Below are positions 1-64,000 of a stretch of DNA of 64,000 nt, one piece after another. Position 1 is the stretch's first letter, and each line of letters starts with the position of its first letter. Location: positions 96,938 through 160,937 of the forward strand of contig JBAZZQ010000001.1 of NCBI GenBank assembly GCA_041658725.1, in the 5' to 3' direction. Origin of the DNA: Phycisphaerae bacterium. Lineage in GTDB: Bacteria > Planctomycetota > Phycisphaerae > JAAYCJ01. Under the pieces are notes generated by a model that worked only from the letters and a program-made list of their open reading frames with translations, searched no databases and was not told the origin of the DNA. Position numbers and translations under genes: made by a program.

Positions 1-57
1 AGAGCAGGAACATCCCAACTTTTACTACAATTCCCAGATTATGTCGTTGTTTTTTCA

Positions 58-1080
58 TTAGTCGTTTCCAAAACGAACCACATTTTTATCCAAAAGGGTT
101 TCGTCAATGGGTTTTTCAATCATTTCCGCCGTCCGCAAGTTCACCGCTCGTTGGATCGAACCGGTGTATTGCAGACCGATGTTGTCCGTTTTTTTTCCTT
201 TGAGAAGTTCCTGAACTAATTCTCCGGTCTGCTTTCCCACCTCCGCGGTGTTACAATATTGTCCGGCGAAGCCCCCTGCCTTCACGACGCTTTCGGAAAA
301 GCCGAATACGACCTTTTTCTGTCGCATTCCCAGGAGCAATAGGGCGCGGACATTGGTGGAGTTGTAGATACCAACGTCGGGAAGCATCAAGACGGCGTCA
401 CAATCCTTTTGATCGAGTTCTTTAAAGGCGTCGGTAATTTTCTCCCGATCGGTCTGAATGGGTGTAACCTCAATGCCGGCTTTTCTCCCGGCATTTTGAA
501 TTGATTCGGAGGTTTTCCTTGTTCGCGGGCTGAAAAATACCCCGATATTTTTGATTTCAGGGGCTATTCTTTTAATCCACGCGATCTGTTCATCGGGATC
601 GATGTCGGTGGAAACCCCGGCGGGGGCGAATTGGTTTTTATTTTTTTCATCCCAGAAGGGAGCGTCCAGAACGTTGGGGATCATGCAAAAAACCATGGGG
701 ATTTTCGGATCGGATTGGCGGATGATGGCGACTGCCTGGGTCCCGACCCCAACGAACACTTGAGGTTTTATCCCACTCAGCCTGGCCAGTATCGTATTGT
801 CCTCCACGTTCTGGTCGGGTTTCGGTAATTCGACTAAAACGCACTTGCATTCCTGGGATTCCAGGAACTTTTGCATGGACAGGACGGCATCGCGATAACT
901 GGCCTGCGGTCCGTAGACAATTCCCACCGTGGGAGAGTTTTTGTCCTTAGCCCAGGAGAGTGCCGGGAAAAATATCAGGAGGGTAAGGCAGACGAAAACC
1001 AGTTTCCGAACTATCCGGTCTTTCGACCGGTCCCGGTTCCCCGAGGCGCCAAACCGAAATTTTCGCAGAACGCTCACCAT
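58..1080 (-). CDS. ABC transporter substrate-binding protein (COG2984/BMP-like periplasmic component), N-terminal signal/TM segment
   Basis: 340-aa ORF. Hydrophobic N-terminus (LVFVCLTLLIFFPALSWA), then a periplasmic-binding-protein-like alpha/beta fold resembling the 'ABC-type uncharacterized transport system, periplasmic component' family. Confidence 0.55.
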   Translation of the reverse strand: MVSVLRKFRFGASGNRDRSKDRIVRKLVFVCLTLLIFFPALSWAKDKNSPTVGIVYGPQASYRDAVLSMQKFLESQECKCVLVELPKPDQNVEDNTILARLSGIKPQVFVGVGTQAVAIIRQSDPKIPMVFCMIPNVLDAPFWDEKNKNQFAPAGVSTDIDPDEQIAWIKRIAPEIKNIGVFFSPRTRKTSESIQNAGRKAGIEVTPIQTDREKITDAFKELDQKDCDAVLMLPDVGIYNSTNVRALLLLGMRQKKVVFGFSESVVKAGGFAGQYCNTAEVGKQTGELVQELLKGKKTDNIGLQYTGSIQRAVNLRTAEMIEKPIDETLLDKNVVRFGND

Positions 1081-1281
1081 TTACGTTTTAAAACCACCCA
1101 TATAGGATATAGAAGATATGGTGAGTATCGGTTATAGATAAGCAAGGTCTTTATCTAATTTTCAAAAAAAGACTGCGGCAACACTACGAAATAATTTCAT
1201 TCTGTTCTGTTTTTCTTTCCGTTCTATTCAAGTGGAGCACAAAAGCTGTCTGTTCTGGAAATGCGCATGACTTTCAAATAA

Positions 1282-1722
1282 TTATTTCTCCACCGAGGCG
1301 AGAAGGCCTTCCTTTTTCAGAAACTCGGAAATCTTAATTTTCAGCATCGCGCGGACTTCGCGGAAGCCTGCGAGCTGGTCGTTGATTGAGCGTAGATTGT
1401 GCGGATCGGGAATGGACCAGTGGATTCGCGTTTTGGCGGGCAGGACGGGGCAGTTTCGGTCGGCGTGGTCGCAGAGGGTGATGGCGTAATCCAGGTCGCT
1501 GTCCAACTCATCCAAGCCTTTGCTCCATTGATCGGAAATGTCAATCCCGACTTCTGCCATAACCGCAATAGACTTTTTCGCCACGCCCATCGGGCTTAAT
1601 CCCGCGCTTTGCACGAGCAATTGATCACCGCCCAGTGCGCGGGCCAAGCCTTCCGCAATCTGGCTGCGAGCGGAATTACCGGAGCAAATAAAAGCCAACT
1701 TGATTTTTTTATGATCGGACAT
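1282..1722 (-). CDS. arsC: Arsenate reductase / low-molecular-weight protein-tyrosine phosphatase family (ArsC, thioredoxin-coupled type)
   Basis: 146 aa with N-terminal CX5R P-loop (LAFICSGNSARSQ) and a second Cys pair region (ITLCDHADRNCP), typical of LMW-PTP-type ArsC. Confidence 0.7.
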   Translation of the reverse strand: MSDHKKIKLAFICSGNSARSQIAEGLARALGGDQLLVQSAGLSPMGVAKKSIAVMAEVGIDISDQWSKGLDELDSDLDYAITLCDHADRNCPVLPAKTRIHWSIPDPHNLRSINDQLAGFREVRAMLKIKISEFLKKEGLLASVEK

Positions 1723-1744
1723 ATATTTCCTTGTAACAAATTTC

Positions 1745-1860
1745 TTTCTTTATAACCGTTCAGCCCTCCGCATTGTGCCACGGCTGGCTTGCCCAGCCGT
1801 GTCTTAAGAACACGGTCGAACAAGCCGACAGTGGCACAATGGAGGGGTCTGAACGATTAC
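1745..1860. repeat. Long imperfect palindromic intergenic element, copy A of a 3-member family (arms aaccgttcagcc...ggtctgaacgatt)
   Basis: Self-complementary ~50-nt arms seen directly. Shares the terminal motif ctgaacgRttac and the caagccg core with copies at 6650-6811 and 10110-10215. Confidence 0.6.
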
Positions 1861-1869
1861 TAATTTTTT

Positions 1870-3804
1870 CTATATCGTCTGCAATTTCGCCATTGTCTTG
1901 CTGAACAGTTCCTCCTGCATATTCGGCAAAAACAAAGCGAAGGTATATTCGTCCTGGAAGTTCGGATCGAGGTTCAGTTCGACGACCTTGGGTAAATCAA
2001 TTGTCTGGCGGAAGGTTTGCCAGACATTCCGGTCGATCATCGCCAAATACGCCCCTGCCAGCGAGCCGTTACCGATCACCACATATTTATGGAGGTCTAT
2101 TTCCGGCAGCAAGCCGATGGTAATCGCGTTTTCAATGTTGATATACTTGGCGAATCCCCCGGCCAGGTAAATATTTTCCAGGTCGTTAAACGTTTTGCCC
2201 GTCCGTTTGATTAAAAGGTTAAGGGCGGCGAAAATGGCGGCCTTGGCTTGCAAAAGAGTTTCAATATCTTTTTCGGTTACGGTAATTTCATGATCGGCGT
2301 CTTCGGTCTGGTCACGCTCCGCCACAACGTATTCGAGCATGAATTTGGCTCCCGATACCATCCGCAACCGTGGGCATTGATCTAGCATCTGCCTCTGGAA
2401 CCGACCGGAGTTGGTCACCAGACCCACACGGAATGCCTGGGCCAGAAAATCGATCAGACCGGACCCGCAAATCCCAACCGGCTTACCACCGCCGATAACT
2501 TTACAATGACATTTGTTACCTTTCTCGCCCAGAGTGATTTGTTCGATGGCTCCGACGCTGGCACGCATACCGTGAGAAATCCGTAACCCTTCAAAGGCCG
2601 GTCCCGCAGCACAGGCAGTAACCAAGACCTGTTTCCCATCGCTGACTGCGATTTCCCCGTTCGTTCCGATATCGATCATGAGGGCGAACTGATTCGTCTT
2701 CATCAGCCGCGAAGTTTCAATGTCGCTGACGATATCGCCTCCGACATAAGCGCTGATCGAGGGAACAATGTCCACCGGCGCATCGGGATAGATAGCAAGG
2801 TTCAAGTCCCTGGCACGATAAGTCCCAGGATCGCGGCACACAGGCTGAAATGGCACAACCCCGATTGGCGTCGGATCAATCGCCAAAAACAAATTCCACA
2901 TCACCGTATTTCCAGAAACGACCATTCGCATGATGTTATGACAATCAATATGGTGACGCTTGCACAACATTTGGATCAACGGGTTGATGGTCTGGTCGAT
3001 AATTAACCGCTGCATTTGGAGTAAACCCTCATCCGTTCCCGCGTAAACGATCCTGGCCGCCACGTCGTCCGCCTGCTGAATTTGCTGATTGTAGCAGGTA
3101 ACGGTATCGGTGATTTTTCCCTTGGCGATATCCACCAGAGAAACCGCCACCGTGGTGGTTCCGATATCGACAGCCAGACCGAAGCAATCCTTGTTCAATC
3201 CGTCTTTAATCGGCTCGACCGCCAATAATTCCCACCGATCATCAATCCACGCCAGGTAAATTTTTATATGATAATTCCCTTCCCTAACCGCCCAGGACAG
3301 CCGGCGAAAAGCGCTTAGACTCCCCCCGGACAATTCAATCTGGTGCTTTTCACGCAATTCCCGGCAGATATGTTCAAAATCGCCCCGGGCGTCTTCCAGA
3401 CTGGGTTTCGGGACGGTGAGTTTCATCTGACGGATCGCCGGATCAAAACCGGTGTATTCTTTAAGAATAAAATCAGCGACCACCCGTTCCCCGGTTTCCA
3501 CCAGCGATCGGCGGGGGATGGAAATTCGAAAAGGACCCTCCACAATTCGAGTCTTACAGCCATGAATCCGCGAAGGCTGACCGCCGCTAACGATAAAGTT
3601 TTGACCGTCATGCTGATAAACCCCTTCCAGCAGATCTACAGCGCAACCGCCGCATACCCCCTTCCCAGCACAACTGGTGTTTAAAATCAGACCGGCTTGC
3701 CGAACCACGTCGGTTACCAACGCACCTTCCGCCAGAGAAACTTTTATCTTTCCATGTCGATATTCAATTTCACCATTGATTTCCATTCGCACGTCCTTAA
3801 TCAC
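1870..3804 (-). CDS. ASKHA-domain (DUF4445) protein with N-terminal plant-type [2Fe-2S] ferredoxin domain (RACo-like reductive activator family)
   Basis: 644 aa. N-terminal Cys motif CAGKGVCGGCAV. A central/C-terminal sugar-kinase/Hsp70/actin-like fold (DIGTTTVAVSL, IDIGTNGEIAV) is characteristic of corrinoid-protein reductive activases. Confidence 0.65.
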   Translation of the reverse strand: MIKDVRMEINGEIEYRHGKIKVSLAEGALVTDVVRQAGLILNTSCAGKGVCGGCAVDLLEGVYQHDGQNFIVSGGQPSRIHGCKTRIVEGPFRISIPRRSLVETGERVVADFILKEYTGFDPAIRQMKLTVPKPSLEDARGDFEHICRELREKHQIELSGGSLSAFRRLSWAVREGNYHIKIYLAWIDDRWELLAVEPIKDGLNKDCFGLAVDIGTTTVAVSLVDIAKGKITDTVTCYNQQIQQADDVAARIVYAGTDEGLLQMQRLIIDQTINPLIQMLCKRHHIDCHNIMRMVVSGNTVMWNLFLAIDPTPIGVVPFQPVCRDPGTYRARDLNLAIYPDAPVDIVPSISAYVGGDIVSDIETSRLMKTNQFALMIDIGTNGEIAVSDGKQVLVTACAAGPAFEGLRISHGMRASVGAIEQITLGEKGNKCHCKVIGGGKPVGICGSGLIDFLAQAFRVGLVTNSGRFQRQMLDQCPRLRMVSGAKFMLEYVVAERDQTEDADHEITVTEKDIETLLQAKAAIFAALNLLIKRTGKTFNDLENIYLAGGFAKYINIENAITIGLLPEIDLHKYVVIGNGSLAGAYLAMIDRNVWQTFRQTIDLPKVVELNLDPNFQDEYTFALFLPNMQEELFSKTMAKLQTI

Positions 3805-4067
3805 TTAGAACGCAAGATTGTATCTTACTATAACGATTTCTTTCAATACTATATCTTTACAATACTGACACTATGACAGGTCCGCCACCAGAAAGGAGGG
3901 CAAAAATGACAATGTTTTTGTGTTCCTGGAATCAAATTGAAAATATCGCAGCTAACCTATTCCTGTGTAGTCACTTATGAAATGCCAAATTTAACTGAAA
4001 ACTGGTACATGATTTGCTCCAATACTCCTGCCAGGCCATTTTTTTTAGGAATACGGCAATGATGAAT

Positions 4068-4445
4068 ACTATGCCTATGGGAAGGGGCATAAAAATTTTG
4101 ATCGCCGACGACCCGGCCGACTGGATGCAAAGCTTCATCGAAGATTTGCACAAAAGCTCCGTCGATGCTTTTTTGGCCGCCAGTGAGCAGCAGGGTTTTG
4201 AGATCATCCGACGGGAACATGTAGACCTGGCGGTTATCGCGGGCGACAATCCCCGTGTCGGAGGTCTGGAGTTGGTCAGGCGAGTTCATTGGTACAGTGC
4301 GGAAGTGCCGGTTATTGTCCTCGGTGGCGAGATGAACTTACGCTGGCTTCAGGATGCCTTGAGGATCGGCGTCCGAACGATTTTGCCCAGACCGGTAAAT
4401 GCCGGCCGGCTTCTGGACACATGCGTGAAAATATTGGGTGTGTAA
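4068..4445 (+). CDS. Single-domain response regulator (CheY-like receiver)
   Basis: KILIADD...AVIAGDNPRVGGLELVRRV...VIVLGG pattern of a REC domain. The ORF begins at 4014 but a Met at 4068 better matches the receiver N-terminus. No output domain. Confidence 0.55.
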   Translation, partial: TMPMGRGIKILIADDPADWMQSFIEDLHKSSVDAFLAASEQQGFEIIRREHVDLAVIAGDNPRVGGLELVRRVHWYSAEVPVIVLGGEMNLRWLQDALRIGVRTILPRPVNAGRLLDTCVKILGV

Positions 4446-4526
4446 CTGACGAAATGGAAATTAGTCATTAGGAATTAGGATTTAGACATTTATTTTAAAG
4501 ATTTGTTTTGCATGAAAGGAGTACGT

Positions 4527-4814
4527 ATGAAAGTTAGACCTCTAGGCGAAAAAGTTTTGGTCAAACGGCTTGAAGCGGAAACAAAGACCAAAGGTGGAAT
4601 CGTGTTGCCGGATTCGGCCAAGGAAAAACCCAAACGCGGTAAAGTAGTGGCGGTGGGCGAAGGGAAGTTACTCGATGACGGCAAGCGATCTCAGCTTCAG
4701 GTGAAAAAAGGCGACGAAGTCATTTTCACCAGTTATGCCGGAACCGAAATCAAAATCGACGGCGACGAATTTATGATCATGGATGAAAACGACATCCTGG
4801 CCGTGGTTGAATAA
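4527..4814 (+). CDS. groES: Co-chaperonin GroES
   Basis: [44 protein letters not shown]... is canonical Cpn10. A GGAG RBS precedes the ATG. The ORF-track start at 4503 is probably too early. Confidence 0.9.
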
Positions 4815-4855
4815 CAAACAAGAACAAGCATTTATTTTTTTAGGAGATTGAAAAT

Positions 4856-6544
4856 ATGGCAGCGAAAAAGTTGGCATTTGATACCGAAGCACGAGACGCC
4901 ATCCGCCGGGGCATCAAACAGTTGGCCCGGGCGGTCAAGGTTACGCTCGGTCCGTGCGGACGTAATGTCGTGATAGAAAAATCCTACGGAGCGCCCACGG
5001 TAACCAAAGACGGAGTCACCGTCGCCAAGGAAGTGGAACTGGACGACGCCTACGAAAATATGGGCGCACAGATGGTCAAGGAAGTGGCCTCCAAAACCTC
5101 GAACATCGCCGGAGACGGCACGACGACCGCTACGATCCTCGCCGAAGCGATTTTCGATGAAGGTCTTAAAAACGTGGCCGCAGGGGCCAACGGTATGGAT
5201 ATCAAACGCGGCATCGACAAAGCCGTCGAAGCCGTAGTGGCCGAACTCAAGAAAATGTCGGTCAAGGTCGAATCCGAAAAGCAGATCGCACAGGTCGCGA
5301 CCTGCGCCGCCAACCAGGACCAGGAAATCGGCAACGAGATCGCCCAGGCTATGCAGAAGGTCGGAAAAGACGGAGTGATCACAGTCGAAGAAGGTAAGTC
5401 CCTGGACACCGTGGTGGACCTGGTGGAAGGAATGCAGTTCGACCGCGGATACATCAGCCCGCATTTCATCACCGACCCGGAAAATATGCAGGTCGTCATG
5501 GAAAAGGCTTTCATTTTGATCTACGAAAAGAAGCTCTCTTCCGCCAAGGATTTAATTCCAGTTCTGGAAAAGGTAGCCAAGGCCGGAAGACCCCTGCTCA
5601 TCATCGCCGAAGATATCGAAGGTGAAGCACTGGCCATGCTCGTCGTCAACCGCCTCCGCGGTATCCTCCAGTGCTGTGCGGTAAAAGCTCCCGGATTTGG
5701 CGATCGACGAAAATCCATGATGGATGACATCGCCGTCCTGACCAATGGCAAAGCGATTTTTGAAGATCTCGGGATCAAGCTCGAAAGTATCGAGCTGACG
5801 GACCTGGGAACCGCAAAGACGATCAAAATCGATAAGGAAAATACCACCCTCATCGAAGGCGGCGGAAAGCATGAAGCCATCAAAGGCCGCATCGAGCAAA
5901 TCAAAAACGAAATCGACAAGACCACCAGCGACTACGATCGTGAAAAACTCGAAGAGCGGCTGGCCAAGCTGGCCGGTGGTGTGGCTCAGGTGAAAGTCGG
6001 AGCCGCCACTGAAGTCGAAATGAAAGAGAAAAAGGCACGGGTCGAAGACGCCCTGCACGCGGCCCGCGCTGCCGTCGAAGAAGGCGTATTGCCCGGCGGC
6101 GGAGTGGCCATCCTGCGATGCCTGAAGGTCATCGACAAATTGAAACTCACCGGTGACCAGAAGACCGGTGCCGAGATCGTTAAACGGGCGATGACGGCCC
6201 CGATCAAGCAGATCGCCGAAAACGCCGGTCTGGATGGCTCCATCATTTGTCAAAAGGTCATGGAAAATACCGACAATCCGAATTTCGGTTACGACGCACT
6301 GGCTGGCAAGTATGGCGACATGATGGCCTTCGGCGTGATCGTTCCGACCAAGGTCGAGCGGATCGCCCTCCAGAACGCTGCCAGTATCGCCGGTTTACTG
6401 CTGACCACCAGTTGCGTGGTGGCGGAAATCCCCGAAGAAAAGAAAGCCCCGATGCCCGGTGGCGGCGGCCACGGCGGTGGAATGGGTGGCATGGGAGGTA
6501 TGGGCGGCATGGGTGGCATGGGCGGAATGCCTGGTATGATGTAA
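4856..6544 (+). CDS. groEL: Chaperonin GroEL
   Basis: 562 aa with canonical Cpn60 sequence throughout, including the C-terminal GGM repeat tail ([19 protein letters not shown]). Confidence 0.95.
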
Positions 6545-6600
6545 GATAAGAGACGATAAAAAGAGTTTTGTAAAAAATTCTCTTTGTATCTTTAATAAAC

Positions 6601-6650
6601 GGAGCAAACCTTTCGTTCTCCTTTTGGTTTGCTCCGTTTTCTTTTTTGCT
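6601..6650 (+). terminator. Rho-independent terminator downstream of groEL
   Basis: Stem ggagcaaacc/ggtttgctcc followed by gttttcttttttg. Confidence 0.7.
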
Positions 6651-6811
6651 GTAACCATTCAGGCCTAGGACCTCTCCCGTGATTATTGTCTCTCTTTTAT
6701 AATTGTCCGGTCAAGCCGGACAATCCAGTCCTTTTTTTCGTGTCCGGTAGAGCACCCCTGGATCGTCCGGTAAGCCGGATGATGACAATGAGGGTGGTCT
6801 GAACGGTTACT
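6650..6811. repeat. Palindromic intergenic element, copy B (arms gtaaccattcaggcc...ggtctgaacggttac) enclosing two caagccgga hairpins
   Basis: Outer arms are reverse complements. The internal hairpins ttgtccggtcaagccggacaa and tccggtaagccgga are related to the cores of copies A and C. Confidence 0.5.
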
Positions 6812-6879
6812 TTTTACGCAATTTCGAAATTGATATTCCAAAATCTTTGGTATAATTGGCGCAAAACGGGAGGTGAAAA

Positions 6880-7390
6880 TTGTTATCTGTACCAAAATAC
6901 GCGCTCGGAATGGTCGGCCTGGGAGTCATGGGTCGAAACTTATTATTGAATATGGCTGAGCACGGTTACTCGGTGGCGGGATATGACACGGACCTTGAGA
7001 AAGTTCAAGCTCTGAACACTGAAGGTCATGGCCGCGATGTTCAAGGGGTCAAAAGCATCGAGGAATTGGTGAAATTAAAGCGTTCCCCGACCCATCATCC
7101 TACTGGTCCCCGCCGGTGGACGCGGTCATCCGGGAATTTTGACAATATCTCCAGCCGGGTAACGTGATCATCGACGGCGGCAATTCGCACTTTGTCGATA
7201 CCGACCGACGGCAAAAAATGCTTTCTGAAAACCGAATCGATTTTCTCGGTGGGGGGATCTCCAGCGGTGAATACGGTGTCCGGCACGGCCCCAGCCTCAT
7301 GACCAGGGGAACTTGACAAGCTTACGAAAAAGATCAAACCCATCCTTGAAGCGGTCGCTACAAAAGTCGAGCTAGACAGGTTTGGCAAAA
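6880..7390 (+). pseudogene. gnd: Decayed 6-phosphogluconate dehydrogenase (gnd) N-terminal remnant with multiple frameshifts, truncated after ~170 codons
   Basis: MGLGVMGRNLLLNMAEHGY is the Gnd NAD(P)-binding N-terminus. Downstream Gnd-like segments (PRPIILLVPAGG, PVDAVIREF, GNVIIDGGNSHF, FLGGGISSGEYG, GPSLM) appear in three different frames with in-frame stops. The remaining ~300 codons are absent. Confidence 0.6.
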
Positions 7391-7402
7391 TTGAATGTTA
7401 AA

Positions 7403-7436
7403 TTCATTCTAACATTCTTGAGAATGATAGAATGAT
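7403..7436. repeat. 34-bp palindromic element (attcattctaacattcttgagaatgatagaatga), left copy flanking the ArsR-family gene
   Basis: Near-perfect dyad ttctaacattc-NN-gaatgttagaa. A second copy lies at 7831-7864. Confidence 0.7.
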
Positions 7437-7491
7437 GCTTCCTCCAAATTTACTTCTGAGGGTAGTTATTTTTATCTAATTTTGAAGGCCT

Positions 7492-7764
7492 CTATCGGAT
7501 TTTTTTTAAGAACATCAGAATATTACTCCCGCGATCGGTCAATTTGTGACGAATACTTTTTCCGTCGGAACGTTTCATCACCAGACCGGAAATAGCCAAA
7601 CGCTTTGTATGCGCGGATATTGTCTTAAAGTTGACTCTGAGGTTTTCCGCGATCTCATCCACAGAAAGTTCAGGATTATTTTCCAAAAGGTGCATAATCT
7701 GTATTCTCCGATGGTTGGCATATCCTTTAGTCACACCTTCAAGTCGTCGAAAATTTTCCATCAA
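7492..7764 (-). CDS. ArsR/SmtB-family winged-helix transcriptional regulator
   Basis: 90 aa. HRRIQIMHLLENNPELSVDEIAENLRVNFKTISAHTKRLAISGLV matches the ArsR HTH signature. Confidence 0.7.
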   Translation of the reverse strand: MMENFRRLEGVTKGYANHRRIQIMHLLENNPELSVDEIAENLRVNFKTISAHTKRLAISGLVMKRSDGKSIRHKLTDRGSNILMFLKKIR

Positions 7765-7830
7765 TTCAAAACCTCGTTAAAATATATTTTGCGTATTATT
7801 GACCCATAAATACGATGATTTGTCAAGGGT

Positions 7831-7864
7831 ATTCATTCTAACATTCTCAAGAATGTTAGAATGA
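7831..7864. promoter_or_regulatory. Second copy of the 34-bp palindrome, ~70 bp upstream of the ArsR-family gene start (candidate operator)
   Basis: attcattctaacattctcaagaatgttagaatga. It differs from the 7403 copy only at the dyad centre and one arm position. Confidence 0.5.
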
Positions 7865-8060
7865 CTTAACTGAATAAAAACGTTCTTCTGATCCCTTCGG
7901 TGCGATCATAGGCAGCGCCTACGAAATATCTTACCTACCCAACACAGTGCCGGATAACTTACTAACCTCTCTCCAGATCAGCATGAGACAAGAGAACTTC
8001 ACCCATAGATCGCTTTGGACTTAACGTGCAAGAATATGCACAAACGTTTTTGTCTGTCCA

Positions 8061-8471
8061 TTGAATATGAAACCGAATAAAATATCTTTTATAGATTACC
8101 GTGGAAAGGACGCCGATATGAAACTAACCGAAATCGCCCGGGAACTTGATCTTGAACCGCTAACGCCTGAAATTCTTTCCGATGCTTCACCGGATATTAC
8201 GGCTGGGTATGTGTCCGATCTATTAAGCGACGTTTTGGCTCATGCCCCCGCGCAGGGGGTTCTGGTCACGGTCCAGGTCCACATGAACGTGATCGCCGTG
8301 GCGGTGCATGCGAATTTGACGGCCGTGATCTTCGCCGCAGATCGCCGACCCGAACCACCGGTCATCGAAAAGGCGATGGCGGAAAAAATTACCCTCTTTG
8401 TTTCGAAAGATTCCTCGTTTGCAATCGTCGGTAAGTTGTATTCTATGGGATTGCGAGGACCTTGTGCGTGA
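8061..8471 (+). CDS. DRTGG domain-containing protein (hydrogenase-cluster accessory protein)
   Basis: 136 aa with the DRTGG-like core. Order is as in known hydABC-associated DRTGG/PHP/ATPase trios. Confidence 0.55.
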   Translation: MNMKPNKISFIDYRGKDADMKLTEIARELDLEPLTPEILSDASPDITAGYVSDLLSDVLAHAPAQGVLVTVQVHMNVIAVAVHANLTAVIFAADRRPEPPVIEKAMAEKITLFVSKDSSFAIVGKLYSMGLRGPCA

Positions 8472-9205
8472 AACGCTTCCTGGCCGATCTGCACATCCAT
8501 ACCGCTCTTTCACCTTGTGCATCAGAGGAAATGACTCCGCCTGCCATCGTAACAGAATCGATCGGCCTGGGTTTACACCTGATCGCCATTTGCGATCATA
8601 ATTCGACGGGTAATATTTCCGCTGTTCAAAAAGCCGCCGGGAATAAAATCGTCGTGCTGGCGGGAATTGAAATCACGACAGCGGAGGAGGTTCACATCCT
8701 CGGTATCTTTCCAGATCCGCTATCCGCCTCCGCCGTCGGCAAAAAAGTGCTTGCCACTCTTCCCGAATCGACCAATGCGTCGCGAGGGTTCGGAGAGCAA
8801 CTTTTAATGGACGAAACCGGCAAGGTCCTCGCCACGGAAAACAAGATTCTTTCTTTCGCGTCGTCTTTCACTTTATCCCAGACTGTAAAACTGATCAAAG
8901 ATTATAAGGGTCTTGTCATCGCCTCGCACATAGATCGGCCGTCCTACAGCGTGCTAAGCCAGCTCGGAATTTTTCCCAATAACGCCGGATTCGACGCGGT
9001 TGAAGTCTCACCCGCGGGTTTGGCGTCGTCGCGTGCCGCGATCTACTCCGCTCCGGGTCTGCCCATCGTTACCTCCTCCGACAGCCACGACCTGACGACC
9101 ATCGGCACCTGCTACTCCATGCTCGAAATGAAAAAACCGACCTTTGAAGAACTGGCCCTGACGCTTAAAGGCATCGGCGAGCGGAGGATTTACAACAGTG
9201 CGTGA
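8462..9205 (+). CDS. PHP-domain (polymerase/histidinol-phosphatase-like) metal-dependent phosphoesterase
   Basis: LADLHIHTALSPCASE...IAICDHNS...IASHIDRP motifs of the PHP fold. Overlaps the DRTGG gene by 10 nt, consistent with translational coupling. Confidence 0.65.
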   Translation: MCVKRFLADLHIHTALSPCASEEMTPPAIVTESIGLGLHLIAICDHNSTGNISAVQKAAGNKIVVLAGIEITTAEEVHILGIFPDPLSASAVGKKVLATLPESTNASRGFGEQLLMDETGKVLATENKILSFASSFTLSQTVKLIKDYKGLVIASHIDRPSYSVLSQLGIFPNNAGFDAVEVSPAGLASSRAAIYSAPGLPIVTSSDSHDLTTIGTCYSMLEMKKPTFEELALTLKGIGERRIYNSA

Positions 9206-9734
9206 CCTATCCCTTCACATCCTCGACTTGATCGAAAACTCCATCCGAGCCCAAGCCACCATCGTGGCCGTCACCGTCGAGCAAAACACCCAAAAAAATA
9301 TTTTACGAATCGTCATCGAAGACAACGGCCCAGGTTTAAGCATCACCCCCGAGCAGGCCACCGATCCCTTTTATACCACCAAAGAAGGCAAACGCACCGG
9401 CCTGGGTCTGAGCCTGTTTCGCACCACGGCAGAACTTGCCGGCGGAACGCTCACCCTCGCAAAATCAAATTTAGGCGGTTTGGCCGTCGAAACTGTCATG
9501 GAATTAAATCACATTGACCGCCGTCCCCTCGGCGATCTTTCCGCCACCTTCTTTACCATCGCCTGCACCAACCCCAAAATCGACCTCTGGTGCCGATTGA
9601 TTACCGACAATCAAAATCACCTCGTGAAACTTTCCGAGATCGCCGGCGAGCTTTTCCACGAAAAACAAAATTGCTTCGCCATTGCCCAAAAATTTTCTGA
9701 AAAAATCAAAAATAAGCTGTCAATTCTTGCTTGA
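9198..9734 (+). CDS. GHKL/HATPase_c-type ATP-binding protein (histidine-kinase-like ATPase, no sensor or DHp domain)
   Basis: HILDLIENSIRAQAT...IVIEDNGPGL...GLGLSL are the N, G1 and G2 boxes of a Bergerat fold. Overlaps the PHP gene by 8 nt. Confidence 0.6.
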   Translation: MRDLSLHILDLIENSIRAQATIVAVTVEQNTQKNILRIVIEDNGPGLSITPEQATDPFYTTKEGKRTGLGLSLFRTTAELAGGTLTLAKSNLGGLAVETVMELNHIDRRPLGDLSATFFTIACTNPKIDLWCRLITDNQNHLVKLSEIAGELFHEKQNCFAIAQKFSEKIKNKLSILA

Positions 9735-10109
9735 CTACAATGATTCCTTTCGTTATACTACCCTGCGCAACGCGGTTCGTGCAGACGTTTATTTTTTTGA
9801 ATCCAACCGTATTAGGATTGGCTCCCAAAAAGCTCTTTGAAAAGTAAATCTACGTCATAAGGCTGAAAATATCAATAGCTTTAAAGTTTAATAGTGCACT
9901 TCTGATAAAGTTCACAAACTCAATGAGGTAAAATAAAAAATCGTCACATTTTTCACAGTTTCTTTTTTTTATGCTTTAGATTGTTACTTTTTTCACAGTG
10001 CGTGTTTTTGTCGATTTAGGCTTGTGACCTGAAAGTGACAGGATTTCCAAAAATGACTCAGCTTTTGATCCTTCGAAATGCATAGGCACAATGTTGTATG
10101 CCCCTTCAT

Positions 10110-10215
10110 TTTGCAGAATCGATAACCGTTGTGCCACGGCCGGCTTGTCCAGCCGTATCTTTAAAGAGCACGGCCGGACAAGCCGACCGTGGCACAATAG
10201 GAGCTGAACGGTTAC
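10110..10215. repeat. Palindromic intergenic element, copy C, in the 520-bp gap upstream of the hydrogenase structural genes
   Basis: taaccgttgtgccacggccggcttgtccagccgt...acggccggacaagccgaccgtggcacaataggagctgaacggttac. Arms are reverse-complementary and closely related to copy A. Confidence 0.6.
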
Positions 10216-10255
10216 CGGAATAGATCATCATATTGATAACTTTTTTTCGAAAGAA

Positions 10256-10801
10256 ATGGAGATTAAGATGAGCGGTGAAAAATGCAAATGCGCGTGTAGC
10301 CAGGAAGTATCGGAAGAGCAGCTTCTGACCCGGCTTGACGAGGTGCTCACTGAGTATCACGACAAGCCTGGGGCGCTGATTCCCGTGCTGCAGATTGCCC
10401 AGGGCATTTTCGGGTATCTGCCCGAATCGGCCCTCAAGCGGATCAGCCTGGGATTGAACAAGTCGTACAGCGAAGTGGCAGGCGTGGTGGGATTTTATTC
10501 CTTTTTCTCGACCGTTCCCCGCGGTAAACACCTGATTCGTGTTTGCCTGGGAACCGCCTGTTATGTTCGCGGTGGAAAGCGCGTTTTGGATGTCCTTAAA
10601 CAAAAATTGGGAATCGACGTTGGTGGAACGACACCGGACCGGATATTTTCACTTGATGTCGCACGGTGTTTCGGTGCGTGCGGATTGGCTCCGGCGATCA
10701 GCATCGACGACGAAGTCCACCAGCGGGTCAAACCTACCAAAATTAACGAAATCCTCGATCAATACCGCGATAAAGACGCGGCAGATCAGAAGGGAGCATA
10801 A
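10256..10801 (+). CDS. hydC: NuoE-like thioredoxin-fold [2Fe-2S] subunit of NADH-dependent [FeFe] hydrogenase (HydC-type)
   Basis: CLGTACYVRGGKRVLD...ARCFGACGLAP. This has the Cys spacing and flanking sequence of NuoE/HoxE/HydC. Confidence 0.8.
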   Translation: MEIKMSGEKCKCACSQEVSEEQLLTRLDEVLTEYHDKPGALIPVLQIAQGIFGYLPESALKRISLGLNKSYSEVAGVVGFYSFFSTVPRGKHLIRVCLGTACYVRGGKRVLDVLKQKLGIDVGGTTPDRIFSLDVARCFGACGLAPAISIDDEVHQRVKPTKINEILDQYRDKDAADQKGA

Positions 10802-10803
10802 TC

Positions 10804-11169
10804 ATGGATAACAAAATCAAAAGTCCAGCCGATTTAAAAAATCTTAGAGACAAACTTAAAAGCACCACCGATCTTCGCCAGGGTCCCAAGGAGATTCAGA
10901 TTACCGTTCACATGGGCACGTGCGGGATCGCGGCTGGGGCGAGAGACGTCCTCCAGCAGTTGGCCTCGGAATTAGGCCAGGCCGGTTTGGATAATGTGAC
11001 ACTACGAAATTCCGGCTGCATCGGTCTGTGTGATCGTGAACCGATGATATCCATGATCGACAAGAACGGCGAACAATTCCGCTATGGCAAGCTAGATCGA
11101 AACAAGGTGCATGAAATCGTTCAGAAACATCTGATTAATAACGAACCTGTATTGCAATATACCGTTTAG
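10804..11169 (+). CDS. Small thioredoxin-like [2Fe-2S] ferredoxin (HydD/HndB-like)
   Basis: 121 aa. ITVHMGTCGIAAGARDV...NSGCIGLCDREPM. Confidence 0.7.
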   Translation: MDNKIKSPADLKNLRDKLKSTTDLRQGPKEIQITVHMGTCGIAAGARDVLQQLASELGQAGLDNVTLRNSGCIGLCDREPMISMIDKNGEQFRYGKLDRNKVHEIVQKHLINNEPVLQYTV

Positions 11170-11183
11170 GAGACGAAACAAAA

Positions 11184-14100
11184 ATGGACAACAATATAAG
11201 AACTCACATTCTCGTTTGTGCCGGGGCGGGGTGCGTGGCTTCGGGGTCGCTCGAAGTCAGTGCCGCCTTGCAGGAGTCCCTGGAACGTCAGGGTTTGTCG
11301 GGTGAAACCAAAGTGATCGAAACCGGCTGTCTGGGCCCCTGTGCCGTCGGACCTGTGGCTGTCGTGTATCCCGATGGAATCTTTTACCAGAACGTCAAAC
11401 CCGCCGACGCCGAGGAAATCGTCAAAGAACATATTTTAAAGGGCAGGGTCGTGGAACGGCTGGTTCGCAAGGACAACGACGGTTCAAAGGCCATCCCGGC
11501 GCTCAACCAGATCGACTTTTTCAACGGTCAGCAGCGAATCGTTTTACGCAATTGCGGATTGATCGATCCCTTGCGAATTGAGGAATACATTACCCGCGAC
11601 GGTTATCAGGCCTTGGCGAAGGTCCTGACGGAAATGACTCCGGAGCAGGTTACCGATGTGGTAAAAAAATCCGGCCTTCGCGGCAGAGGCGGGGCGGGTT
11701 TTTCCACGGGTCTCAAGTGGGAATTCACACGAAAGGCCAAAGGCGAACGAAAATTTGTTTTGTGTAACGCCGATGAAGGCGATCCCGGCGCGTTCATGGA
11801 CCGAAGCGTCCTGGAAGGTGATCCGCACAGCGTGATCGAAGCTATGGCCATCGCCGCTTTCGCAATCGGAGCTCATCAGGGGTTTGTGTATGTTCGAGCG
11901 GAATATCCGCTGGCGGTCAGACGACTCGGTGTCGCTCTGGAACAAGCGCGGGACTTTGGATTGCTCGGCAAAAATATCATGGGCACGGGATTTGATTTCG
12001 ATCTGGAAATCCGAATGGGTTCCGGAGCGTTTGTCTGCGGTGAGGAAACGGCTCTGATGACTTCGATTGAAGGTCATCGCGGTGAACCGCGTCCTCGTCC
12101 GCCGTTCCCGGCCAACAAGGGTCTCTGGGGTATGCCCAGTTTGCTTAATAACGTCGAAACTTATGCCAATATTCCCGTCATTATTCTTAAAGGCGCGGAA
12201 TGGTTCGCATCAATCGGGACCGCCAAGAGCAAGGGCACGAAAGTCTTCGCCCTCGCCGGTGCCGTCAATAATACCGGATTGGTCGAAGTTCCCATCGGAA
12301 TGCCGCTCGGTCAGATTATTTATGATATCGGCGGTGGAATCCCCAACGGTAAAAAATTCAAAGCCGCCCAGATCGGCGGACCCTCCGGCGGATGTATCCC
12401 GAAAGAATATTTGAACGTTCCGGTCGATTATGAATCGCTGAACGAACTCGGCGCGATCATGGGTTCAGGCGGATTGATCGTCATGGACGAAGACACCTGC
12501 ATGGTCGATATGGCTCGGTTCTTCCTCGATTTTGTCCAGGATGAATCGTGCGGAAAGTGTCCCCCCTGCCGCATCGGGACCAAACGCATGTTGGAAATCG
12601 TCAACCGCATCTGCGAAGGCCAGGGCGAGGAAGGCGATATCGAAAAATTGATTTCTCTGGGTAATCAGATCAAAGATACCGCTTTGTGCGGCTTGGGCCA
12701 GACGGCGCCAAATCCGGTGCTTTCGACCATTCGCCATTTCCGGCATGAATACGAGGCCCATATCCGTCAGAAGAAATGTCCCGCTGGAGTTTGCGCCGCG
12801 TTCGTCCGGGCTCCTTGCCAAAACGCCTGTCCGGCGGGTGTGGATATTCCCGGCTATGTTTCACTCATCGGCGAAGGACGATACACCGAAGCTTTGAAAT
12901 TACATCGCGAGCGAAATCCATTCGCCGCCGTCTGCTCGCGCGTTTGTTTCCATACCTGCGAAGACAAATGCCGAAGGTCCGCTGTGGACGAATCGGTTTC
13001 CATCCGCGGTCTGAAGCGTTTCATGGTCGAGCAGGAAGTCGATACCCAATTACCGGAAATTCTTCAAAACGACCAAAACGCGAAACGCAAGATTGCGATC
13101 ATCGGAGGAGGGCCTGCGGGTCTGACCTGTGCTTATTTCCTGGCTCGATTGGGCTATAAGCCGAAAGTTTTTGAATCCGAAAATCGGGCTGGCGGAATGC
13201 TGGTCCAGACTATTCCCGCTTATCGGCTGCCTCGTCAGGAACTCGACCGGGAAATCCGGATGATCGAGAAAATGGGAGTAACCATTCAGACCAACGCCCG
13301 GCTGGGAAAAGATTTTACCCTCAAGAGTTTGCGTGATGAAGGATACGAAGCCGTATTCCTCGCCTGCGGCGCGCCGAATGGAAGCCTGCTCGGTATTCCC
13401 GGAGAAAAAGCCACCGGCGTGATCGACGCCATCGGAATGCTCCGCGAATATAACTTGACGGGTAACACCAAAGTCGGACAAAACGTGGTTGTGGTCGGAG
13501 GCGGAAACGCCGCTATCGACGCCGCACGCTGTGCCGTTCGGTTGGGTGCCAAAAGCGTAACTGTCGTCTACCGGCGAACCCGGGCGGAAATGCCCGCCTA
13601 CGCAGAAGAAATCGACGAGGCCCAGCGGGAAGGGGTTCATCTGAACGTCCTGGTCGCTCCGGTGGAAGTCGTCAGCGAATACGGGCACGTAACAGGAATT
13701 AAGTGCCGACGAATGGCGCTGGGCGAATTTGATAAAACCGGTCGCCGAAGTCCGACGGCCAGCGGGCAGGAAGATTTTGTTATCCCCGCCGATCAAATCA
13801 TCGCCGCCATCGGGCAAAGCCTCGATCCGAAGGAATTCTGTGACGGCGTGGAAGTAAAGTTGAACAAACGCCAATATATCGACGTCAATCCGATCAACGG
13901 TCAAACGTCCGTCGAATGGATTTTCGCCGGTGGTGACGTCGCCAGCGGACCTTCCTCGGTCGCCGAGGCCGTCGGAGGTGGAGAACGAGCCGCCGTCGCG
14001 ATCGACCAGTTCCTGACCGGTCAAATCCACGCCTTCTGGCGAGCCGAAACGGCGGTCGATACCTTCTTTGATCCCGATGCCGACGCGGTCCAATATGCCC

Positions 14101-14234
14101 GAGCCAAGATGAGGCTTCTACCCGTCACCAAGCGAAAATGTAATTTCGCGGAAGTTGAATTGACGTGGGAAGAATCCACAGCAGTACGCGAGGCCAAGCG
14201 ATGCCTGCGTTGTGATTATAGAGAAAGTTCATAA
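11184..14234 (+). CDS. hydB: NuoF-like flavoprotein subunit of [FeFe] hydrogenase (HydB-type: N-terminal 2Fe-2S, FMN/NADH site, 4Fe-4S, 2x[4Fe-4S] ferredoxin) fused to a C-terminal GltD/NfnB-like FAD/NAD(P)H pyridine-nucleotide oxidoreductase domain
   Basis: 1016 aa, organised as:
- residues 1-90: thioredoxin-like 2Fe-2S (CAGAGC...CLGPCAVGP).
- NuoF core: GRGGAGFSTGLKWEF, CNADEGDPGAF, ESCGKCPPCRIG.
- ferredoxin cluster motifs: CPAGVCAAF...CQNACPAGVDIP.
- from ~residue 630: IAIIGGGPAGLTCAYFLARLGY...VVVGGGNAAIDAAR...AGGDV, typical of glutamate-synthase small-subunit-like proteins. Confidence 0.85.
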   Translation: MDNNIRTHILVCAGAGCVASGSLEVSAALQESLERQGLSGETKVIETGCLGPCAVGPVAVVYPDGIFYQNVKPADAEEIVKEHILKGRVVERLVRKDNDGSKAIPALNQIDFFNGQQRIVLRNCGLIDPLRIEEYITRDGYQALAKVLTEMTPEQVTDVVKKSGLRGRGGAGFSTGLKWEFTRKAKGERKFVLCNADEGDPGAFMDRSVLEGDPHSVIEAMAIAAFAIGAHQGFVYVRAEYPLAVRRLGVALEQARDFGLLGKNIMGTGFDFDLEIRMGSGAFVCGEETALMTSIEGHRGEPRPRPPFPANKGLWGMPSLLNNVETYANIPVIILKGAEWFASIGTAKSKGTKVFALAGAVNNTGLVEVPIGMPLGQIIYDIGGGIPNGKKFKAAQIGGPSGGCIPKEYLNVPVDYESLNELGAIMGSGGLIVMDEDTCMVDMARFFLDFVQDESCGKCPPCRIGTKRMLEIVNRICEGQGEEGDIEKLISLGNQIKDTALCGLGQTAPNPVLSTIRHFRHEYEAHIRQKKCPAGVCAAFVRAPCQNACPAGVDIPGYVSLIGEGRYTEALKLHRERNPFAAVCSRVCFHTCEDKCRRSAVDESVSIRGLKRFMVEQEVDTQLPEILQNDQNAKRKIAIIGGGPAGLTCAYFLARLGYKPKVFESENRAGGMLVQTIPAYRLPRQELDREIRMIEKMGVTIQTNARLGKDFTLKSLRDEGYEAVFLACGAPNGSLLGIPGEKATGVIDAIGMLREYNLTGNTKVGQNVVVVGGGNAAIDAARCAVRLGAKSVTVVYRRTRAEMPAYAEEIDEAQREGVHLNVLVAPVEVVSEYGHVTGIKCRRMALGEFDKTGRRSPTASGQEDFVIPADQIIAAIGQSLDPKEFCDGVEVKLNKRQYIDVNPINGQTSVEWIFAGGDVASGPSSVAEAVGGGERAAVAIDQFLTGQIHAFWRAETAVDTFFDPDADAVQYARAKMRLLPVTKRKCNFAEVELTWEESTAVREAKRCLRCDYRESS

Positions 14235-14350
14235 AAATGGTTTCGACTCGTCCCCTGTGGCAGCAGGGGGTTCCTGAAGAACCCCCGACTACCGTCGGGG
14301 GCTAGTTATGAGATTGTGAAACCGGAGTAAATAACAAGGAGTTATAAAAA

Positions 14351-16123
14351 ATGCCGAAATTAACTATTAACAATATCGAAGTCCAGGCTCCCGAAGGAGT
14401 CTCTATTCTTGAAGCCGCCAAACAAGCAGGCGTCAGGATTCCCACACTCTGCTACCTTGAAAAAGTCCAGGCTATCGGCGCCTGCCGAGTCTGCCTGGTG
14501 GAAGTCGAAGGCGCGAAAACTCTCGTCGCCTCCTGCGTCATGCCGGTCGCGGAAGGGATGAAAGTCCAAACCAACACCAAGCGTGTCCGCGACGCCCGGC
14601 GAACGGTGGTCGAACTGTTGCTGTCCGATCACGACGGCGAGTGCCAAACCTGCGACCGCAACGACGATTGCGAGCTCCAGGCCCTTGCCCGTGAATTGGG
14701 GATACGCGAAATCACTTATCCCGGAGAAAAGAGCAAAAGCGTCATTGATACCAGCACGCCTGCCCTCGTCCGCGATACGGGAAAATGCATCCTGTGCCGG
14801 CGATGCGTAACCGTTTGCGGGACCACACAGGGAGTAGCGGCACTATTCCCGCAAAACCGCGGTTTCAAAACGGTGGTCGGACCCGCATTCTGCTCCGAGC
14901 TTAAAGACGTCGTATGCGTTCAGTGCGGACAGTGCGGCGCTGTTTGCCCAGTCGGGTCCATCGGCGAAAATGATCAGATCGCGGAAGTCTGGGCGGCATT
15001 GGACGATCCGAGCAAGCATGTGGTCGTTCAAACCGCACCCGCCATTCGGGCTGCTTTGGGCGAATGCTTCGGCCTACCCGCAGGAACGCTGGTAACCGGA
15101 AAAATGGTTTCCGCCCTTCGACGGCTTGGATTTGACGCTGTGTTCGATACCAACTTCACAGCCGACCTGACGATCATGGAAGAAGGCACTGAACTGCTGA
15201 CGCGGCTTCAAAAAGCACTGGTCAAAAAGGAAGAAGTAGCCCTTCCCATGTTCACCAGTTGCTCGCCAGGATGGATCAAATTCATGGAACACTTTTACCC
15301 GGACATGCTGCCGAATCTCTCTACGTGTAAATCCCCGCAGCAGATGTTCGGCGCTGTTGCAAAGACCTATTACGCGAAAAAATTAAATAAACGCCCCGAG
15401 GATATTTTTGTCGTTTCGATCATGCCCTGCACCGCCAAGAAATTCGAGTGCCAGCGGCCGGAAATGAATGACAGCGGTGTCCGCGATGTCGATGTGGTTT
15501 TGACGACCCGCGAACTCGGACGGATGATTAAGCAGGCGGGAATTGATTTCGTGTCTCTGCCCGATGACAAGATGGACGCTCCTCTGGGCTTGTCGTCAGG
15601 GGCCGCCGATATTTTCGCCAACACGGGCGGCGTTATGGAAGCGGCATTGCGAACCGCGTATGAAATCATTACGGGTAGAACTTTGCCCTTCGATAACCTT
15701 CACGTCCAGCCCATCGCCGGTCTTGATGGTGTTAAAGAAGCAGCCCTTACGATTACAGGAACCAAACCCGAATGGTCCTTCCTCGAAGGGGCGATTGTGA
15801 AAATCGCCGTCGCGCATGGCCTGGGCAATGCCCGCAGTATCATCGAGCGAATTCGATCCGGCCAGGCGCAGTATCACTTTATCGAAGTGATGACCTGTCC
15901 GGGCGGATGCATCGGCGGCGGCGGTCAGCCGAGAGTAACCACCGACGAGGTCCGAAAGGCCAGGATCGCCGCGATCTACCGCGAGGATGAAGGCAAAAAA
16001 ATGCGAAAATCCCACGAGAACGCGGAAGTAAAACAGATTTATGAGGAATTCCTGGGTCGTCCCCTCGGTGAAAAATCGCATCACCTGCTGCACACCAAGT
16101 ACATCGTCCGTGAGCGGGTGTAA
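14351..16123 (+). CDS. hydA: [FeFe]-hydrogenase catalytic subunit HydA (M3, CpI-like architecture) with atypical L1 motif
   Basis: 590 aa. N-terminal 2Fe-2S (CYLEKVQAIGACRVC), accessory FeS motifs (CQTCDRNDDC, CILCRRCVTVC, CVQCGQCGAVCP). H-cluster motifs L2 (MPCTAKKFE) and L3 (EVMTCPGGCIGGGGQP) are canonical, but L1 reads TSCSPGW rather than TSCCPxW. Confidence 0.85.
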   Translation: MPKLTINNIEVQAPEGVSILEAAKQAGVRIPTLCYLEKVQAIGACRVCLVEVEGAKTLVASCVMPVAEGMKVQTNTKRVRDARRTVVELLLSDHDGECQTCDRNDDCELQALARELGIREITYPGEKSKSVIDTSTPALVRDTGKCILCRRCVTVCGTTQGVAALFPQNRGFKTVVGPAFCSELKDVVCVQCGQCGAVCPVGSIGENDQIAEVWAALDDPSKHVVVQTAPAIRAALGECFGLPAGTLVTGKMVSALRRLGFDAVFDTNFTADLTIMEEGTELLTRLQKALVKKEEVALPMFTSCSPGWIKFMEHFYPDMLPNLSTCKSPQQMFGAVAKTYYAKKLNKRPEDIFVVSIMPCTAKKFECQRPEMNDSGVRDVDVVLTTRELGRMIKQAGIDFVSLPDDKMDAPLGLSSGAADIFANTGGVMEAALRTAYEIITGRTLPFDNLHVQPIAGLDGVKEAALTITGTKPEWSFLEGAIVKIAVAHGLGNARSIIERIRSGQAQYHFIEVMTCPGGCIGGGGQPRVTTDEVRKARIAAIYREDEGKKMRKSHENAEVKQIYEEFLGRPLGEKSHHLLHTKYIVRERV

Positions 16124-16156
16124 AAATAGGCGGTAACTGGACAGAAGATTTTTTTA

Positions 16157-16232
16157 CCACGAATTGCATGGCCGGCACGAATAGACTATAATAAGTTCGT
16201 GCCAGGCTGTGTAATTCGTGGTTTCTTTTTGG
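16157..16232 (+). terminator. Rho-independent terminator after hydA (nested hairpin plus T-run)
   Basis: ccacgaattgc...ggcacgaatagactataataagttcgtgcc...gtaattcgtgg followed by tttcttttt. Confidence 0.65.
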
Positions 16233-16244
16233 ATTAAATGATCG

Positions 16245-16652
16245 ATGCAAAAAAAACTGCCCCTAATTCTTCTGATCGACGACGACCCGGACTTTACTGC
16301 GATGAACAAACTCATGCTTGAATCCAACGGGTATCGTATCCTTTGTACCCACGATTCGCGGGAGGCTTTAAAAAAGATGGCAGAGGATAAACCTTCACTG
16401 GTCATTACCGATTTAATGATGCAAAATCTGGATTCAGGGTTCGCTTTTTCCCGTCAGATGAAGCAGGACCCGCGATTCAAAGATATCCCGGTCATCATTC
16501 TGACCTCGGTCAGCAGTCAGCATGGATTTGATTTTCATCCGCGGAGCGGCGAGGAACTTTCCGCTATGAACGCCGACGCCTTTTTTGAAAAACCGATTTC
16601 CTCTAAAATCCTTCTCAAAAAAGTCGAGGAACTTATCAAACGAAATATTTAA
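16245..16652 (+). CDS. Single-domain response regulator (CheY-like receiver)
   Basis: LILLIDDDPDF...LVITDLMMQNLDSGFAF...IPVIILTS is a canonical REC domain with no output domain. Confidence 0.7.
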   Translation: MQKKLPLILLIDDDPDFTAMNKLMLESNGYRILCTHDSREALKKMAEDKPSLVITDLMMQNLDSGFAFSRQMKQDPRFKDIPVIILTSVSSQHGFDFHPRSGEELSAMNADAFFEKPISSKILLKKVEELIKRNI

Positions 16653-17412
16653 CCGCGTTTGTGAAAATTTTCATTCCACTGGATTTTTTTTGCTTTGCGT
16701 TTTTGTCAGGATTTTGTGTCGGGTCGATGTGTCGTTCCGGATGCGGCATGAGGCCGAAGATTTTTCCGCTGGGGTCGCAAATTCCGGCGATATCATCGAC
16801 CGATCCATTGGGGTTGATCGGAAAGGGGCCGGGTTGGCCGTGGTCGTCGACGTAACGAAAAACAATTTGATCTTTCTGTCGCAACTGATCGAGAATTTCA
16901 TTATCGCGGGGAATAAACTTTCCCTCGCCGTGCGCGACAGGCAGATAAATCATTTCTCCGGACTTGATGAACGCGCATTTTCGGCTGAAGGATTTTAGCC
17001 AGACCCAACGATCTTCATATTTTCCGCTGTCGTTATCGCTGAGGGTGAGTTTCTGTGAAAAGTCGCCTTTAAGTTCCGGCTGGGGAAGGAGGCCCGCTTT
17101 GACCAGGACTTGAAACCCATTGCAAATTCCGAGCACGAGTTTGTCGCCCTGCACAAATTCGGAAAGTTGCTCGCCAAGCTCATGGCGCAGCCGGACGGCA
17201 AAAATCTTACCTGCCGAGATATCATCCCCGTAACTGAATCCGCCGGGAATGACTAATATCTGGTAATTATCGAGTAGGCGTGGGGAATCGCCCAGACGAT
17301 TGATATGGACGGAATCGACACGGGCACCGGCCTGCTCGAAGGCGAAGACGGTTTCTTTATCGCAATTCGTTCCCGCCGCTCGCAGGACGATGACTCTTAC
17401 ATTTCCGTTGGT
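16636..17412 (-). CDS. purQ: Phosphoribosylformylglycinamidine synthase subunit PurQ (glutaminase)
   Basis: VRVIVLRAAGTNCDKET...VIPGGFSYGDD...LGICNGFQVL...HGEGKF is a class-I glutamine amidotransferase of the PurQ type. Probable start is MTNGNV at 17412 (ORF extends to 17436). Confidence 0.8.
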   Translation of the reverse strand, partial: TNGNVRVIVLRAAGTNCDKETVFAFEQAGARVDSVHINRLGDSPRLLDNYQILVIPGGFSYGDDISAGKIFAVRLRHELGEQLSEFVQGDKLVLGICNGFQVLVKAGLLPQPELKGDFSQKLTLSDNDSGKYEDRWVWLKSFSRKCAFIKSGEMIYLPVAHGEGKFIPRDNEILDQLRQKDQIVFRYVDDHGQPGPFPINPNGSVDDIAGICDPSGKIFGLMPHPERHIDPTQNPDKNAKQKKSSGMKIFTNAVKYFV

Positions 17413-17461
17413 CATAATTACTCCTAAAAAGGGCACACAAACCGGCCCCTACAATCAAAAA

Positions 17462-18073
17462 TTATATCTTTTTTACCGCTACGCGGTAGATGCTTCTTCC
17501 TTCTTTGACAAATTTTGCTTCGTAATTGCTTAAAACCTCATTGCCGGCTGGACTGTCGAATTCGCAGGGGACAAAATTCGGAATCGCGGAAAGATTTGTT
17601 TCGATCTGCTGGAAATATTCCTCGTGGTCGCTGGCGGCGTAAATTTTTCCGCCAGGCATCAAGACGCGGGAAAGGACTTGGCAAAAATCCGGTATAAAGA
17701 GTCTTCGTTTGTGATGCCGTTTTTTCGGCCAGGGGTCTGGAAAATACACGTGAAAGACCGATACGGATTGCGGGGGAAGTTGCCGCATGACAAATTCCCG
17801 GGCGTCTGTTCGGAGCATTTTTACATTGGTCAGGTTCCATCGTCGGATTCTGTCGACGGTATAGCGATAGAATTTGCTGGCCCATTCGATTCCGAGAAAA
17901 TTGTGATCGGGTTTGGTCTGTGCCAGATGCACCATCAGCGTGCCTCTGCCGCAGCCGATCTCGATTTCCACCGGACGGTCATTGCCGAAAATCGTTTTGA
18001 AATCCGCGACCTGGCCGATTTCGTCCGACGGCAAGACGAATTGTTCATCCATGAGCAGAGGAGGTTTTGTCAT
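17462..18073 (-). CDS. trmB: tRNA (guanine46-N7)-methyltransferase TrmB
   Basis: EIEIGCGRGTLMVHLA...FHVYFPDPWPKKRHHKRRL matches the TrmB SAM-MTase signature. Confidence 0.8.
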   Translation of the reverse strand: MTKPPLLMDEQFVLPSDEIGQVADFKTIFGNDRPVEIEIGCGRGTLMVHLAQTKPDHNFLGIEWASKFYRYTVDRIRRWNLTNVKMLRTDAREFVMRQLPPQSVSVFHVYFPDPWPKKRHHKRRLFIPDFCQVLSRVLMPGGKIYAASDHEEYFQQIETNLSAIPNFVPCEFDSPAGNEVLSNYEAKFVKEGRSIYRVAVKKI

Positions 18074-18684
18074 CGATACAATCCTTCCCGGCGGATGTAG
18101 TCTTCGACGGCTGGCGGGACGAGGTATCGGATGCTTTTGCCCGTTTTGACGCGGCTTCGGATATCGTGAGCGGAAATTTCGATCATGGGTGTTCGGATCA
18201 GATTTTTTTGAAGTTTATCAAATTGGGGTTTGTCCAGGTGGTCTTTTATGCCGGATAGGATATCGTTAATTTCAATTCCGCCGCGGTAGGCGGTTACGAT
18301 GTCCACCAGGTCGATGAGCCGCTTGAATTCATACCAGTTCGGCAAATCGCCAAGGTTGTCCGCGCCGATAAGCCAGTGGAGTTTGCTGCCTTCGTAAATT
18401 TTTTGAAAATGCGGCACGGAATTGACAGTATACGTCGGAGCGGTTTGCGATAATTCCCAATCGCTGATTTCGAATTGCGGATTATCCGCCAACGCCAGCC
18501 GGAGCATTTTCATCCGATGTTCACCGGAGGTGACAGGACGATTCTTTTTATGCGGCGGGTTGCCCGAAGGAATAAAAATAACCCGCGCGATCGCCAACTG
18601 CTCCGCCAGAGACTGGGCAATAATCAGGTGCCCCAGGTGTGGAGGATCAAACGTTCCGCCGAACAATCCGATTTTCTGAATCAC
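18070..18684 (-). CDS. nadD: Nicotinate-nucleotide adenylyltransferase NadD
   Basis: IGLFGGTFDPPHLGHL (HxGH nucleotidyltransferase motif) and a conserved NadD C-terminal region. Overlaps trmB by 4 nt. Confidence 0.85.
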   Translation of the reverse strand: MIQKIGLFGGTFDPPHLGHLIIAQSLAEQLAIARVIFIPSGNPPHKKNRPVTSGEHRMKMLRLALADNPQFEISDWELSQTAPTYTVNSVPHFQKIYEGSKLHWLIGADNLGDLPNWYEFKRLIDLVDIVTAYRGGIEINDILSGIKDHLDKPQFDKLQKNLIRTPMIEISAHDIRSRVKTGKSIRYLVPPAVEDYIRREGLYR

Positions 18685-18791
18685 AGGAACCTCACAAGGA
18701 TATTTTAGTTCCCTTTTCTATCATGGCAGGGGTTTAACTTCAAGGATAAGTCACAAAGTGGGAGCAACATGGTCACGAAACCATTTGTGCA

Positions 18792-19110
18792 TTGATTTAC
18801 AAATTGGTGCAAAAACATCGCGATTTTGGAGCAGTTTTTACGGGAAAGAAATCATTTTGTGCGATTTTTGAAGAATGCAAATTAACCATTCAGCCTTTTT
18901 TATCGCGGAACGGCGTCCGGGGCGACCATGTTGACCCGGACATCCAGAGGGGCAAATTCCAGGCTGGCCCGATCAGGGGTATCGCCCAAGGTGGCACAGA
19001 CGTTGGCGCGACATTCGACGATTGCGCTGACCTTGGCGGTACACTCACGTGTTGAACGAGGATCAGCTAACGGCCTTGAACCGATTGCCGGGATTGGCCA
19101 TTGGACTTGA
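18792..19110 (+). pseudogene. Degraded tyrosine-recombinase (phage-integrase family) C-terminal fragment
   Basis: Frame 18928-19110 reads ...LARSGVSPKVAQTLARHSTIALTLAVHS, which resembles the integrase C-terminal box ([28 protein letters not shown]) with the catalytic Tyr position substituted. The adjoining frame (18792-19055) carries no recognisable upstream part, and no N-terminal domain is present. Confidence 0.4.
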
Positions 19111-19358
19111 AAAAAAAGTCTTGCAAAGCACCGGAACAGATGGCCCGATGGGTCCGGAACACAATCCCAAAAGTGGTACACTCCCTGGTACACTTCCCGT
19201 AGGGCTTTCAAGGGTTTCTGCGTCCACCATTGACCATCAGGGTAAGGACAAGAGTATCGTGAATGCCGAAAGTGAAAACCCCCTTATAATGGCGAGAAAC
19301 GGCAATTCTGGCCACCAAAAAGAAACGGTGGCCACTTCTGGCCACCGCAATTCTTCAC

Positions 19359-19405
19359 TGAGGACGCTGGGGCTCGGACCCAGGACCTACGCATTAAAAG
19401 GACAA
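19359..19405 (-). other. Putative tRNA 3'-half remnant (variable loop, T-arm and acceptor 3' strand), candidate att-site relic
   Basis: Minus strand reads ...GCGTAGGTC CTGGG TCCGAGC CCCAG CGTCCTC A, i.e. an AGGTC variable loop, a 5-bp T-stem, a 7-nt T-loop and a 7-nt acceptor strand with discriminator. No matching 5' half lies within 80 nt. Confidence 0.3.
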
Positions 19406-19765
19406 GAATCCTACTGCAAGGGCCTGAAAATAAAGGGCTTAAATGGCGTTTTTGGCCTAAAAACGAGGTTTGCAAGTGGTTGACAAGTCACTGAGCACTC
19501 TATACACAAGATGTTACCCGGTTACGACTGACCCACTCAGTGACCCACTCACCATTGTGAAGGAAATGACTTTTCCTCGTTCCGGTTGAAAGCGATGGGC
19601 ATTCCAATAGCCACCAAGTTCGCCATCCCAGATCACGGGGAATGTCATTGTGTGCTGTCAGGCTGCACTCTGGCGTTTTCGAGGTTCGATTTAATCGACA
19701 TTGACGGCACTCCCATATCAGCATAAAATGATCCGCAAGAACTGGACAAAGGTTTATACTCGACG

Positions 19766-21114
19766 ATGGTATTACAAGAATCCGAAATTCTGGAACTCAA
19801 AAAGTCCACCGCGGAATTGAAGGAAGCGGTGATTTCTATCGGTGCGATCCTGAACAAGCATCAGGGCGGCTTGCTCTATTTCGGTGTGAAGAACGATGGG
19901 ACCCCGCGGTCGGTCAGGCGGTCGGTGATAAAACCGTCCGCGACATCTCGAAGGCCATTGCCGACCACCTTGAGCCGAAGATCTACCCGGAAATCAAACC
20001 GGTAACCTTCAGCGGAAAGTCATGCATTGAGGTCCGGTTTTCTGGAAAACAAGTTCCCTATTTTGCATTTGGCCGCGCGTACATCCGCGTGGGCGACGAG
20101 GACAGGCAACTGTCCGCCAAGGGAATTGAGTCGTTTATTCTCAAGAAAAATTTTGAGGCGGTTCGCTGGGAATCCCAAGTCTCAACCCAAAACGAAAACG
20201 ACCTGGATGTCGATCTGGTCAAGCGCTTTGTCCGCAAAGCCAACCAGGCGGGACGAATCAGGTTCAAGTTTCGTTCGGTTGGAGAAACCCTGAAAAAACT
20301 CGGCCTGCTTCAGGGTGGACATATTCTTCGGGCTGCCGAGGTGCTTTTCAGTTCCCATCCGCCCCTGAAGATTCAGGCGGCGGTCTTCACCGGGACCGAC
20401 AAACTGACATTTCTGGACATCCGACAATTCGAGGGCAATCTTTTTTTCCTGCTCTTGGTGGCCGAAGAATACCTGAAAGAAAAAATGAACTGGCGGGTGA
20501 AGTTCGGAAAACTTCAGCGAGAGGAAATACCCGAGATTCCGCTGGAGGCCTTGCGGGAGGCCCTGGTGAACTCCGTGTGCCACCGCGATTATTGCTCCCC
20601 GGAAAGCAATTACCTGGCCGTCTACAAGAACCGGATCGAGATTGAAAACCCCGGCGAGTTCCCAGAAGGGTTTGAGCCGGAGGATTTCATTTACAAGGGA
20701 GAACGTTCTGTTCTTCGTAACCCCCTGATTGCCGATGTGCTTTATCGCACACGGGACATCGAGAAATGGGGGTCCGGGCTCAAGCGGATTCACGACGAGT
20801 GCGCCGGGCACGACATCAAGGTGGAATTCCAGAAGATGAAGGCTGGTTTTAAGGTGGTCTTTTATCGAAGCGTTCCTACGGCACAGACGCCTCCGACACC
20901 TACCCCCCAAACTACCCCCCAAACTACCCTCAATATTCAAGCCACGATTTTGGCACTGATTCGGGAGATTCCGGCAATCACGAAGGAAGAACTTGCCCGA
21001 CGGTTGAACCTGACCATCGACGGGATCAAGTACCATATCCGCAAGCTTCGAAGACAAGGCGTACTGCTTTGGGAAGGCCCCAGCAAGGCCGGGCATTGGA
21101 AGATCAAGGCCTAA
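19766..21114 (+). pseudogene. AlbA_2 (Schlafen-like, divergent AAA) / HATPase_c_4 / C-terminal wHTH protein ('RecG C-terminal-like' putative regulator), interrupted by a frameshift near 19905
   Basis: The N-terminal AlbA_2 motif (ESEILELKKS...LLYFGVKNDGTPR) is in one frame (19766-20005). Continuation (GQAVGDKTVRDISKAIADHLEPKIYPEIKPVTFSGKS...MGDEDRQ...) is in the +1 frame up to 21114. The shift lies inside the tandem ggtcggtcaggcggtcggtg. Confidence 0.6.
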
Positions 21115-21396
21115 ACATGGAATTGCGCCGTCCGCGCAAAAAAGCCCGCGAATCTTAAAACAGCGAAAAGGGGACAAAGGGGTCATAATGGGGTCAAAAA
21201 AGGGACATGAAGCGGGGGTTATACCAAGAAAAAGAATTCCGGAAAGCGGGATATTTTCTTTCTTGCTGAAATGGGCTTTTTAAACCAAAATGACCGGTTG
21301 TTGTTCGATACGATAGTCAGGGTGTACGGCATGTCGTGTTGCTTCAATTGGCCAGCCACATTCCATCATAATCGTGGTTTCTCCGCAAACTTGGCG

Positions 21397-23160
21397 TCAT
21401 TGCAGCCGGTTCAAAAGCGCCAGGAAATTCCGTTTGCGTCCGTGAGCGGCCCGGAGAGTTTGTAGATACGAAGCAAATTCCGTTTCTTGATTTGCTGTTT
21501 TCAAGAGCGCCCGGATTTTCTTGATCCAGGTGACGGCGTCCTTGTAATTATCGTTTCCCCCGTGGCTGATCAGTTTCTCAACGTGCTTCCGATAAATGGG
21601 AATGGCATCGACGGGATGTTCCTTTTCCCGCAACCGAGCCAGTTCCATCCACAGGTCGTCGGAGCAACCTCCGGCCAGGGCCTCCGTCCATGCGGTCTCG
21701 GCATCCTTTTCCCACAGATAAATCCGGACAAGAAGCGAATGGTCTCTTGGGGTTGACCAATCATATCGACGAGCCTCTTTTTTTTCCTGGACGATCTTTT
21801 TTTGAATAAAGGCCAAAGCCTGCTCGCGCCATCGCGGCCAATCTTTAACACGTTCCGCATGCGTCTTGAGTTCCTGATACGAGTGCAAGTCGGGTCGGTC
21901 TTCCAGGTTGGCCCAGATCAATTTCATGGCCTCGTCGTGCCGTTTCTGCCTATGATACTCTTCGGCCAAGAAGGTGCGAAGTTGGGAGTCCGGTCGTTCG
22001 AGAAACGCCTTCAGACCGTCTTGGGCCCATTGGATTGCCCGGTCGTATTTCTTGTTCTCCCGGTAAAGCTGCGCGATCGCCAGGTAGTGATGGGCGGCGG
22101 ACAAGTCACGGCTCTTGACGGCCACCAGAGCCTCAATGTCCCCTTGTCTCTCGGCCAGGTTTTCCATAATCGATTTTAAACCGTAGCGTCGATGATCGTA
22201 AGAATCCTCCCGCTGTCCGGGTTTTAATGCAGGTAGCTTGTTCCACTCGGTCTCCACCAGTTTGCGGAACGCGGCCAGGCCTTTTTCCCCCAGGACATCC
22301 GAATAGGTTTCCACCGTATGGTTAAAAACATTACCGTAATCGTCCATCTCCCATTCAAACAATTGCCGGGCCAATCGTTCCGGATCGGGTTTGGCCGCCA
22401 CGCAGGCGTCGTGGTGCAGTTCCTGCAACTCCTCAAAAGTATCCCCGATCCAGCCGTCGGAATCATCCGCTACCCGCGAGATTTGTTCAAAGCGATCCAT
22501 CGCATATTCGACCAGTTCCAACACCTCTTTGATATGCCCCTCCTTCAGCAAGTCTCTGAAATTCTTGATGATCTCGTCTAAATTACGAGTGGCTTCATAC
22601 GGCGATTCGTAATCCGAATAGTCTCCCCCTCCGACCGCGTGATCGATGGCCTTGCGGATGGCGGCTGAATTTATCCCTTGTTGGCCGGTCCGCGACATTT
22701 TCATCATCAACCGGCCCAGAAGTTTTTCATCGTCCATAGCCTGACTCATGATGACTTCCACCAGGGCGGAAACTTCTTGAGTTTGAAGGAATTTGCGCAG
22801 GTCCTCCATCGACGGGGCTTTTTCCTTTTTTGAAGATTCGGTTCGACCGTGATCCGCCTTGCCCGGTTCCGCGCCTTTTTCCAGATATGCCAGCCCGGCC
22901 GCCACACAATGCTTGCAGAACTCCCCCTCCTGACCGAAAGGACAGTTACACTCGCCGTCCAGTTTGTCCTTGTGCATCCATAGCTTGACCTTGTACGTAT
23001 GGGTCCCCCGCACCTTGGCAACGATGACCCCATTATCCTCAACCAGAGAAATCACCGCCCCTTCATGAAAGTAATCCACCCCCCGCTGCCAGGACCCGGA
23101 GCCCGCTAATTGCTTCAATTTTGCCTTCGTGAATTCCATATTACCTAATTCATTACCCAT
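21397..23160 (-). CDS. SWIM zinc-finger domain protein with long helical/TPR-like C-terminal region
   Basis: GECNCPFGQEGEFCKHCVAAGLAY is a CxCxnCxH SWIM finger near the N-terminus. A start at 23160 (MGNELGNMEF) overlaps the upstream gene's stop in an ATGGGTAA arrangement; the ORF-track start at 23367 is probably too early. Confidence 0.55.
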   Translation of the reverse strand: MGNELGNMEFTKAKLKQLAGSGSWQRGVDYFHEGAVISLVEDNGVIVAKVRGTHTYKVKLWMHKDKLDGECNCPFGQEGEFCKHCVAAGLAYLEKGAEPGKADHGRTESSKKEKAPSMEDLRKFLQTQEVSALVEVIMSQAMDDEKLLGRLMMKMSRTGQQGINSAAIRKAIDHAVGGGDYSDYESPYEATRNLDEIIKNFRDLLKEGHIKEVLELVEYAMDRFEQISRVADDSDGWIGDTFEELQELHHDACVAAKPDPERLARQLFEWEMDDYGNVFNHTVETYSDVLGEKGLAAFRKLVETEWNKLPALKPGQREDSYDHRRYGLKSIMENLAERQGDIEALVAVKSRDLSAAHHYLAIAQLYRENKKYDRAIQWAQDGLKAFLERPDSQLRTFLAEEYHRQKRHDEAMKLIWANLEDRPDLHSYQELKTHAERVKDWPRWREQALAFIQKKIVQEKKEARRYDWSTPRDHSLLVRIYLWEKDAETAWTEALAGGCSDDLWMELARLREKEHPVDAIPIYRKHVEKLISHGGNDNYKDAVTWIKKIRALLKTANQETEFASYLQTLRAAHGRKRNFLALLNRLQ

Positions 23161-24100
23161 CGGATTGGTTCTTATCCTCTTTCCCCTCGTATAACACACG
23201 GTAGTGTTCAATCGTATCCCAATCCAAAGCAAAATTCGCATACTGCTTGAGCAGACGAAACTTTCCACAACCGGGAATCTGGCATTCGCTTTTATCTCGG
23301 GGGCAAGAATTAAAGGCGCACAATCGGCCAAGGTACCGATTCGTACCCGGTTCCAGAAGGAACACATCTATCTGATGGTGGGCGGGAGTGAGGCCCGTTT
23401 TCTCCCGGAGGGTGTTCAAAGCGGCATTCCGGGCTTTGAATAGTGCTTTTAAAGAATTCAAATCACTGACCCAGACGGCCAGATCCACGTCTTTGCACTC
23501 ATGCGGTAGTGCCACATTATACCGGCGGAATTCGGCAAATCGCGGGACTTCCCTTGTAAGAGGCTGAGCGACCGACCCGAACAGAACCACTTTTTCCACG
23601 AACGGCAATTTTGAAAAGGCCGCCGCCACAAATTCCACGGTAATCTGAAAGTCCCTCCACCGTTTCTGTAAGCATTGCTCTTGCTCGGCGATCGCCCGTT
23701 CCGACGGTCGATCGCAGGAATCCTCCCATTCATCGCCCTCCTCCCCATCAGGGAGATGGTTGCTCCCGGCGAGCGAATCCGCCTCATCAACGTGATCGGT
23801 CGAAGGGAAATTTCCAACATCAACGTCTCCTTGCCGTCCAATGGGAACAAGGTCCCGCTCAGACGGTTTTGCTTTTCGTGCCTTCTTTCGGGCCGCTTTT
23901 TCCTGTCGCTTCCCATACATCTCTCGAACCCAGTCCTCGACCAGCAATTTCCACCGCTGGGATGGCGAAGGGATGTTTTTTATCAGGCTTTTCGGATTCA
24001 GACCCATTTCCTGGGCCATCCGCAGAGCCTCGGCGCTCAGCCGGCATCTCTGTTTGGCTCTTTGCCATTCGTCCTGGATGTGACCGTGTTTTCCAGACAT
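23153..24100 (-). CDS. Minimal nucleotidyltransferase-fold protein (Pol-beta superfamily) with Cys-rich C-terminal tail
   Basis: VVLFGSVAQPL...ECKDVDLAVWV matches the hG[GS] / DxD NTase motif. C-terminal CAFNSCPRDKSECQIPGCGKF. The N-terminal ~120 aa are charged and uncharacterised. Confidence 0.45.
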   Translation of the reverse strand: MSGKHGHIQDEWQRAKQRCRLSAEALRMAQEMGLNPKSLIKNIPSPSQRWKLLVEDWVREMYGKRQEKAARKKARKAKPSERDLVPIGRQGDVDVGNFPSTDHVDEADSLAGSNHLPDGEEGDEWEDSCDRPSERAIAEQEQCLQKRWRDFQITVEFVAAAFSKLPFVEKVVLFGSVAQPLTREVPRFAEFRRYNVALPHECKDVDLAVWVSDLNSLKALFKARNAALNTLREKTGLTPAHHQIDVFLLEPGTNRYLGRLCAFNSCPRDKSECQIPGCGKFRLLKQYANFALDWDTIEHYRVLYEGKEDKNQSDG

Positions 24101-24145
24101 GGTGAAATTATCGCAGAGTCGCGAGGGGATGGCAAGGGCAGGATT

Positions 24146-25048
24146 TCATTGGTAACCATTGATGACATACGGCAAGGGGGTGGTAGGGATTTGTGGCGCC
24201 TTCGCATTCTTTTCGCCGATGGCGTCAAGGTCTTCAATCACATCCCGTGCCGTTCGACTGATCCGCTCAAAACTTTCCGCGACCTTTTTCCCGTCGCCGC
24301 CCCATTTCGTGATGTAGCGGCTGGCCCGCAGTTCGACGTCCAAACCAAAGTGACGACAGACCACGTACGCCACCGCTTCGGCTTCCAATTCGGCGGTTTG
24401 ACGACCGATGCTCTCATCGTTGATATGAAGCGATTCGTGACAAATCTCATGGGCTAAACTTTTCGCTTTTTGGCCGCTGGAGACGCTCTCGGCAAGCAGG
24501 ATTTGCCCACCGCGACTCTGGCCATACAGCCCTGGCCGCAGATCCCGATATTCCAGTCGAATGCCCCGCTGATTCGCCACTCGCTCCAGGCGTTCTAGCA
24601 GTTCGTCAGCCGTGATTTCGATTTCCGGTACGACAAACGTCGGAATATCCTTGCCCTCAGTCTGCGAGACATCAAACACGCATGCCGTTTTGAAAAAGAC
24701 CCGCTCAATCTCTTCCCCTGCCTCGTCCATAACTGGACACGGGGCGAAAATACGAATCGCCTTCTCGCCCGATCGAACGCACCGGTCGAACTTCTTCCAG
24801 GTCGTAAACCCAGCCACCTGGGTTGCCTCGGGGTTTTGGGCAAGAATCAGCAGGCAATTCTTCCAGGAATACCGGTGAAACCGAGCCAGTGTGTCCAGGT
24901 ATTGTCGGAATGTGTCCGACGCCCGCTGATCGTCTACCGCATGGGCCAACCGTTCCAGGCTTTCGTCGATCGATTTTCGAAGTTGAGTTGTATTGTTTTG
25001 GTTATCATATTTCATTTTGCCACCGCCGGGTGTGCTCTTTTTGGGCAC
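24146..25048 (-). CDS. ArdC-like protein: N-terminal ssDNA-binding ArdC-N (DUF1738) domain plus C-terminal HExxH zincin-like metallopeptidase domain
   Basis: FHRYSWKNCLLILAQ is the ArdC-N signature. SLAHEICHESLH is an HExxH motif, as in ArdC / MPTase-PolyVal proteins of conjugative elements and phages. Confidence 0.6.
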   Translation of the reverse strand: MPKKSTPGGGKMKYDNQNNTTQLRKSIDESLERLAHAVDDQRASDTFRQYLDTLARFHRYSWKNCLLILAQNPEATQVAGFTTWKKFDRCVRSGEKAIRIFAPCPVMDEAGEEIERVFFKTACVFDVSQTEGKDIPTFVVPEIEITADELLERLERVANQRGIRLEYRDLRPGLYGQSRGGQILLAESVSSGQKAKSLAHEICHESLHINDESIGRQTAELEAEAVAYVVCRHFGLDVELRASRYITKWGGDGKKVAESFERISRTARDVIEDLDAIGEKNAKAPQIPTTPLPYVINGYQ

Positions 25049-25217
25049 GTCCCCGATGGCCGGGACGTGCTCAACCTCATCAATGCTAAAATTTATGGGA
25101 AGAAATAACTTTTCTTCGACATTCGCCTTGACAAAATTTCAATCCTCGGCGACAACAATAATAATCCAAGGGCGCGTAGCCCTTGAAAACTTTTTCTATT
25201 AGGATAGGAGACCAATC

Positions 25218-25298
25218 ATGGCAAAAGCCGCTGCAAAGAAAAAAGCACCCGCGAAGAAACCAGTAGCCGCCAAGAAGAAATCCTGCGGCTGCAAGTAA
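25218..25298 (+). CDS. Putative 26-aa Lys/Ala-rich peptide (MAKAAAKKKAPAKKPVAAKKKSCGCK)
   Basis: GGAGA RBS 7 nt upstream of the ATG, and a strong bidirectional hairpin/T-run terminator 55 nt downstream. Composition resembles histone-H1-like tails. It falls below the 60-aa ORF-track cutoff. Confidence 0.3.
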   Translation: MAKAAAKKKAPAKKPVAAKKKSCGCK

Positions 25299-25352
25299 AA
25301 CGATTCGTTGAAACTCACTCAATGGGTCCGCCTTGAAAGGATTCAAGGTAAC

Positions 25353-25406
25353 AAAAAAAATGGAAGGCGCCCCGGCCACGGCGGTACCTTCCATCTTTGG
25401 TTTTTA
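25353..25406. terminator. Bidirectional rho-independent terminator between the small peptide gene (+) and the HU gene (-)
   Basis: aaaaaaaa-ggaaggcgccccggccacggcggtaccttcc-atctttggttttt. The GC-rich hairpin has A-run and T-run flanks on both sides. Confidence 0.65.
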
Positions 25407-25422
25407 CCGGTTGTTAAACCGA

Positions 25423-25734
25423 CTACGTCGCCATATCCTTCAATGCCTTCAGCGGGCGTACCTTAATGACCTTGCGGGCAGGCTTGGCCTTGAACATCTG
25501 CTCCTGCTTCGTGAAGGGATTGATCCCCTTGTGAGCCTTGGTGGCGGGTTTCTGGACCACTATGATCTTCATTAGTCCCGGCACGACGAACATGCCTGGT
25601 CCCTTCTTGCCGACATTCGTTTTGATAAGCCCGTAAAGGGCATCAAGAACGGAAGCGACTTGTTTGCGGGACAGTTCGGTGGTTTCGGAGATGCTGGCGA
25701 GGATTTCGCTTTTGTTGAGCAGTTTTGCAGCCAT
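25423..25734 (-). CDS. hup: HU/IHF-family nucleoid-associated DNA-binding protein
   Basis: MAAKLLNKSEILASISETTELSRKQVASVLDALYGLIKTNV...GINPFTKQEQMFKAKPARKV is a canonical HU fold sequence. Confidence 0.85.
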   Translation of the reverse strand: MAAKLLNKSEILASISETTELSRKQVASVLDALYGLIKTNVGKKGPGMFVVPGLMKIIVVQKPATKAHKGINPFTKQEQMFKAKPARKVIKVRPLKALKDMAT

Positions 25735-26057
25735 GTGATTCCTTTCACAAAAAAAGTTTTCCCTCTCAACGTTTTAACCGGCCCTCGGGCGAGGGAATTT
25801 TCCCGAAACCGAAGTAATAGGCAGTATTTTAAGCATGAATAAAGTCGTTTATCTACAGAAAACTATGCAATTCACCTGAATAACGAGGAAAAACCCGCAG
25901 ATTCCCACCTTGAAGAGCCACGGATTCAAAATGATCTGTCGTCGTCTCATCATGTTCAAGTATGTATGGATGCTGGATAACCCTATTAAAATGCCAGGGA
26001 ATCGTTATCACCCGGTTTTTCTTACGCTCCGCTTACGCCATCGTCGCCCTTGCCTCG

Positions 26058-26540
26058 TTATCGCTTGAAGTTCACGTACACCTCGGAGTCCATACGGCTG
26101 TTGCGTCGATAGGAGAGATTGCCAATCAGGCTGATCAGTAGCTGACGACGTTGCCACACGTTGCGCCAGACCCGACGGGCAATGCGGGACAGGGAATAGA
26201 AGACTCGGTTGCAGGTAATCATTTCCTGAATGACTTCGTCCAGGGAAAAATGTTTATATTGGGCGACCGGGAATGTCAGCGTGTAGTAGTCCCAGTCCTC
26301 TGGGAACTTATCGAGAGCAATTCGGTTCTCCAATCTCATCTGGTCCCACAGTCGTGTGCCGGGCAAGGGGGTCAGAAAAAGCACGTTAAGATTGTCCACT
26401 CCGTACTGACCGGCCACTTGGGCGATCCGTTTGCCGATGCGTTCTTATCCGATACGCCAGCCGCCAGGTTCAGGACAAAATCGCCCTTATGAACCTGCGA
26501 CGGAAGTTCCAACAGTTCTCGGATGTATTTGGCCATTACG
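26058..26540 (-). pseudogene. C-terminal fragment of a B12-binding radical-SAM protein (DUF4070 region), frameshifted and N-terminally truncated
   Basis: The 119-aa ORF (VLFLTPLPGTRLWDQM...FPEDWDYYT...) matches the DUF4070 C-terminal extension of B12-rSAM enzymes. The upstream 45 codons are in another frame, and the radical-SAM core (CxxxCxxC) is absent. Confidence 0.4.
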
Positions 26541-26738
26541 GTCGTTCCTTTTTGATATTAGGGACGGAGATTCGACGCAACCCGTTTCGGCGTCGATTGC
26601 GACCCGCACGGACCAGTGCCGCAATCAGAAGCGACACCAAGATCGGTCGCAACTCCTGAATATAAATAATGTTAGAGAGATACTCCGTGCCGATACCTAC
26701 AGCTGGATTGGAGAATAATGGGAGAATAATTGGAGGTT

Positions 26739-28376
26739 TCATTGTAAATTCTCCAATTCAACTCCATGCCACCGCGATCCTCGACCATACCCACGCATCT
26801 GCACCTTGCCTTCGGCTTTCAGCCCCTGAAGCAAGTACTTCACCTGGGTCTCAGACAGGAAACTGAGCACTTGGTGCAGGTCATGCAGTGGCGCGCCTTC
26901 CGATCCGCTGTCATGGATGTGTTTGAGGAGTAACTGACGGTTTGTCTCGCGATCCAACCCCTTCTTGCGGGTGTAAACCCCCGCCTTGCCCACTGCCTGA
27001 TGATATCGACGCGACAGCAGGTAGCGAACACCTCGTCCACGGCCGAGACTTTCAATAATCCCCTCATCGACCAGCGATTGAAGTACCGGTCGTAACTCAC
27101 CCTGGACCGCCTGCTCCCGTCGCAACGTATCCAGGACCAGCAGTTCGTGGGTGGTGAATACCGCCGCACGTTCAGGCCCGATCTTTTCCAGAAATCGCAA
27201 AAACCCGGGATCCTGCAACTGTCCGTGGAGCGTCAGCGAAACCTGATAGGCATCTGTTTGCGCGAAGTCCGGCAGTGGCTTGCTCTGGCGAATCGTCTCT
27301 TCAAATATGCGGTTCAGCCCCTGCCCCGCCCGCTCAACCAAACCGCAACGGGCAAAGCTGTCTACCAGCCGGCGATTCCGTGGCGACTGCCTATCAATAA
27401 TGTTCTCCACCGAGATGCCCGGCGGAAAGCCACCGGGACTGACAATCTCCAACCGGCGCGGATACTGGCGGATGAACACTGACCCCTGGTTGCGGTAGTC
27501 GCGATGGCCGACGGCATTGAGAATAGCTTCACGGGTGGCCGCCTCGCTAAATGTCGGCACATCCAGCATGAACAGGCCATCCTGAAAATGCTGCAGGTCA
27601 TTGCGGAGATTGATCGTTTCCCAGAGCTTGTCGTACCACGCAAGAAAGCCCCAGCGAAACTCCACACGTTGGCTGGCCGGGCCCGAGGCCTGCGTCGAAC
27701 GGTACTCAAAGATCACCTCCGCATTGGCAAGGTATCGGCCTATTGCCGGGTGCGTTCCCAGCAGAATCAACGCCGCATACGTGATTCTATCTTTGTCCGT
27801 CAGTTCAGCATCGGCCAGAAGCTGTCGGATCGGCAGGTTGACCAGGACCTGATTGCCGGATTTCCGCAGCCACCGCTGGCGAAACTCTTCAATGGCGACC
27901 GGGTCCAGATCATCCAGAACCGCCCCCGGGCATAGCTCCGCCGAAAAATCCGGACCGGATTCATCGAAAATCCGTTTGATCTGATCGGGCGTCATCGCCA
28001 CCAGATCTTGCCCACCACGCATCCAGTAGGCGCCCTCAATAGCAATCGGCATCCCGATCGGGCGCGACGGCACCCGAAAGACCAATACCCGTCCGTGGGG
28101 ATGCCGCACTTCATCCACCTCCACCCGCAGCCGCAACCGCTCAATCAGCCCCGCCCGCGTACGTTCGAGCGGGTCAAAGGCCATGCTCCCGACAACGCGG
28201 CGCGGTGGCCGGTCGCTTACCCCCAGGATCATCAGGCCACCGCCCTCATTCGCAAGGGCGGCGCAGTACGTGACCAGCTTCTCAAAATGGAAGTTGTGCT
28301 TTGCCTCCTTGAATTCCAGATGCTCCCCCTCCGGAGCATTCATCCAGTTCTGAAGTTGTGCCAGTGATGTCGGCAT
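26739..28376 (-). CDS. AlbA_2 (Schlafen-like divergent AAA) / HATPase_c_4 / C-terminal wHTH protein ('RecG C-terminal-like' putative transcriptional regulator)
   Basis: 545 aa. N-terminal EGEHLEFKEAKHNF...GGGLMILGVSD (AlbA_2), central AILNAVGHRDY (HATPase_c_4), C-terminal winged helix. It is an intact paralogue of the frameshifted gene at 19766-21114. Confidence 0.7.
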   Translation of the reverse strand: MPTSLAQLQNWMNAPEGEHLEFKEAKHNFHFEKLVTYCAALANEGGGLMILGVSDRPPRRVVGSMAFDPLERTRAGLIERLRLRVEVDEVRHPHGRVLVFRVPSRPIGMPIAIEGAYWMRGGQDLVAMTPDQIKRIFDESGPDFSAELCPGAVLDDLDPVAIEEFRQRWLRKSGNQVLVNLPIRQLLADAELTDKDRITYAALILLGTHPAIGRYLANAEVIFEYRSTQASGPASQRVEFRWGFLAWYDKLWETINLRNDLQHFQDGLFMLDVPTFSEAATREAILNAVGHRDYRNQGSVFIRQYPRRLEIVSPGGFPPGISVENIIDRQSPRNRRLVDSFARCGLVERAGQGLNRIFEETIRQSKPLPDFAQTDAYQVSLTLHGQLQDPGFLRFLEKIGPERAAVFTTHELLVLDTLRREQAVQGELRPVLQSLVDEGIIESLGRGRGVRYLLSRRYHQAVGKAGVYTRKKGLDRETNRQLLLKHIHDSGSEGAPLHDLHQVLSFLSETQVKYLLQGLKAEGKVQMRGYGRGSRWHGVELENLQ

Positions 28377-28835
28377 GGATTACTTTATCTCCACTTTCTT
28401 CTTCCGATCCGCCTTCTCCGGCTGCGGCCAGGCCATGACTTCAGCCACGTTTTTGCCAAGAGCTTTGGCCTCTTCGGTCAGATAACTCTCAAAATAATTA
28501 CCTATACACGTACCGTACGTCGGATCATCGCTTGATACAGCATACTTTCAGATTATATTCGTATCTGCTGCAAATCAAGGAAATTTAGCCATTTCTGGTC
28601 AATTCGCACGAACTTACGAAAGTTTCCACAAAGGATATTTGCGAATTCGTAAATGCCAGTCTGACATCACATCAAAGGTTATCCGCAAACCCCATCATAA
28701 TATTGGATATTAATGATGGAGTGAATCAAGTTGCAGAATAGAGATCATGCTAACTCATGAAGAAAAGCTCTCAGACAGAAGGTCGGCAGTGGATGAAAAG
28801 AAAAAAGAATCAAAGTAATGATCTGAGGGTTAATT

Positions 28836-28883
28836 CACTGGTTAGTAAATTGAATTGGATGTCCGGATCAATCGGCAGAGGGT
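28836..28883. repeat. 48-bp direct repeat, copy 1 (intergenic), ~92% identical to the 3' end of the E1-like gene at 30259-30306
   Basis: aattcactggttagtaaattgaattggatgtccggatcaatcggcaga vs aattcactggtcagcaaattgaattgaatgtccgaatcaatcggcaga. 44 of 48 positions match. Confidence 0.7.
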
Positions 28884-28951
28884 TCCCTTGCAGAGAAGCC
28901 AGCTAAGAGGAAAACGCAGCCATCTGAGCGGCTGCGGGCAAAAGAAAATCC

Positions 28952-29173
28952 TCACATCTCCCACTTAATATTCGGACAATCGAACACAATCCGTAAAACC
29001 GCCTGCCGAACCTCCCGATCCGTCCGTAACAGTTTGATCAGCCGCTCAGCCAGGCTGTCGTCAAACAACGGTGTATTAACCGCCGACCCCTCAAGGTTTC
29101 GCGGCACATTCCCCAGATCGGCGACCAAGGCCTGAATACCGATGTCCGTTTGAATCGTCTTTTGTTCTTCCAT
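28952..29173 (-). CDS. Hypothetical 73-aa protein
   Basis: ORF only; no recognisable motif. Confidence 0.25.
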   Translation of the reverse strand: MEEQKTIQTDIGIQALVADLGNVPRNLEGSAVNTPLFDDSLAERLIKLLRTDREVRQAVLRIVFDCPNIKWEM

Positions 29174-29379
29174 TTTTTCCTCCAGCCATACTCACTTTTG
29201 GAGCCTGGCTCATGTTTTTGGCCAGGCTCAAGAATAAATCGGATACTGAAGCCGGTCTTCCCGATGTTCGATTCAAATTTGATACGTTCTTTACTGTGAC
29301 GTTCCAGCGTCCCCTCGAACCTCGGACGCCGAAAAAAGGCTTCAGCGTAAACTTCAGAGAAAACTTCAGTACAAACTTC

Positions 29380-29607
29380 ATGGTAAAAGGTCGGCAACTT
29401 GAGCGAATGCTGGCGGCGATTGAAATCGTGGCGGGCGGAAAGATCCTCAACGTTGCGGATTTGGCCCGCGTCTTTCAGGTCTCGCCGCGGACGGTATTCG
29501 AAGACTTGCGGCGGCTTCAGAAATGGGAAATTCTTGCGTTTGAAGGTCCCCCCAAAACCGGACGGTATGCACTGACTGAAACCGGCAGAAAAATGATTAC
29601 CCGGTGA
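29380..29607 (+). CDS. Small HTH (DeoR/HTH_11-like) DNA-binding protein
   Basis: ILNVADLARVFQVSPRTVFEDLRRLQ is a helix-turn-helix of the DeoR-N/HTH_11 type. The ORF track begins at 29212, but the conserved part begins at the Met at 29380. Confidence 0.45.
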   Translation: MVKGRQLERMLAAIEIVAGGKILNVADLARVFQVSPRTVFEDLRRLQKWEILAFEGPPKTGRYALTETGRKMITR

Positions 29608-29759
29608 TTGGTGGGGTCAGTTTACCGATGGTTCTACAGCTCACGTCCGTAAACTGAACATCATAGCTCTCGCTACGCCGGATGAAAATCGCGGCCAGAT
29701 GGCCGCGAAAAAAAGAAGGGAAAGAAGGCAGGAATCAGAGGAGGGGAATTTGAGGGACA

Positions 29760-30149
29760 TCACGATATTGGTTCAAGCAATGGTTTCACAGGCAGCACAA
29801 ACAGCTCGTTTGGCATCTCTCGCAGGTGCCGAATCGCCTGTCGATGCCAGAGGATTTCGTGTTTCAATTCCCCAATGGCTTCGGTGTGGCGATGTCGGTG
29901 ATACGGGGCGGCGGCTCGGGAAGCGGCGGGCGGCTTGGTGTAGGCTGGCGGGTGGGCAGGTCGGGTCTGGATGAATCCGTCGTACACCAGCCAGAACATC
30001 TGGAGGCATGCCGGGCAGAGCAGCGCATAAGCGTTTTGAGTGCCTTGTATGTCCGTCAGCACCAATTGCCGATAGCCGATGCCGGGATCGGTCTGTCCGC
30101 ACTTGGCACATTGGATACGGTAACGGGTGGATTTGGTTTTCTTGGTCAT
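29760..30149 (-). CDS. Zinc-ribbon protein (CAKCG...CPAC), last gene of the Ubl-system operon
   Basis: Two CxxC pairs spaced ~27 aa apart, then a Pro/Ala-rich segment and a C-terminal helix. Function unknown. Confidence 0.35.
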   Translation of the reverse strand: MTKKTKSTRYRIQCAKCGQTDPGIGYRQLVLTDIQGTQNAYALLCPACLQMFWLVYDGFIQTRPAHPPAYTKPPAASRAAAPYHRHRHTEAIGELKHEILWHRQAIRHLREMPNELFVLPVKPLLEPIS

Positions 30150-30239
30150 GGTTTTGTCCTTTATAAATACGGGTTCATGGATTCGATCACGAAAATACCC
30201 GCAACCGGGTGAGCGGCTGCGGATAATAACGCGAAATAA

Positions 30240-30911
30240 TTAATGGGATTCGGCAACCGTCAATTCACTGGTCAGCAAATTGAATTGAATGTCCGAATCA
30301 ATCGGCAGATTTCTCAACCACTTGGCAAACTGGGCGATCATCAGGCCGGCAGCGATATTCGCACAGTAGATGGTCGTCTTGGCCGTGCAGGCGCCTTGAT
30401 GGGCTTCCTCAGCGGCAAAAAGCGTGGTTGGGTAGTGCTTTCGGGAAACCGGGTCGCAGGCAGTCAGAACTCGAAGGACTTCGGCGGACATTCTTCCGTC
30501 GCACCAGAATTCTACCTGGTCCTTCACCGAGTCCCAAAGGAGTTTTCGGGTCTCGATTTTGTCAACACAGATAAAAATAACATTGCCGACCTTGGTGCTT
30601 CGTTTGAATCGCTCGGGAACCCGGACGATATCAACTTGGCCGTTGATTCGCCAGCAGTCCTGGGCGGTGGCATTGACTTTCAGGGCCGAAAGCGATTCCT
30701 CCAGGTAGCCTTGGCTGGCCAAGTTATGGATTTCGACCGTATCAAAATCCAAGAGTTGCAAACACGAGACTCCCATCGCCGCCAGTTGCAGGGCGACTTG
30801 CCTGCCAATGGCTCCGACGCCGATCACCGTCACTTTGCATCGGGCCAGTTTTTCCGGCGGGATTATGTCCTTTTGCCGGATAAAGCGTTCATTATCAGTT
30901 TGTGCATCCAT
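30240..30911 (-). CDS. E1-like ubiquitin-activating enzyme homologue (ThiF/MoeB/HesA family, short form)
   Basis: KVTVIGVGAIGRQVALQLAAMGV is a Rossmann nucleotide loop; FDTVEIHNL; CTAKTTIYCANIAAGLMIAQ. 223 aa, the size typical of phage-defence-associated or Ubl-operon E1s rather than MoeB. Confidence 0.7.
   Translation of the reverse strand: MDAQTDNERFIRQKDIIPPEKLARCKVTVIGVGAIGRQVALQLAAMGVSCLQLLDFDTVEIHNLASQGYLEESLSALKVNATAQDCWRINGQVDIVRVPERFKRSTKVGNVIFICVDKIETRKLLWDSVKDQVEFWCDGRMSAEVLRVLTACDPVSRKHYPTTLFAAEEAHQGACTAKTTIYCANIAAGLMIAQFAKWLRNLPIDSDIQFNLLTSELTVAESH
30259..30306. repeat. 48-bp direct repeat, copy 2 (inside the 3' end of the E1-like CDS)
   Basis: See copy 1 at 28836-28883. Confidence 0.7.
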
Positions 30912-30963
30912 AAAAAGTTCCTTTCCGTCGCGTTCCGCGACTTAAATGATATTACGGGTCTTC

Positions 30964-31284
30964 TCATTCCAGGCCGCCGAACTCTTCGGCTTTTTCCCAG
31001 AGGTATTCGGTGCATAACCAGCGGGTCCGAACCTGGCAAGCAGGATTAATCTTGCGGAAGGCTTCGGTGAACCGCTCATGGGCTTCCGCTTCGGTTTCAC
31101 CACCACACAGCGATCCCGACCCACCCCAATGGACATACGGCTCATTGTGCTTGTCGGTTTGAATCTCACAAAAGCCCTGGTCCCAGCCGGACTCGCTCAT
31201 CACCCGGCAGACCTGTTCCATACTCAAGTCCTTGACTTCCACTCTCACTTCATAGCAGCGACTCATAAAAAAAACTCCTTTCAA
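30964..31284 (-). CDS. Hypothetical small protein within the Ubl operon
   Basis: 106-aa ORF (probable start MSRCYEV) ending ...EEFGGLE. No recognised domain. Confidence 0.3.
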   Translation of the reverse strand: MKGVFFMSRCYEVRVEVKDLSMEQVCRVMSESGWDQGFCEIQTDKHNEPYVHWGGSGSLCGGETEAEAHERFTEAFRKINPACQVRTRWLCTEYLWEKAEEFGGLE

Positions 31285-31293
31285 AAGTTGCGG

Positions 31294-31998
31294 TTAGTAG
31301 TTCCACCACCAGGGGTTGTCGGGGTCTTCGAAGCCCCATGCTCTTTCGTCGAATTCCTCAATCTCTTCTTCCGGCCAGCCGGTTGCGAGTTCGGCCCGTT
31401 CTTCCGGGGTCATTGACTGCTCTTGAATTCCTCGCCATTCCTCGGGATGGATATTGGCTTTGTATTCCTCGATCCAGGCCGGTTGATCCGCGGCGAGGAA
31501 GGGTTTGTCATAATCCACTTCGACTGGGATCAGAACCTGTCCACCGGGACCGACGTTAAAACTGATCCGGGCGTAGGTTTTTCCTTCCTGAGCCACGATA
31601 AACATAATGCTCCATTGACACTTCCCGAAAACTCGCCGGAATGTCTCTTCATCGGTTCCGCTTGGATTTGGACAGTTGCCGGGGTGAGTATGGACCCAGA
31701 TTCTTGCGAATTGTTCGGGTTTTCGGCCCTGGTCCACCCGTGTTTCAAAGAAATCGGCAACGGCGTTATCATCGAACGATACGCTGACGCAGGTGACCTG
31801 CTGTTTCACCGTTTGAAAATCGTGGATGTAGAGCAAGTCATCCGGTGGGGTGATGCCGAAGCCGCCGATCTCGGTTTCACCGGCATCGCGAAAGAAGAGC
31901 AGTTTAGCCCAGGCGGTTGGGCTGAAGCGAAGGGACAGCGTTTTTCCGGTAAACGTTTCTTCTTCATCAAACCGCGGTCGCAGTATCCGCACTTTCAC
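31294..31998 (-). CDS. JAB/JAMM-family metallopeptidase (deubiquitinase-like)
   Basis: E(TEIGGFG)...[17 protein letters not shown] gives the E-x(n)-H-x-H-x7-S-x2-D JAMM zinc motif. The ORF track extends to 32133 and overlaps the upstream gene by 167 nt. A GTG start at 31998 or 31992 is more plausible, so the start is uncertain. Confidence 0.65.
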
Positions 31999-33088
31999 AT
32001 TCGTCTTGGCATTCGGTTCCGGTGTCTTCTCCGGTTTCGGATCTGGAGACACTTCCGACTTTGGTTCCTTCGGTTCGGGTTTCGGACTCACGTTCGTTGT
32101 TTCCACTGGATTCAACATTTTCATTTTCCTCACTTTCGGTTTTACAATTGGGACAAATTAATTCATTATCATCCATACACGAAGTACAACATTTCTGACC
32201 ACACTCTTTGCAGGTCTTGAGACAATCCTTACAGACTCTTTCTTCGCATTCGGGGCAACGATCCAGACAACTCAGACATACGGTGGTGTCGCACGAATGG
32301 CAGTAGCTGGAACATTCCTCGCAGAATTCCCGCGAACAAAACTGGCAAAAATAGACATAGTCTTCTGACATCTCACTTCCACACTCATAACACGACCGGC
32401 CATTCCAATCCTCGATCGTTACATACGCAGAGGCAGCGTTATACGTGTTCAGAATGTTTGAGACCAGAGTGAAAAAGTCATAGATGCGGCCTTCGTGTAA
32501 TGCCATGTTGATGGCCGCTGATCCATCGCCTTCGCACAATCGATCACTGCTGACGTGCGGGTGAGTGACCTCATCGTTCGAACTCGCTGTGTGCGGGTCG
32601 CAGGCAAAAACGTAGTAGCTTGCCTGGTCATAGTGCCGCCAGAGATTTTTCACTTCCAGTTGAATCTGAAAGGATCCCAGGTACAGGTCATCGAGTTCGA
32701 TCGGCTGGGTATCCACAGACAGATGGTTTTCCTCAAAGTCGTAGGAAAATTCCTCGAATTCATCCTGGACCTGTAAAAGTTCTTCGTAGATGGTTCGCAC
32801 GGCAGGTAAAGTGAATTTAGGGGCCTGGGAAAGCTGCTGAAGATCGCCGACGGCATGAGACACGAAGTACAAATCGCGGTTCATCCGATCGCGGCAACGT
32901 TCCGCCGCGGCTGACCATGTGCGATTAATCGATTGTGCCAATTGCTTACTCGTTTGAGTAATGTCGGACAGTTGGCTGGAGACGTTGCTCATCCGCTGCA
33001 ATAGTTCTTTGTAGCGATGCTGATGGAGTTTTACCAATTCATCGAGTATGCGATCTGCGATTCGAAACAGTTCTTTAGGGGTGTACAT
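31967..33088 (-). CDS. E2-like (UBC-fold) protein fused to a C-terminal Cys-rich multi-CxxC zinc-finger array
   Basis: [15 protein letters not shown] resembles the UBC HPN-x(6-8)-C active-site region. The C-terminal 100 aa carry about ten CxxC pairs (CYECG, CQFCS, CEEC, CHSCD, CLSC, CPEC, CKDC, CKEC, CTSC, CPNC), then an acidic tail. Confidence 0.5.
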
Positions 33089-33176
33089 AAAATTACCTCA
33101 TACAAAAATAATGTGGGGCATCCGCCCGTCTTTACGCAAAACAGACGAATGCCCCGATTGGTCATTTGGACACGTT

Positions 33177-33407
33177 TTACGAAGAGATTCGCGCGCCCTC
33201 AATTTTCGTTGGAGTGCAGGTAACGCGGTCGCCATCCTGCAACACGTAGTTTTGGGGCACGGGTTGACGGTTCACGCGAATAAGATACTCCGTGGGTTCA
33301 CGATCCTGCATCTGAGTTTTGAAAAACTGATGCATCGTGGTTCCTTCGTTGATGGTGACATAATTCGCGTAGCCGCCTCCGTCATTATTGATCCATAATA
33401 TTCTCAT
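33177..33407 (-). CDS. Ubiquitin-like beta-grasp protein (ThiS/MoaD-like Ubl) with a short C-terminal extension after the conserved Gly
   Basis: 76 aa. ...YVLQDGDRVTCTPTKIEGARISS matches the ThiS/MoaD pattern L-DGD-V-h-P-h-GG, but continues 5 residues past the Gly. Confidence 0.55.
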   Translation of the reverse strand: MRILWINNDGGGYANYVTINEGTTMHQFFKTQMQDREPTEYLIRVNRQPVPQNYVLQDGDRVTCTPTKIEGARISS

Positions 33408-33600
33408 GATTTGATCCTTTCGAATAAAAGATATTTTTAAAAATACGAATACAAACTCGGAAAATCAAAGTTGATTTTGTCATAGCAATCCGCCTTACAC
33501 AGGCGGACCGCGCGCAAAGAGATTCTGTAGTTTTCTCATAAATTTCCTTTCAGGGTAAAAATGGTTTATTGAGGTTTGAAATTACGGTAGGTTTTGATGG

Positions 33601-34086
33601 TCAGGCGAGATGGTTTTCGTTGGGTTTAAATCGTTGCTGGATTTCTAGCAGGACTTTTTTAGGCAGGTGCATGGTTTCGACCCGGTCGTTGGTGTGTTTA
33701 ACATACGCTGTCCACCAAACCTCCAGATTTGAAATCTGAATCGTCTGGCATTCGACCCTTGTGAAAACGGTCTCGACAAATTCCGGATCGGCTGTTAGGA
33801 GTATCGGTTCACCGCCGGGAACGTCACAAGGGTGGTTCCCCCGGATGTCCTGGACCGTTTCCATCTTGTCGTTGTAGCATAGATATCGGGCATGGCAATC
33901 CCATTGTTCGATGTTGTAGATGCTATCGTCTTTCTTGTACATTCGGGCTACGATGTCCATGTACCGGAGGATGTCCCTCACATATTCCAGTGTCATTGGG
34001 ATCAGGCAGTAATCAACGTTGCTTTCCAGATACTCATTGGTGCAGGAAGTATCCAACATGATGTGAGTGATTGGTGGCTTATTCAT
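33601..34086 (-). CDS. Hypothetical 161-aa protein (Ubl operon)
   Basis: No recognisable domain. Its start overlaps the upstream gene's stop (ATGA). Confidence 0.3.
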   Translation of the reverse strand: MNKPPITHIMLDTSCTNEYLESNVDYCLIPMTLEYVRDILRYMDIVARMYKKDDSIYNIEQWDCHARYLCYNDKMETVQDIRGNHPCDVPGGEPILLTADPEFVETVFTRVECQTIQISNLEVWWTAYVKHTNDRVETMHLPKKVLLEIQQRFKPNENHLA

Positions 34087-34742
34087 CGGCCACCTCCCGG
34101 ATCACGGCGGATCATTTCGTTGCTTTTTCCCTTGGCCCAATCCTTCAATTGATAATTCAATGCTTCCAGGGAATCAGCAATCGTGTCGCCCACGCCGAAA
34201 CAATTCGGAAACGCCTTCGAAAAATCCAGCGGTCCTTCATACGCCCAGGCCTCAAATGGTCCATGGGTGCTGGGATCGTGATGGTTTTTGACCAGCAGGA
34301 TAAACCGATCTTTTACCAAAAACCGATCCGACCGGGTCTGTGTCATCCGACTATGGATTGGTTGTGTGTTTGAAATACCCTTTTGACAGTTTACTTCCAC
34401 GCTGAGTCGTTCATCGTGTTCATCGAGCCATTTTGCAACGGCATCCTGGGAACAGGAACCTCGGTAGCCTTCGTTGTTCCGCAGATAACCGGCCACCGTC
34501 TTCCAGGCCGATGTTTCGTCTAAAAGTACCCGGACATAGGCCACAATCCCGCGATCCGCAATCGCCACGATCCAAAATTCCATTTCCTGAATTCGCATTC
34601 CACCGTGCTGGCAGCCGATGGTATAGGCTTCATGACACGGGATACAAAATGTTCGCTTCTGGTCCGAAGGTTTGCGTACCGACACCGGTACTTCCTTGGC
34701 ACCCGGACTCTCACAGTATTGAATTTCGCAAAATTCATTCAT
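34083..34742 (-). CDS. Zinc-ribbon protein with C-terminal HicB-like (UPF0150) domain
   Basis: N-terminal CEIQYC...CIPCHEAYTIGC. The C-terminal AWAYEGPLDFSKAFPNCFGVGDTIADSLEALNYQLKDW resembles the HicB/UPF0150 core (PGC...G-T-EEAL). Confidence 0.35.
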   Translation of the reverse strand: MNEFCEIQYCESPGAKEVPVSVRKPSDQKRTFCIPCHEAYTIGCQHGGMRIQEMEFWIVAIADRGIVAYVRVLLDETSAWKTVAGYLRNNEGYRGSCSQDAVAKWLDEHDERLSVEVNCQKGISNTQPIHSRMTQTRSDRFLVKDRFILLVKNHHDPSTHGPFEAWAYEGPLDFSKAFPNCFGVGDTIADSLEALNYQLKDWAKGKSNEMIRRDPGGGR

Positions 34743-34825
34743 GGTTCATCACCATCCTTTCTTCTTTTAAAAAGTTGATCTTCTGTAAAAGAACATGTGC
34801 GAATTGCCCGTCTGTCTTGGCTTTG

Positions 34826-36844
34826 TTAGCGATAAGAGGAAATAGTTTCTTCCGCGGTCGGGAAATCTCCATGGCCGGGATGATAGTGATCAATTATCCG
34901 TTCAATCAAGTCGTCCGGCAGTAAAACCCGTCCTTCCCAAATCGCGAGATACTTTTTAAAAATGGATTTGGGCAGGTGGATTTCATTCTGCCAATTTGAT
35001 CCGAAAAGGTCGGTGGCTAGTGTTTCGGCCATGAATTCCTCGGGTTCGATATCGGGTTCCGCTCGGGTGAGCCAGGCTCGGATCTTTGGCTCCAGGTCGG
35101 GGTAAACGATGCGACCGATGTCGCGGAGCAGGTGAGCGACTTCTTCCTGGAGCGACCGGCCGTCCAGACAATTGGCGGTGTCATAGACATGAAGCATGAT
35201 CCGACCGGTCTTGTAGTCCACCTCGTATTTTCCAAAGATGCCGTAGGGGACGTTGTTCTGATATGCACCGCAAAACCGCTGCTGAAGTTGAAGCGTGGTC
35301 GGCTCCGGCACGGCGTCGTGATACAGGACCTGAACACCCCGGGCCAAGGACGGCTGGGATTGCAGCCAGTCCAGGATGGGCCGATGGGACTGGGGCGGTT
35401 GTCGGTCGGCAGGAAATCCGCCGGGCTTAAATTCCAAGTCGGTAAAGATGACCGGTAGGGTCGGCGTGAGGGGATTCTTGACCATTTGCTGGACCTTTTC
35501 GTCCCAGGTTGGCCAGGATTGGAGTCGAGGAATGCCTCGTGGCCGGTTCTCAAGGCCCTCGGCCACCAACTCGTTTTCTTTTTCCACCCGGCGGCGCTCC
35601 AGCTCTTTTCGCGAGAGGAGGCCCTTGGTTCCCACAAACTGTCTCCGGAAACCGTCCCCGGTGTTCCAGGCCAGGTAGTAGTGCTTTCCGCTGTACATGC
35701 AAACCCCCACCTTCGGTCGAAGCATCGTGTGCCATTGATCCGGGGGGATCTCCAGAGAGCGTCGGATCCGCTGGAGCATTTTTTGCCGCTTGGAGTAGCC
35801 GACCTTTCCCAACCGTTGGCGGTGGATGATTCGCGCATCGCTGCGAGCGTGCCAAATGGCATACCAGTCTTGGCCAATTCGTTCTTCCCAGACCGGAGGA
35901 CGGCGGTAGACTTCGTCAGCTCGCTGGTGAGCAATCTGCCGGGCATTTTCCCAGGCGGCCTTCATCGCTTGCCGATGCTCGGCCTCGCCATGTTTCCAGA
36001 GGTACGACCAAGTATTGACGTTCAAGGTGTTGGCGGTCTCGATAAATTCGTCCAACGTGCGGGTCGCCTCATCACGGAGGTTAGAGACATTCGGATTGTG
36101 CAGTTGCCAGGTTGCAAGGTCCTCCAGGACCCGTTCCATTCGCGAGGTTCGGATGTTGCCGGTAATCATCACGTTTGGTTTGCCTTCATAGGCCAGTTCT
36201 CGGTCCCAGGACTCGCCGCGAAGGCGCCGCATGGTCGGTTCATAGGTCGAGTCTCCATCATGGTGACTGAATTCCGTCAGATCGTGGGAAACGATGTTTC
36301 CCGTCCGTTTGAGGTATTCGCGAATCTTCTCGATGGTGTGGTCACCGGGGAGTTTGGCCCCGCGTCCGCGTTCAGAGAGGGAAAACGAAAAGATCGCTTC
36401 GTGGATCCCCGAGCGGATGCCGCTTTTGCCGTCTTTGGGTATCCGGCCTGCCAGCATGACGTGACCGAGGGATTTATCCACGGCCTTCGCTTTTTTTTTA
36501 AAGCAGGCGATGTAGTCGCCAGCCCCCGGCCGCGTCAGATTGTGGCGGACGATCAGGTAGCCCTGGTGGACCAGTTCATTGGCGTACTGGAGGACCCACT
36601 GATTAATAACCGAATCGGGGAACTTAAAAAAATATTTTTGAAACAAGAGGCGAATCACCCAGAGCACGTTCTCCCAGGGCGAGTCTTGGGGGTACTCGTA
36701 TGGCCAGTTTTCCGGTTTGGTCTGGAGAAAGTCATCCAATGCCTGCTGGGCCTGGATTACATCCAGCGAAATGGTTGTCGGTTGTGACGGACGGTCTGTT
36801 TGCAGAGGTTGGATGAAATAATATTCAGATCGTAAATGGTGCAT
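34826..36844 (-). CDS. Large uncharacterised protein (~672 aa), first gene of the Ubl operon
   Basis: Long ORF with a good AAAGGG RBS before the Met at 36844 (ORF track begins at 36958). No motif I can assign. The antisense 433-aa ORF is rejected. Confidence 0.4.
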   Translation of the reverse strand: MHHLRSEYYFIQPLQTDRPSQPTTISLDVIQAQQALDDFLQTKPENWPYEYPQDSPWENVLWVIRLLFQKYFFKFPDSVINQWVLQYANELVHQGYLIVRHNLTRPGAGDYIACFKKKAKAVDKSLGHVMLAGRIPKDGKSGIRSGIHEAIFSFSLSERGRGAKLPGDHTIEKIREYLKRTGNIVSHDLTEFSHHDGDSTYEPTMRRLRGESWDRELAYEGKPNVMITGNIRTSRMERVLEDLATWQLHNPNVSNLRDEATRTLDEFIETANTLNVNTWSYLWKHGEAEHRQAMKAAWENARQIAHQRADEVYRRPPVWEERIGQDWYAIWHARSDARIIHRQRLGKVGYSKRQKMLQRIRRSLEIPPDQWHTMLRPKVGVCMYSGKHYYLAWNTGDGFRRQFVGTKGLLSRKELERRRVEKENELVAEGLENRPRGIPRLQSWPTWDEKVQQMVKNPLTPTLPVIFTDLEFKPGGFPADRQPPQSHRPILDWLQSQPSLARGVQVLYHDAVPEPTTLQLQQRFCGAYQNNVPYGIFGKYEVDYKTGRIMLHVYDTANCLDGRSLQEEVAHLLRDIGRIVYPDLEPKIRAWLTRAEPDIEPEEFMAETLATDLFGSNWQNEIHLPKSIFKKYLAIWEGRVLLPDDLIERIIDHYHPGHGDFPTAEETISSYR

Positions 36845-36988
36845 AGTTTTGCCCTTTCTGTAAAATGTAAAAAAGAAAAAAGCCCCGCACATGGGCTGCG
36901 GGGCTTGGTTGGGGCGCATAAAAAAGACGCCGACGCGGCGTTTTGGCCCCAGATACAAAGTGGAATCTGTCAGATTGCTCGATGCCGT

Positions 36989-37846
36989 TTATTCATCCCG
37001 GAACATCTCCGGCTCGATTTTTTCCAAGGCAGTCGGCTTGAACCATAGATCGCGTTCGATCGGCAATCCCATCGGTCCGGTCGTGGTTTCCAATTCGGAG
37101 AGTGAAAAGTACCCAAGCTCTTTCTCCATGCCGAGGACCAATCCGAAAAACATGTCCTCACCGTCATACTCAGTCGCGAGCCAAGTAAAATTACTTGATG
37201 GAGTGAAGAATTTACAATACGCGATGGCTTTTCCACCCTTGCCGTCCTGGCTGTAGAGGGCGGGGATCTGCTTTCGCAGTTCCTCCGTCATCAGTTTGTG
37301 GCCACGTTTGGTCTCGTTGCCGCGGATTTGAACCGTTACACCATTGGTGGATACAGCGTTTTCCACCGGAATGCCAACGGCACTTGCCATTTCACCCAGG
37401 AATGCGGCCATGTTCTGCCGCTGTTCGGTTCGTGAGATTGGGTCCGATTCAATATAAGGAATCGGCGTGCCAATGATTTCGATCCGATTGGGTTCCGGCT
37501 CGATCACTACCCGGCCGTTTTCTGTACTGAACCATTCTAGATATACATCTTTGCCATAGTCGAATGGTGGGCCGCCGGATGTGATGTCTCCGACCTTTCC
37601 CGTTTGGGTCAGGGAAAAGCCTTCCAGATAGCTTGCCGCTTCTGGATCGTCCGCTTTGCCTTCTCCGGTAAAGCGAATCTTCGCTCCGCGAATATCGCGG
37701 TGGAAGTTGCCTTCCAGATCAAATGTTACGTTCTCGTTCAATCCGGCAAATTTGATATATCCGGTTACTCTATTTGGTACCGAATTATCAAGCTCGCCCT
37801 CGATAACCTGTTCTGTCGGTCGCCATGCCATAATAGTTTTCTCCAT
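36989..37846 (-). CDS. DUF2958-domain protein
   Basis: The C-terminal CKFFTPSSNFTWLATEYDGEDMFFGLVLGMEKELGYFSLSEL...GLPIERDLWFKP matches the conserved DUF2958 block found on plasmids and conjugative elements. Confidence 0.5.
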   Translation of the reverse strand: MEKTIMAWRPTEQVIEGELDNSVPNRVTGYIKFAGLNENVTFDLEGNFHRDIRGAKIRFTGEGKADDPEAASYLEGFSLTQTGKVGDITSGGPPFDYGKDVYLEWFSTENGRVVIEPEPNRIEIIGTPIPYIESDPISRTEQRQNMAAFLGEMASAVGIPVENAVSTNGVTVQIRGNETKRGHKLMTEELRKQIPALYSQDGKGGKAIAYCKFFTPSSNFTWLATEYDGEDMFFGLVLGMEKELGYFSLSELETTTGPMGLPIERDLWFKPTALEKIEPEMFRDE

Positions 37847-37932
37847 CTGGCCGTGTCATTCTTAATAATCACGCAGCCCAGACACGGACCGTAAATGGGC
37901 TGCGTAAAGCTTTTTCCAAAAAGCCGTAAAAG

Positions 37933-38229
37933 TTAGAAATCCCGCCGATTCCGCCGGTGGTGAGGGTGGAATTCGTGACTACTGCCATGCCCGCTTCCAT
38001 TCCCGTTGTTCTTGAGCAGAAAAATTAAGGCTGCCAGAATCGCCAACGTCGTACCGGTAATGTAAACCCCTTCAAATTCCCGGGCGTTATAAATCAAGTC
38101 ATAACGCTCCAGCCATCTCGCCACATCGTAAATCCTCGACGTCAACAGAATCGCCACCACGATGCCGACCACGATCCATTTTCTTGTAATGGTTCGCATA
38201 GAAACACTCCTTCCGCTGTTCAACAGCAA
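37933..38229 (-). CDS. Small two-TM membrane protein
   Basis: Two hydrophobic helices (WIVVGIVVAILL; TTLAILAALIFLL) and a basic His-rich tail. Confidence 0.3.
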   Translation of the reverse strand: MLLNSGRSVSMRTITRKWIVVGIVVAILLTSRIYDVARWLERYDLIYNAREFEGVYITGTTLAILAALIFLLKNNGNGSGHGSSHEFHPHHRRNRRDF

Positions 38230-38649
38230 TTTAGAGATACAACTACAGAAAACCCATCAGGGCCACCCACACTGGGCTGATTTGATAACCCTGTTACAAA
38301 CGATTAAATACTTCAAAACATGCGTCTCGTCGTACGCTTCGCTCTTGGGCAAACGTTCGCCGTTTACCGCACTTTGACATTCACTGTTTGCTTTCAGGTC
38401 GAATGACCCAATAAAAACTACTTCACGAATTGACCGCAACTTCCCGGCCTGTTTGATGGACGCGCTGCGTCGCTTTCAAACCGCACTTGGGTGTGACTGG
38501 TCGATTTAATGATGTTCCGAAAGGGAACAGAGGGAGGGAGTTTTGATGGAATATATAAATCTTACGTTTTGGATCCCACACGGTTTTTGTTTTCTACAGC
38601 GGGCGGAATGGTTTGTGCCCTCCTCCAGATAAAGGCCCGGAGTGAACCG

Positions 38650-39510
38650 TCACCGACTTGTGGTTCTGAGCGTCTGTACGCCATGTTTCCGAATATATCG
38701 ATGCCCCTCCCGCTCGATCGCGGCCTTTAGTCGCTCCAAGACGTCATTGGTTTCCCCTTGCCTTCGGGCTGCCAGGGCTCGCCGGACTTCAATCATCCGG
38801 TCGTCCCCACAATCTATCCGGTAGTGCAGGTCGTGACAGCCTGCCGGCCGATATTCAAATCCGACCACCTCGCCGCCGAAGTTTACCAGCACGTTGTCAT
38901 TGTCCATGAAGGAGAGAATGCGCTCATGCCAAGGATCCCAGTGAGCCGGATTCACCGCCGCTAGGCGGCATCCCAACTCGGGATAGACCGTAGCATGGGG
39001 GTCCACGAAAGGAATGCTCGGCAAATCTCGGCCGTCCAGCGACACCCGCATTCCGGAAAAGACGGCATTGATCTCCACCAGGTCGATGGTCCACGGGTCA
39101 TCCGGGAATTCCAACTCCGTCCCCTCCCTTATTCCCGGATCGGCTCGCACCGCCAGAGGCTGCCCGGTCCATTCGTTGGGGCCAATCCGCACCCGCTTGC
39201 CTCGGGAGCGGACGATCAGTTCCCGCGGGGCCAGGCAAAGCAGACCCACCCCAGGCGGGTACTCGTACGCTTCCCGGTTCTCCTCTCCGCCGAAGTTACG
39301 GCGGTCCAGGATCGTGGAGAAGTCGGCGATCCCCCGGCCGTTATCTCGAACGATGATCCGGTCGTTTCGGTTAATGATCGCCACCTTTGTGGCCCCCGCC
39401 CGGCAGGCGGTTTGCAGGATCTCAATCACCCGCCCTTCCCGCGATCCGGTGAAGAACCGATCGTGTTTTTGTACAAGCCGCGACCTTGCCGCGGCGTCCA
39501 TGGTTTCCAT
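38650..39510 (-). CDS. GHKL-superfamily ATPase-like protein (HATPase_c fold N-terminus) with uncharacterised C-terminal region
   Basis: VIEILQTACRAGATKVAI...IIVRDNGRGI matches the N-box/G1-box of Bergerat ATPases. Confidence 0.4.
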   Translation of the reverse strand: METMDAAARSRLVQKHDRFFTGSREGRVIEILQTACRAGATKVAIINRNDRIIVRDNGRGIADFSTILDRRNFGGEENREAYEYPPGVGLLCLAPRELIVRSRGKRVRIGPNEWTGQPLAVRADPGIREGTELEFPDDPWTIDLVEINAVFSGMRVSLDGRDLPSIPFVDPHATVYPELGCRLAAVNPAHWDPWHERILSFMDNDNVLVNFGGEVVGFEYRPAGCHDLHYRIDCGDDRMIEVRRALAARRQGETNDVLERLKAAIEREGHRYIRKHGVQTLRTTSR

Positions 39511-39818
39511 GCTGCTACCTCCGGCAGGGTCGTCGTAGGCGACACCATGCCGAAAGGGACATGGGGTTGCAGGGAAATTCTATCATCGAGAGGGGCAAAA
39601 AAAGACTTTCCGGGAAAGTTTTTACTATCGGAAGAGAGATGTCAGATGCGTCAATCAGTCTTAACGGATGCGGAAGCGATGGCGTTGGTTTGCCGGGTGC
39701 CCGGACCGGTTTGCCTGCTGTGTGCGGAGAAAGATTCCGCGCAGTGCACCGCAGGCTCATCGCCGATTACTTGGCCCGTCAGGGGTTCCCGGTCGAACAT
39801 CTGGAATAACCTCCGGTA

Positions 39819-40190
39819 TCACTCGTTTCTCGTATGCCACAGGATATACTTTTCCACCCAATACTCGGTCTGGCGTTGAATTTCGTTGTCGATGCTCGTG
39901 GCGTTGTTGGGATCGACCCGGAGGGCGGTTCGATTTAAGACATCCAGAAGCTCCTGGGCACAGACCGGCTCTTCAATCAGAAACTGTATGGGAATTCCAT
40001 CGCAGGTGGATGCATTCTGAACCAGCGTCTCATTTCTCGAATTTGCTTTTCCATAAAGATCCAGCGTCACCGCCAGATTGAATACCCCCATGATCAAAAT
40101 CACTACGATTACCGCTTTCCACCAATTATCCTTCGTTCCATTCATCCTCGTTCCCTCCGTGCTTTTGCTTGACCGCCACCCGCTGGGCAT
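39819..40190 (-). CDS. Small membrane-anchored protein (single N-terminal TM)
   Basis: WWKAVIVVILIMGVFNLAV TM segment, then a ~80-aa extracytoplasmic region. Confidence 0.3.
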   Translation of the reverse strand: MPSGWRSSKSTEGTRMNGTKDNWWKAVIVVILIMGVFNLAVTLDLYGKANSRNETLVQNASTCDGIPIQFLIEEPVCAQELLDVLNRTALRVDPNNATSIDNEIQRQTEYWVEKYILWHTRNE

Positions 40191-40607
40191 CGGCCAGTTG
40201 GATCAGCAGTTCATCTTTCTCCCGTGATCCCATGTCTGTGTTCTTTAAATTTTCGATTTTTCCCGCCAGCTGCCGTAGTCCATTCTCAAATCGTCCCGAC
40301 AGCACCCACCCATCCTGGTAGTTGTTTCGGCTGCTGAACCTCGAGACCCGTTCGATGATCCCCAATCGCTTCATCTTCGCCCGTGTCCGTTCTAGCGTCC
40401 GTCGGGATACGGCATTCCGCTCCGCCACGTCCGCTAAATCAGATATCACCTTCTCCTTCGCCCACTTCAGTGTCACCCAAATCACCTGGAATGCGTGCTG
40501 CTGATTGCGATTTCCCGGAAATAGCATTTCCGCTAGATCCGATACATCCGATAGCTGACTGATCCGCCTGTAGCGGAATTCTATTTTTGTTGATTCGTTC
40601 ATTTTCC
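40126..40607 (-). CDS. Putative HTH DNA-binding protein (regulator or replication-initiator-like)
   Basis: AVSRRTLERTRAKMKRLGIIERV is HTH-like. Probable start MNESTKIEF at 40607 (ORF track to 40749). Confidence 0.3.
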
Positions 40608-41458
40608 ATATCACCCGTGGATAAATTCGCTTGGCCGTAAAGATGAGGCCAAGCGAAGGGAAGGACTGAGGGGAAGAGAAGTGAATATAAAGATGATGGT
40701 GTATCAAGAATCTTGAAGAAGAATGTCGGATTAGAAAGCCCTCATTCAAGGCTCAAAGGAGATAACTTTGTTCGCCATTCTCGGAGTGTTGGTCTAAAAA
40801 GCATTCGCTCTTTGCCTCAAGGCGATTGATTTTGCTGCCCACCAAATTTGGGAATGTGGGTTTGGAAAATATCTGCTCGCACGTTAGCAAGGTTGATTTT
40901 TTATACTCCAGCCGTTATTTCTACTTAAGATATCCGATGAAAGTGAATTCTCATTAATCATTTGGCGGATGAGAGTATGGGATTTTCATTAGGGATAACG
41001 AGCATCACCATCATCGAGTCTCCTTCATGGTATGGAATCACGAGTTGCCGGAAAAAGGCCATCTTCCGGCAGTCCCACCTGCCCGTGGCCGGTGCTCTCA
41101 TCATGCCAATGGCCCCCCGATGTGCCGTGCTCGGTGGACGCGTTTTGTAGCCGGGGTAAACGACCTCGGGACGCGCCGCCTCCGTGCGGGCAATGAGCGA
41201 GGGAATTTGTCCCAACATTGTCCCAAAATAAGTTGTTCATTCAAGCCTTGAACAATCAAAACCTACGATACCCCCGTAGGAAATTTGGGATGGTTTTGTC
41301 GCCGGATGAAATATTCGGTAGGGACAGCGGTCCACAACATCCAAGCCCAGACACCCATCGAAAACATTCTGGTCATGTACGAAACGGTGCAACAATACGG
41401 CAGAAGAACAATTTGATCGCTTGGTTGGACCTGCTTTTGGTTGCCAAGACCGGCGCAT

Positions 41459-43633
41459 TTAAAATTGTTTTTTGGCAGCCCTATATATCAAATTGTTAAT
41501 TGATTCCAAATCAGGTAGTGCAGCCGTCTCAAGCTTCCGTGAGACGGGATTGGGAATATCTTGGCCGGCCAAAGTCACAATGGGGCAATCTAAATAATCA
41601 AAGAAACGGTTTTCGCACTCGTGAGCAATTCGGTCACCGAGGGAGTTGCTTTTGGCGGCCTGTTCGAGGATAACCATTACGCAGGTTTTTTTCAACGAGG
41701 TGCCGATGGTTTCATAATCGACATCAGCAATATTCAGGGTTCTCAGGTCAATCACTTCCGCCCGGATTCCCTGCTTTTCCAGTTCCTCGGCCGCCTGGAG
41801 TGCCAGGCTAACCATGGAGGAATAGCAAAGCACCGTAACATTCCCACCTTGTTTGACGACTTTAGCGTTTCCGAACGGGATAAAGTAGTCAAGATTACTT
41901 TTGGGAACGAGAAACTTGTCGGAATAAAGAGAGTGATGTTCAATGATCAGGACGGGGTCCCCGCTTTTCATGGCAGTATTAAAAAGGCCGATGTAATCGA
42001 AGGCATTCGATGGAGCCAAAATTCTCCAGCCGCTGAATAAAGCAAAAAGCCCCGTTGGGTCCATCGAATGCTGGCCACCGTAGCCACATCCGATGGCGAT
42101 TCTTGTCCGTACCACCAGAGGCATATCGGTTGAGTTTCCATAAATATAACGGAGCTTGCCGATCTGATTAAAAAGTTGATCGGCGGCAACCAAGGCAAAA
42201 TCAGGAAACATGATCTCGACGATAGGTTTTAATCCCGACATAGCCATTCCGCCGGCCAGACCGGTAAATCCGCATTCGGAAATGGGAGTATTAAAAACCC
42301 GGTCAGGAAATTTCACCGGCAACCCTTTGGTCGCCCCATACGCGCCGCCACCGAAATTGGCCACCTCCTCACCAAAGATCAAGACGGTTTTATCTCGTTC
42401 CAGGTGCCGACCGATGACCGCAGAGATAGCCTGAACGTACGTCATCTCCTCAAAGTCGGAAAAATCCTCAATTTCCTTGAATAGCAGACCGGCAAATTCG
42501 CAGCCGTCGCTTTTTAGGCCGAGCTTCAGGGTTTTAGGGCTGGGCCAAAGTTCCTCCCTAGCACAACGCTTTCCTTTTTGAAAATGAGTGCAATATTCAA
42601 CCGCCCCGCTGACGGTTTGGACTGCTTTGGCCTGGATGCGATCTATTTGCTGGTTATTGAAAATATTATGATTAATCAAGTTTTGGGAAAAAACGCTGTA
42701 GGGGTCTTTATCTCGCCATTCTTTTTCTTCGGTTTTTGTTCGATAGCTGAAGGAACTGCCCTCTAAAGATCCGGCATGGTGTAGAAACCGATAACACTTG
42801 GCTTCAATTACGGTAGGGCCTTTTCCTTCGAGTGCATATTTTTTAGCCTCCCGCACAGTCAGCATGACCGCCAAGGGATCCATTCCATCAACCACCCGGG
42901 CACGAATTCCATAGGCCAATGCTTTTACGGCAAGGTCAGGAATGGCGGTGGAATTTTTCACGGCAGTGGCCACGGCGTAGGCATTGTTTTCGATAAAGTA
43001 AATAATCGGAATTTTCCACAAACCCGCGAGATTCAGGGCTTCGTGGAACGCTCCCTGATTGACGGCGCCATCTCCAAAGAAAGAGACAACGATAGTTGGG
43101 GTTTTAGTATATTTCATCACATAGGCTGTCCCTGTGGCCAAGGGTATTCCTCCGGCAACGATGGCATTGGTGCCGATGACTCCGATTTTTTTATTTCGAA
43201 GATGCATGGAACCGCCCCGCCCACCGCAGCAGCCGATCGAAAGTCCCATGACTTCCCCAAGCAGGCATGTGACCTCACGGTCAAGACCCTCGGGTAGATC
43301 ATCGCTGCGAGGATCAAACCCTTGAGCCATATAACAGCTGATCGCCTTGGCCAGATAGTGATGATGGGCCCGATGCGTGGAGGCGATCTGGTCTTGAGGT
43401 TCCAGAACCGCCATCGTCCCGGCGGCGCAGGCTTCCTGACCGATGCTGGTATGAACCGGACCATGCACACAACCATCGGCAGACAGTTTTAAGAGGGACT
43501 GTTCAAATTCACGGATCAGATGAATTTGATATACCATTCCGGCCAAACACCGCGGATCGATTTTATCGTAATCCCGATCCTGAACTTCGATGGTTTTGAA
43601 ATCAAAGGAAATGTCAATTTCGGAAACTTTCAT
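41459..43633 (-). CDS. Fused alpha/beta E1 component of a 2-oxoacid (pyruvate/acetoin/branched-chain) dehydrogenase, thiamine-diphosphate dependent
   Basis: The N-terminal half has the E1-alpha TPP-binding region (GQEACAAGTMAVL...HRAHHHYLAKA...GDGAVNQGAFHEALNLA). The C-terminal half is E1-beta-like (VLIFGEEVANFGGGAYGATKGL...NTPISECGFTGLAGGMAMSG). Confidence 0.8.
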   Translation of the reverse strand: MKVSEIDISFDFKTIEVQDRDYDKIDPRCLAGMVYQIHLIREFEQSLLKLSADGCVHGPVHTSIGQEACAAGTMAVLEPQDQIASTHRAHHHYLAKAISCYMAQGFDPRSDDLPEGLDREVTCLLGEVMGLSIGCCGGRGGSMHLRNKKIGVIGTNAIVAGGIPLATGTAYVMKYTKTPTIVVSFFGDGAVNQGAFHEALNLAGLWKIPIIYFIENNAYAVATAVKNSTAIPDLAVKALAYGIRARVVDGMDPLAVMLTVREAKKYALEGKGPTVIEAKCYRFLHHAGSLEGSSFSYRTKTEEKEWRDKDPYSVFSQNLINHNIFNNQQIDRIQAKAVQTVSGAVEYCTHFQKGKRCAREELWPSPKTLKLGLKSDGCEFAGLLFKEIEDFSDFEEMTYVQAISAVIGRHLERDKTVLIFGEEVANFGGGAYGATKGLPVKFPDRVFNTPISECGFTGLAGGMAMSGLKPIVEIMFPDFALVAADQLFNQIGKLRYIYGNSTDMPLVVRTRIAIGCGYGGQHSMDPTGLFALFSGWRILAPSNAFDYIGLFNTAMKSGDPVLIIEHHSLYSDKFLVPKSNLDYFIPFGNAKVVKQGGNVTVLCYSSMVSLALQAAEELEKQGIRAEVIDLRTLNIADVDYETIGTSLKKTCVMVILEQAAKSNSLGDRIAHECENRFFDYLDCPIVTLAGQDIPNPVSRKLETAALPDLESINNLIYRAAKKQF

Positions 43634-43638
43634 TTTGG

Positions 43639-45102
43639 CTACTTTCCCGGACGGTATTTAATGTATACAACCTTATGCTCGGTAAAGAACTCGATTCCCG
43701 TGCGCCCCGCTTCCGGCAGACCATGACCTGAACGTTTAATTCCACCGAAACTGAGCTGGGGCTCTTTAAATGCGGTGTGTATATTGACATGTGTTAATCC
43801 GACATCCGTTCGCTCGACAAACGTCATTGCCTTTTGCAAATTATTGGTGTAGATGGACGAGGACAAACCAAAACGAACGGCGTTGGCCATCTCGATTGTT
43901 TGTTCGAAATCATCCGCCGTCATAATGGAAAGCACGGGACCAAAGATTTCCTCCTGGGCAAGAAACATTTCTTTGCTGACACCGAAGAAAATGGCAGGCG
44001 AAATAAAACAGCCTTTGATGAGATCACCCTCGATAAGGCGAGTACCGCCGAAAAGCAATTGGGCCCCCTCGGCTTTGCCTCGTTCTATTCCGGCCAAAAT
44101 GTTTTTGAGTTGATTTTCCCCGCAGACGGGTCCCATCGTGGTTTTCGCGTCGGCTCCTTTACCGACGACGATTTTCTTAACGCGCCGCAGCAAGAGATCG
44201 CAAAAATCATCCACGACCGACTTTTCCACAATGACCCGACTGGTTGAGGTACACCACTGCCCCGCACATGCGTAGGCGGCCAAAACCGCGGCATCCGCCG
44301 CTTCCTCCAGATTCGCGTCCGCGAGAACCACAAGTGGATTTTTGCCTCCCATCTCCAACTGTGTTCGGATAAGGTTATCGGCGGCCTTTTTGTGAATGGC
44401 CATCCCTACTTCCGTCGATCCTGTAAAGCTCACGGCCTTGATCGCGGGATGCGAAACCAATTCGTTTCCGATTACGGAACCCGGTCCCGTGACAAAATTT
44501 AAGACACCGGCGGGTAGTTCCGCTTCTTCATACAATTTAACAAACTCGGCCCCCACCCCCGGTGTCAAATTCGAAGGCTTAAAAACGCATGTGTTTCCCG
44601 CTATCAGGGCGGGAGTAATTTTCCGGCAAGGAACGTTGAAGGGAAAATTCCAGGGGGCAATCACCGCCACCACTCCCAGCGGTCTGCGAATGTGGTATTC
44701 AATAACGCCGTCGCGTTCCGAGGGCATGACTTGTCCGGCGGACCTTAAACCCTCGTTAATTTGAAAATCCATCTCCTTGATGGCGGAGATGATCTCACTT
44801 TTGGATTCCGATAATGTTTTACCGTTTTCCGTGGTAATTACACAGGCGATTTGGTCCACACGCTGTTGCATTAACATCAGCGATTTTTTCAGGTATTCCG
44901 CTCGTTTGTAAATTGTCAAAGATCGCCACGCTTCAAAGGCTCTTTCCGCAACGTCTATCGCCTTCCTAACATCCTCGACGGTGGATTTTGGCCACAGTCC
45001 CGTAACCTGCGTTAAGTCAGCAGGGTCCTTCTGCGGATACGTCTCACCGCTACCGGAAGGACCCCATTTACCATCGACAAAATTATCATATATCTCAATC
45101 AT
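43639..45102 (-). CDS. NAD(P)-dependent aldehyde dehydrogenase
   Basis: FTGSTEVG, LEMGGKNP and GQWCTSTSR (catalytic Cys) are ALDH family motifs. Confidence 0.85.
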   Translation of the reverse strand: MIEIYDNFVDGKWGPSGSGETYPQKDPADLTQVTGLWPKSTVEDVRKAIDVAERAFEAWRSLTIYKRAEYLKKSLMLMQQRVDQIACVITTENGKTLSESKSEIISAIKEMDFQINEGLRSAGQVMPSERDGVIEYHIRRPLGVVAVIAPWNFPFNVPCRKITPALIAGNTCVFKPSNLTPGVGAEFVKLYEEAELPAGVLNFVTGPGSVIGNELVSHPAIKAVSFTGSTEVGMAIHKKAADNLIRTQLEMGGKNPLVVLADANLEEAADAAVLAAYACAGQWCTSTSRVIVEKSVVDDFCDLLLRRVKKIVVGKGADAKTTMGPVCGENQLKNILAGIERGKAEGAQLLFGGTRLIEGDLIKGCFISPAIFFGVSKEMFLAQEEIFGPVLSIMTADDFEQTIEMANAVRFGLSSSIYTNNLQKAMTFVERTDVGLTHVNIHTAFKEPQLSFGGIKRSGHGLPEAGRTGIEFFTEHKVVYIKYRPGK

Positions 45103-45131
45103 TCCATGCTCTCCACAGAACCAACTATTAC

Positions 45132-45878
45132 TTAATCCATAACGAGTCCACCGTTCACATCCAGAATCTCACCCGTTATATATTTGGCTCGATCCGACGC
45201 CAGAAACAAAATCGCTTCCGCTATATCGATTGGTTCCGCATATTCTTTAAAAGGAATTATGGCGGCGAAGTCTTTATTTGTTTTTTCTCCCCAGGCCTCG
45301 GTCATTTCACTTTTAGTCGGACCTGGGCAAACCGCATTGACGTTAATTTTGTAGGGCGCGGCCTGAAGGGCCAAACTTTTCGTAAAACAAATGACGCCCG
45401 CCTTACTGGCCGAATAATGAGCCCCGGCCGCAAGTCCTCCGATCTTGCCCGCAGCCGAGGCAATGTTAATTATCTTACCATAACCTCTGCTTTTCATGTG
45501 CGGGAACACTTCCCTGCAAAAAAGAAAAACGCTTCTCAGATTCACGGCCATCATATGATCCCACTCTTCAACCTGGATATCGGCGATAGGAATCATCCGG
45601 CAAATTCCCGCGCCATTGACCACAATATCGATTTTACCAAAAGTTTTCAGCGTCGTTTGAATGACGCTCTTCACCTGCGGCTCACTGGAAACATCCACGG
45701 AAAAATTGAGGACCTTGCCTCCTGCCTTTTGAATTTTGTCGGCGAGTACCTTTAATAGATTTTCATCAATATCCACGATCGATAGAATTGCCCCCTGGGA
45801 TACAAATAAATCGACCGCCGCCCTGCCAATAGACCCCGCCGCTCCAGTAATAATCACCACTTTATCTTTTAATTTCAT
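45132..45878 (-). CDS. SDR-family oxidoreductase
   Basis: VIITGAAGSIGRA; NGAG; YSASKAG catalytic YxxxK. Confidence 0.8.
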   Translation of the reverse strand: MKLKDKVVIITGAAGSIGRAAVDLFVSQGAILSIVDIDENLLKVLADKIQKAGGKVLNFSVDVSSEPQVKSVIQTTLKTFGKIDIVVNGAGICRMIPIADIQVEEWDHMMAVNLRSVFLFCREVFPHMKSRGYGKIINIASAAGKIGGLAAGAHYSASKAGVICFTKSLALQAAPYKINVNAVCPGPTKSEMTEAWGEKTNKDFAAIIPFKEYAEPIDIAEAILFLASDRAKYITGEILDVNGGLVMD

Positions 45879-45880
45879 TT

Positions 45881-47170
45881 TCAGTTTCCCGCTTTCTCTT
45901 TGATAATGGGCAGCATTTCCGCGGCGCCATGTAAAACGGTTATTTTGGCCTCTTGTCCAAGTTGGGCCAAGGCCTTTTCCAAAGCCACTTGAGGTTGTTC
46001 CGCGTAATCCAAATTTACTCTTTTGATTTTCTCGGGTTCGATACCATCAGTGACCAGGATACATTTAATGCTTCTATCGATGGTTGCCTCAGCCACCTGA
46101 ATCATGTGGACGGCTACTACCAAATGTCTGATCTTGCCTTCTGCGACCAATTGTTTTACCTCGCGGGAAGAACGGTACCCAAATTGCATAATTTCCCTTT
46201 CGTGAGTTTTTGACAGTCCTTCATAACAAGGCGAGACCATAATGATGACGCCGCCATCTCTTATTACGGCGGATGCGTTATCCAGTGCCTTGTTAACCTG
46301 CCAGAATTCGATATCGAAAGGATAACCATTGGCAATCACAATATCGGACTTATAAGGGATTTCAACCTTGTGAGCTTTAATGGCATGCTCAGCTCCAACC
46401 CGGTGCGCCTGTATCGTGTGCCCAAAAACGGCATGTGCAATTTTGCCCTCACCGTCCATAATCACGTTAAATATAGCATCAAGACCCGCCGCCAGGGCGC
46501 AATTATCGATGACGTGGCGAATGGGATTATCCCGCCGACCGATTATTTCTTCCCGCGGCAAGTGGGCGCGAACCCAGTGAAAGTCTCCATTGGTTTTTTC
46601 TCCGCATATACCGGGAACTATAATTTTCCCACCGCCGGTAAATCCACAGACATCAATGGGCATGATCCTTCCCAGCCCCAGGACGAAATCAAACTCCTTT
46701 ATTTTACGATTGACCCAGACATCAATGCCCGGATCCACGCGACCGGCAAAATAAAGTTGATCGGGATTTTTCCAGTCATGGTTCCATACGCAATAATTGT
46801 CGATTACTTTGTCCCCCAATTTTGCTCTGAGTTCTTTCGGCGTCATGGGGCGATGTGAACCCAAGGCCATCATGATCTCTATCTGATCATTCTTAAAACC
46901 GGCGTGATGTAACTCCTCCAGAATAACGGGCAGGATTCGGTTGATCGGTGTGGGGCGGTGATGATCGTCCGAGACAATCAGGATTTTTTTCAAGCCCCTT
47001 GTCATTTCCGTAAGGGTTCCCGACCCAGTCGGGTGAGCCATCGCCTCACGAAGTATAACGCCTTCTGGTTTTTCTATAAACGGTTTTGGAAGAGAAAAAA
47101 CTCCGACAAGATTATTGTCCGGAACTTCCAAAAACGGAAAATGATCGTAAGGAAAATCTATTCTAACCAT
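45881..47170 (-). CDS. LarA-like (nickel-pincer lactate-racemase family, DUF2088) protein
   Basis: 429 aa with the LarA family N-terminal DUF2088 region (ILIVSDDHHRPTP...MALGSHRPM) and C-terminal domain. Confidence 0.6.
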   Translation of the reverse strand: MVRIDFPYDHFPFLEVPDNNLVGVFSLPKPFIEKPEGVILREAMAHPTGSGTLTEMTRGLKKILIVSDDHHRPTPINRILPVILEELHHAGFKNDQIEIMMALGSHRPMTPKELRAKLGDKVIDNYCVWNHDWKNPDQLYFAGRVDPGIDVWVNRKIKEFDFVLGLGRIMPIDVCGFTGGGKIIVPGICGEKTNGDFHWVRAHLPREEIIGRRDNPIRHVIDNCALAAGLDAIFNVIMDGEGKIAHAVFGHTIQAHRVGAEHAIKAHKVEIPYKSDIVIANGYPFDIEFWQVNKALDNASAVIRDGGVIIMVSPCYEGLSKTHEREIMQFGYRSSREVKQLVAEGKIRHLVVAVHMIQVAEATIDRSIKCILVTDGIEPEKIKRVNLDYAEQPQVALEKALAQLGQEAKITVLHGAAEMLPIIKEKAGN

Positions 47171-47229
47171 CCGAACCTATATTGAAAAAAGATATTGACA
47201 AAATTCAACTCATATTATAATATCATGTT

Positions 47230-47931
47230 ATGATCAGCGATGCAACCCAATATTTAAATCCCATTCAAAATACAGACAAGGTCGAGCAGGCGGTTAAGGT
47301 TTTGCAGGAATTTATTATCAACGGTAATCTTAAACCTGGAACTGACTTACCCGCCGAAAGTGAAATGGCCAGTAACATCGGGGTAAGCAAATTCAGTATG
47401 CGCGAGGCACTTCGCGTGCTTGAATCACAGGGGTTGATTGATATTACTCAAGGGCGTCGCACGAAGGTGGCAGAGTTTTCCATCACCCCCATTTCCGAGA
47501 TGATGGTCCTTGCGCTTCGCCGGTCAAAATCCGTATTGGCGGACTTAATGGAAGCCCGACAATGTTTGGAATGCGATATTGCGCGTTTTGCGGCGGTCAG
47601 GGCTAAACCGCCTCACATTGATGCCCTGATCCAAACCATTCGGGAACTGGAAGAAAATAGAACCGACCTGGATATTTGCGTGGAAAAAGATCTTGAGTTT
47701 CATAATATCCTGATCAATGCCACCGGAAATAAAGTTTTTGAAATCATGCTTTCACCGCTGACGGAACTCCTGCGAAAATCCCGTCTGAAAACGATGAAAC
47801 GAGACGGAATAGAACATGCCATACGTGGCCATAAGTCTATTCTTGCCGCCGTCCAGAAAAAAGACCCGGCGAAGGCAGCCTTGGCGATGCGCGACCATCT
47901 CCAAATGGCGGAAAAAGATTTAAAAAGATAA
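47230..47931 (+). CDS. GntR/FadR-family transcriptional regulator (HTH plus FCD domain)
   Basis: LPAESEMASNIGVSKFSMREALRVLESQGLIDITQGRRTKV is the GntR HTH, followed by an all-helical FCD domain. Confidence 0.8.
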   Translation: MISDATQYLNPIQNTDKVEQAVKVLQEFIINGNLKPGTDLPAESEMASNIGVSKFSMREALRVLESQGLIDITQGRRTKVAEFSITPISEMMVLALRRSKSVLADLMEARQCLECDIARFAAVRAKPPHIDALIQTIRELEENRTDLDICVEKDLEFHNILINATGNKVFEIMLSPLTELLRKSRLKTMKRDGIEHAIRGHKSILAAVQKKDPAKAALAMRDHLQMAEKDLKR

Positions 47932-47943
47932 AGGAACTCTAAA

Positions 47944-48585
47944 ATGAGTAGGATTATTGATCTTTCGCTGCCGATCTATCATGGTGCTCCAACAATGCCT
48001 TTGGATCCCAAATGTGCCGTAATAGTGCACCACACAATCGATTCCATGAAATATAACATTACACAATTGATCATCAGCACGCATCATGGAACACACCTTG
48101 ACGCCCCCTTTCATTTTTACGATGATGGTAAAACAGTTGATAAACTCGATTTATCCAAATGCGTCGGACTGGCGGAAGTACTCGATTTTACTCATCTTAA
48201 GCCGAAATATAACCTGGTTCCCGATGATTTCAAAGCATATCAGCCCCGAATAACGTCTGGATCCCGTATTATTCTGCGTACCGACTGGTGGATGAAATTT
48301 CCCCGGAAGGAATATTTTTTCAACGGACCCATGATCAGTCCCGAATTGGCCAAATGGTTCGCTCAAAAAAAGATCGCCATGCTTGGTTTGGAGACGCCAG
48401 GCGTCCATCCTATCGAATGGGAAAAAGTCCATAAGATACTTCTTAAAGCCCAGATTGTCATCGTCGAGGGCTTGGCGAATCTTAACAAACTCAAAAGTGA
48501 TAAAGTTTTCTTTGTGGCTGCTCCGCTGAAAATAAAGGATAGAGACGGCTCTCCGGTCCGTGCCTTGGCGATTGAAAATTTATGA
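47944..48585 (+). CDS. Cyclase-family protein (kynurenine/aryl-formamidase-like metal hydrolase)
   Basis: HHGTHLDAPFHF matches the cyclase-family HxGTHxDxPxH motif. Confidence 0.7.
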   Translation: MSRIIDLSLPIYHGAPTMPLDPKCAVIVHHTIDSMKYNITQLIISTHHGTHLDAPFHFYDDGKTVDKLDLSKCVGLAEVLDFTHLKPKYNLVPDDFKAYQPRITSGSRIILRTDWWMKFPRKEYFFNGPMISPELAKWFAQKKIAMLGLETPGVHPIEWEKVHKILLKAQIVIVEGLANLNKLKSDKVFFVAAPLKIKDRDGSPVRALAIENL

Positions 48586-48624
48586 GGATAAAGAGTAAAT
48601 CTTTCGTTTACGAAGGAGGTAATC

Positions 48625-49452
48625 ATGCGACAGCGAACCCCGGTTAAAGATCGTTTCAAAGACAAAGTTGTCATCATAACAGGCGGGTCGTCGGGTATTG
48701 GCCGAGCGGTTATGGAGGAGTTATGCAGAGAGGGTGCGTCAGTCGTTTTTTCCGGAATAAGCGAAATTGGCAACGCCACGGCCAAAGAACTGGCCGAATG
48801 TGGATATCATGTGCTTTTTTGCCGAGGCGATATGGCGGATGAAAAGTTCTGTAAAAGCATCGTCGGTGAAACGATGTCCCGATATGGCAGGGTAAATTAT
48901 CTTTTTAACAACGTTTTTTCGTTTACCGCCAAAGGACTGGACGCGACCACAGAAGACTGGGAGCGTGTTTTTATGGTTGGTCCTATTGCCTACGCCCGAA
49001 TGATTCAACAGGTTATTGAGCCGATGAGAAAGCAAGGCGGAGGAGCGATTGTGAACATGTCCAGCATCTCGGCTTTTGCGGCCCAAGTCAACCGCTGGAC
49101 CTACAATGCCGCCAAAGGCGCCGTACACACTTTGACCCGATGCATGGCACTGGATCTTGCCAAATACAACATTCGAGTTAACAGCGTCAGCCCCGGATGG
49201 ATCTGGACTCGTGAGGTTTACAAGGCGGCGGAGCTGGCAGGTGGTGGACGAGAAAAATGGGATTCCATTTGGGGCCAATATCATATGCTTGAACGATGCG
49301 GGGAACCCATCGAATGCGCTGGACCTGTATTATTCTTGTTAAGTGATGATGCCTCGTTTGTAACGGCCGTCGATCTTCCCATCGACGGTGGCTATCAGGG
49401 CATGGGTCCGGAAGGATTGGGTAAGACCGCAGTTTTTGCCGGCTCGGTATAA
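48625..49452 (+). CDS. SDR-family oxidoreductase
   Basis: VVIITGGSSGIGRAV; NNV; YNAAKGA. Confidence 0.8.
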   Translation: MRQRTPVKDRFKDKVVIITGGSSGIGRAVMEELCREGASVVFSGISEIGNATAKELAECGYHVLFCRGDMADEKFCKSIVGETMSRYGRVNYLFNNVFSFTAKGLDATTEDWERVFMVGPIAYARMIQQVIEPMRKQGGGAIVNMSSISAFAAQVNRWTYNAAKGAVHTLTRCMALDLAKYNIRVNSVSPGWIWTREVYKAAELAGGGREKWDSIWGQYHMLERCGEPIECAGPVLFLLSDDASFVTAVDLPIDGGYQGMGPEGLGKTAVFAGSV

Positions 49453-49492
49453 AACTGAAAGGATAAATCAGGTCTCCAGCAGAATCTGTGGA

Positions 49493-52400
49493 TTAAACTA
49501 ACAGACGGAATGTTTTTATCGAAAAAGGTTTCAGTATTACATCAAATTTGCCATTATCGGATATGACCTTTCCTTTATCTTCCTCGACCAGGTTGCACTC
49601 GATCACCTGCTTAATCGGAAGCTCCGTTTTGATCGTAGCGGTTCCTCGGCTGCCGTGCGGTTCATATATCCGCAGGATATATCCACGGCCATCCTCGGCA
49701 ACCTTGAAGGTCTCGACAACTGCCGGCAGACCCATCAGGGTTATAAAACTCTTCTTCGGCAAGCCAGTCGGGGCCATCTTTTTCACCTGGGACCGTACAG
49801 GGACGTTCAGTTCCAAGGCGGATCGAACTGTTTGACCCTGCCACCAATCTCCCCGGTGGGGCAAAAGGCTGTAGGTAAATTCATGTTGACCCTCATCGGC
49901 CTTCGGGTCAGGGTAGATTGTGCTTCGAAGAAGTGTTAATCGCAGGATGTTATCGTACACATCGTAGCCATACTTACAGTCGTTGAGCAGACTCACACCG
50001 TAGCCAGCTTCGGAAATGTCCGCCCACCGCTGGCCGCAAACCTCGAATTTTGATCGGTCCCACGAAGTGTTACGGTGCGTCGGCCGTTCAAGGGCGCCGA
50101 ACTGCACTTCAAAGGTAGCCCGCATAGTTCGGATTTCCAGCGGGAACGCCACTTTCAGCATAGTGCTTTTTTCATGCCAATCGACGTGAGTTACAAAATC
50201 GATTCGCGGGGAATGGGTGTAAACAATTATGTCCTGTACAAAAGTTGAACCGCGGTGCGTTCGATTGATCCGCACCACACCACGAACGGACCCTTCTTCC
50301 ATCACCTTAAGAGTGGTTTTGCCCTCAAACGCATAACGCCGCTTGTCCAGAGTCGGAAAGATGTTCCACGCGTCTTCCAGCTCCGGGCCATCCTGCAGCA
50401 ACTGCAGGTCGTTGGCCACCACCCCCTGGGAAACGAGTTCCCGCTGGTTTTGTTTATCCAGCAAACGAGAGATCGCTCCCTGACGGGTGAGCTCCAGGCA
50501 ATAATAAGGGCTTTGTATCCGTGATGAGGAAACCTTTAGCTGTGAATTTTCCCTGTTTCGTTGATTGACTAGGCTGTATACGGCATATCCCATCGGTGGG
50601 ATTTGATCTGGCACAAAAGCTATGGTCGTCTTGCCTTTGGCTCGTTTAAGGATCTGCGTTGGGTAAGACTCCCCTTCCGTGGAACAGACACAAACATCGT
50701 CGCCGTAATCGGGAACCGTAGCCACAACTGCGTCATTTCTTGCCCAAGAGAGCGAGTTGAAAACAACGATTCTTTCCTCGCCCTTTTTCATTTTTTCCGG
50801 CATGAGGATCGATAAACTTTCTTCGATCACATCTTCCGCAATCTCTTTCACTTTTACCAGCTCACCTAGCGTTTCCTTATACACCTGACCGATGGAACTT
50901 CCGGGCAAGATGTCATGGAATTGATGCAGCAAGGTCGTTTCCCAAGCCGACCGGAGGGTTTCGGCATTGAACTTGCCACCTTGGGTTTGAGCGAAAGAGC
51001 CGAATATTTCTGCTTCACGCAGCAAAAGTTCCGTTTTTCGGTTGGTCCTCTTGATGATCCCCTGCGTGGTGTACGTGCCCTGGTGGGTTTCCAAGTATAG
51101 TTCTCCGTCCCAGACGGGCAAATCGGGATTTTGCTTTACCAGATCATCAAAATATTGCTGCGACAACCCGTTCCGAAGGGTGGGAAGGCCCGGAAACTTT
51201 TTGCCCCGGGCGATTACTTCGAGCATGCCGGTCGTCGGTCCGCCGCCGCCGTCGCCGTGTCCATAGGGAAAGAGAACTTCCGGATACTCAGTTTTTTGAA
51301 GGTAATTATCCCAAGAAGTAGAAAATTGTTCAGGTGAGGGTAACCCCAGGTAATAATTGGGCAGTTTTGGGATGTGGGCAATCACTTCGCTGCCGTCCAA
51401 TCCTCGCCATCGAAACAGGTGGTACGGAAACGGGTTCTGGCTCTGCCAATGTAATTTATTGGTGTAGAAATAATCCACACCGCAGCCTTTGAGGATTTCC
51501 GGCAATGTGGCCGGATAACCGAACACGTCCGGCAACCAGCAGGTCCGGGGCCGTGTGCCGAATTCTCTGCGATAAAAGTCCAATCCGTAAAGGATTTGCC
51601 GGATCAATGATTCTCCGGAAGTGACATTGCAATCCGCCTCCACCCACATGGCGCCCGTGGTTTCCCATCGGCCTTTCTTTACCCATTTTTTGATTTGGCG
51701 ATAAACGTCGGGATAGTATTTTTGGGTATATTTGTAGAGCTGTGCCTGGCTGCAGGAAAAGTAAAAGTCCGGGTACTGCTCCATCAAGCGGCACGAAGTG
51801 GAAAACGTCCTGCCGCACTTTCGAACTGTCTCGCGGATCGGCCAGAGCCAAGCGGTATCGATGTGAGTGTGACCGGCGAGAAAAAGCCTGCCTGCTTCCG
51901 GGTCGGAAGCAATCTGCCCGATATTTTCCTTCAAAATTTTCCGGCTAGCTTGCACTTCAATGATCAGCCGGTCCCTTGGCAGGGTCAAGTCAATAGCCAA
52001 AATAGACTTCTCCACCGCTTCCTCCAAAAGACGCTTCCGCCGTTGGTCCTTGACGACCTGTGAGGCCTCCCAGGCAAACTTGATGTCGTAATAAGCGCCT
52101 TCGATCACCGGATCGATAATAGTGATAAATACCCCATATAGCGTTCCTTTCGTGTCCTTTAACTGCGGTTGATGATAAATATCGGGAACCGACATAAACT
52201 CGAGGGAAAGATCAAATTGCGTTGTTCGCGGTATTTTTACCCGATCATGAAACTTATCGATACCACAATAGGGTTGCCCGTCGATGGACATCAAGCCTTC
52301 AAGCATTTCATATTTAAAACTCCAATAAACATCGCCTTTAGGTAGCCTTTCGGGCACGCGGACCTTACATCGTAGAAAAACGGTCTTTCCCGCCGCCCAC

Positions 52401-52561
52401 GCAGAAGGCAGCGACACGTCTTTCCAGTCGCCATCAAACTTGTACCGTTCGGGTCCCAGGAACTCGGCAGTCCGAACCTGCCAGGATTCCAGGGGAAACA
52501 AAAATAGGGTTGAATGTTCCTCCAAAGTCTGTAATTTCTTTTGAATGACTCGATTATCCAT
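49493..52561 (-). CDS. GH38 alpha-mannosidase
   Basis: 1022 aa. LAGHTHIDTAWLWP is the GH38 N-terminal catalytic region. Central and C-terminal regions are typical of bacterial MngB-like mannosidases. Confidence 0.75.
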   Translation of the reverse strand: MDNRVIQKKLQTLEEHSTLFLFPLESWQVRTAEFLGPERYKFDGDWKDVSLPSAWAAGKTVFLRCKVRVPERLPKGDVYWSFKYEMLEGLMSIDGQPYCGIDKFHDRVKIPRTTQFDLSLEFMSVPDIYHQPQLKDTKGTLYGVFITIIDPVIEGAYYDIKFAWEASQVVKDQRRKRLLEEAVEKSILAIDLTLPRDRLIIEVQASRKILKENIGQIASDPEAGRLFLAGHTHIDTAWLWPIRETVRKCGRTFSTSCRLMEQYPDFYFSCSQAQLYKYTQKYYPDVYRQIKKWVKKGRWETTGAMWVEADCNVTSGESLIRQILYGLDFYRREFGTRPRTCWLPDVFGYPATLPEILKGCGVDYFYTNKLHWQSQNPFPYHLFRWRGLDGSEVIAHIPKLPNYYLGLPSPEQFSTSWDNYLQKTEYPEVLFPYGHGDGGGGPTTGMLEVIARGKKFPGLPTLRNGLSQQYFDDLVKQNPDLPVWDGELYLETHQGTYTTQGIIKRTNRKTELLLREAEIFGSFAQTQGGKFNAETLRSAWETTLLHQFHDILPGSSIGQVYKETLGELVKVKEIAEDVIEESLSILMPEKMKKGEERIVVFNSLSWARNDAVVATVPDYGDDVCVCSTEGESYPTQILKRAKGKTTIAFVPDQIPPMGYAVYSLVNQRNRENSQLKVSSSRIQSPYYCLELTRQGAISRLLDKQNQRELVSQGVVANDLQLLQDGPELEDAWNIFPTLDKRRYAFEGKTTLKVMEEGSVRGVVRINRTHRGSTFVQDIIVYTHSPRIDFVTHVDWHEKSTMLKVAFPLEIRTMRATFEVQFGALERPTHRNTSWDRSKFEVCGQRWADISEAGYGVSLLNDCKYGYDVYDNILRLTLLRSTIYPDPKADEGQHEFTYSLLPHRGDWWQGQTVRSALELNVPVRSQVKKMAPTGLPKKSFITLMGLPAVVETFKVAEDGRGYILRIYEPHGSRGTATIKTELPIKQVIECNLVEEDKGKVISDNGKFDVILKPFSIKTFRLLV

Positions 52562-54470
52562 TGCGTGTTTCCTTTTGATGAAAAAGCAATGACAGAAGCG
52601 TTTCCCGCTGCGAATAATCGGAAATAAGGATATCAGCTCCGGCCTTGATCAGCCGGGTACGCTTGGCGGAATTCAGACCATAGCGTCGGATCTCGTCGCT
52701 GGCCACCCCTACGGCCAGACCACCTACCTTCTTGCACAATCGCAATTCCACGGGACCATCTCCGACGCATAAAAGCTGCGACCCGGAAAGTTTATTTTCG
52801 TGAAGGATCTGCTCAATGACCATCTTTTTGGCCGATCCATTTCCCTGACCGGTCCAACCGTATATCCGATCTTCGAACAAATCCGCGTAGCCGAGGATAT
52901 TCGCCTCGCGAACGACATCGGCGTGGTCCGTCCCGCTGGCCAAATATAACTTCACTCCGCACTCATACAAGGCCTGTAAAAATTCGGGGGCGCCTTTGAT
53001 GGTATTATCACCAGGGTCCAGTTCCCCTCGCTGGAGTTTGCCAGTGCGTATCCGCACCATTTCCATCAAGGCCTGATTATAAATCTGTTTGTACCCGGCT
53101 GGGTCGAGAATATCTCTTGTCTCGACCAGGCAGAACTGCCGGACCATTTTTTCCAGAGTCTGCATCTGTACGATTGTTTCAATGCCAGTGGATTGATCGA
53201 TATATTCCCGCACCCGCCGCAAGACCTGCTGGTATAGCTCTTCCGGGGCGTCGAGATAATGGCGACCGAGGATGGATTTGACCATCACCGGTTCCATGAT
53301 CTGCTCCCACCCTTGCCGCAGTGTGGAAATTGTTCCATCGTGATCGAAAATCACATGCTTGATCTGCTCGAAAGAGAGGTCACGATTGACAATTTCAATT
53401 TCCGAATCGCGCCAAAACTTGCGTTTGCGGATATCATCGGCTATTTCCGGACAATAGACGTAATCACAGTCAGCGGCGAGTGTCAGAATTTCCTGCGTGC
53501 CGGCGGTACCTGTCTGACGTATTTTCTGGACCACAATGGCCGCCGTATAATTTCCGATTTCAATCGCCTCCGGAAGTTTCATCCCGGCCGATAGTGCCGC
53601 GGTAATCACCGAGGCCGTTGCATCACCCGCTCCCACCGGGTCGATATCCCCCATAATCAGCACTCCAGGCACATGGTAAACCTTGTTTCCATCAAAGGCC
53701 ATAATTCCTCGGTCCGAACGCGTAATCACCACCGGTCGACCCGTGCCGCCATAAATCTTGCGGGCATAATCGATCAGTTCTTCGGCCGCAATGGCCTGAC
53801 CGACTTCTCGTTTTTGACCACAAATTCTCGCCGCCTCGTTGGCGTTTAGTTTGCAGATGACGTTGCGGTAGCGGTCGGAAATGTCCCGCGAATCGAGCAA
53901 AATCACCCTGTTCGGATGCTGATCAATCAGTTTTTGCAAGCCGGTGATTAAATATTCGCTATGCACGCCCTGATGAAGCTGTTGGTTGACAATCAGACCA
54001 TCTAAATTTTCAATCGCCTGCTCAAGGGCGTCTAGCAGCCTGTCCACCGTCGCATCAGAAATAAAGTTGAACCGTCCGAAATCGATTCGCTCTTTTTCCT
54101 CCAGGTCCACATACGGTTTGGCATAGACGCTGGTGGCCCAGTTTTCTTTTTGGACAATCATGCCGGTTGCGTCAACGTTCCGGCGGTGCAAAAGATCAAG
54201 CATCTCCCGGCCAAAGACGTCATCGCCGATAACGCCGAATGCTTTTACATCGACCACACTTAAAGCGACAAGATTGCTGACCACGTTACCCGCCCCGCCG
54301 AGGCTGTAATTTTGACGGCACACCGCATGTGTGGGCTTGCGGGTCTCGACGGAGTACTCGATCTTTGTCTCATCCAAAAGCCAATAGGCGTCGACGCAAA
54401 AATCGCCCAATACGCCGATGTGCAGATCGGCAAAGGTATCAAGATACCTTTTAACCTGGTCCAATTTCAT
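52554..54470 (-). CDS. Bifunctional-looking PfkB-family sugar kinase (N-terminal) fused to HAD-superfamily hydrolase (C-terminal)
   Basis: N-terminal ribokinase-like GGAGNV...DPVGAGDA. C-terminal HAD motif I VIFDHDGTIS and later VGDG. Confidence 0.6.
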   Translation of the reverse strand: MKLDQVKRYLDTFADLHIGVLGDFCVDAYWLLDETKIEYSVETRKPTHAVCRQNYSLGGAGNVVSNLVALSVVDVKAFGVIGDDVFGREMLDLLHRRNVDATGMIVQKENWATSVYAKPYVDLEEKERIDFGRFNFISDATVDRLLDALEQAIENLDGLIVNQQLHQGVHSEYLITGLQKLIDQHPNRVILLDSRDISDRYRNVICKLNANEAARICGQKREVGQAIAAEELIDYARKIYGGTGRPVVITRSDRGIMAFDGNKVYHVPGVLIMGDIDPVGAGDATASVITAALSAGMKLPEAIEIGNYTAAIVVQKIRQTGTAGTQEILTLAADCDYVYCPEIADDIRKRKFWRDSEIEIVNRDLSFEQIKHVIFDHDGTISTLRQGWEQIMEPVMVKSILGRHYLDAPEELYQQVLRRVREYIDQSTGIETIVQMQTLEKMVRQFCLVETRDILDPAGYKQIYNQALMEMVRIRTGKLQRGELDPGDNTIKGAPEFLQALYECGVKLYLASGTDHADVVREANILGYADLFEDRIYGWTGQGNGSAKKMVIEQILHENKLSGSQLLCVGDGPVELRLCKKVGGLAVGVASDEIRRYGLNSAKRTRLIKAGADILISDYSQRETLLSLLFHQKETRNG

Positions 54471-54489
54471 TTTTGTTTATTTCTCCATT

Positions 54490-55533
54490 TCACAACAGTT
54501 TAATGATTTCCTGGTACAATTTTGGTATGGTTATCTTCTGATCGCCTTGTATGTAGTGGCCCTTGCCGCCGAATGCCTCCGGAACTCGCGTCACGACGCT
54601 TTTGTGGTGTCGAAAATAATAGTAGCAGCTGTTTTCGTCTTTCATCGCTTCGGGGTGGTATGGTTTGAGGTCGAAATCGGCGGTGATGATCCCGCGGGGC
54701 GGTTTGCCGATATTTCCTGCCATTGAGACGGCCTTTAAAAGCACTTCGGGACCCGTGACGGCCGAGCCGATGTTTAAGACCACCCCGCCTTGTGTCATCT
54801 TCGTCACCAATTGGGTATAAATGAGAAAATCTCTTCCCGAACATCCGCCCTTGGCGGCGCCATCAAAGTTCGGGTGCTGGTCGATCACATCAGTGCCGAT
54901 TCCGACGTGGACAGTCAACGGCACGTGGTGCCGGTAACACATCGCAATAACGGAAACGTCAGGATATAGAAATTCGATGGGCCGAGAAACCCCGAGCCGC
55001 CTTTCCACGTCTGACCGGAACTTTCCATCACAGATCAAGGCCCCTAGGGCCTCACCGTAGCCGATTTGCCGCTCATGGCCCTCTGCCAGAGCTGCGTTGA
55101 TATACCCGAGTTCCGTTGCCCTTCCGAACTTTCCCTCGGGCAGGGCATTGGGAACGTATTCACTCGTTTGGCCGATCATGGCCAGCTCAAAATCGTGGAT
55201 GATGCCCGCCCCGTTGGTTGCCACAAGCGAAATCACCTTCCTAAGCAACAGGTCAACAACGATCGGTCCCAGGCCGTTTTTAACCAGATGGGCCCCCGTA
55301 AACCAGATCACCGGCTTATTGGATTGAGATGTATTTACCATGTTTTCAGCCAATTCTGTAATAGCCGCTTTCCGCTCTCCCACATCATATTTCACAGCCG
55401 ATGTTTCTTTAGGATTAATAAGGTTTTCCAGTTTGACCTTGTTGATTCGCTTTGTAACGGAATCGGTATGGATATGGCTAGAATCGAAAATTTCGTATTT
55501 ACCACGATATTGCATTTTATCTCTCCAAAACAC
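54490..55533 (-). CDS. Deoxyhypusine-synthase-like (DHS-like NAD/FAD-binding fold) protein
   Basis: VISLVATNGAGIIHDFELAMIG resembles the DHS ...VTTAGGVEEDLIKCL... block. Weak call. Confidence 0.35.
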   Translation of the reverse strand: MFWRDKMQYRGKYEIFDSSHIHTDSVTKRINKVKLENLINPKETSAVKYDVGERKAAITELAENMVNTSQSNKPVIWFTGAHLVKNGLGPIVVDLLLRKVISLVATNGAGIIHDFELAMIGQTSEYVPNALPEGKFGRATELGYINAALAEGHERQIGYGEALGALICDGKFRSDVERRLGVSRPIEFLYPDVSVIAMCYRHHVPLTVHVGIGTDVIDQHPNFDGAAKGGCSGRDFLIYTQLVTKMTQGGVVLNIGSAVTGPEVLLKAVSMAGNIGKPPRGIITADFDLKPYHPEAMKDENSCYYYFRHHKSVVTRVPEAFGGKGHYIQGDQKITIPKLYQEIIKLL

Positions 55534-57535
55534 TCTTGATGGTCAACAAAATTCTCCCTTCTGCCTTCGGTAGAACTATTTCGTAATGGTCCGAAATACT
55601 TCTTATCTCCAAAAACTCTTCGTAGCCGTAAACTCCAACCGAGCTAGGACGCATATCGGTTCGTATCTCATATCGCAACCCACCCAAGCCAGACCGCTCA
55701 TCGACAACATCGATGCTGGTGCATTTACGGATTGGGATGTAGTGAAGCAACGTAATCAACGCATCTTTCCCCCGGTGGCGAACAGTTTGCAGCACGGTTC
55801 TCGGAAGCGAGTATCCGAAGGGTGTTTGACCGATAAGTTTTTCGAGTGCCTTCTGGACCAGCAGACGATAAATCTCGCTTCCATGTTTTCGATAGGCGTG
55901 GAAGATAGGATCGGCGAAGGCAACGATCCGGTTGTCGGAAATGGCTGCTGGAAAACGAGAAAGTTTTTCCGGCGGCGAGTGAGAGTGCGAGCAGAAATGG
56001 TTGGCAGTGCGGTTGAAATAAGGCACGACTCTTTTTACCCACACCGCCATTGATTGATCTTGCCGCAAACGAGTTCCCTGCTCGTACATCACCTCATCCA
56101 TCGGGATCCGATCGGCAAAAAGGCCGGACGAATACCGCAGGAAGGTCGGATACAGCGGCTCTGTTCCTACACATTGATAGGGCAGGAAATCCAACATCCA
56201 TTGGCCATCGGCACTTTGTCCGCTTTTGCCGGAAAGCATAAGTTTACCGTTTTTCCGGTAATAGGTTTTGATTTTGGCGGCCATGGCCTCATCGACCGCC
56301 ACCGTATCAGGCAATACAATTATTTCGTATTGCTCCAGCGGTGTTTTGTCATCGATAAGCTGACATTCGTAATGAAGTTCCTCCATCATCAAAATAGTTC
56401 CCTCGATGGAAGTCGTGTATTCATTGCGGGAAAGACCGGCATGACCGGGGGAAATAATTCCCACCTGCGGAACAGGCTGTGAACCGGCATAAAAGGCTTC
56501 CGCATTTTCAGTCTGCCGGTAGACTTGGCCGATAAGCTGATAAGTGCTCCGGCATATCTTGCCGGAGGGATGCAGTTGATCACCGACACTGTTGCCGAAC
56601 CCCAAAGCCTGGCTGCGAAAGCATTCATATTCCAGGGCGGGCAGGGGTTTTCGGCCACCGAAGTCGCCCCACATTTTTTGAAACTTACCCGTCATGCCAA
56701 TCCCGGTCACCGGCAGTGTCTGCATCATGCGCGCCAACATGGGAAAATGGTAGTAACCCCAGAATCCGCTTGGCAGGGACTCCATTTCGAGGTGCGTTTG
56801 ATATTTCAGTTCATCACGCAAGCTCAACGCGGAAGAAAGATTTAACTGGTGGTGGGTATTATAGAAAATCGTACAATTTTTGTTTATTTTACGGATCAGT
56901 TTGTTCATGCGGAGGGCAAACTCCCGGCGCAGATACACGTCGATCATAACCGCGTTTGCATCCGTTGGTTCCTCCCATCCAAATTTGTTTCGAATCGCGG
57001 CGGACACATCATCATAAGGTCCACCGTTGTGCAGGGGAGAAAAAACAATATCAAAGAACAACCCATCCACATCGTAATTCTTTAAAATCTCTTGCGTGGT
57101 GGCCTGTAAGAGCTGTTCATACTGCGTGTTGAAAAACTGCAGGTAGGCATAAAAGCCCGCGCCACTGTCCTGGTAATCACAGCCATTCTTATCAACCATT
57201 TTCCATTCCGGACGCAAATTGGCCTGTTTGTAATTCCATGCGACGGTAATGTAAATCGGACAGCGAATGTCCTGCTTGTGCAGGGCTTCGATCTGCCGGC
57301 CCAGGAGATCGCAGGATAAACCCGGATGCTGGTTTTGAACCTTCGAGGGATAGTAGGCCAAACCGTGGTGGCAGACGGCAAAGACGGTGACCGAATCGAT
57401 ATGGGCGGACTTGATGGTCCGGGCAAACTCATCAGGGTCAAATTCGTGACCCACTTGAGGTATTAACGCCGACGTGTGAAAATCCAAATGCACCTGCCGT
57501 TGACAAATGCCTTTATTTAACGCGTATTTTGACAT
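55517..57535 (-). CDS. Putative glycoside hydrolase (TIM-barrel, GH-like uncharacterised family)
   Basis: 672 aa. HLDFHTS...DSVTVF...GLFFDIVF pattern of glycosidase-like TIM barrels. Its context among sugar genes supports the call. Family not assigned. Confidence 0.4.
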   Translation of the reverse strand: MSKYALNKGICQRQVHLDFHTSALIPQVGHEFDPDEFARTIKSAHIDSVTVFAVCHHGLAYYPSKVQNQHPGLSCDLLGRQIEALHKQDIRCPIYITVAWNYKQANLRPEWKMVDKNGCDYQDSGAGFYAYLQFFNTQYEQLLQATTQEILKNYDVDGLFFDIVFSPLHNGGPYDDVSAAIRNKFGWEEPTDANAVMIDVYLRREFALRMNKLIRKINKNCTIFYNTHHQLNLSSALSLRDELKYQTHLEMESLPSGFWGYYHFPMLARMMQTLPVTGIGMTGKFQKMWGDFGGRKPLPALEYECFRSQALGFGNSVGDQLHPSGKICRSTYQLIGQVYRQTENAEAFYAGSQPVPQVGIISPGHAGLSRNEYTTSIEGTILMMEELHYECQLIDDKTPLEQYEIIVLPDTVAVDEAMAAKIKTYYRKNGKLMLSGKSGQSADGQWMLDFLPYQCVGTEPLYPTFLRYSSGLFADRIPMDEVMYEQGTRLRQDQSMAVWVKRVVPYFNRTANHFCSHSHSPPEKLSRFPAAISDNRIVAFADPIFHAYRKHGSEIYRLLVQKALEKLIGQTPFGYSLPRTVLQTVRHRGKDALITLLHYIPIRKCTSIDVVDERSGLGGLRYEIRTDMRPSSVGVYGYEEFLEIRSISDHYEIVLPKAEGRILLTIKSVLER

Positions 57536-57580
57536 TCCTGATCCTTTACCTGTCTGACATAAGTGTACTTTGTACCGTAA

Positions 57581-58879
57581 TTACTGTGTTTTCGCAAATT
57601 CAGGATTGAGGCTAGCCAATTCAGTCTCCGCCGATTTATTTCGCAAGTAACCGACGATGATAAGCATAATGATGCCACCTCCGCCGAGAATAGCGCCAAA
57701 GGGGAAGGCGAGTGAATAATTACCACCGGAATAATCGATCAAACATCCGCAGACCAGTTGCATCGTAGCGGCGAAAAAGGCACAAAACATCCCGTTACAA
57801 GCGCTAAAAGAAGCTATGATCGCACGAGGAATTCCGTGCACCAAAAAAACGAGGGTGGCATTGTAAGTCAGGATTCCCCCACTGACCAACAAAACCATCG
57901 CTATGCTTAGCTGGAAAGACGTATGGGCGTTATAGCCAAAGAAACTGGCTGCGACGATCATACTGAATCCAATAATCGTGGTGCGAATTGCCCCCAGTTT
58001 GTCTGTCAGTAATCCGGCGGGAAAGGTCATCAACATGGCTGCAATGGCCGCCCAGGACATCGCCATACCGATTTGGGCTTCGTTCAGCATGATGTTTTTC
58101 TTGGCCTGCAAAACAGCAAACTGCATGGTGGGCATCGTGGCCACCCCGCAAAACCCAAATCCGATAAAGAGCAGCCAATTCCGCTTGTCGCTGAAACCGA
58201 TTCTAAGCTGATTGGAAATTTTAAACGGTGGAGGGTTTTTAACGCGGATCGGAGGCTCTTTCAAAAACAGAACCGTCGTCAAGGTCAATAAACACAACAT
58301 CGCGGCAGCCAGATAAAATACATTGGCCTCGCCCCATCTACTCACCAATCGCATCAGACCCACATTTGCCAGCCAAGCCCCGAACATCCCACCCGCCATC
58401 TGCAATGCCCAGCTGCGGCCCCAGTATTCCTTCCTTGCGATATCATAAGAAAGAAAAGGATATGTTTGTTCCTTGAAGTTTATAAAAAACCGATAAATCG
58501 CAAAGACCAGTACGCAGGTCAGAATGGTTTTCGTATGAGGGAACAAAACCAGCGACAAACACACCGGCAGAATCGACAAGAGGAGAAAAGGAAGCCGCCG
58601 TCCCCATCGAATTTGGCAATTATCGCTGCGGTATGAAATATAAATCATCAAAAAAGCAATGAGCCAGCCATTGATGGAAAAACCCAGTGAAATCTGAGTG
58701 GCATTCATTCCCACACGGTCCATGTGCAAGGGGATCAACATGCAAACTCCAAGCCCCAATCCCATCGCGAAGTTTCCGAAGAGCAGCCAGAAGGCATTGC
58801 GGTGAAATAATTTCTTGTCGTCATAATAGGCTTGAACTTCAGGAGTGAGCAATTGACTTTGATCGTTTTCTTGATTCAT
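57581..58879 (-). CDS. MFS-family transporter (likely sugar/glycoside:cation symporter)
   Basis: 432 aa with ~12 predicted TM helices and typical MFS loop motifs. Confidence 0.7.
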   Translation of the reverse strand: MNQENDQSQLLTPEVQAYYDDKKLFHRNAFWLLFGNFAMGLGLGVCMLIPLHMDRVGMNATQISLGFSINGWLIAFLMIYISYRSDNCQIRWGRRLPFLLLSILPVCLSLVLFPHTKTILTCVLVFAIYRFFINFKEQTYPFLSYDIARKEYWGRSWALQMAGGMFGAWLANVGLMRLVSRWGEANVFYLAAAMLCLLTLTTVLFLKEPPIRVKNPPPFKISNQLRIGFSDKRNWLLFIGFGFCGVATMPTMQFAVLQAKKNIMLNEAQIGMAMSWAAIAAMLMTFPAGLLTDKLGAIRTTIIGFSMIVAASFFGYNAHTSFQLSIAMVLLVSGGILTYNATLVFLVHGIPRAIIASFSACNGMFCAFFAATMQLVCGCLIDYSGGNYSLAFPFGAILGGGGIIMLIIVGYLRNKSAETELASLNPEFAKTQ

Positions 58880-58889
58880 AAATCTTTCT

Positions 58890-60791
58890 TTATCTAAAAC
58901 AGTGAGTTAAATAAATTTGAATTTCCCAAACCACAGCTTCTGTAAGCTTCAAAAGCAGATAATTCGATTTTTCAATCTGCTCGATTTCGAAAGTTGCGGG
59001 GATATTGTTTATAATCGCATTTTCAACAGAAAGGTCAGTGGGGACAAGTATACGCAGGTTGATCTGCTTCATCGAGCCAGTGACGCGGATTACCATCCGG
59101 CCGCGATCGACATAATAATCATAAGCCACGTACCGATCCACGGATGAGAAATGAACCACCACATGTGCTTCATGAATTCCCGCCGCCACCCACCGTGGGG
59201 AGATTTCCACTGCGTTGAGCTTGGGTTCCAAAATCCGAAGTCCGGTCACTCCTTCGACCAGGGCATCCACCCAATGTCCCATTCCCCAGCCGTCATGCCC
59301 GGTGGTGTTGTTGGTGGTGGTTCGAAATCCCGGCTGCATGTTCGGCCAATACCAGGTATAAATTTGCCCGCCTTGCTCCTCGATAAATTTGGCATAATCC
59401 GATAGAAGCCGTGCTCCAAGATCTTCCCGGCCATGTTGAAAAGCCGCCAGAGACAAGGTTGCACCGACAAAGGGCATCATTCCACCGTTGCAATACCCTC
59501 CGGGCTGAAGATAGTCGGCGTATTTTTTCAATACCTGACCCTGATCGATCGGATACCCGGGTTCCAGGCTCCACCACGGGAACCGATGACCGGTTTTCTT
59601 CCATCGTTCCTCATAGGTTCGTAAAATCATCAGGCACTGAGAATGACTCGCTAAACCACGTATCATCGCCCAGCCATTTCCCATGGCCAATTGCCGACCT
59701 TCATCAAAACCATCATGGTCTATTGATGTCAAATGCACATGATGCCGAAACTTTTCACCATCCCATAAAATATTCTCGCATCGCTGACGTAATTCGTCAG
59801 CAAGCCTCCTGTATTCGATAGACTGGGTTTCATCATCAAGGTAAGCATAGATCGTAGACATAGCCAGATACGCCGCATACAGTCCCGTCTGGTCACAAAT
59901 AGCGGCTACGGCTCGAGTTTCAGAATGATATTGATCCGTCTCAATATCAAAATCCCACGTATCGCAAGTATGCCCCCGCTTGATCATTCCAAGTTTTTCA
60001 TCCCAGCGGATAGGATTACTGGTTAAGTACCTTAACCCATGCTCCACAACCGGCAAGTATTTTTCAAGCCAAGCCTTGTCCCCGGTGACCATCCATGTTC
60101 GATACAGGGCAAGTACGGCAATATATTCAACGTCCGATTCGCTGGGCATCCGATCAGACTGGCCCTCGTCATCTACCCAGTCAGGAAAATGTCCGTCCGA
60201 TCTTTGTCGGCTCCAATTCGCTTCAAGGCCGCTTGTGACATCATGCTCCCAAAGCAGATAACCCCCGGAATTGTAAAACATGTCGCGAAGCCAGAAATCC
60301 ATCCCGTTTCCTGAATCGGCCGTCGTATATCCGATCACCTCCCCTTCCGGAAGCGTGTAACGGCGGCGATTTAAACGTATCGCCTGCTTTGAAATCTCAT
60401 ACATCTCGGAAATTGCTTTATCATCACAGGTCATCTGTGTCTGGGCTTCAAGATAGAAGTTGACCAGACGATCGTGCGGATCGCCTTCACTGACCGGATC
60501 AAAGCAGACCTTGATAAACTGCATCCCAGGAAATCCGCCGGCGTTAAAATTAACCACCGCGGAATTATTCTGTAATTCTCTAAAAATATGCCCATACCGG
60601 CGGCCTAATCCATCGTACCATTCGACGCGAAATGTTCTCGCGCACTGGGCGGGTCCGCGAATCGAAATGGATACTTGTTCTAATGGTTTGTAGAGGGTCT
60701 TATCGGTAGAAACGTACCCCCATCCGGCCTCTGTGGCAGTTAAAGGTCTATCCTTATCGCCTAATTTATCTGTAAAATCAGGCTGAGTCAT
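58890..60791 (-). CDS. Putative six-hairpin (alpha/alpha)6 glycoside hydrolase
   Basis: 633 aa. Trp/Asp-rich segments (DFWLRDMFYNSGGY, DTWDFD, GNGWAM) resemble GH63/GH15-like six-hairpin glycosidases. Confidence 0.45.
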   Translation of the reverse strand: MTQPDFTDKLGDKDRPLTATEAGWGYVSTDKTLYKPLEQVSISIRGPAQCARTFRVEWYDGLGRRYGHIFRELQNNSAVVNFNAGGFPGMQFIKVCFDPVSEGDPHDRLVNFYLEAQTQMTCDDKAISEMYEISKQAIRLNRRRYTLPEGEVIGYTTADSGNGMDFWLRDMFYNSGGYLLWEHDVTSGLEANWSRQRSDGHFPDWVDDEGQSDRMPSESDVEYIAVLALYRTWMVTGDKAWLEKYLPVVEHGLRYLTSNPIRWDEKLGMIKRGHTCDTWDFDIETDQYHSETRAVAAICDQTGLYAAYLAMSTIYAYLDDETQSIEYRRLADELRQRCENILWDGEKFRHHVHLTSIDHDGFDEGRQLAMGNGWAMIRGLASHSQCLMILRTYEERWKKTGHRFPWWSLEPGYPIDQGQVLKKYADYLQPGGYCNGGMMPFVGATLSLAAFQHGREDLGARLLSDYAKFIEEQGGQIYTWYWPNMQPGFRTTTNNTTGHDGWGMGHWVDALVEGVTGLRILEPKLNAVEISPRWVAAGIHEAHVVVHFSSVDRYVAYDYYVDRGRMVIRVTGSMKQINLRILVPTDLSVENAIINNIPATFEIEQIEKSNYLLLKLTEAVVWEIQIYLTHCFR

Positions 60792-60857
60792 GAAAAGTTC
60801 ATTCCTGTCATAAATTTAATTAATCCGTTGTGGAAGTTCTGTTTTCAAAAGTGCCCT

Positions 60858-63800
60858 TTATTGATCGCCTGCTATATCCATGTTCGCCAGCACAATACTT
60901 AAATCGGTTGAGGTGATCTCTCCGTCGCCGTCCAAATCCGCCTTTTCGTCCCAACCTAGTCCACCAGTTCCGGTGTCCATGGTTGCTAGAATGAACGAAA
61001 GATCCGTCGGAGTTACATCGTTATCCCCGTTACAGTCTCCATTGATCAAACTAAAGTCAACCGTAGCGTTGTGGAGGTTAATACCCGTCTTCTTCTGCTT
61101 CAACCAATGTGAAGCCTTCGCCGTCAAATCATAGCTGCCCGAAAGGTTGGTATAAAACGTGAAATGGCCCGTGCCATCCAGAGTTACGTTATCCGTTTCC
61201 ACAGGGGTCAATTCACCAGGGTTTCTAATCTCAATGGACACTTGTTTTCCCGCTATCGCGGATGGAAAGTCTTGCAACTCCACCGAACCTTGAACTAAGT
61301 TCATCGACGTAGCAAAAATTTTTACCTCATCCAAATAAGCATAATTTGTAGATCCATTCAAACTTGTCCGAAATCGAAGCTTAAAATTTGGATTATTATT
61401 AGCCCCTGATGGTAAATGAAAGCTCTTGGCGGTCCAGGCACTATTGCCTGTCAAATCCTCAAGAGTAAACCAGGTTGTACCGTCATACCATTCCACAATA
61501 AAATGATGATTTGTCTGACAATTACGGGTTAAACGTGCATATCTTACCTCAATGCTCTTTTTTCCTGTTGTATCTAAAGCCTTGGTCAAATTATCGCTAT
61601 AGTTAAAGATGGAGGCATATGTTCCAGCATATTGATAAGTCGATTGAAGACTGCAGGTATGTATTATCCAATCTCCAGCAGTAAAATCGTTACTTTCAAA
61701 TCCATCATAGAATACCAATGCTCTTTCGCTCATTAGTTGTATGAGAAAAACCTGCTCATCGTTAACCTGGGGAAACGAAAGCGTTGTCTGCCCACCGGTA
61801 ACTGTTCGATTTGACTCCAACGTCAGCGAACTCAACATGCCCTCTGTGAGCAAATCCTTTGACGCCGGTAAGCTGACGGTTTGAACGATCATGGGACCAT
61901 CTGGAACCGAAGTCACGTTTACAGTGATATCTATCGGTAAGCCAGTTACCGCCTTTTTTAACGGTACCGAATCGGAGGTATATTCTTTATATTTTCTCTC
62001 TCTAGCCACTATCAACCGCGTGATCGAAGAATCTGTCTTATCGGTGCCTGCCAGAGCCACTGTATTGGGATAGTCGGTAGTGGATAAATAGGTAACAGGG
62101 CCCATATTGGCATAAAACTCCCAGGCCCAGTAGGGAACTGCGGGGTTGCCATTATCCATAATTAGATCATCTAGCGGTTCGTATCCCCAGATACTTTTTG
62201 ATGCGATATCTACGCCAGCTTTGCCCATATAATAGAAAAAGTTCATCTGGGCCCCCGGCAGTATGCTTGGCCAGCCCCATTCGTTGATGTGTATTTCGGT
62301 AACTCCCAGATTGGGATATTTGTTCAGAATTGCGGTCATATTATCGACCTGTGCCTGCAATTCCTGAGGTTGGACGTCAATAACATGCCAGGAAACAGCA
62401 TCGAGGCGTACACCATCCAAACTGCAGCGTCTTAGAAAATCATCCATCAGATCGGGCCAATAATGACAGGAGCTTGGAGCCACGATTTTAGCATCCGGCT
62501 GTAATTGGCGAATAGTATCGTAGAATACCTTGAATGCATAGTATTCTCTTTCCATTTTATCAACGGTTTCACCACGCGACATGGGATCCCAGACATATAT
62601 CCCTTCCCCTTCGCTCCAAAACTCCCAGTACTTCACAGTGTAACCTATGGCAGAGGCGTTATCCGCGGCCTGGTGATAATGATTGGTAACATAAGTAACA
62701 TATTGAGCACGATTGGTTGAATCCACCGGTACTTGCTGTCCATTCACTAAATAACTAAACTCGGCACTCGTATCGATACCTACATTTTTTAAGGTCTGGT
62801 AATTAGCGGTCGGATAGCTTCTCCAGTACTTTGGAGCTACCGCGCGGATTTGATCTTCCGTTGCCACATAAACACCATGCAAGAAACCGGCTAGGGAAAC
62901 CCAATTATACGTCGAACTCAAGTTTACATCAATAGTGGAACTTGCCGGTTCAACAACCGGGGTCGAAAGAAGTGTGATCCTGCGAATATCCAGACCAACT
63001 GTTTCGTCTCGAACCTGGATAAGGTAAGGCGTATCCGGAACACCGGATGTTGCGGAATAAAGCGAGGTCCACGACGACGCACCCGCTGTTTTCTCGAAAA
63101 ACTCTACCCTAACCCCCGGTGTCCACACAATCCGAAAATCATACAAGGTTCCCACCGTCATCAAAAAACCTGTGGTATAGGAGGTTGATCCCACCACTAC
63201 CCGAATAGCTTGAGAGGAGCCATTATTTCCAAATTTAATCCCTGACGACAGGGAGGTCCACAGACCCCACCAGTTGTCGTTGGAACTGGAAGACGTCCTC
63301 TCTTTGACACCGAGAAAATCCAGAGTGAGTTCGCCATTATTAAGACCGCCGAAAATACAGGTTGATTGAAATCCACCTTGGCTACCTCCCCATGAGCCAC
63401 TGACCTCATGGGTCGCTTTACCATTCTGATAGTAGGACCCGAACGTTTTAGTCCAATATGCGGTATCCAAATCCACCAGTGAAGAATTAAATTCATCTGC
63501 CTGCAGGATTTCCGGCGAACCACCCTGTACCCAGTTTATATCGACGGCAGAACCGCCGTAGTGGGTTTTAAACTCAAAATGCATTGTCATGTCTTGCGGT
63601 AGACGCGCAAGTGTATTGGTATAAACCGTCTTTCCATTCCAGAGCACTGTCAATCCATTAGTATTGTCAACTTTGACAACCCAGATTCCCGCGATTTGGG
63701 TGACATTAAGAGTAGCATTCGGCGAAGTGTAAGGAAGTTCCAGGCTTGCGCCATAGTCGTCATAGACTTTATACCAAATCTTGACGTTTGCCCCCTGGTC

Positions 63801-63962
63801 AAAGAGAAATTGTACAAACCTAGTTCCATCTGAATTGAAAATACCCACACCCTGGTAATTTCCCATAGTGTTAGGACTGTTGATCGACCAGGACCAGACA
63901 GCTGGAGTTGCGGTACGGTCCAAGCCGCCGGCGATATTTCCGCCATTTGAAATCCTTGCCAT
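60858..63962 (-). CDS. Large secreted glycoside-hydrolase-like protein with C-terminal dockerin-type Ca-binding repeats
   Basis: 1034 aa. Central TIM-barrel GH-like region (EIHINEWGWP). C-terminal DCNGDNDVTPTDLS...DLDGDGEITSTDLS is a duplicated dockerin-like EF-hand repeat. The start codon lies 38 nt from the window edge. Confidence 0.5.
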   Translation of the reverse strand: MARISNGGNIAGGLDRTATPAVWSWSINSPNTMGNYQGVGIFNSDGTRFVQFLFDQGANVKIWYKVYDDYGASLELPYTSPNATLNVTQIAGIWVVKVDNTNGLTVLWNGKTVYTNTLARLPQDMTMHFEFKTHYGGSAVDINWVQGGSPEILQADEFNSSLVDLDTAYWTKTFGSYYQNGKATHEVSGSWGGSQGGFQSTCIFGGLNNGELTLDFLGVKERTSSSSNDNWWGLWTSLSSGIKFGNNGSSQAIRVVVGSTSYTTGFLMTVGTLYDFRIVWTPGVRVEFFEKTAGASSWTSLYSATSGVPDTPYLIQVRDETVGLDIRRITLLSTPVVEPASSTIDVNLSSTYNWVSLAGFLHGVYVATEDQIRAVAPKYWRSYPTANYQTLKNVGIDTSAEFSYLVNGQQVPVDSTNRAQYVTYVTNHYHQAADNASAIGYTVKYWEFWSEGEGIYVWDPMSRGETVDKMEREYYAFKVFYDTIRQLQPDAKIVAPSSCHYWPDLMDDFLRRCSLDGVRLDAVSWHVIDVQPQELQAQVDNMTAILNKYPNLGVTEIHINEWGWPSILPGAQMNFFYYMGKAGVDIASKSIWGYEPLDDLIMDNGNPAVPYWAWEFYANMGPVTYLSTTDYPNTVALAGTDKTDSSITRLIVARERKYKEYTSDSVPLKKAVTGLPIDITVNVTSVPDGPMIVQTVSLPASKDLLTEGMLSSLTLESNRTVTGGQTTLSFPQVNDEQVFLIQLMSERALVFYDGFESNDFTAGDWIIHTCSLQSTYQYAGTYASIFNYSDNLTKALDTTGKKSIEVRYARLTRNCQTNHHFIVEWYDGTTWFTLEDLTGNSAWTAKSFHLPSGANNNPNFKLRFRTSLNGSTNYAYLDEVKIFATSMNLVQGSVELQDFPSAIAGKQVSIEIRNPGELTPVETDNVTLDGTGHFTFYTNLSGSYDLTAKASHWLKQKKTGINLHNATVDFSLINGDCNGDNDVTPTDLSFILATMDTGTGGLGWDEKADLDGDGEITSTDLSIVLANMDIAGDQ

Positions 63963-64000
63963 TTGCCCATCCCCCTGGATCGGATCTAATATGAGCTCGT

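Follow-up and report, generated by a model that had tools for sequence, protein, structure and literature searches.

Within the 64,000-nucleotide stretch of Planctomycetota DNA analysed here (the window), the reading frame at 31967-33088 of the minus strand begins with ATG and encodes 373 amino acids, as an earlier reading of the sequence alone had described. Its product, hereafter E2Zn, consists of four parts, a helical hairpin, a UBC-fold core, an array made up of ten CxxC dyads and, last, a disordered acidic tail, and its gene belongs to a cassette with genes for a ubiquitin-like protein (Ubl), a JAB peptidase and an E1. The features discussed below are the following:

30240..30911, minus strand: minimal E1 of 223 aa, consisting of one ThiF-type adenylation domain (Pfam ThiF, 2.2e-21; NCBIfam ThiF/MoeB)
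31294..31998, minus strand: JAB/JAMM peptidase gene, about 234 aa (Pfam Prok-JAB, E 9e-4; PADLOC JAB matches)
31970..32140, minus strand: E2Zn residues 317-373, a helix (313-327) and then a disordered acidic E/S/T tail (from pLDDT and composition)
32141..32401, minus strand: E2Zn residues 230-316, ten CxxC dyads from C233 to C315 (from conservation, spacing and AF2); dyads 1-5 are C233/236, C248/251, C256/259, C263/266 and C271/274, and dyads 6-10 are C278/281, C286/289, C293/296, C301/304 and C312/315
32402..32803, minus strand: E2Zn residues 96-229, UBC-fold E2 core (from the domain model, Foldseek and invariant columns)
32534-32536, minus strand: Cys185, putative catalytic Cys of E2Zn (invariant column)
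32555-32563, minus strand: H176-P-H178 motif of E2Zn, at an HPN-type position with His instead of the canonical Asn
32804..33088, minus strand: E2Zn residues 1-95, a long hairpin of two antiparallel helices (4-55 and 59-87)
33177..33407, minus strand: gene for the Ubl, a ThiS-like beta-grasp protein of 76 aa (Pfam ThiS, weak, E 0.0027)
36989..37846, minus strand: DUF2958 gene, a mobile-element marker (Pfam DUF2958, 1.3e-15)

The N-terminal hairpin is modelled by AF2 with a pLDDT above 90, its sequence is variable (mean top-residue frequency 0.35) and its Foldseek matches are coiled-coil hairpins only. At the other end of the protein, the E/S/T-rich residues 316-373 directly follow the last dyad, the pLDDT falls below 50 over residues 327-373, and the tail across the family contains 17.6% E with a median length of 38 aa. 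All ten dyads listed in the sequence-only reading, as well as the acidic Ser/Glu/Thr tail after them, are thus present; the Cys-rich region that it placed at residues 270-373 does exist, but spans residues 233-315.

The ends of the E2Zn and JAB reading frames were also said to overlap with an uncertain boundary, so that the Cys-rich region might lie beyond an earlier stop or be JAB sequence read in another frame. The overlap is real and is present in nearly all related loci, while the JAB start is uncertain. The longest JAB frame starts at 32133, which gives a 167-nt overlap with the E2Zn frame, and the codon of the last array Cys ends at 32144. Because it lies upstream of even this longest possible JAB frame, the CxxC array is genuine and not a frame artefact. 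Nor does the protein truly end at an earlier stop. Since conservation among JAB proteins sets in at ILRPRF, the JAB start is likely the GTG at 31998 or 31992, with an overlap of 26-32 nt. A long JAB N-terminus, which a Shine-Dalgarno-like GAGG 9 nt before the ATG at 32118 might support, was rejected: the GAGG belongs to codons for Glu in the E2 tail, while the P/E/K-rich extension encoded from this ATG is not conserved in JAB homologues.

For the core, full-length E2Zn gave weak and mixed Foldseek matches in the PDB, and a domain-only AF2 model (pLDDT 89.4, pTM 0.85) was used instead. The top approximately 44 PDB matches of this model are E2s without exception, with TM scores of 0.46-0.54 over about 130-137 columns and E values of 0.02-0.9, the best being 0.02. 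The HPH-x6-Cys signature is kept in 253 of 253 relatives in an earlier set and in 296 of 302 in a larger one, and an NTYNxxSxYV motif aligns with the canonical PNPxDP. An hhalign comparison places HPH on HPN and C185 on C85 of UBE2D2, in a non-significant register (E 0.21). The core matches no E2 sequence model in Pfam, NCBIfam or PADLOC (UQ_con, Prok-E2_A-E, BilB, Cap2), and the family profile finds no E2 in the PDB. Because no such model matches and the Foldseek E values lie between 0.02 and 0.9, the assignment rests on fold and motifs, and the consistency of the predicted fold, together with these motifs, supports the UBC-like E2 domain that had been proposed from the sequence.

The proposal that this E2 belongs to a bacterial Ubl operon also holds, given that the order Ubl-E2Zn-JAB-ThiF(E1) is the same in 47 loci, with the Ubl gene directly upstream of the E2 gene in 42 of them. 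In the alignment, the Ubl C-terminus carries an invariant ...TPxKIEGA and, after it, 2-4 variable residues. Trimming of these is presumably the task of the JAB peptidase, whose JAMM motif HxHPGx5PSxTD is conserved. The E1 has neither a UFD nor a Cys domain to recruit an E2; its Cys175, which lies in GxCTAK and is present in 42 of 42 loci, is a candidate thioester Cys. Phage- or ICE-like elements of Planctomycetota harbour the cassette: its neighbours are phage or ICE-like genes (DUF2958, ArdC-like, integrase, NinG/DnaB), a DUF2958 gene lies upstream in the same orientation in 23 of the 47 loci, and Planctomycetota are the hosts in 42 of the 42 loci from reference genomes. The family is large, with 2098 representative clusters matched at E<=1e-3, and no model in Pfam, NCBIfam or PADLOC names it. 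A tblastn search of E2Zn against PLSDB plasmids and INPHARED phages gave zero matches, and ThiF searched against plasmids gave generic ThiF/MoeB matches only, one Legionella locus among them proving irrelevant on inspection.

The CxxC array far exceeds chance expectation. In a 38-sequence alignment, every one of its 20 cysteines is either invariant or conserved to 90% or more, and their spacing is fixed as C-x2-C-x11-C-x2-C-x4-C-x2-C-x3-(C-x2-C-x4-C-x2-C-x3)n...C-x5-7-C-x2-C. Exactly 10 dyads are found in 178 of 224 complete relatives, and the number changes in twos only, the variants having 8, 12, 14 or 16. The covalent fusion to an E2, considered unusual in the sequence-only reading, is a conserved feature that orthologues share. 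Relatives of ~240 aa ending in '...W-VRFVCLKLA' were considered as orthologues lacking the array and were rejected: in L049, the only such locus that reaches past the interruption, a group II intron interrupts the gene where core and array meet, with the complete array encoded by exon 2, and the apparent absences that were checked are such intron-split genes. Outside the cysteines, array positions vary to the same extent as the N-terminal hairpin (0.38, versus 0.61 for the core), and in one relative (P0238) ankyrin repeats stand in place of the distal array. A profile of the array searched against a set of 5.8 billion proteins returned no match, family members included, and is uninformative, the Cys-rich composition being the suspected reason.

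AF2 models the array region with a pLDDT of 86-95, and DSSP gives an alternation of hairpins and turns, the predicted fold having knuckle dyads at the tips of short beta-hairpins and alternate dyads in helical turns. From the conservation of the cysteines, the changes of dyad number in twos and this predicted fold, the most likely content of the array is five structural Zn ions, held in predicted Zn(Cys)4 sites. Since dyads are lost together in natural variants (6 and 9 jointly and in place in four representatives, 8 and 10 in two), the pattern suggests five interleaved sites in a periodic rod, a ligand pairing drawn from few variant lineages and a marginal alignment to p44.

A fit to the RING (C3HC4) or B-box template, both named for comparison in the sequence-only reading, was not borne out. 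The canonical RING pattern, C-x2-C-x9-39-C-x1-3-H-x2-3-C-x2-C-x4-48-C-x2-C, does not describe the array, in which all ligands are Cys with no conserved His, ligands 4 and 5 are separated by x4, loops are short rather than of RING length and there is no central helix. None of the Pfam RING models reaches threshold on the array, zf-B_box reaches 16.0 bits where the cut-off is 24.1 and C1_4 is not reported. The best PDB profile match is B-box1 of MID1 (E=2.8e-4), and there is weak similarity to the RING of RNF4. There is also a marginal similarity to the C4C4 domain of TFIIH p44/Ssl1 (PDB 1Z60), which likewise has all-Cys ligands and the same C-x2-C-x11-C-x2-C-x4-C-x2-C beginning, with a further dyad after 10-11 residues. 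The single sequence (residues 223-272) scores E=1.4e-5 in phmmer, the family profile only 0.034-0.044. The first ligands of the two match, and the fourth dyad of p44 falls on dyad 5 of E2Zn. E2Zn has an extra knuckle dyad inserted in the loop and extends the pattern by three more sites; p44 has 2 Zn, whereas the array is predicted to bind about 5. The p44 RING is cross-braced and superimposes on E3 RINGs (PMC5737387), and its counterpart in E2Zn would be the pairing proposed here.

With moderate confidence, the product of 31967-33088 can be read as the E2 of a four-gene Ubl cassette in which a five-Zn interleaved rod serves as a built-in adaptor. JAB would remove the 2-4 residues that the 76-aa Ubl carries beyond its conserved ...KIEG(A), the ThiF-type E1 would adenylate the exposed C-terminus, probably with a thioester on Cys175, and the Ubl would then move to Cys185 in the UBC-fold core, finally to be ligated to a target. 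In the rod, which would be rigid and cross-braced, knuckle dyads 1, 2, 4, 6 and 8 would each partner the helical-turn dyad in the following 15-residue repeat, to form the Zn sites (1,3), (2,5), (4,7), (6,9) and (8,10). The rod would confer partner or target specificity, being E3-like in targeting and not necessarily in RING-type allosteric activation. Of this picture, the architecture of domains, the catalytic-type residues, the operon, the modular Cys scaffold and the mobile-element setting were observed, and zinc binding, the pairing of ligands, the thioester relay, the part played as adaptor and the targets are inferred. An E3-like or target-recognition module had been envisaged in the sequence-only reading; this role is retained here as the best guess, while its canonical RING or B-box form is not. 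The array is most likely a partner or target adaptor because its non-Cys positions are variable, its repeat number varies and ankyrin repeats replace its distal part in P0238, and because characterised Bil operons lack an E3 and their E2s have been proposed to recognise targets directly (PMC11601596).

A bolder version of this proposal, which we regard as doubtful, is that E2Zn is a self-contained E2-E3 hybrid in which a RING/p44-type cross-brace has been extended to a periodic poly-zinc rod that sets targets in conflicts between Planctomycetota and phages or ICEs. If so, each 15-residue repeat would add one interleaved Zn(Cys)4 site to a rod of variable length, the zinc module would have an architecture not seen before, and the protein would set a prokaryotic example of conjugation united with targeting in a single chain, possibly related to eukaryotic cross-brace fingers.

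The array could equally dock the E1 or JAB instead of a target. In its full form, as a docking or scaffold element for the minimal E1, JAB or oligomerisation with no part in target recognition, this explanation would account for a 223-aa E1 that lacks its own means of recruiting an E2 and for an array almost universal in the family, as expected of an obligatory internal interface. We consider it improbable, since such a fixed interface is hard to reconcile with a poorly conserved non-Cys surface (0.38) beside a well-conserved E1 and JAB, with repeat numbers ranging over 8-16 dyads and with a distal part replaceable by ankyrin repeats.

Unlikely, too, is a true in-built RING-type E3 that allosterically activates E2~Ubl discharge on its own core or on the partner chain of a dimer held by the hairpins. 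The weak similarities to p44, a RING superimposable on those of E3s, to RNF4 and to MID1 would speak for it, as would an N-terminal hairpin long enough to mediate dimerisation, but the array has neither the conserved His, loop lengths and central helix of RINGs nor an above-threshold Pfam RING or B-box match. The array also begins only ~5 residues after the last core helix, and with so short a linker a classical in-cis RING-E2 geometry is unlikely; in canonical E2s, the side after the last core helix faces away from the RING-binding surface, which counts against such activation.

Very improbable are a metallothionein-like redox or metal sensor that switches the E2 and a nucleic-acid-binding zinc-finger array. 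The array is 25% Cys and its Foldseek matches in BFVD include a protein annotated as 'prokaryotic metallothionein', but the strict CxxC spacing and a hairpin fold predicted with confidence speak for structural zinc. As for nucleic acids, a possibility raised in the sequence-only reading, binding of DNA or RNA is unlikely because the array is variable outside the cysteines and strongly acidic, with a mean net charge of -10.4 and a range of -16 to -1 in the family. The least probable reading, that the core binds Ubl without catalysis, as a UEV/RWD-type module, and that E2Zn is no Ubl carrier, could draw on the failure of E2 sequence models and the His in place of the canonical Asn, but a Cys at the catalytic position, which UEV and RWD domains lack, is kept with the preceding HP across 296 sequences, and the same operon supplies E1, Ubl and DUB.

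Among known systems, the cassette is rated as a variant within bacterial Ubl conjugation, its function being inferred. UBE2O and BIRC6 are eukaryotic E2/E3 hybrids in which a UBC core is joined to the protein's own substrate-recognition regions and no separate E3 is needed; they are very large, and unrelated to E2Zn in sequence and architecture. Eukaryote-like E1/E2/small-RING E3/JAB/Ub operons were reportedly described by Burroughs et al. in 2011. A bacterial E2-zinc-array fusion was not found described in the literature covered here, a scope outside which that 2011 work falls and where an earlier description is possible. The operons of Caldiarchaeum and some bacteria, with E1, E2, small-RING E3, JAB and Ub, likewise combine a prokaryotic Ubl cascade with a treble-clef zinc module, a presumed E3 (Hennell James et al. 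2017, PMC5654768), but there the RING is a separate, small and canonical protein and the E1 and E2 are recognised by standard models, whereas in E2Zn a non-canonical module, predicted to bind about 5 Zn, is fused to an E2 that such models miss.

Bil operons (BilABCD, Type I/II) have the same gene set of Ubl, E2 with a catalytic Cys, JAB and E1 (PMC11601596, PMC10557695). Both systems lack a separate E3 gene, occur in mobile or defence contexts and have a Ubl with a conserved Gly and a short extension that is removed, presumably so in the cassette. In contrast to Bil, whose E1 has an IAD-AAD-CYS organisation, the cassette has a single-domain E1, an E2 with an upstream HPH motif, long N-terminal hairpin and zinc array, and a distribution confined to Planctomycetota (42 reference-genome loci); the PADLOC models BilA, BilB and BilC match nothing in the cassette, and BilD matches weakly (3.8e-5), through the adenylation fold only. 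Type II CBASS Cap2/Cap3 and Bub are likewise E1/E2/JAB-type machineries on mobile defence islands, and weak HMM matches link the cassette E1 to Cap2-type E1-E2 models and JAB to Cap3. However, Cap2, in which E1 and E2 are fused, conjugates a CD-NTase and acts without a Ubl, none of which applies here, and Bub (6E/DUF6527) uses oxyester chemistry, Cys-less E2s and a DUF6527 protease, while the cassette has invariant Cys185 in its E2 and Cys175 in its E1 and no DUF6527 gene in its neighbourhood. Membership in the PRTRC cassette was considered and rejected, as PRTRC_ThiF scores 21.8 bits against an NCBIfam cut-off of 144.75 and the NCBIfam PRTRC models match none of the E2, JAB and Ubl.

CBASS Cap2, Bil and Bub show ubiquitin-like conjugation to be an old weapon in phage-host conflict, and the E2Zn family, which would add the mobile elements of Planctomycetota to the hosts of such systems, bears on the question of how targets are chosen where no E3 exists. 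In this family, a very small E1 accompanies an E2 bearing a conserved and modular zinc rod of variable surface. Should specificity reside in the rod, the family would be a compact and experimentally tractable model for E2-intrinsic targeting, and if the interleaved pairing is true, it would also offer a novel construction principle for extended zinc scaffolds.

The C-terminal ends of the E2 proteins carry a conserved 'QxDxxGE[TA]' motif and A/G/S endings, which were considered as a mimic of the Ubl tail; this was rejected in favour of a probable origin in the JAB frame. From a manual reading of the frames, the motif is probably an alternate-frame shadow of the conserved JAB motif LRFxPxAWAKL, which starts 11-56 nt before the E2 stop in many loci.

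The cassette is a bacterial Ubl conjugation operon in which the E2 architecture is new, and possibly the zinc topology as well. This E2, termed E2Zn, joins a core domain to an array of paired cysteines, and its gene lies among its partners as follows:

33177-33407, minus strand: ThiS-like Ubl, 76 aa, upstream of E2Zn, with an invariant end ...TPxKIEGA followed by 2-4 variable residues
31967-33088, minus strand: E2Zn, 373 aa, with ten CxxC dyads (C233-C315), then an E/S/T-rich tail
31294-31998, minus strand: JAB peptidase, downstream of E2Zn, with an intact JAMM motif
30240-30911, minus strand: single-domain ThiF-type E1, 223 aa, downstream of E2Zn, with Cys175 invariant

The ten dyads and the acidic tail described in the sequence-only reading are all found in the ORF translation. 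Bil has the same gene complement, but its HMMs do not match the window cassette and its E1 and E2 architectures differ. Membership in PRTRC was ruled out by score, and membership in Bub by the features of that system, which has oxyester chemistry, E2s without Cys and a DUF6527 protease. In the searchable literature, which does not extend to the key 2011 prokaryotic-RING paper, no account of a bacterial E2 fused to a zinc array was found.

A search of 5.8 billion proteins returned 106 relatives of E2Zn (E down to 1e-253), none of which carries a precomputed Pfam domain, and an identical protein exists in a Phycisphaerae MAG under the label 'hypothetical protein'. With the E2 core as query, an exhaustive HMM search matched 2098 representative clusters at E<=1e-3; at E<=1e-30 the number is 694, with the same architecture in almost all of the 150 representatives inspected among the 2098. 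Across 47 loci gathered from metagenomes, GTDB species genomes and IMG/VR, E2 is present in 47, JAB in 45, ThiF in 43 and Ubl in 42, and the order Ubl-E2-JAB-ThiF is kept without exception; a DUF2958 gene lies upstream in 23 of them, and a homologue of the window ORF 38650-39510 is found in 13. The 42 reference-genome loci belong to Planctomycetota with two exceptions, a MAG contig that bears the label 'uncultured archaeon' and another given simply as 'bacterium', and the host groups include Phycisphaerae, Sedimentisphaerales, Pirellulales, Planctomycetaceae, Gemmataceae and Kuenenia. Five copies of the cassette occur in one MAG.

Structure prediction, which had been proposed as a check, yielded a confident full-length AlphaFold2 model from the E2Zn family alignment (mean pLDDT 85.9, below 50 only at residues 327-373), with these parts:

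residues 4-55 and 59-87: long helical hairpin
residues 97-214: helix, beta-meander and two helices
residues 231-301: region of short hairpins
residues 313-327: helix, followed by the disordered tail

The E2 core has no match among Pfam, PADLOC or NCBIfam models, nor in a profile search of PDB sequences. When residues 92-229 were modelled as a domain (pLDDT 89.4, pTM 0.85) and compared with the PDB by Foldseek, the ~44 best matches were all UBC-fold E2s, at E-values of 0.02-0.9, including UBE2A (probability 0.97, TMq 0.53) and Ubc13 (TMq 0.54). The motif H176-P-H178-x6-C185 is present in 253/253 family sequences and in 296/302 of a larger set. In a statistically insignificant hhalign alignment with UBE2D2, HPH falls on HPN, C185 is paired with the catalytic C85, and NTYNPDSPYV lines up with the canonical DPNPDDPLV; His takes the place of the oxyanion Asn. 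The fold matches and the conserved HPH-x6-C bear out the E2-like domain first noticed in the sequence, and the core is a divergent E2, probably a catalytic one.

Judged from the sequences, the cysteine array is real and conserved far beyond chance, since its cysteines are conserved and their spacing is fixed. A 38-sequence alignment, whose members are 31-74% identical to the window protein, shows no change at 16 of the 20 array cysteines and at least 90% conservation at the remaining four, spaced as C-x2-C-x11-C-x2-C-x4-C-x2-C-x3, then 15-residue repeats (C-x2-C-x4-C-x2-C-x3) and a last x5-7-C-x2-C; the same fusion, which the sequence-only reading proposed to look for in homologous operons, recurs across relatives. 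Exactly ten dyads are found in 178 of 224 complete relatives, with variants of 8, 12, 14 or 16, and counts of 9 or 11 reflect one Cys lost or extra. Dyads therefore come and go in twos, as predicted if each 15-residue repeat holds one Zn(Cys)4 site.

Ten relatives of ~240 aa without an apparent array end in W-VRFVCLKLA or similar. They were considered as array-less orthologues, a reading rejected at one related locus, L049, where the gene is split by an intron and exon 2, downstream of it, encodes the complete Cys array. There, the sequence after the W228-equivalent codon opens GTGCGA (L049:5739-8095), carries an RT/maturase ORF (RVT_N, RVT_1, GIIM) and has an Rfam Intron_gpII domain V-VI match at 8018-8094. 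In at least ten representative relatives (candidates P0098, P0108, P0110, P0256, P0258, P0260, P0261, P0263, P0264 and P0265, possibly also P0188), a group II intron seems to interrupt the E2Zn gene right after the W228 equivalent, at the boundary of E2 core and zinc array. The relative P0188 ends ...CQLC-VRPVFPKLAA, which hints at another insertion site, one that lies within the array.

The most economical reading of the array is a rigid zinc scaffold that would make the E2 itself specific for partners or targets. Outside Cys, its mean top-residue frequency is 0.38, similar to that of the N-terminal hairpin, vs 0.61 in the E2 core, and its length differs between relatives. One relative, P0238, joins the E2 core to a shortened zinc module, its distal half replaced, followed by at least five ankyrin repeats, and in another, P0172, a GYF_2 domain and a trypsin-like protease precede, in one chain, the E2 core and its 8-dyad array. 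Characterised Bil operons are without an E3; direct recognition of targets by their E2s has been proposed (PMC11601596). Classical RING-type activation in cis is an alternative. The best similarities of the array are all to cross-brace treble-clef fingers, all marginal (C4C4 RING of the TFIIH subunit p44, E=1.4e-5 with a single sequence and 0.03 with the family profile; MID1 B-box1, 2.8e-4; RNF4 RING, 7e-4), and the RING or B-box kinship raised by the sequence-only reading is not supported, as the array fits neither the C3HC4 nor the B-box pattern and no Pfam zinc-finger model reaches threshold on it. Another alternative is an internal docking element for the very small E1 or for JAB. DNA or RNA binding, also raised earlier, is unlikely because the array is strongly acidic (mean net charge -10.4, range -16 to -1).

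With two zincs bound in a cross-brace, the p44 finger can be superimposed on E3 RINGs, and it mediates contacts between proteins (PMC5737387). In the marginal alignment with it, the fourth p44 dyad falls on E2Zn dyad 5, with dyad 4 in the intervening loop. By DSSP of the AlphaFold2 model, dyads 1, 2, 4, 6 and 8 sit at beta-hairpin tips and dyads 3, 5 and 10 in helical turns directly after a hairpin, while 7 and 9 occupy positions equivalent to the latter without a DSSP helix. Natural variants serve as an independent test: dyads 6 and 9 are lost jointly in four representatives with loop lengths unchanged, dyads 8 and 10 in two, and a whole repeat is deleted in one. The p44 alignment, the DSSP positions and the joint losses combined, from few lineages and a weak alignment, suggest predicted Zn sites that pair dyads (1,3), (2,5), (4,7), (6,9) and (8,10). 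The knuckle of repeat k would then pair with the turn dyad of repeat k+1, a rule that would explain why insertion or deletion of whole repeats is tolerated. Under either of the two simple sequential pairings, one of the two joint losses would leave dyads without a partner.

The sequence-only reading would have been refuted had the array been JAB sequence read in another frame. It is not: it lies upstream of the longest JAB ORF, its last Cys codon ending at 32144 and that ORF opening at GTG 32133, with 167 nt shared with the E2 ORF. Because the conserved region of JAB homologues from three other loci opens with LRPRF/LRF, the alignment points to GTG 31998 or 31992 as the JAB start, with an overlap of 26-32 nt (window 31967-32000). 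What looks like a P/E/K-rich 'N-terminus' in the long JAB ORF is another frame of the acidic E2 tail. JAB-frame ORFs in relatives are open for up to 572 nt, which would be, on reasoning, because Glu-rich codons leave alternate frames stop-free. The E2/JAB overlap is near-universal among related loci, and in many the conserved JAB motif LRFxPxAWAKL begins 11-56 nt before the E2 stop. A C-terminal motif QxDxxGE[TA] recurs in E2 relatives, and tails ending in A, G or S make up 74%; from manual frame reading and the overlaps, the motif is probably an alternate-frame shadow of LRFxPxAWAKL.

The context of the cassette is mobile DNA. In the window it lies within a ~20-kb island (~19000-41000). Housekeeping genes flank this island, with hydrogenase, PurQ-like and TrmB-like genes to its left and those for 2-oxoacid dehydrogenase, aldehyde dehydrogenase and LarA to its right. 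The island has a slightly higher GC (0.51-0.555 vs 0.45-0.50 to its right) and also holds:

21397-23367: SWIM and DUF6880 gene
24146-25048: ArdC-N and M78 peptidase gene
26739-28376: Schlafen AlbA_2 and HATPase_c_4 gene
34826-36958: 710-aa orphan
36989-37846: DUF2958 gene

Neither a tRNA gene in the window nor a clear att repeat was found, and none of the window ORFs scanned gave an integrase match. The related locus L002 carries an integrase and AbiEii, and on the sole viral contig a PD-(D/E)XK nuclease, DnaB helicase, Toprim domain and NinG adjoin the cassette. Uncharacterised proteins of uncultured caudoviruses and giant viruses in BFVD match part of model m8289576028c9 (E 6.5e-5 to 1e-3; for example A0A516KZW4, A0A3G4ZUD0, the 'amidoligase enzyme' A0A6J7X5D3 and the 'prokaryotic metallothionein' A0A8S5MS56). 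These matches probably cover the Cys-rich rod, in which case similar CxxC arrays would occur in other viral proteins.

A 106-aa ORF (30964-31284, minus strand) fills the 382-nt JAB-ThiF gap of the window; it has no family match, and a homologue is absent from all 47 related loci, most of which have a JAB-ThiF spacing of ~50-220 nt, longer in a few, and it may be a window-specific insertion or no gene. A 51-nt direct repeat, 90% identical, is found at 28829-28879 and 30259-30309. One copy forms the last ~17 codons of the ThiF/E1 gene (LPIDSDIQFNLLTSELT); the second copy lies 1.43 kb downstream and would encode LPIDPDIQFNLLTSEL. Three small ORFs lie between the copies:

29212-29607, plus strand: HTH protein
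29760-30149, minus strand: 129-aa ORF, with a homologue after ThiF in the related locus L004
between the repeats: 73-aa ORF

The repeat-flanked segment resembles a small module that reached the 3' end of the E1 gene by insertion into it or by recombination there.
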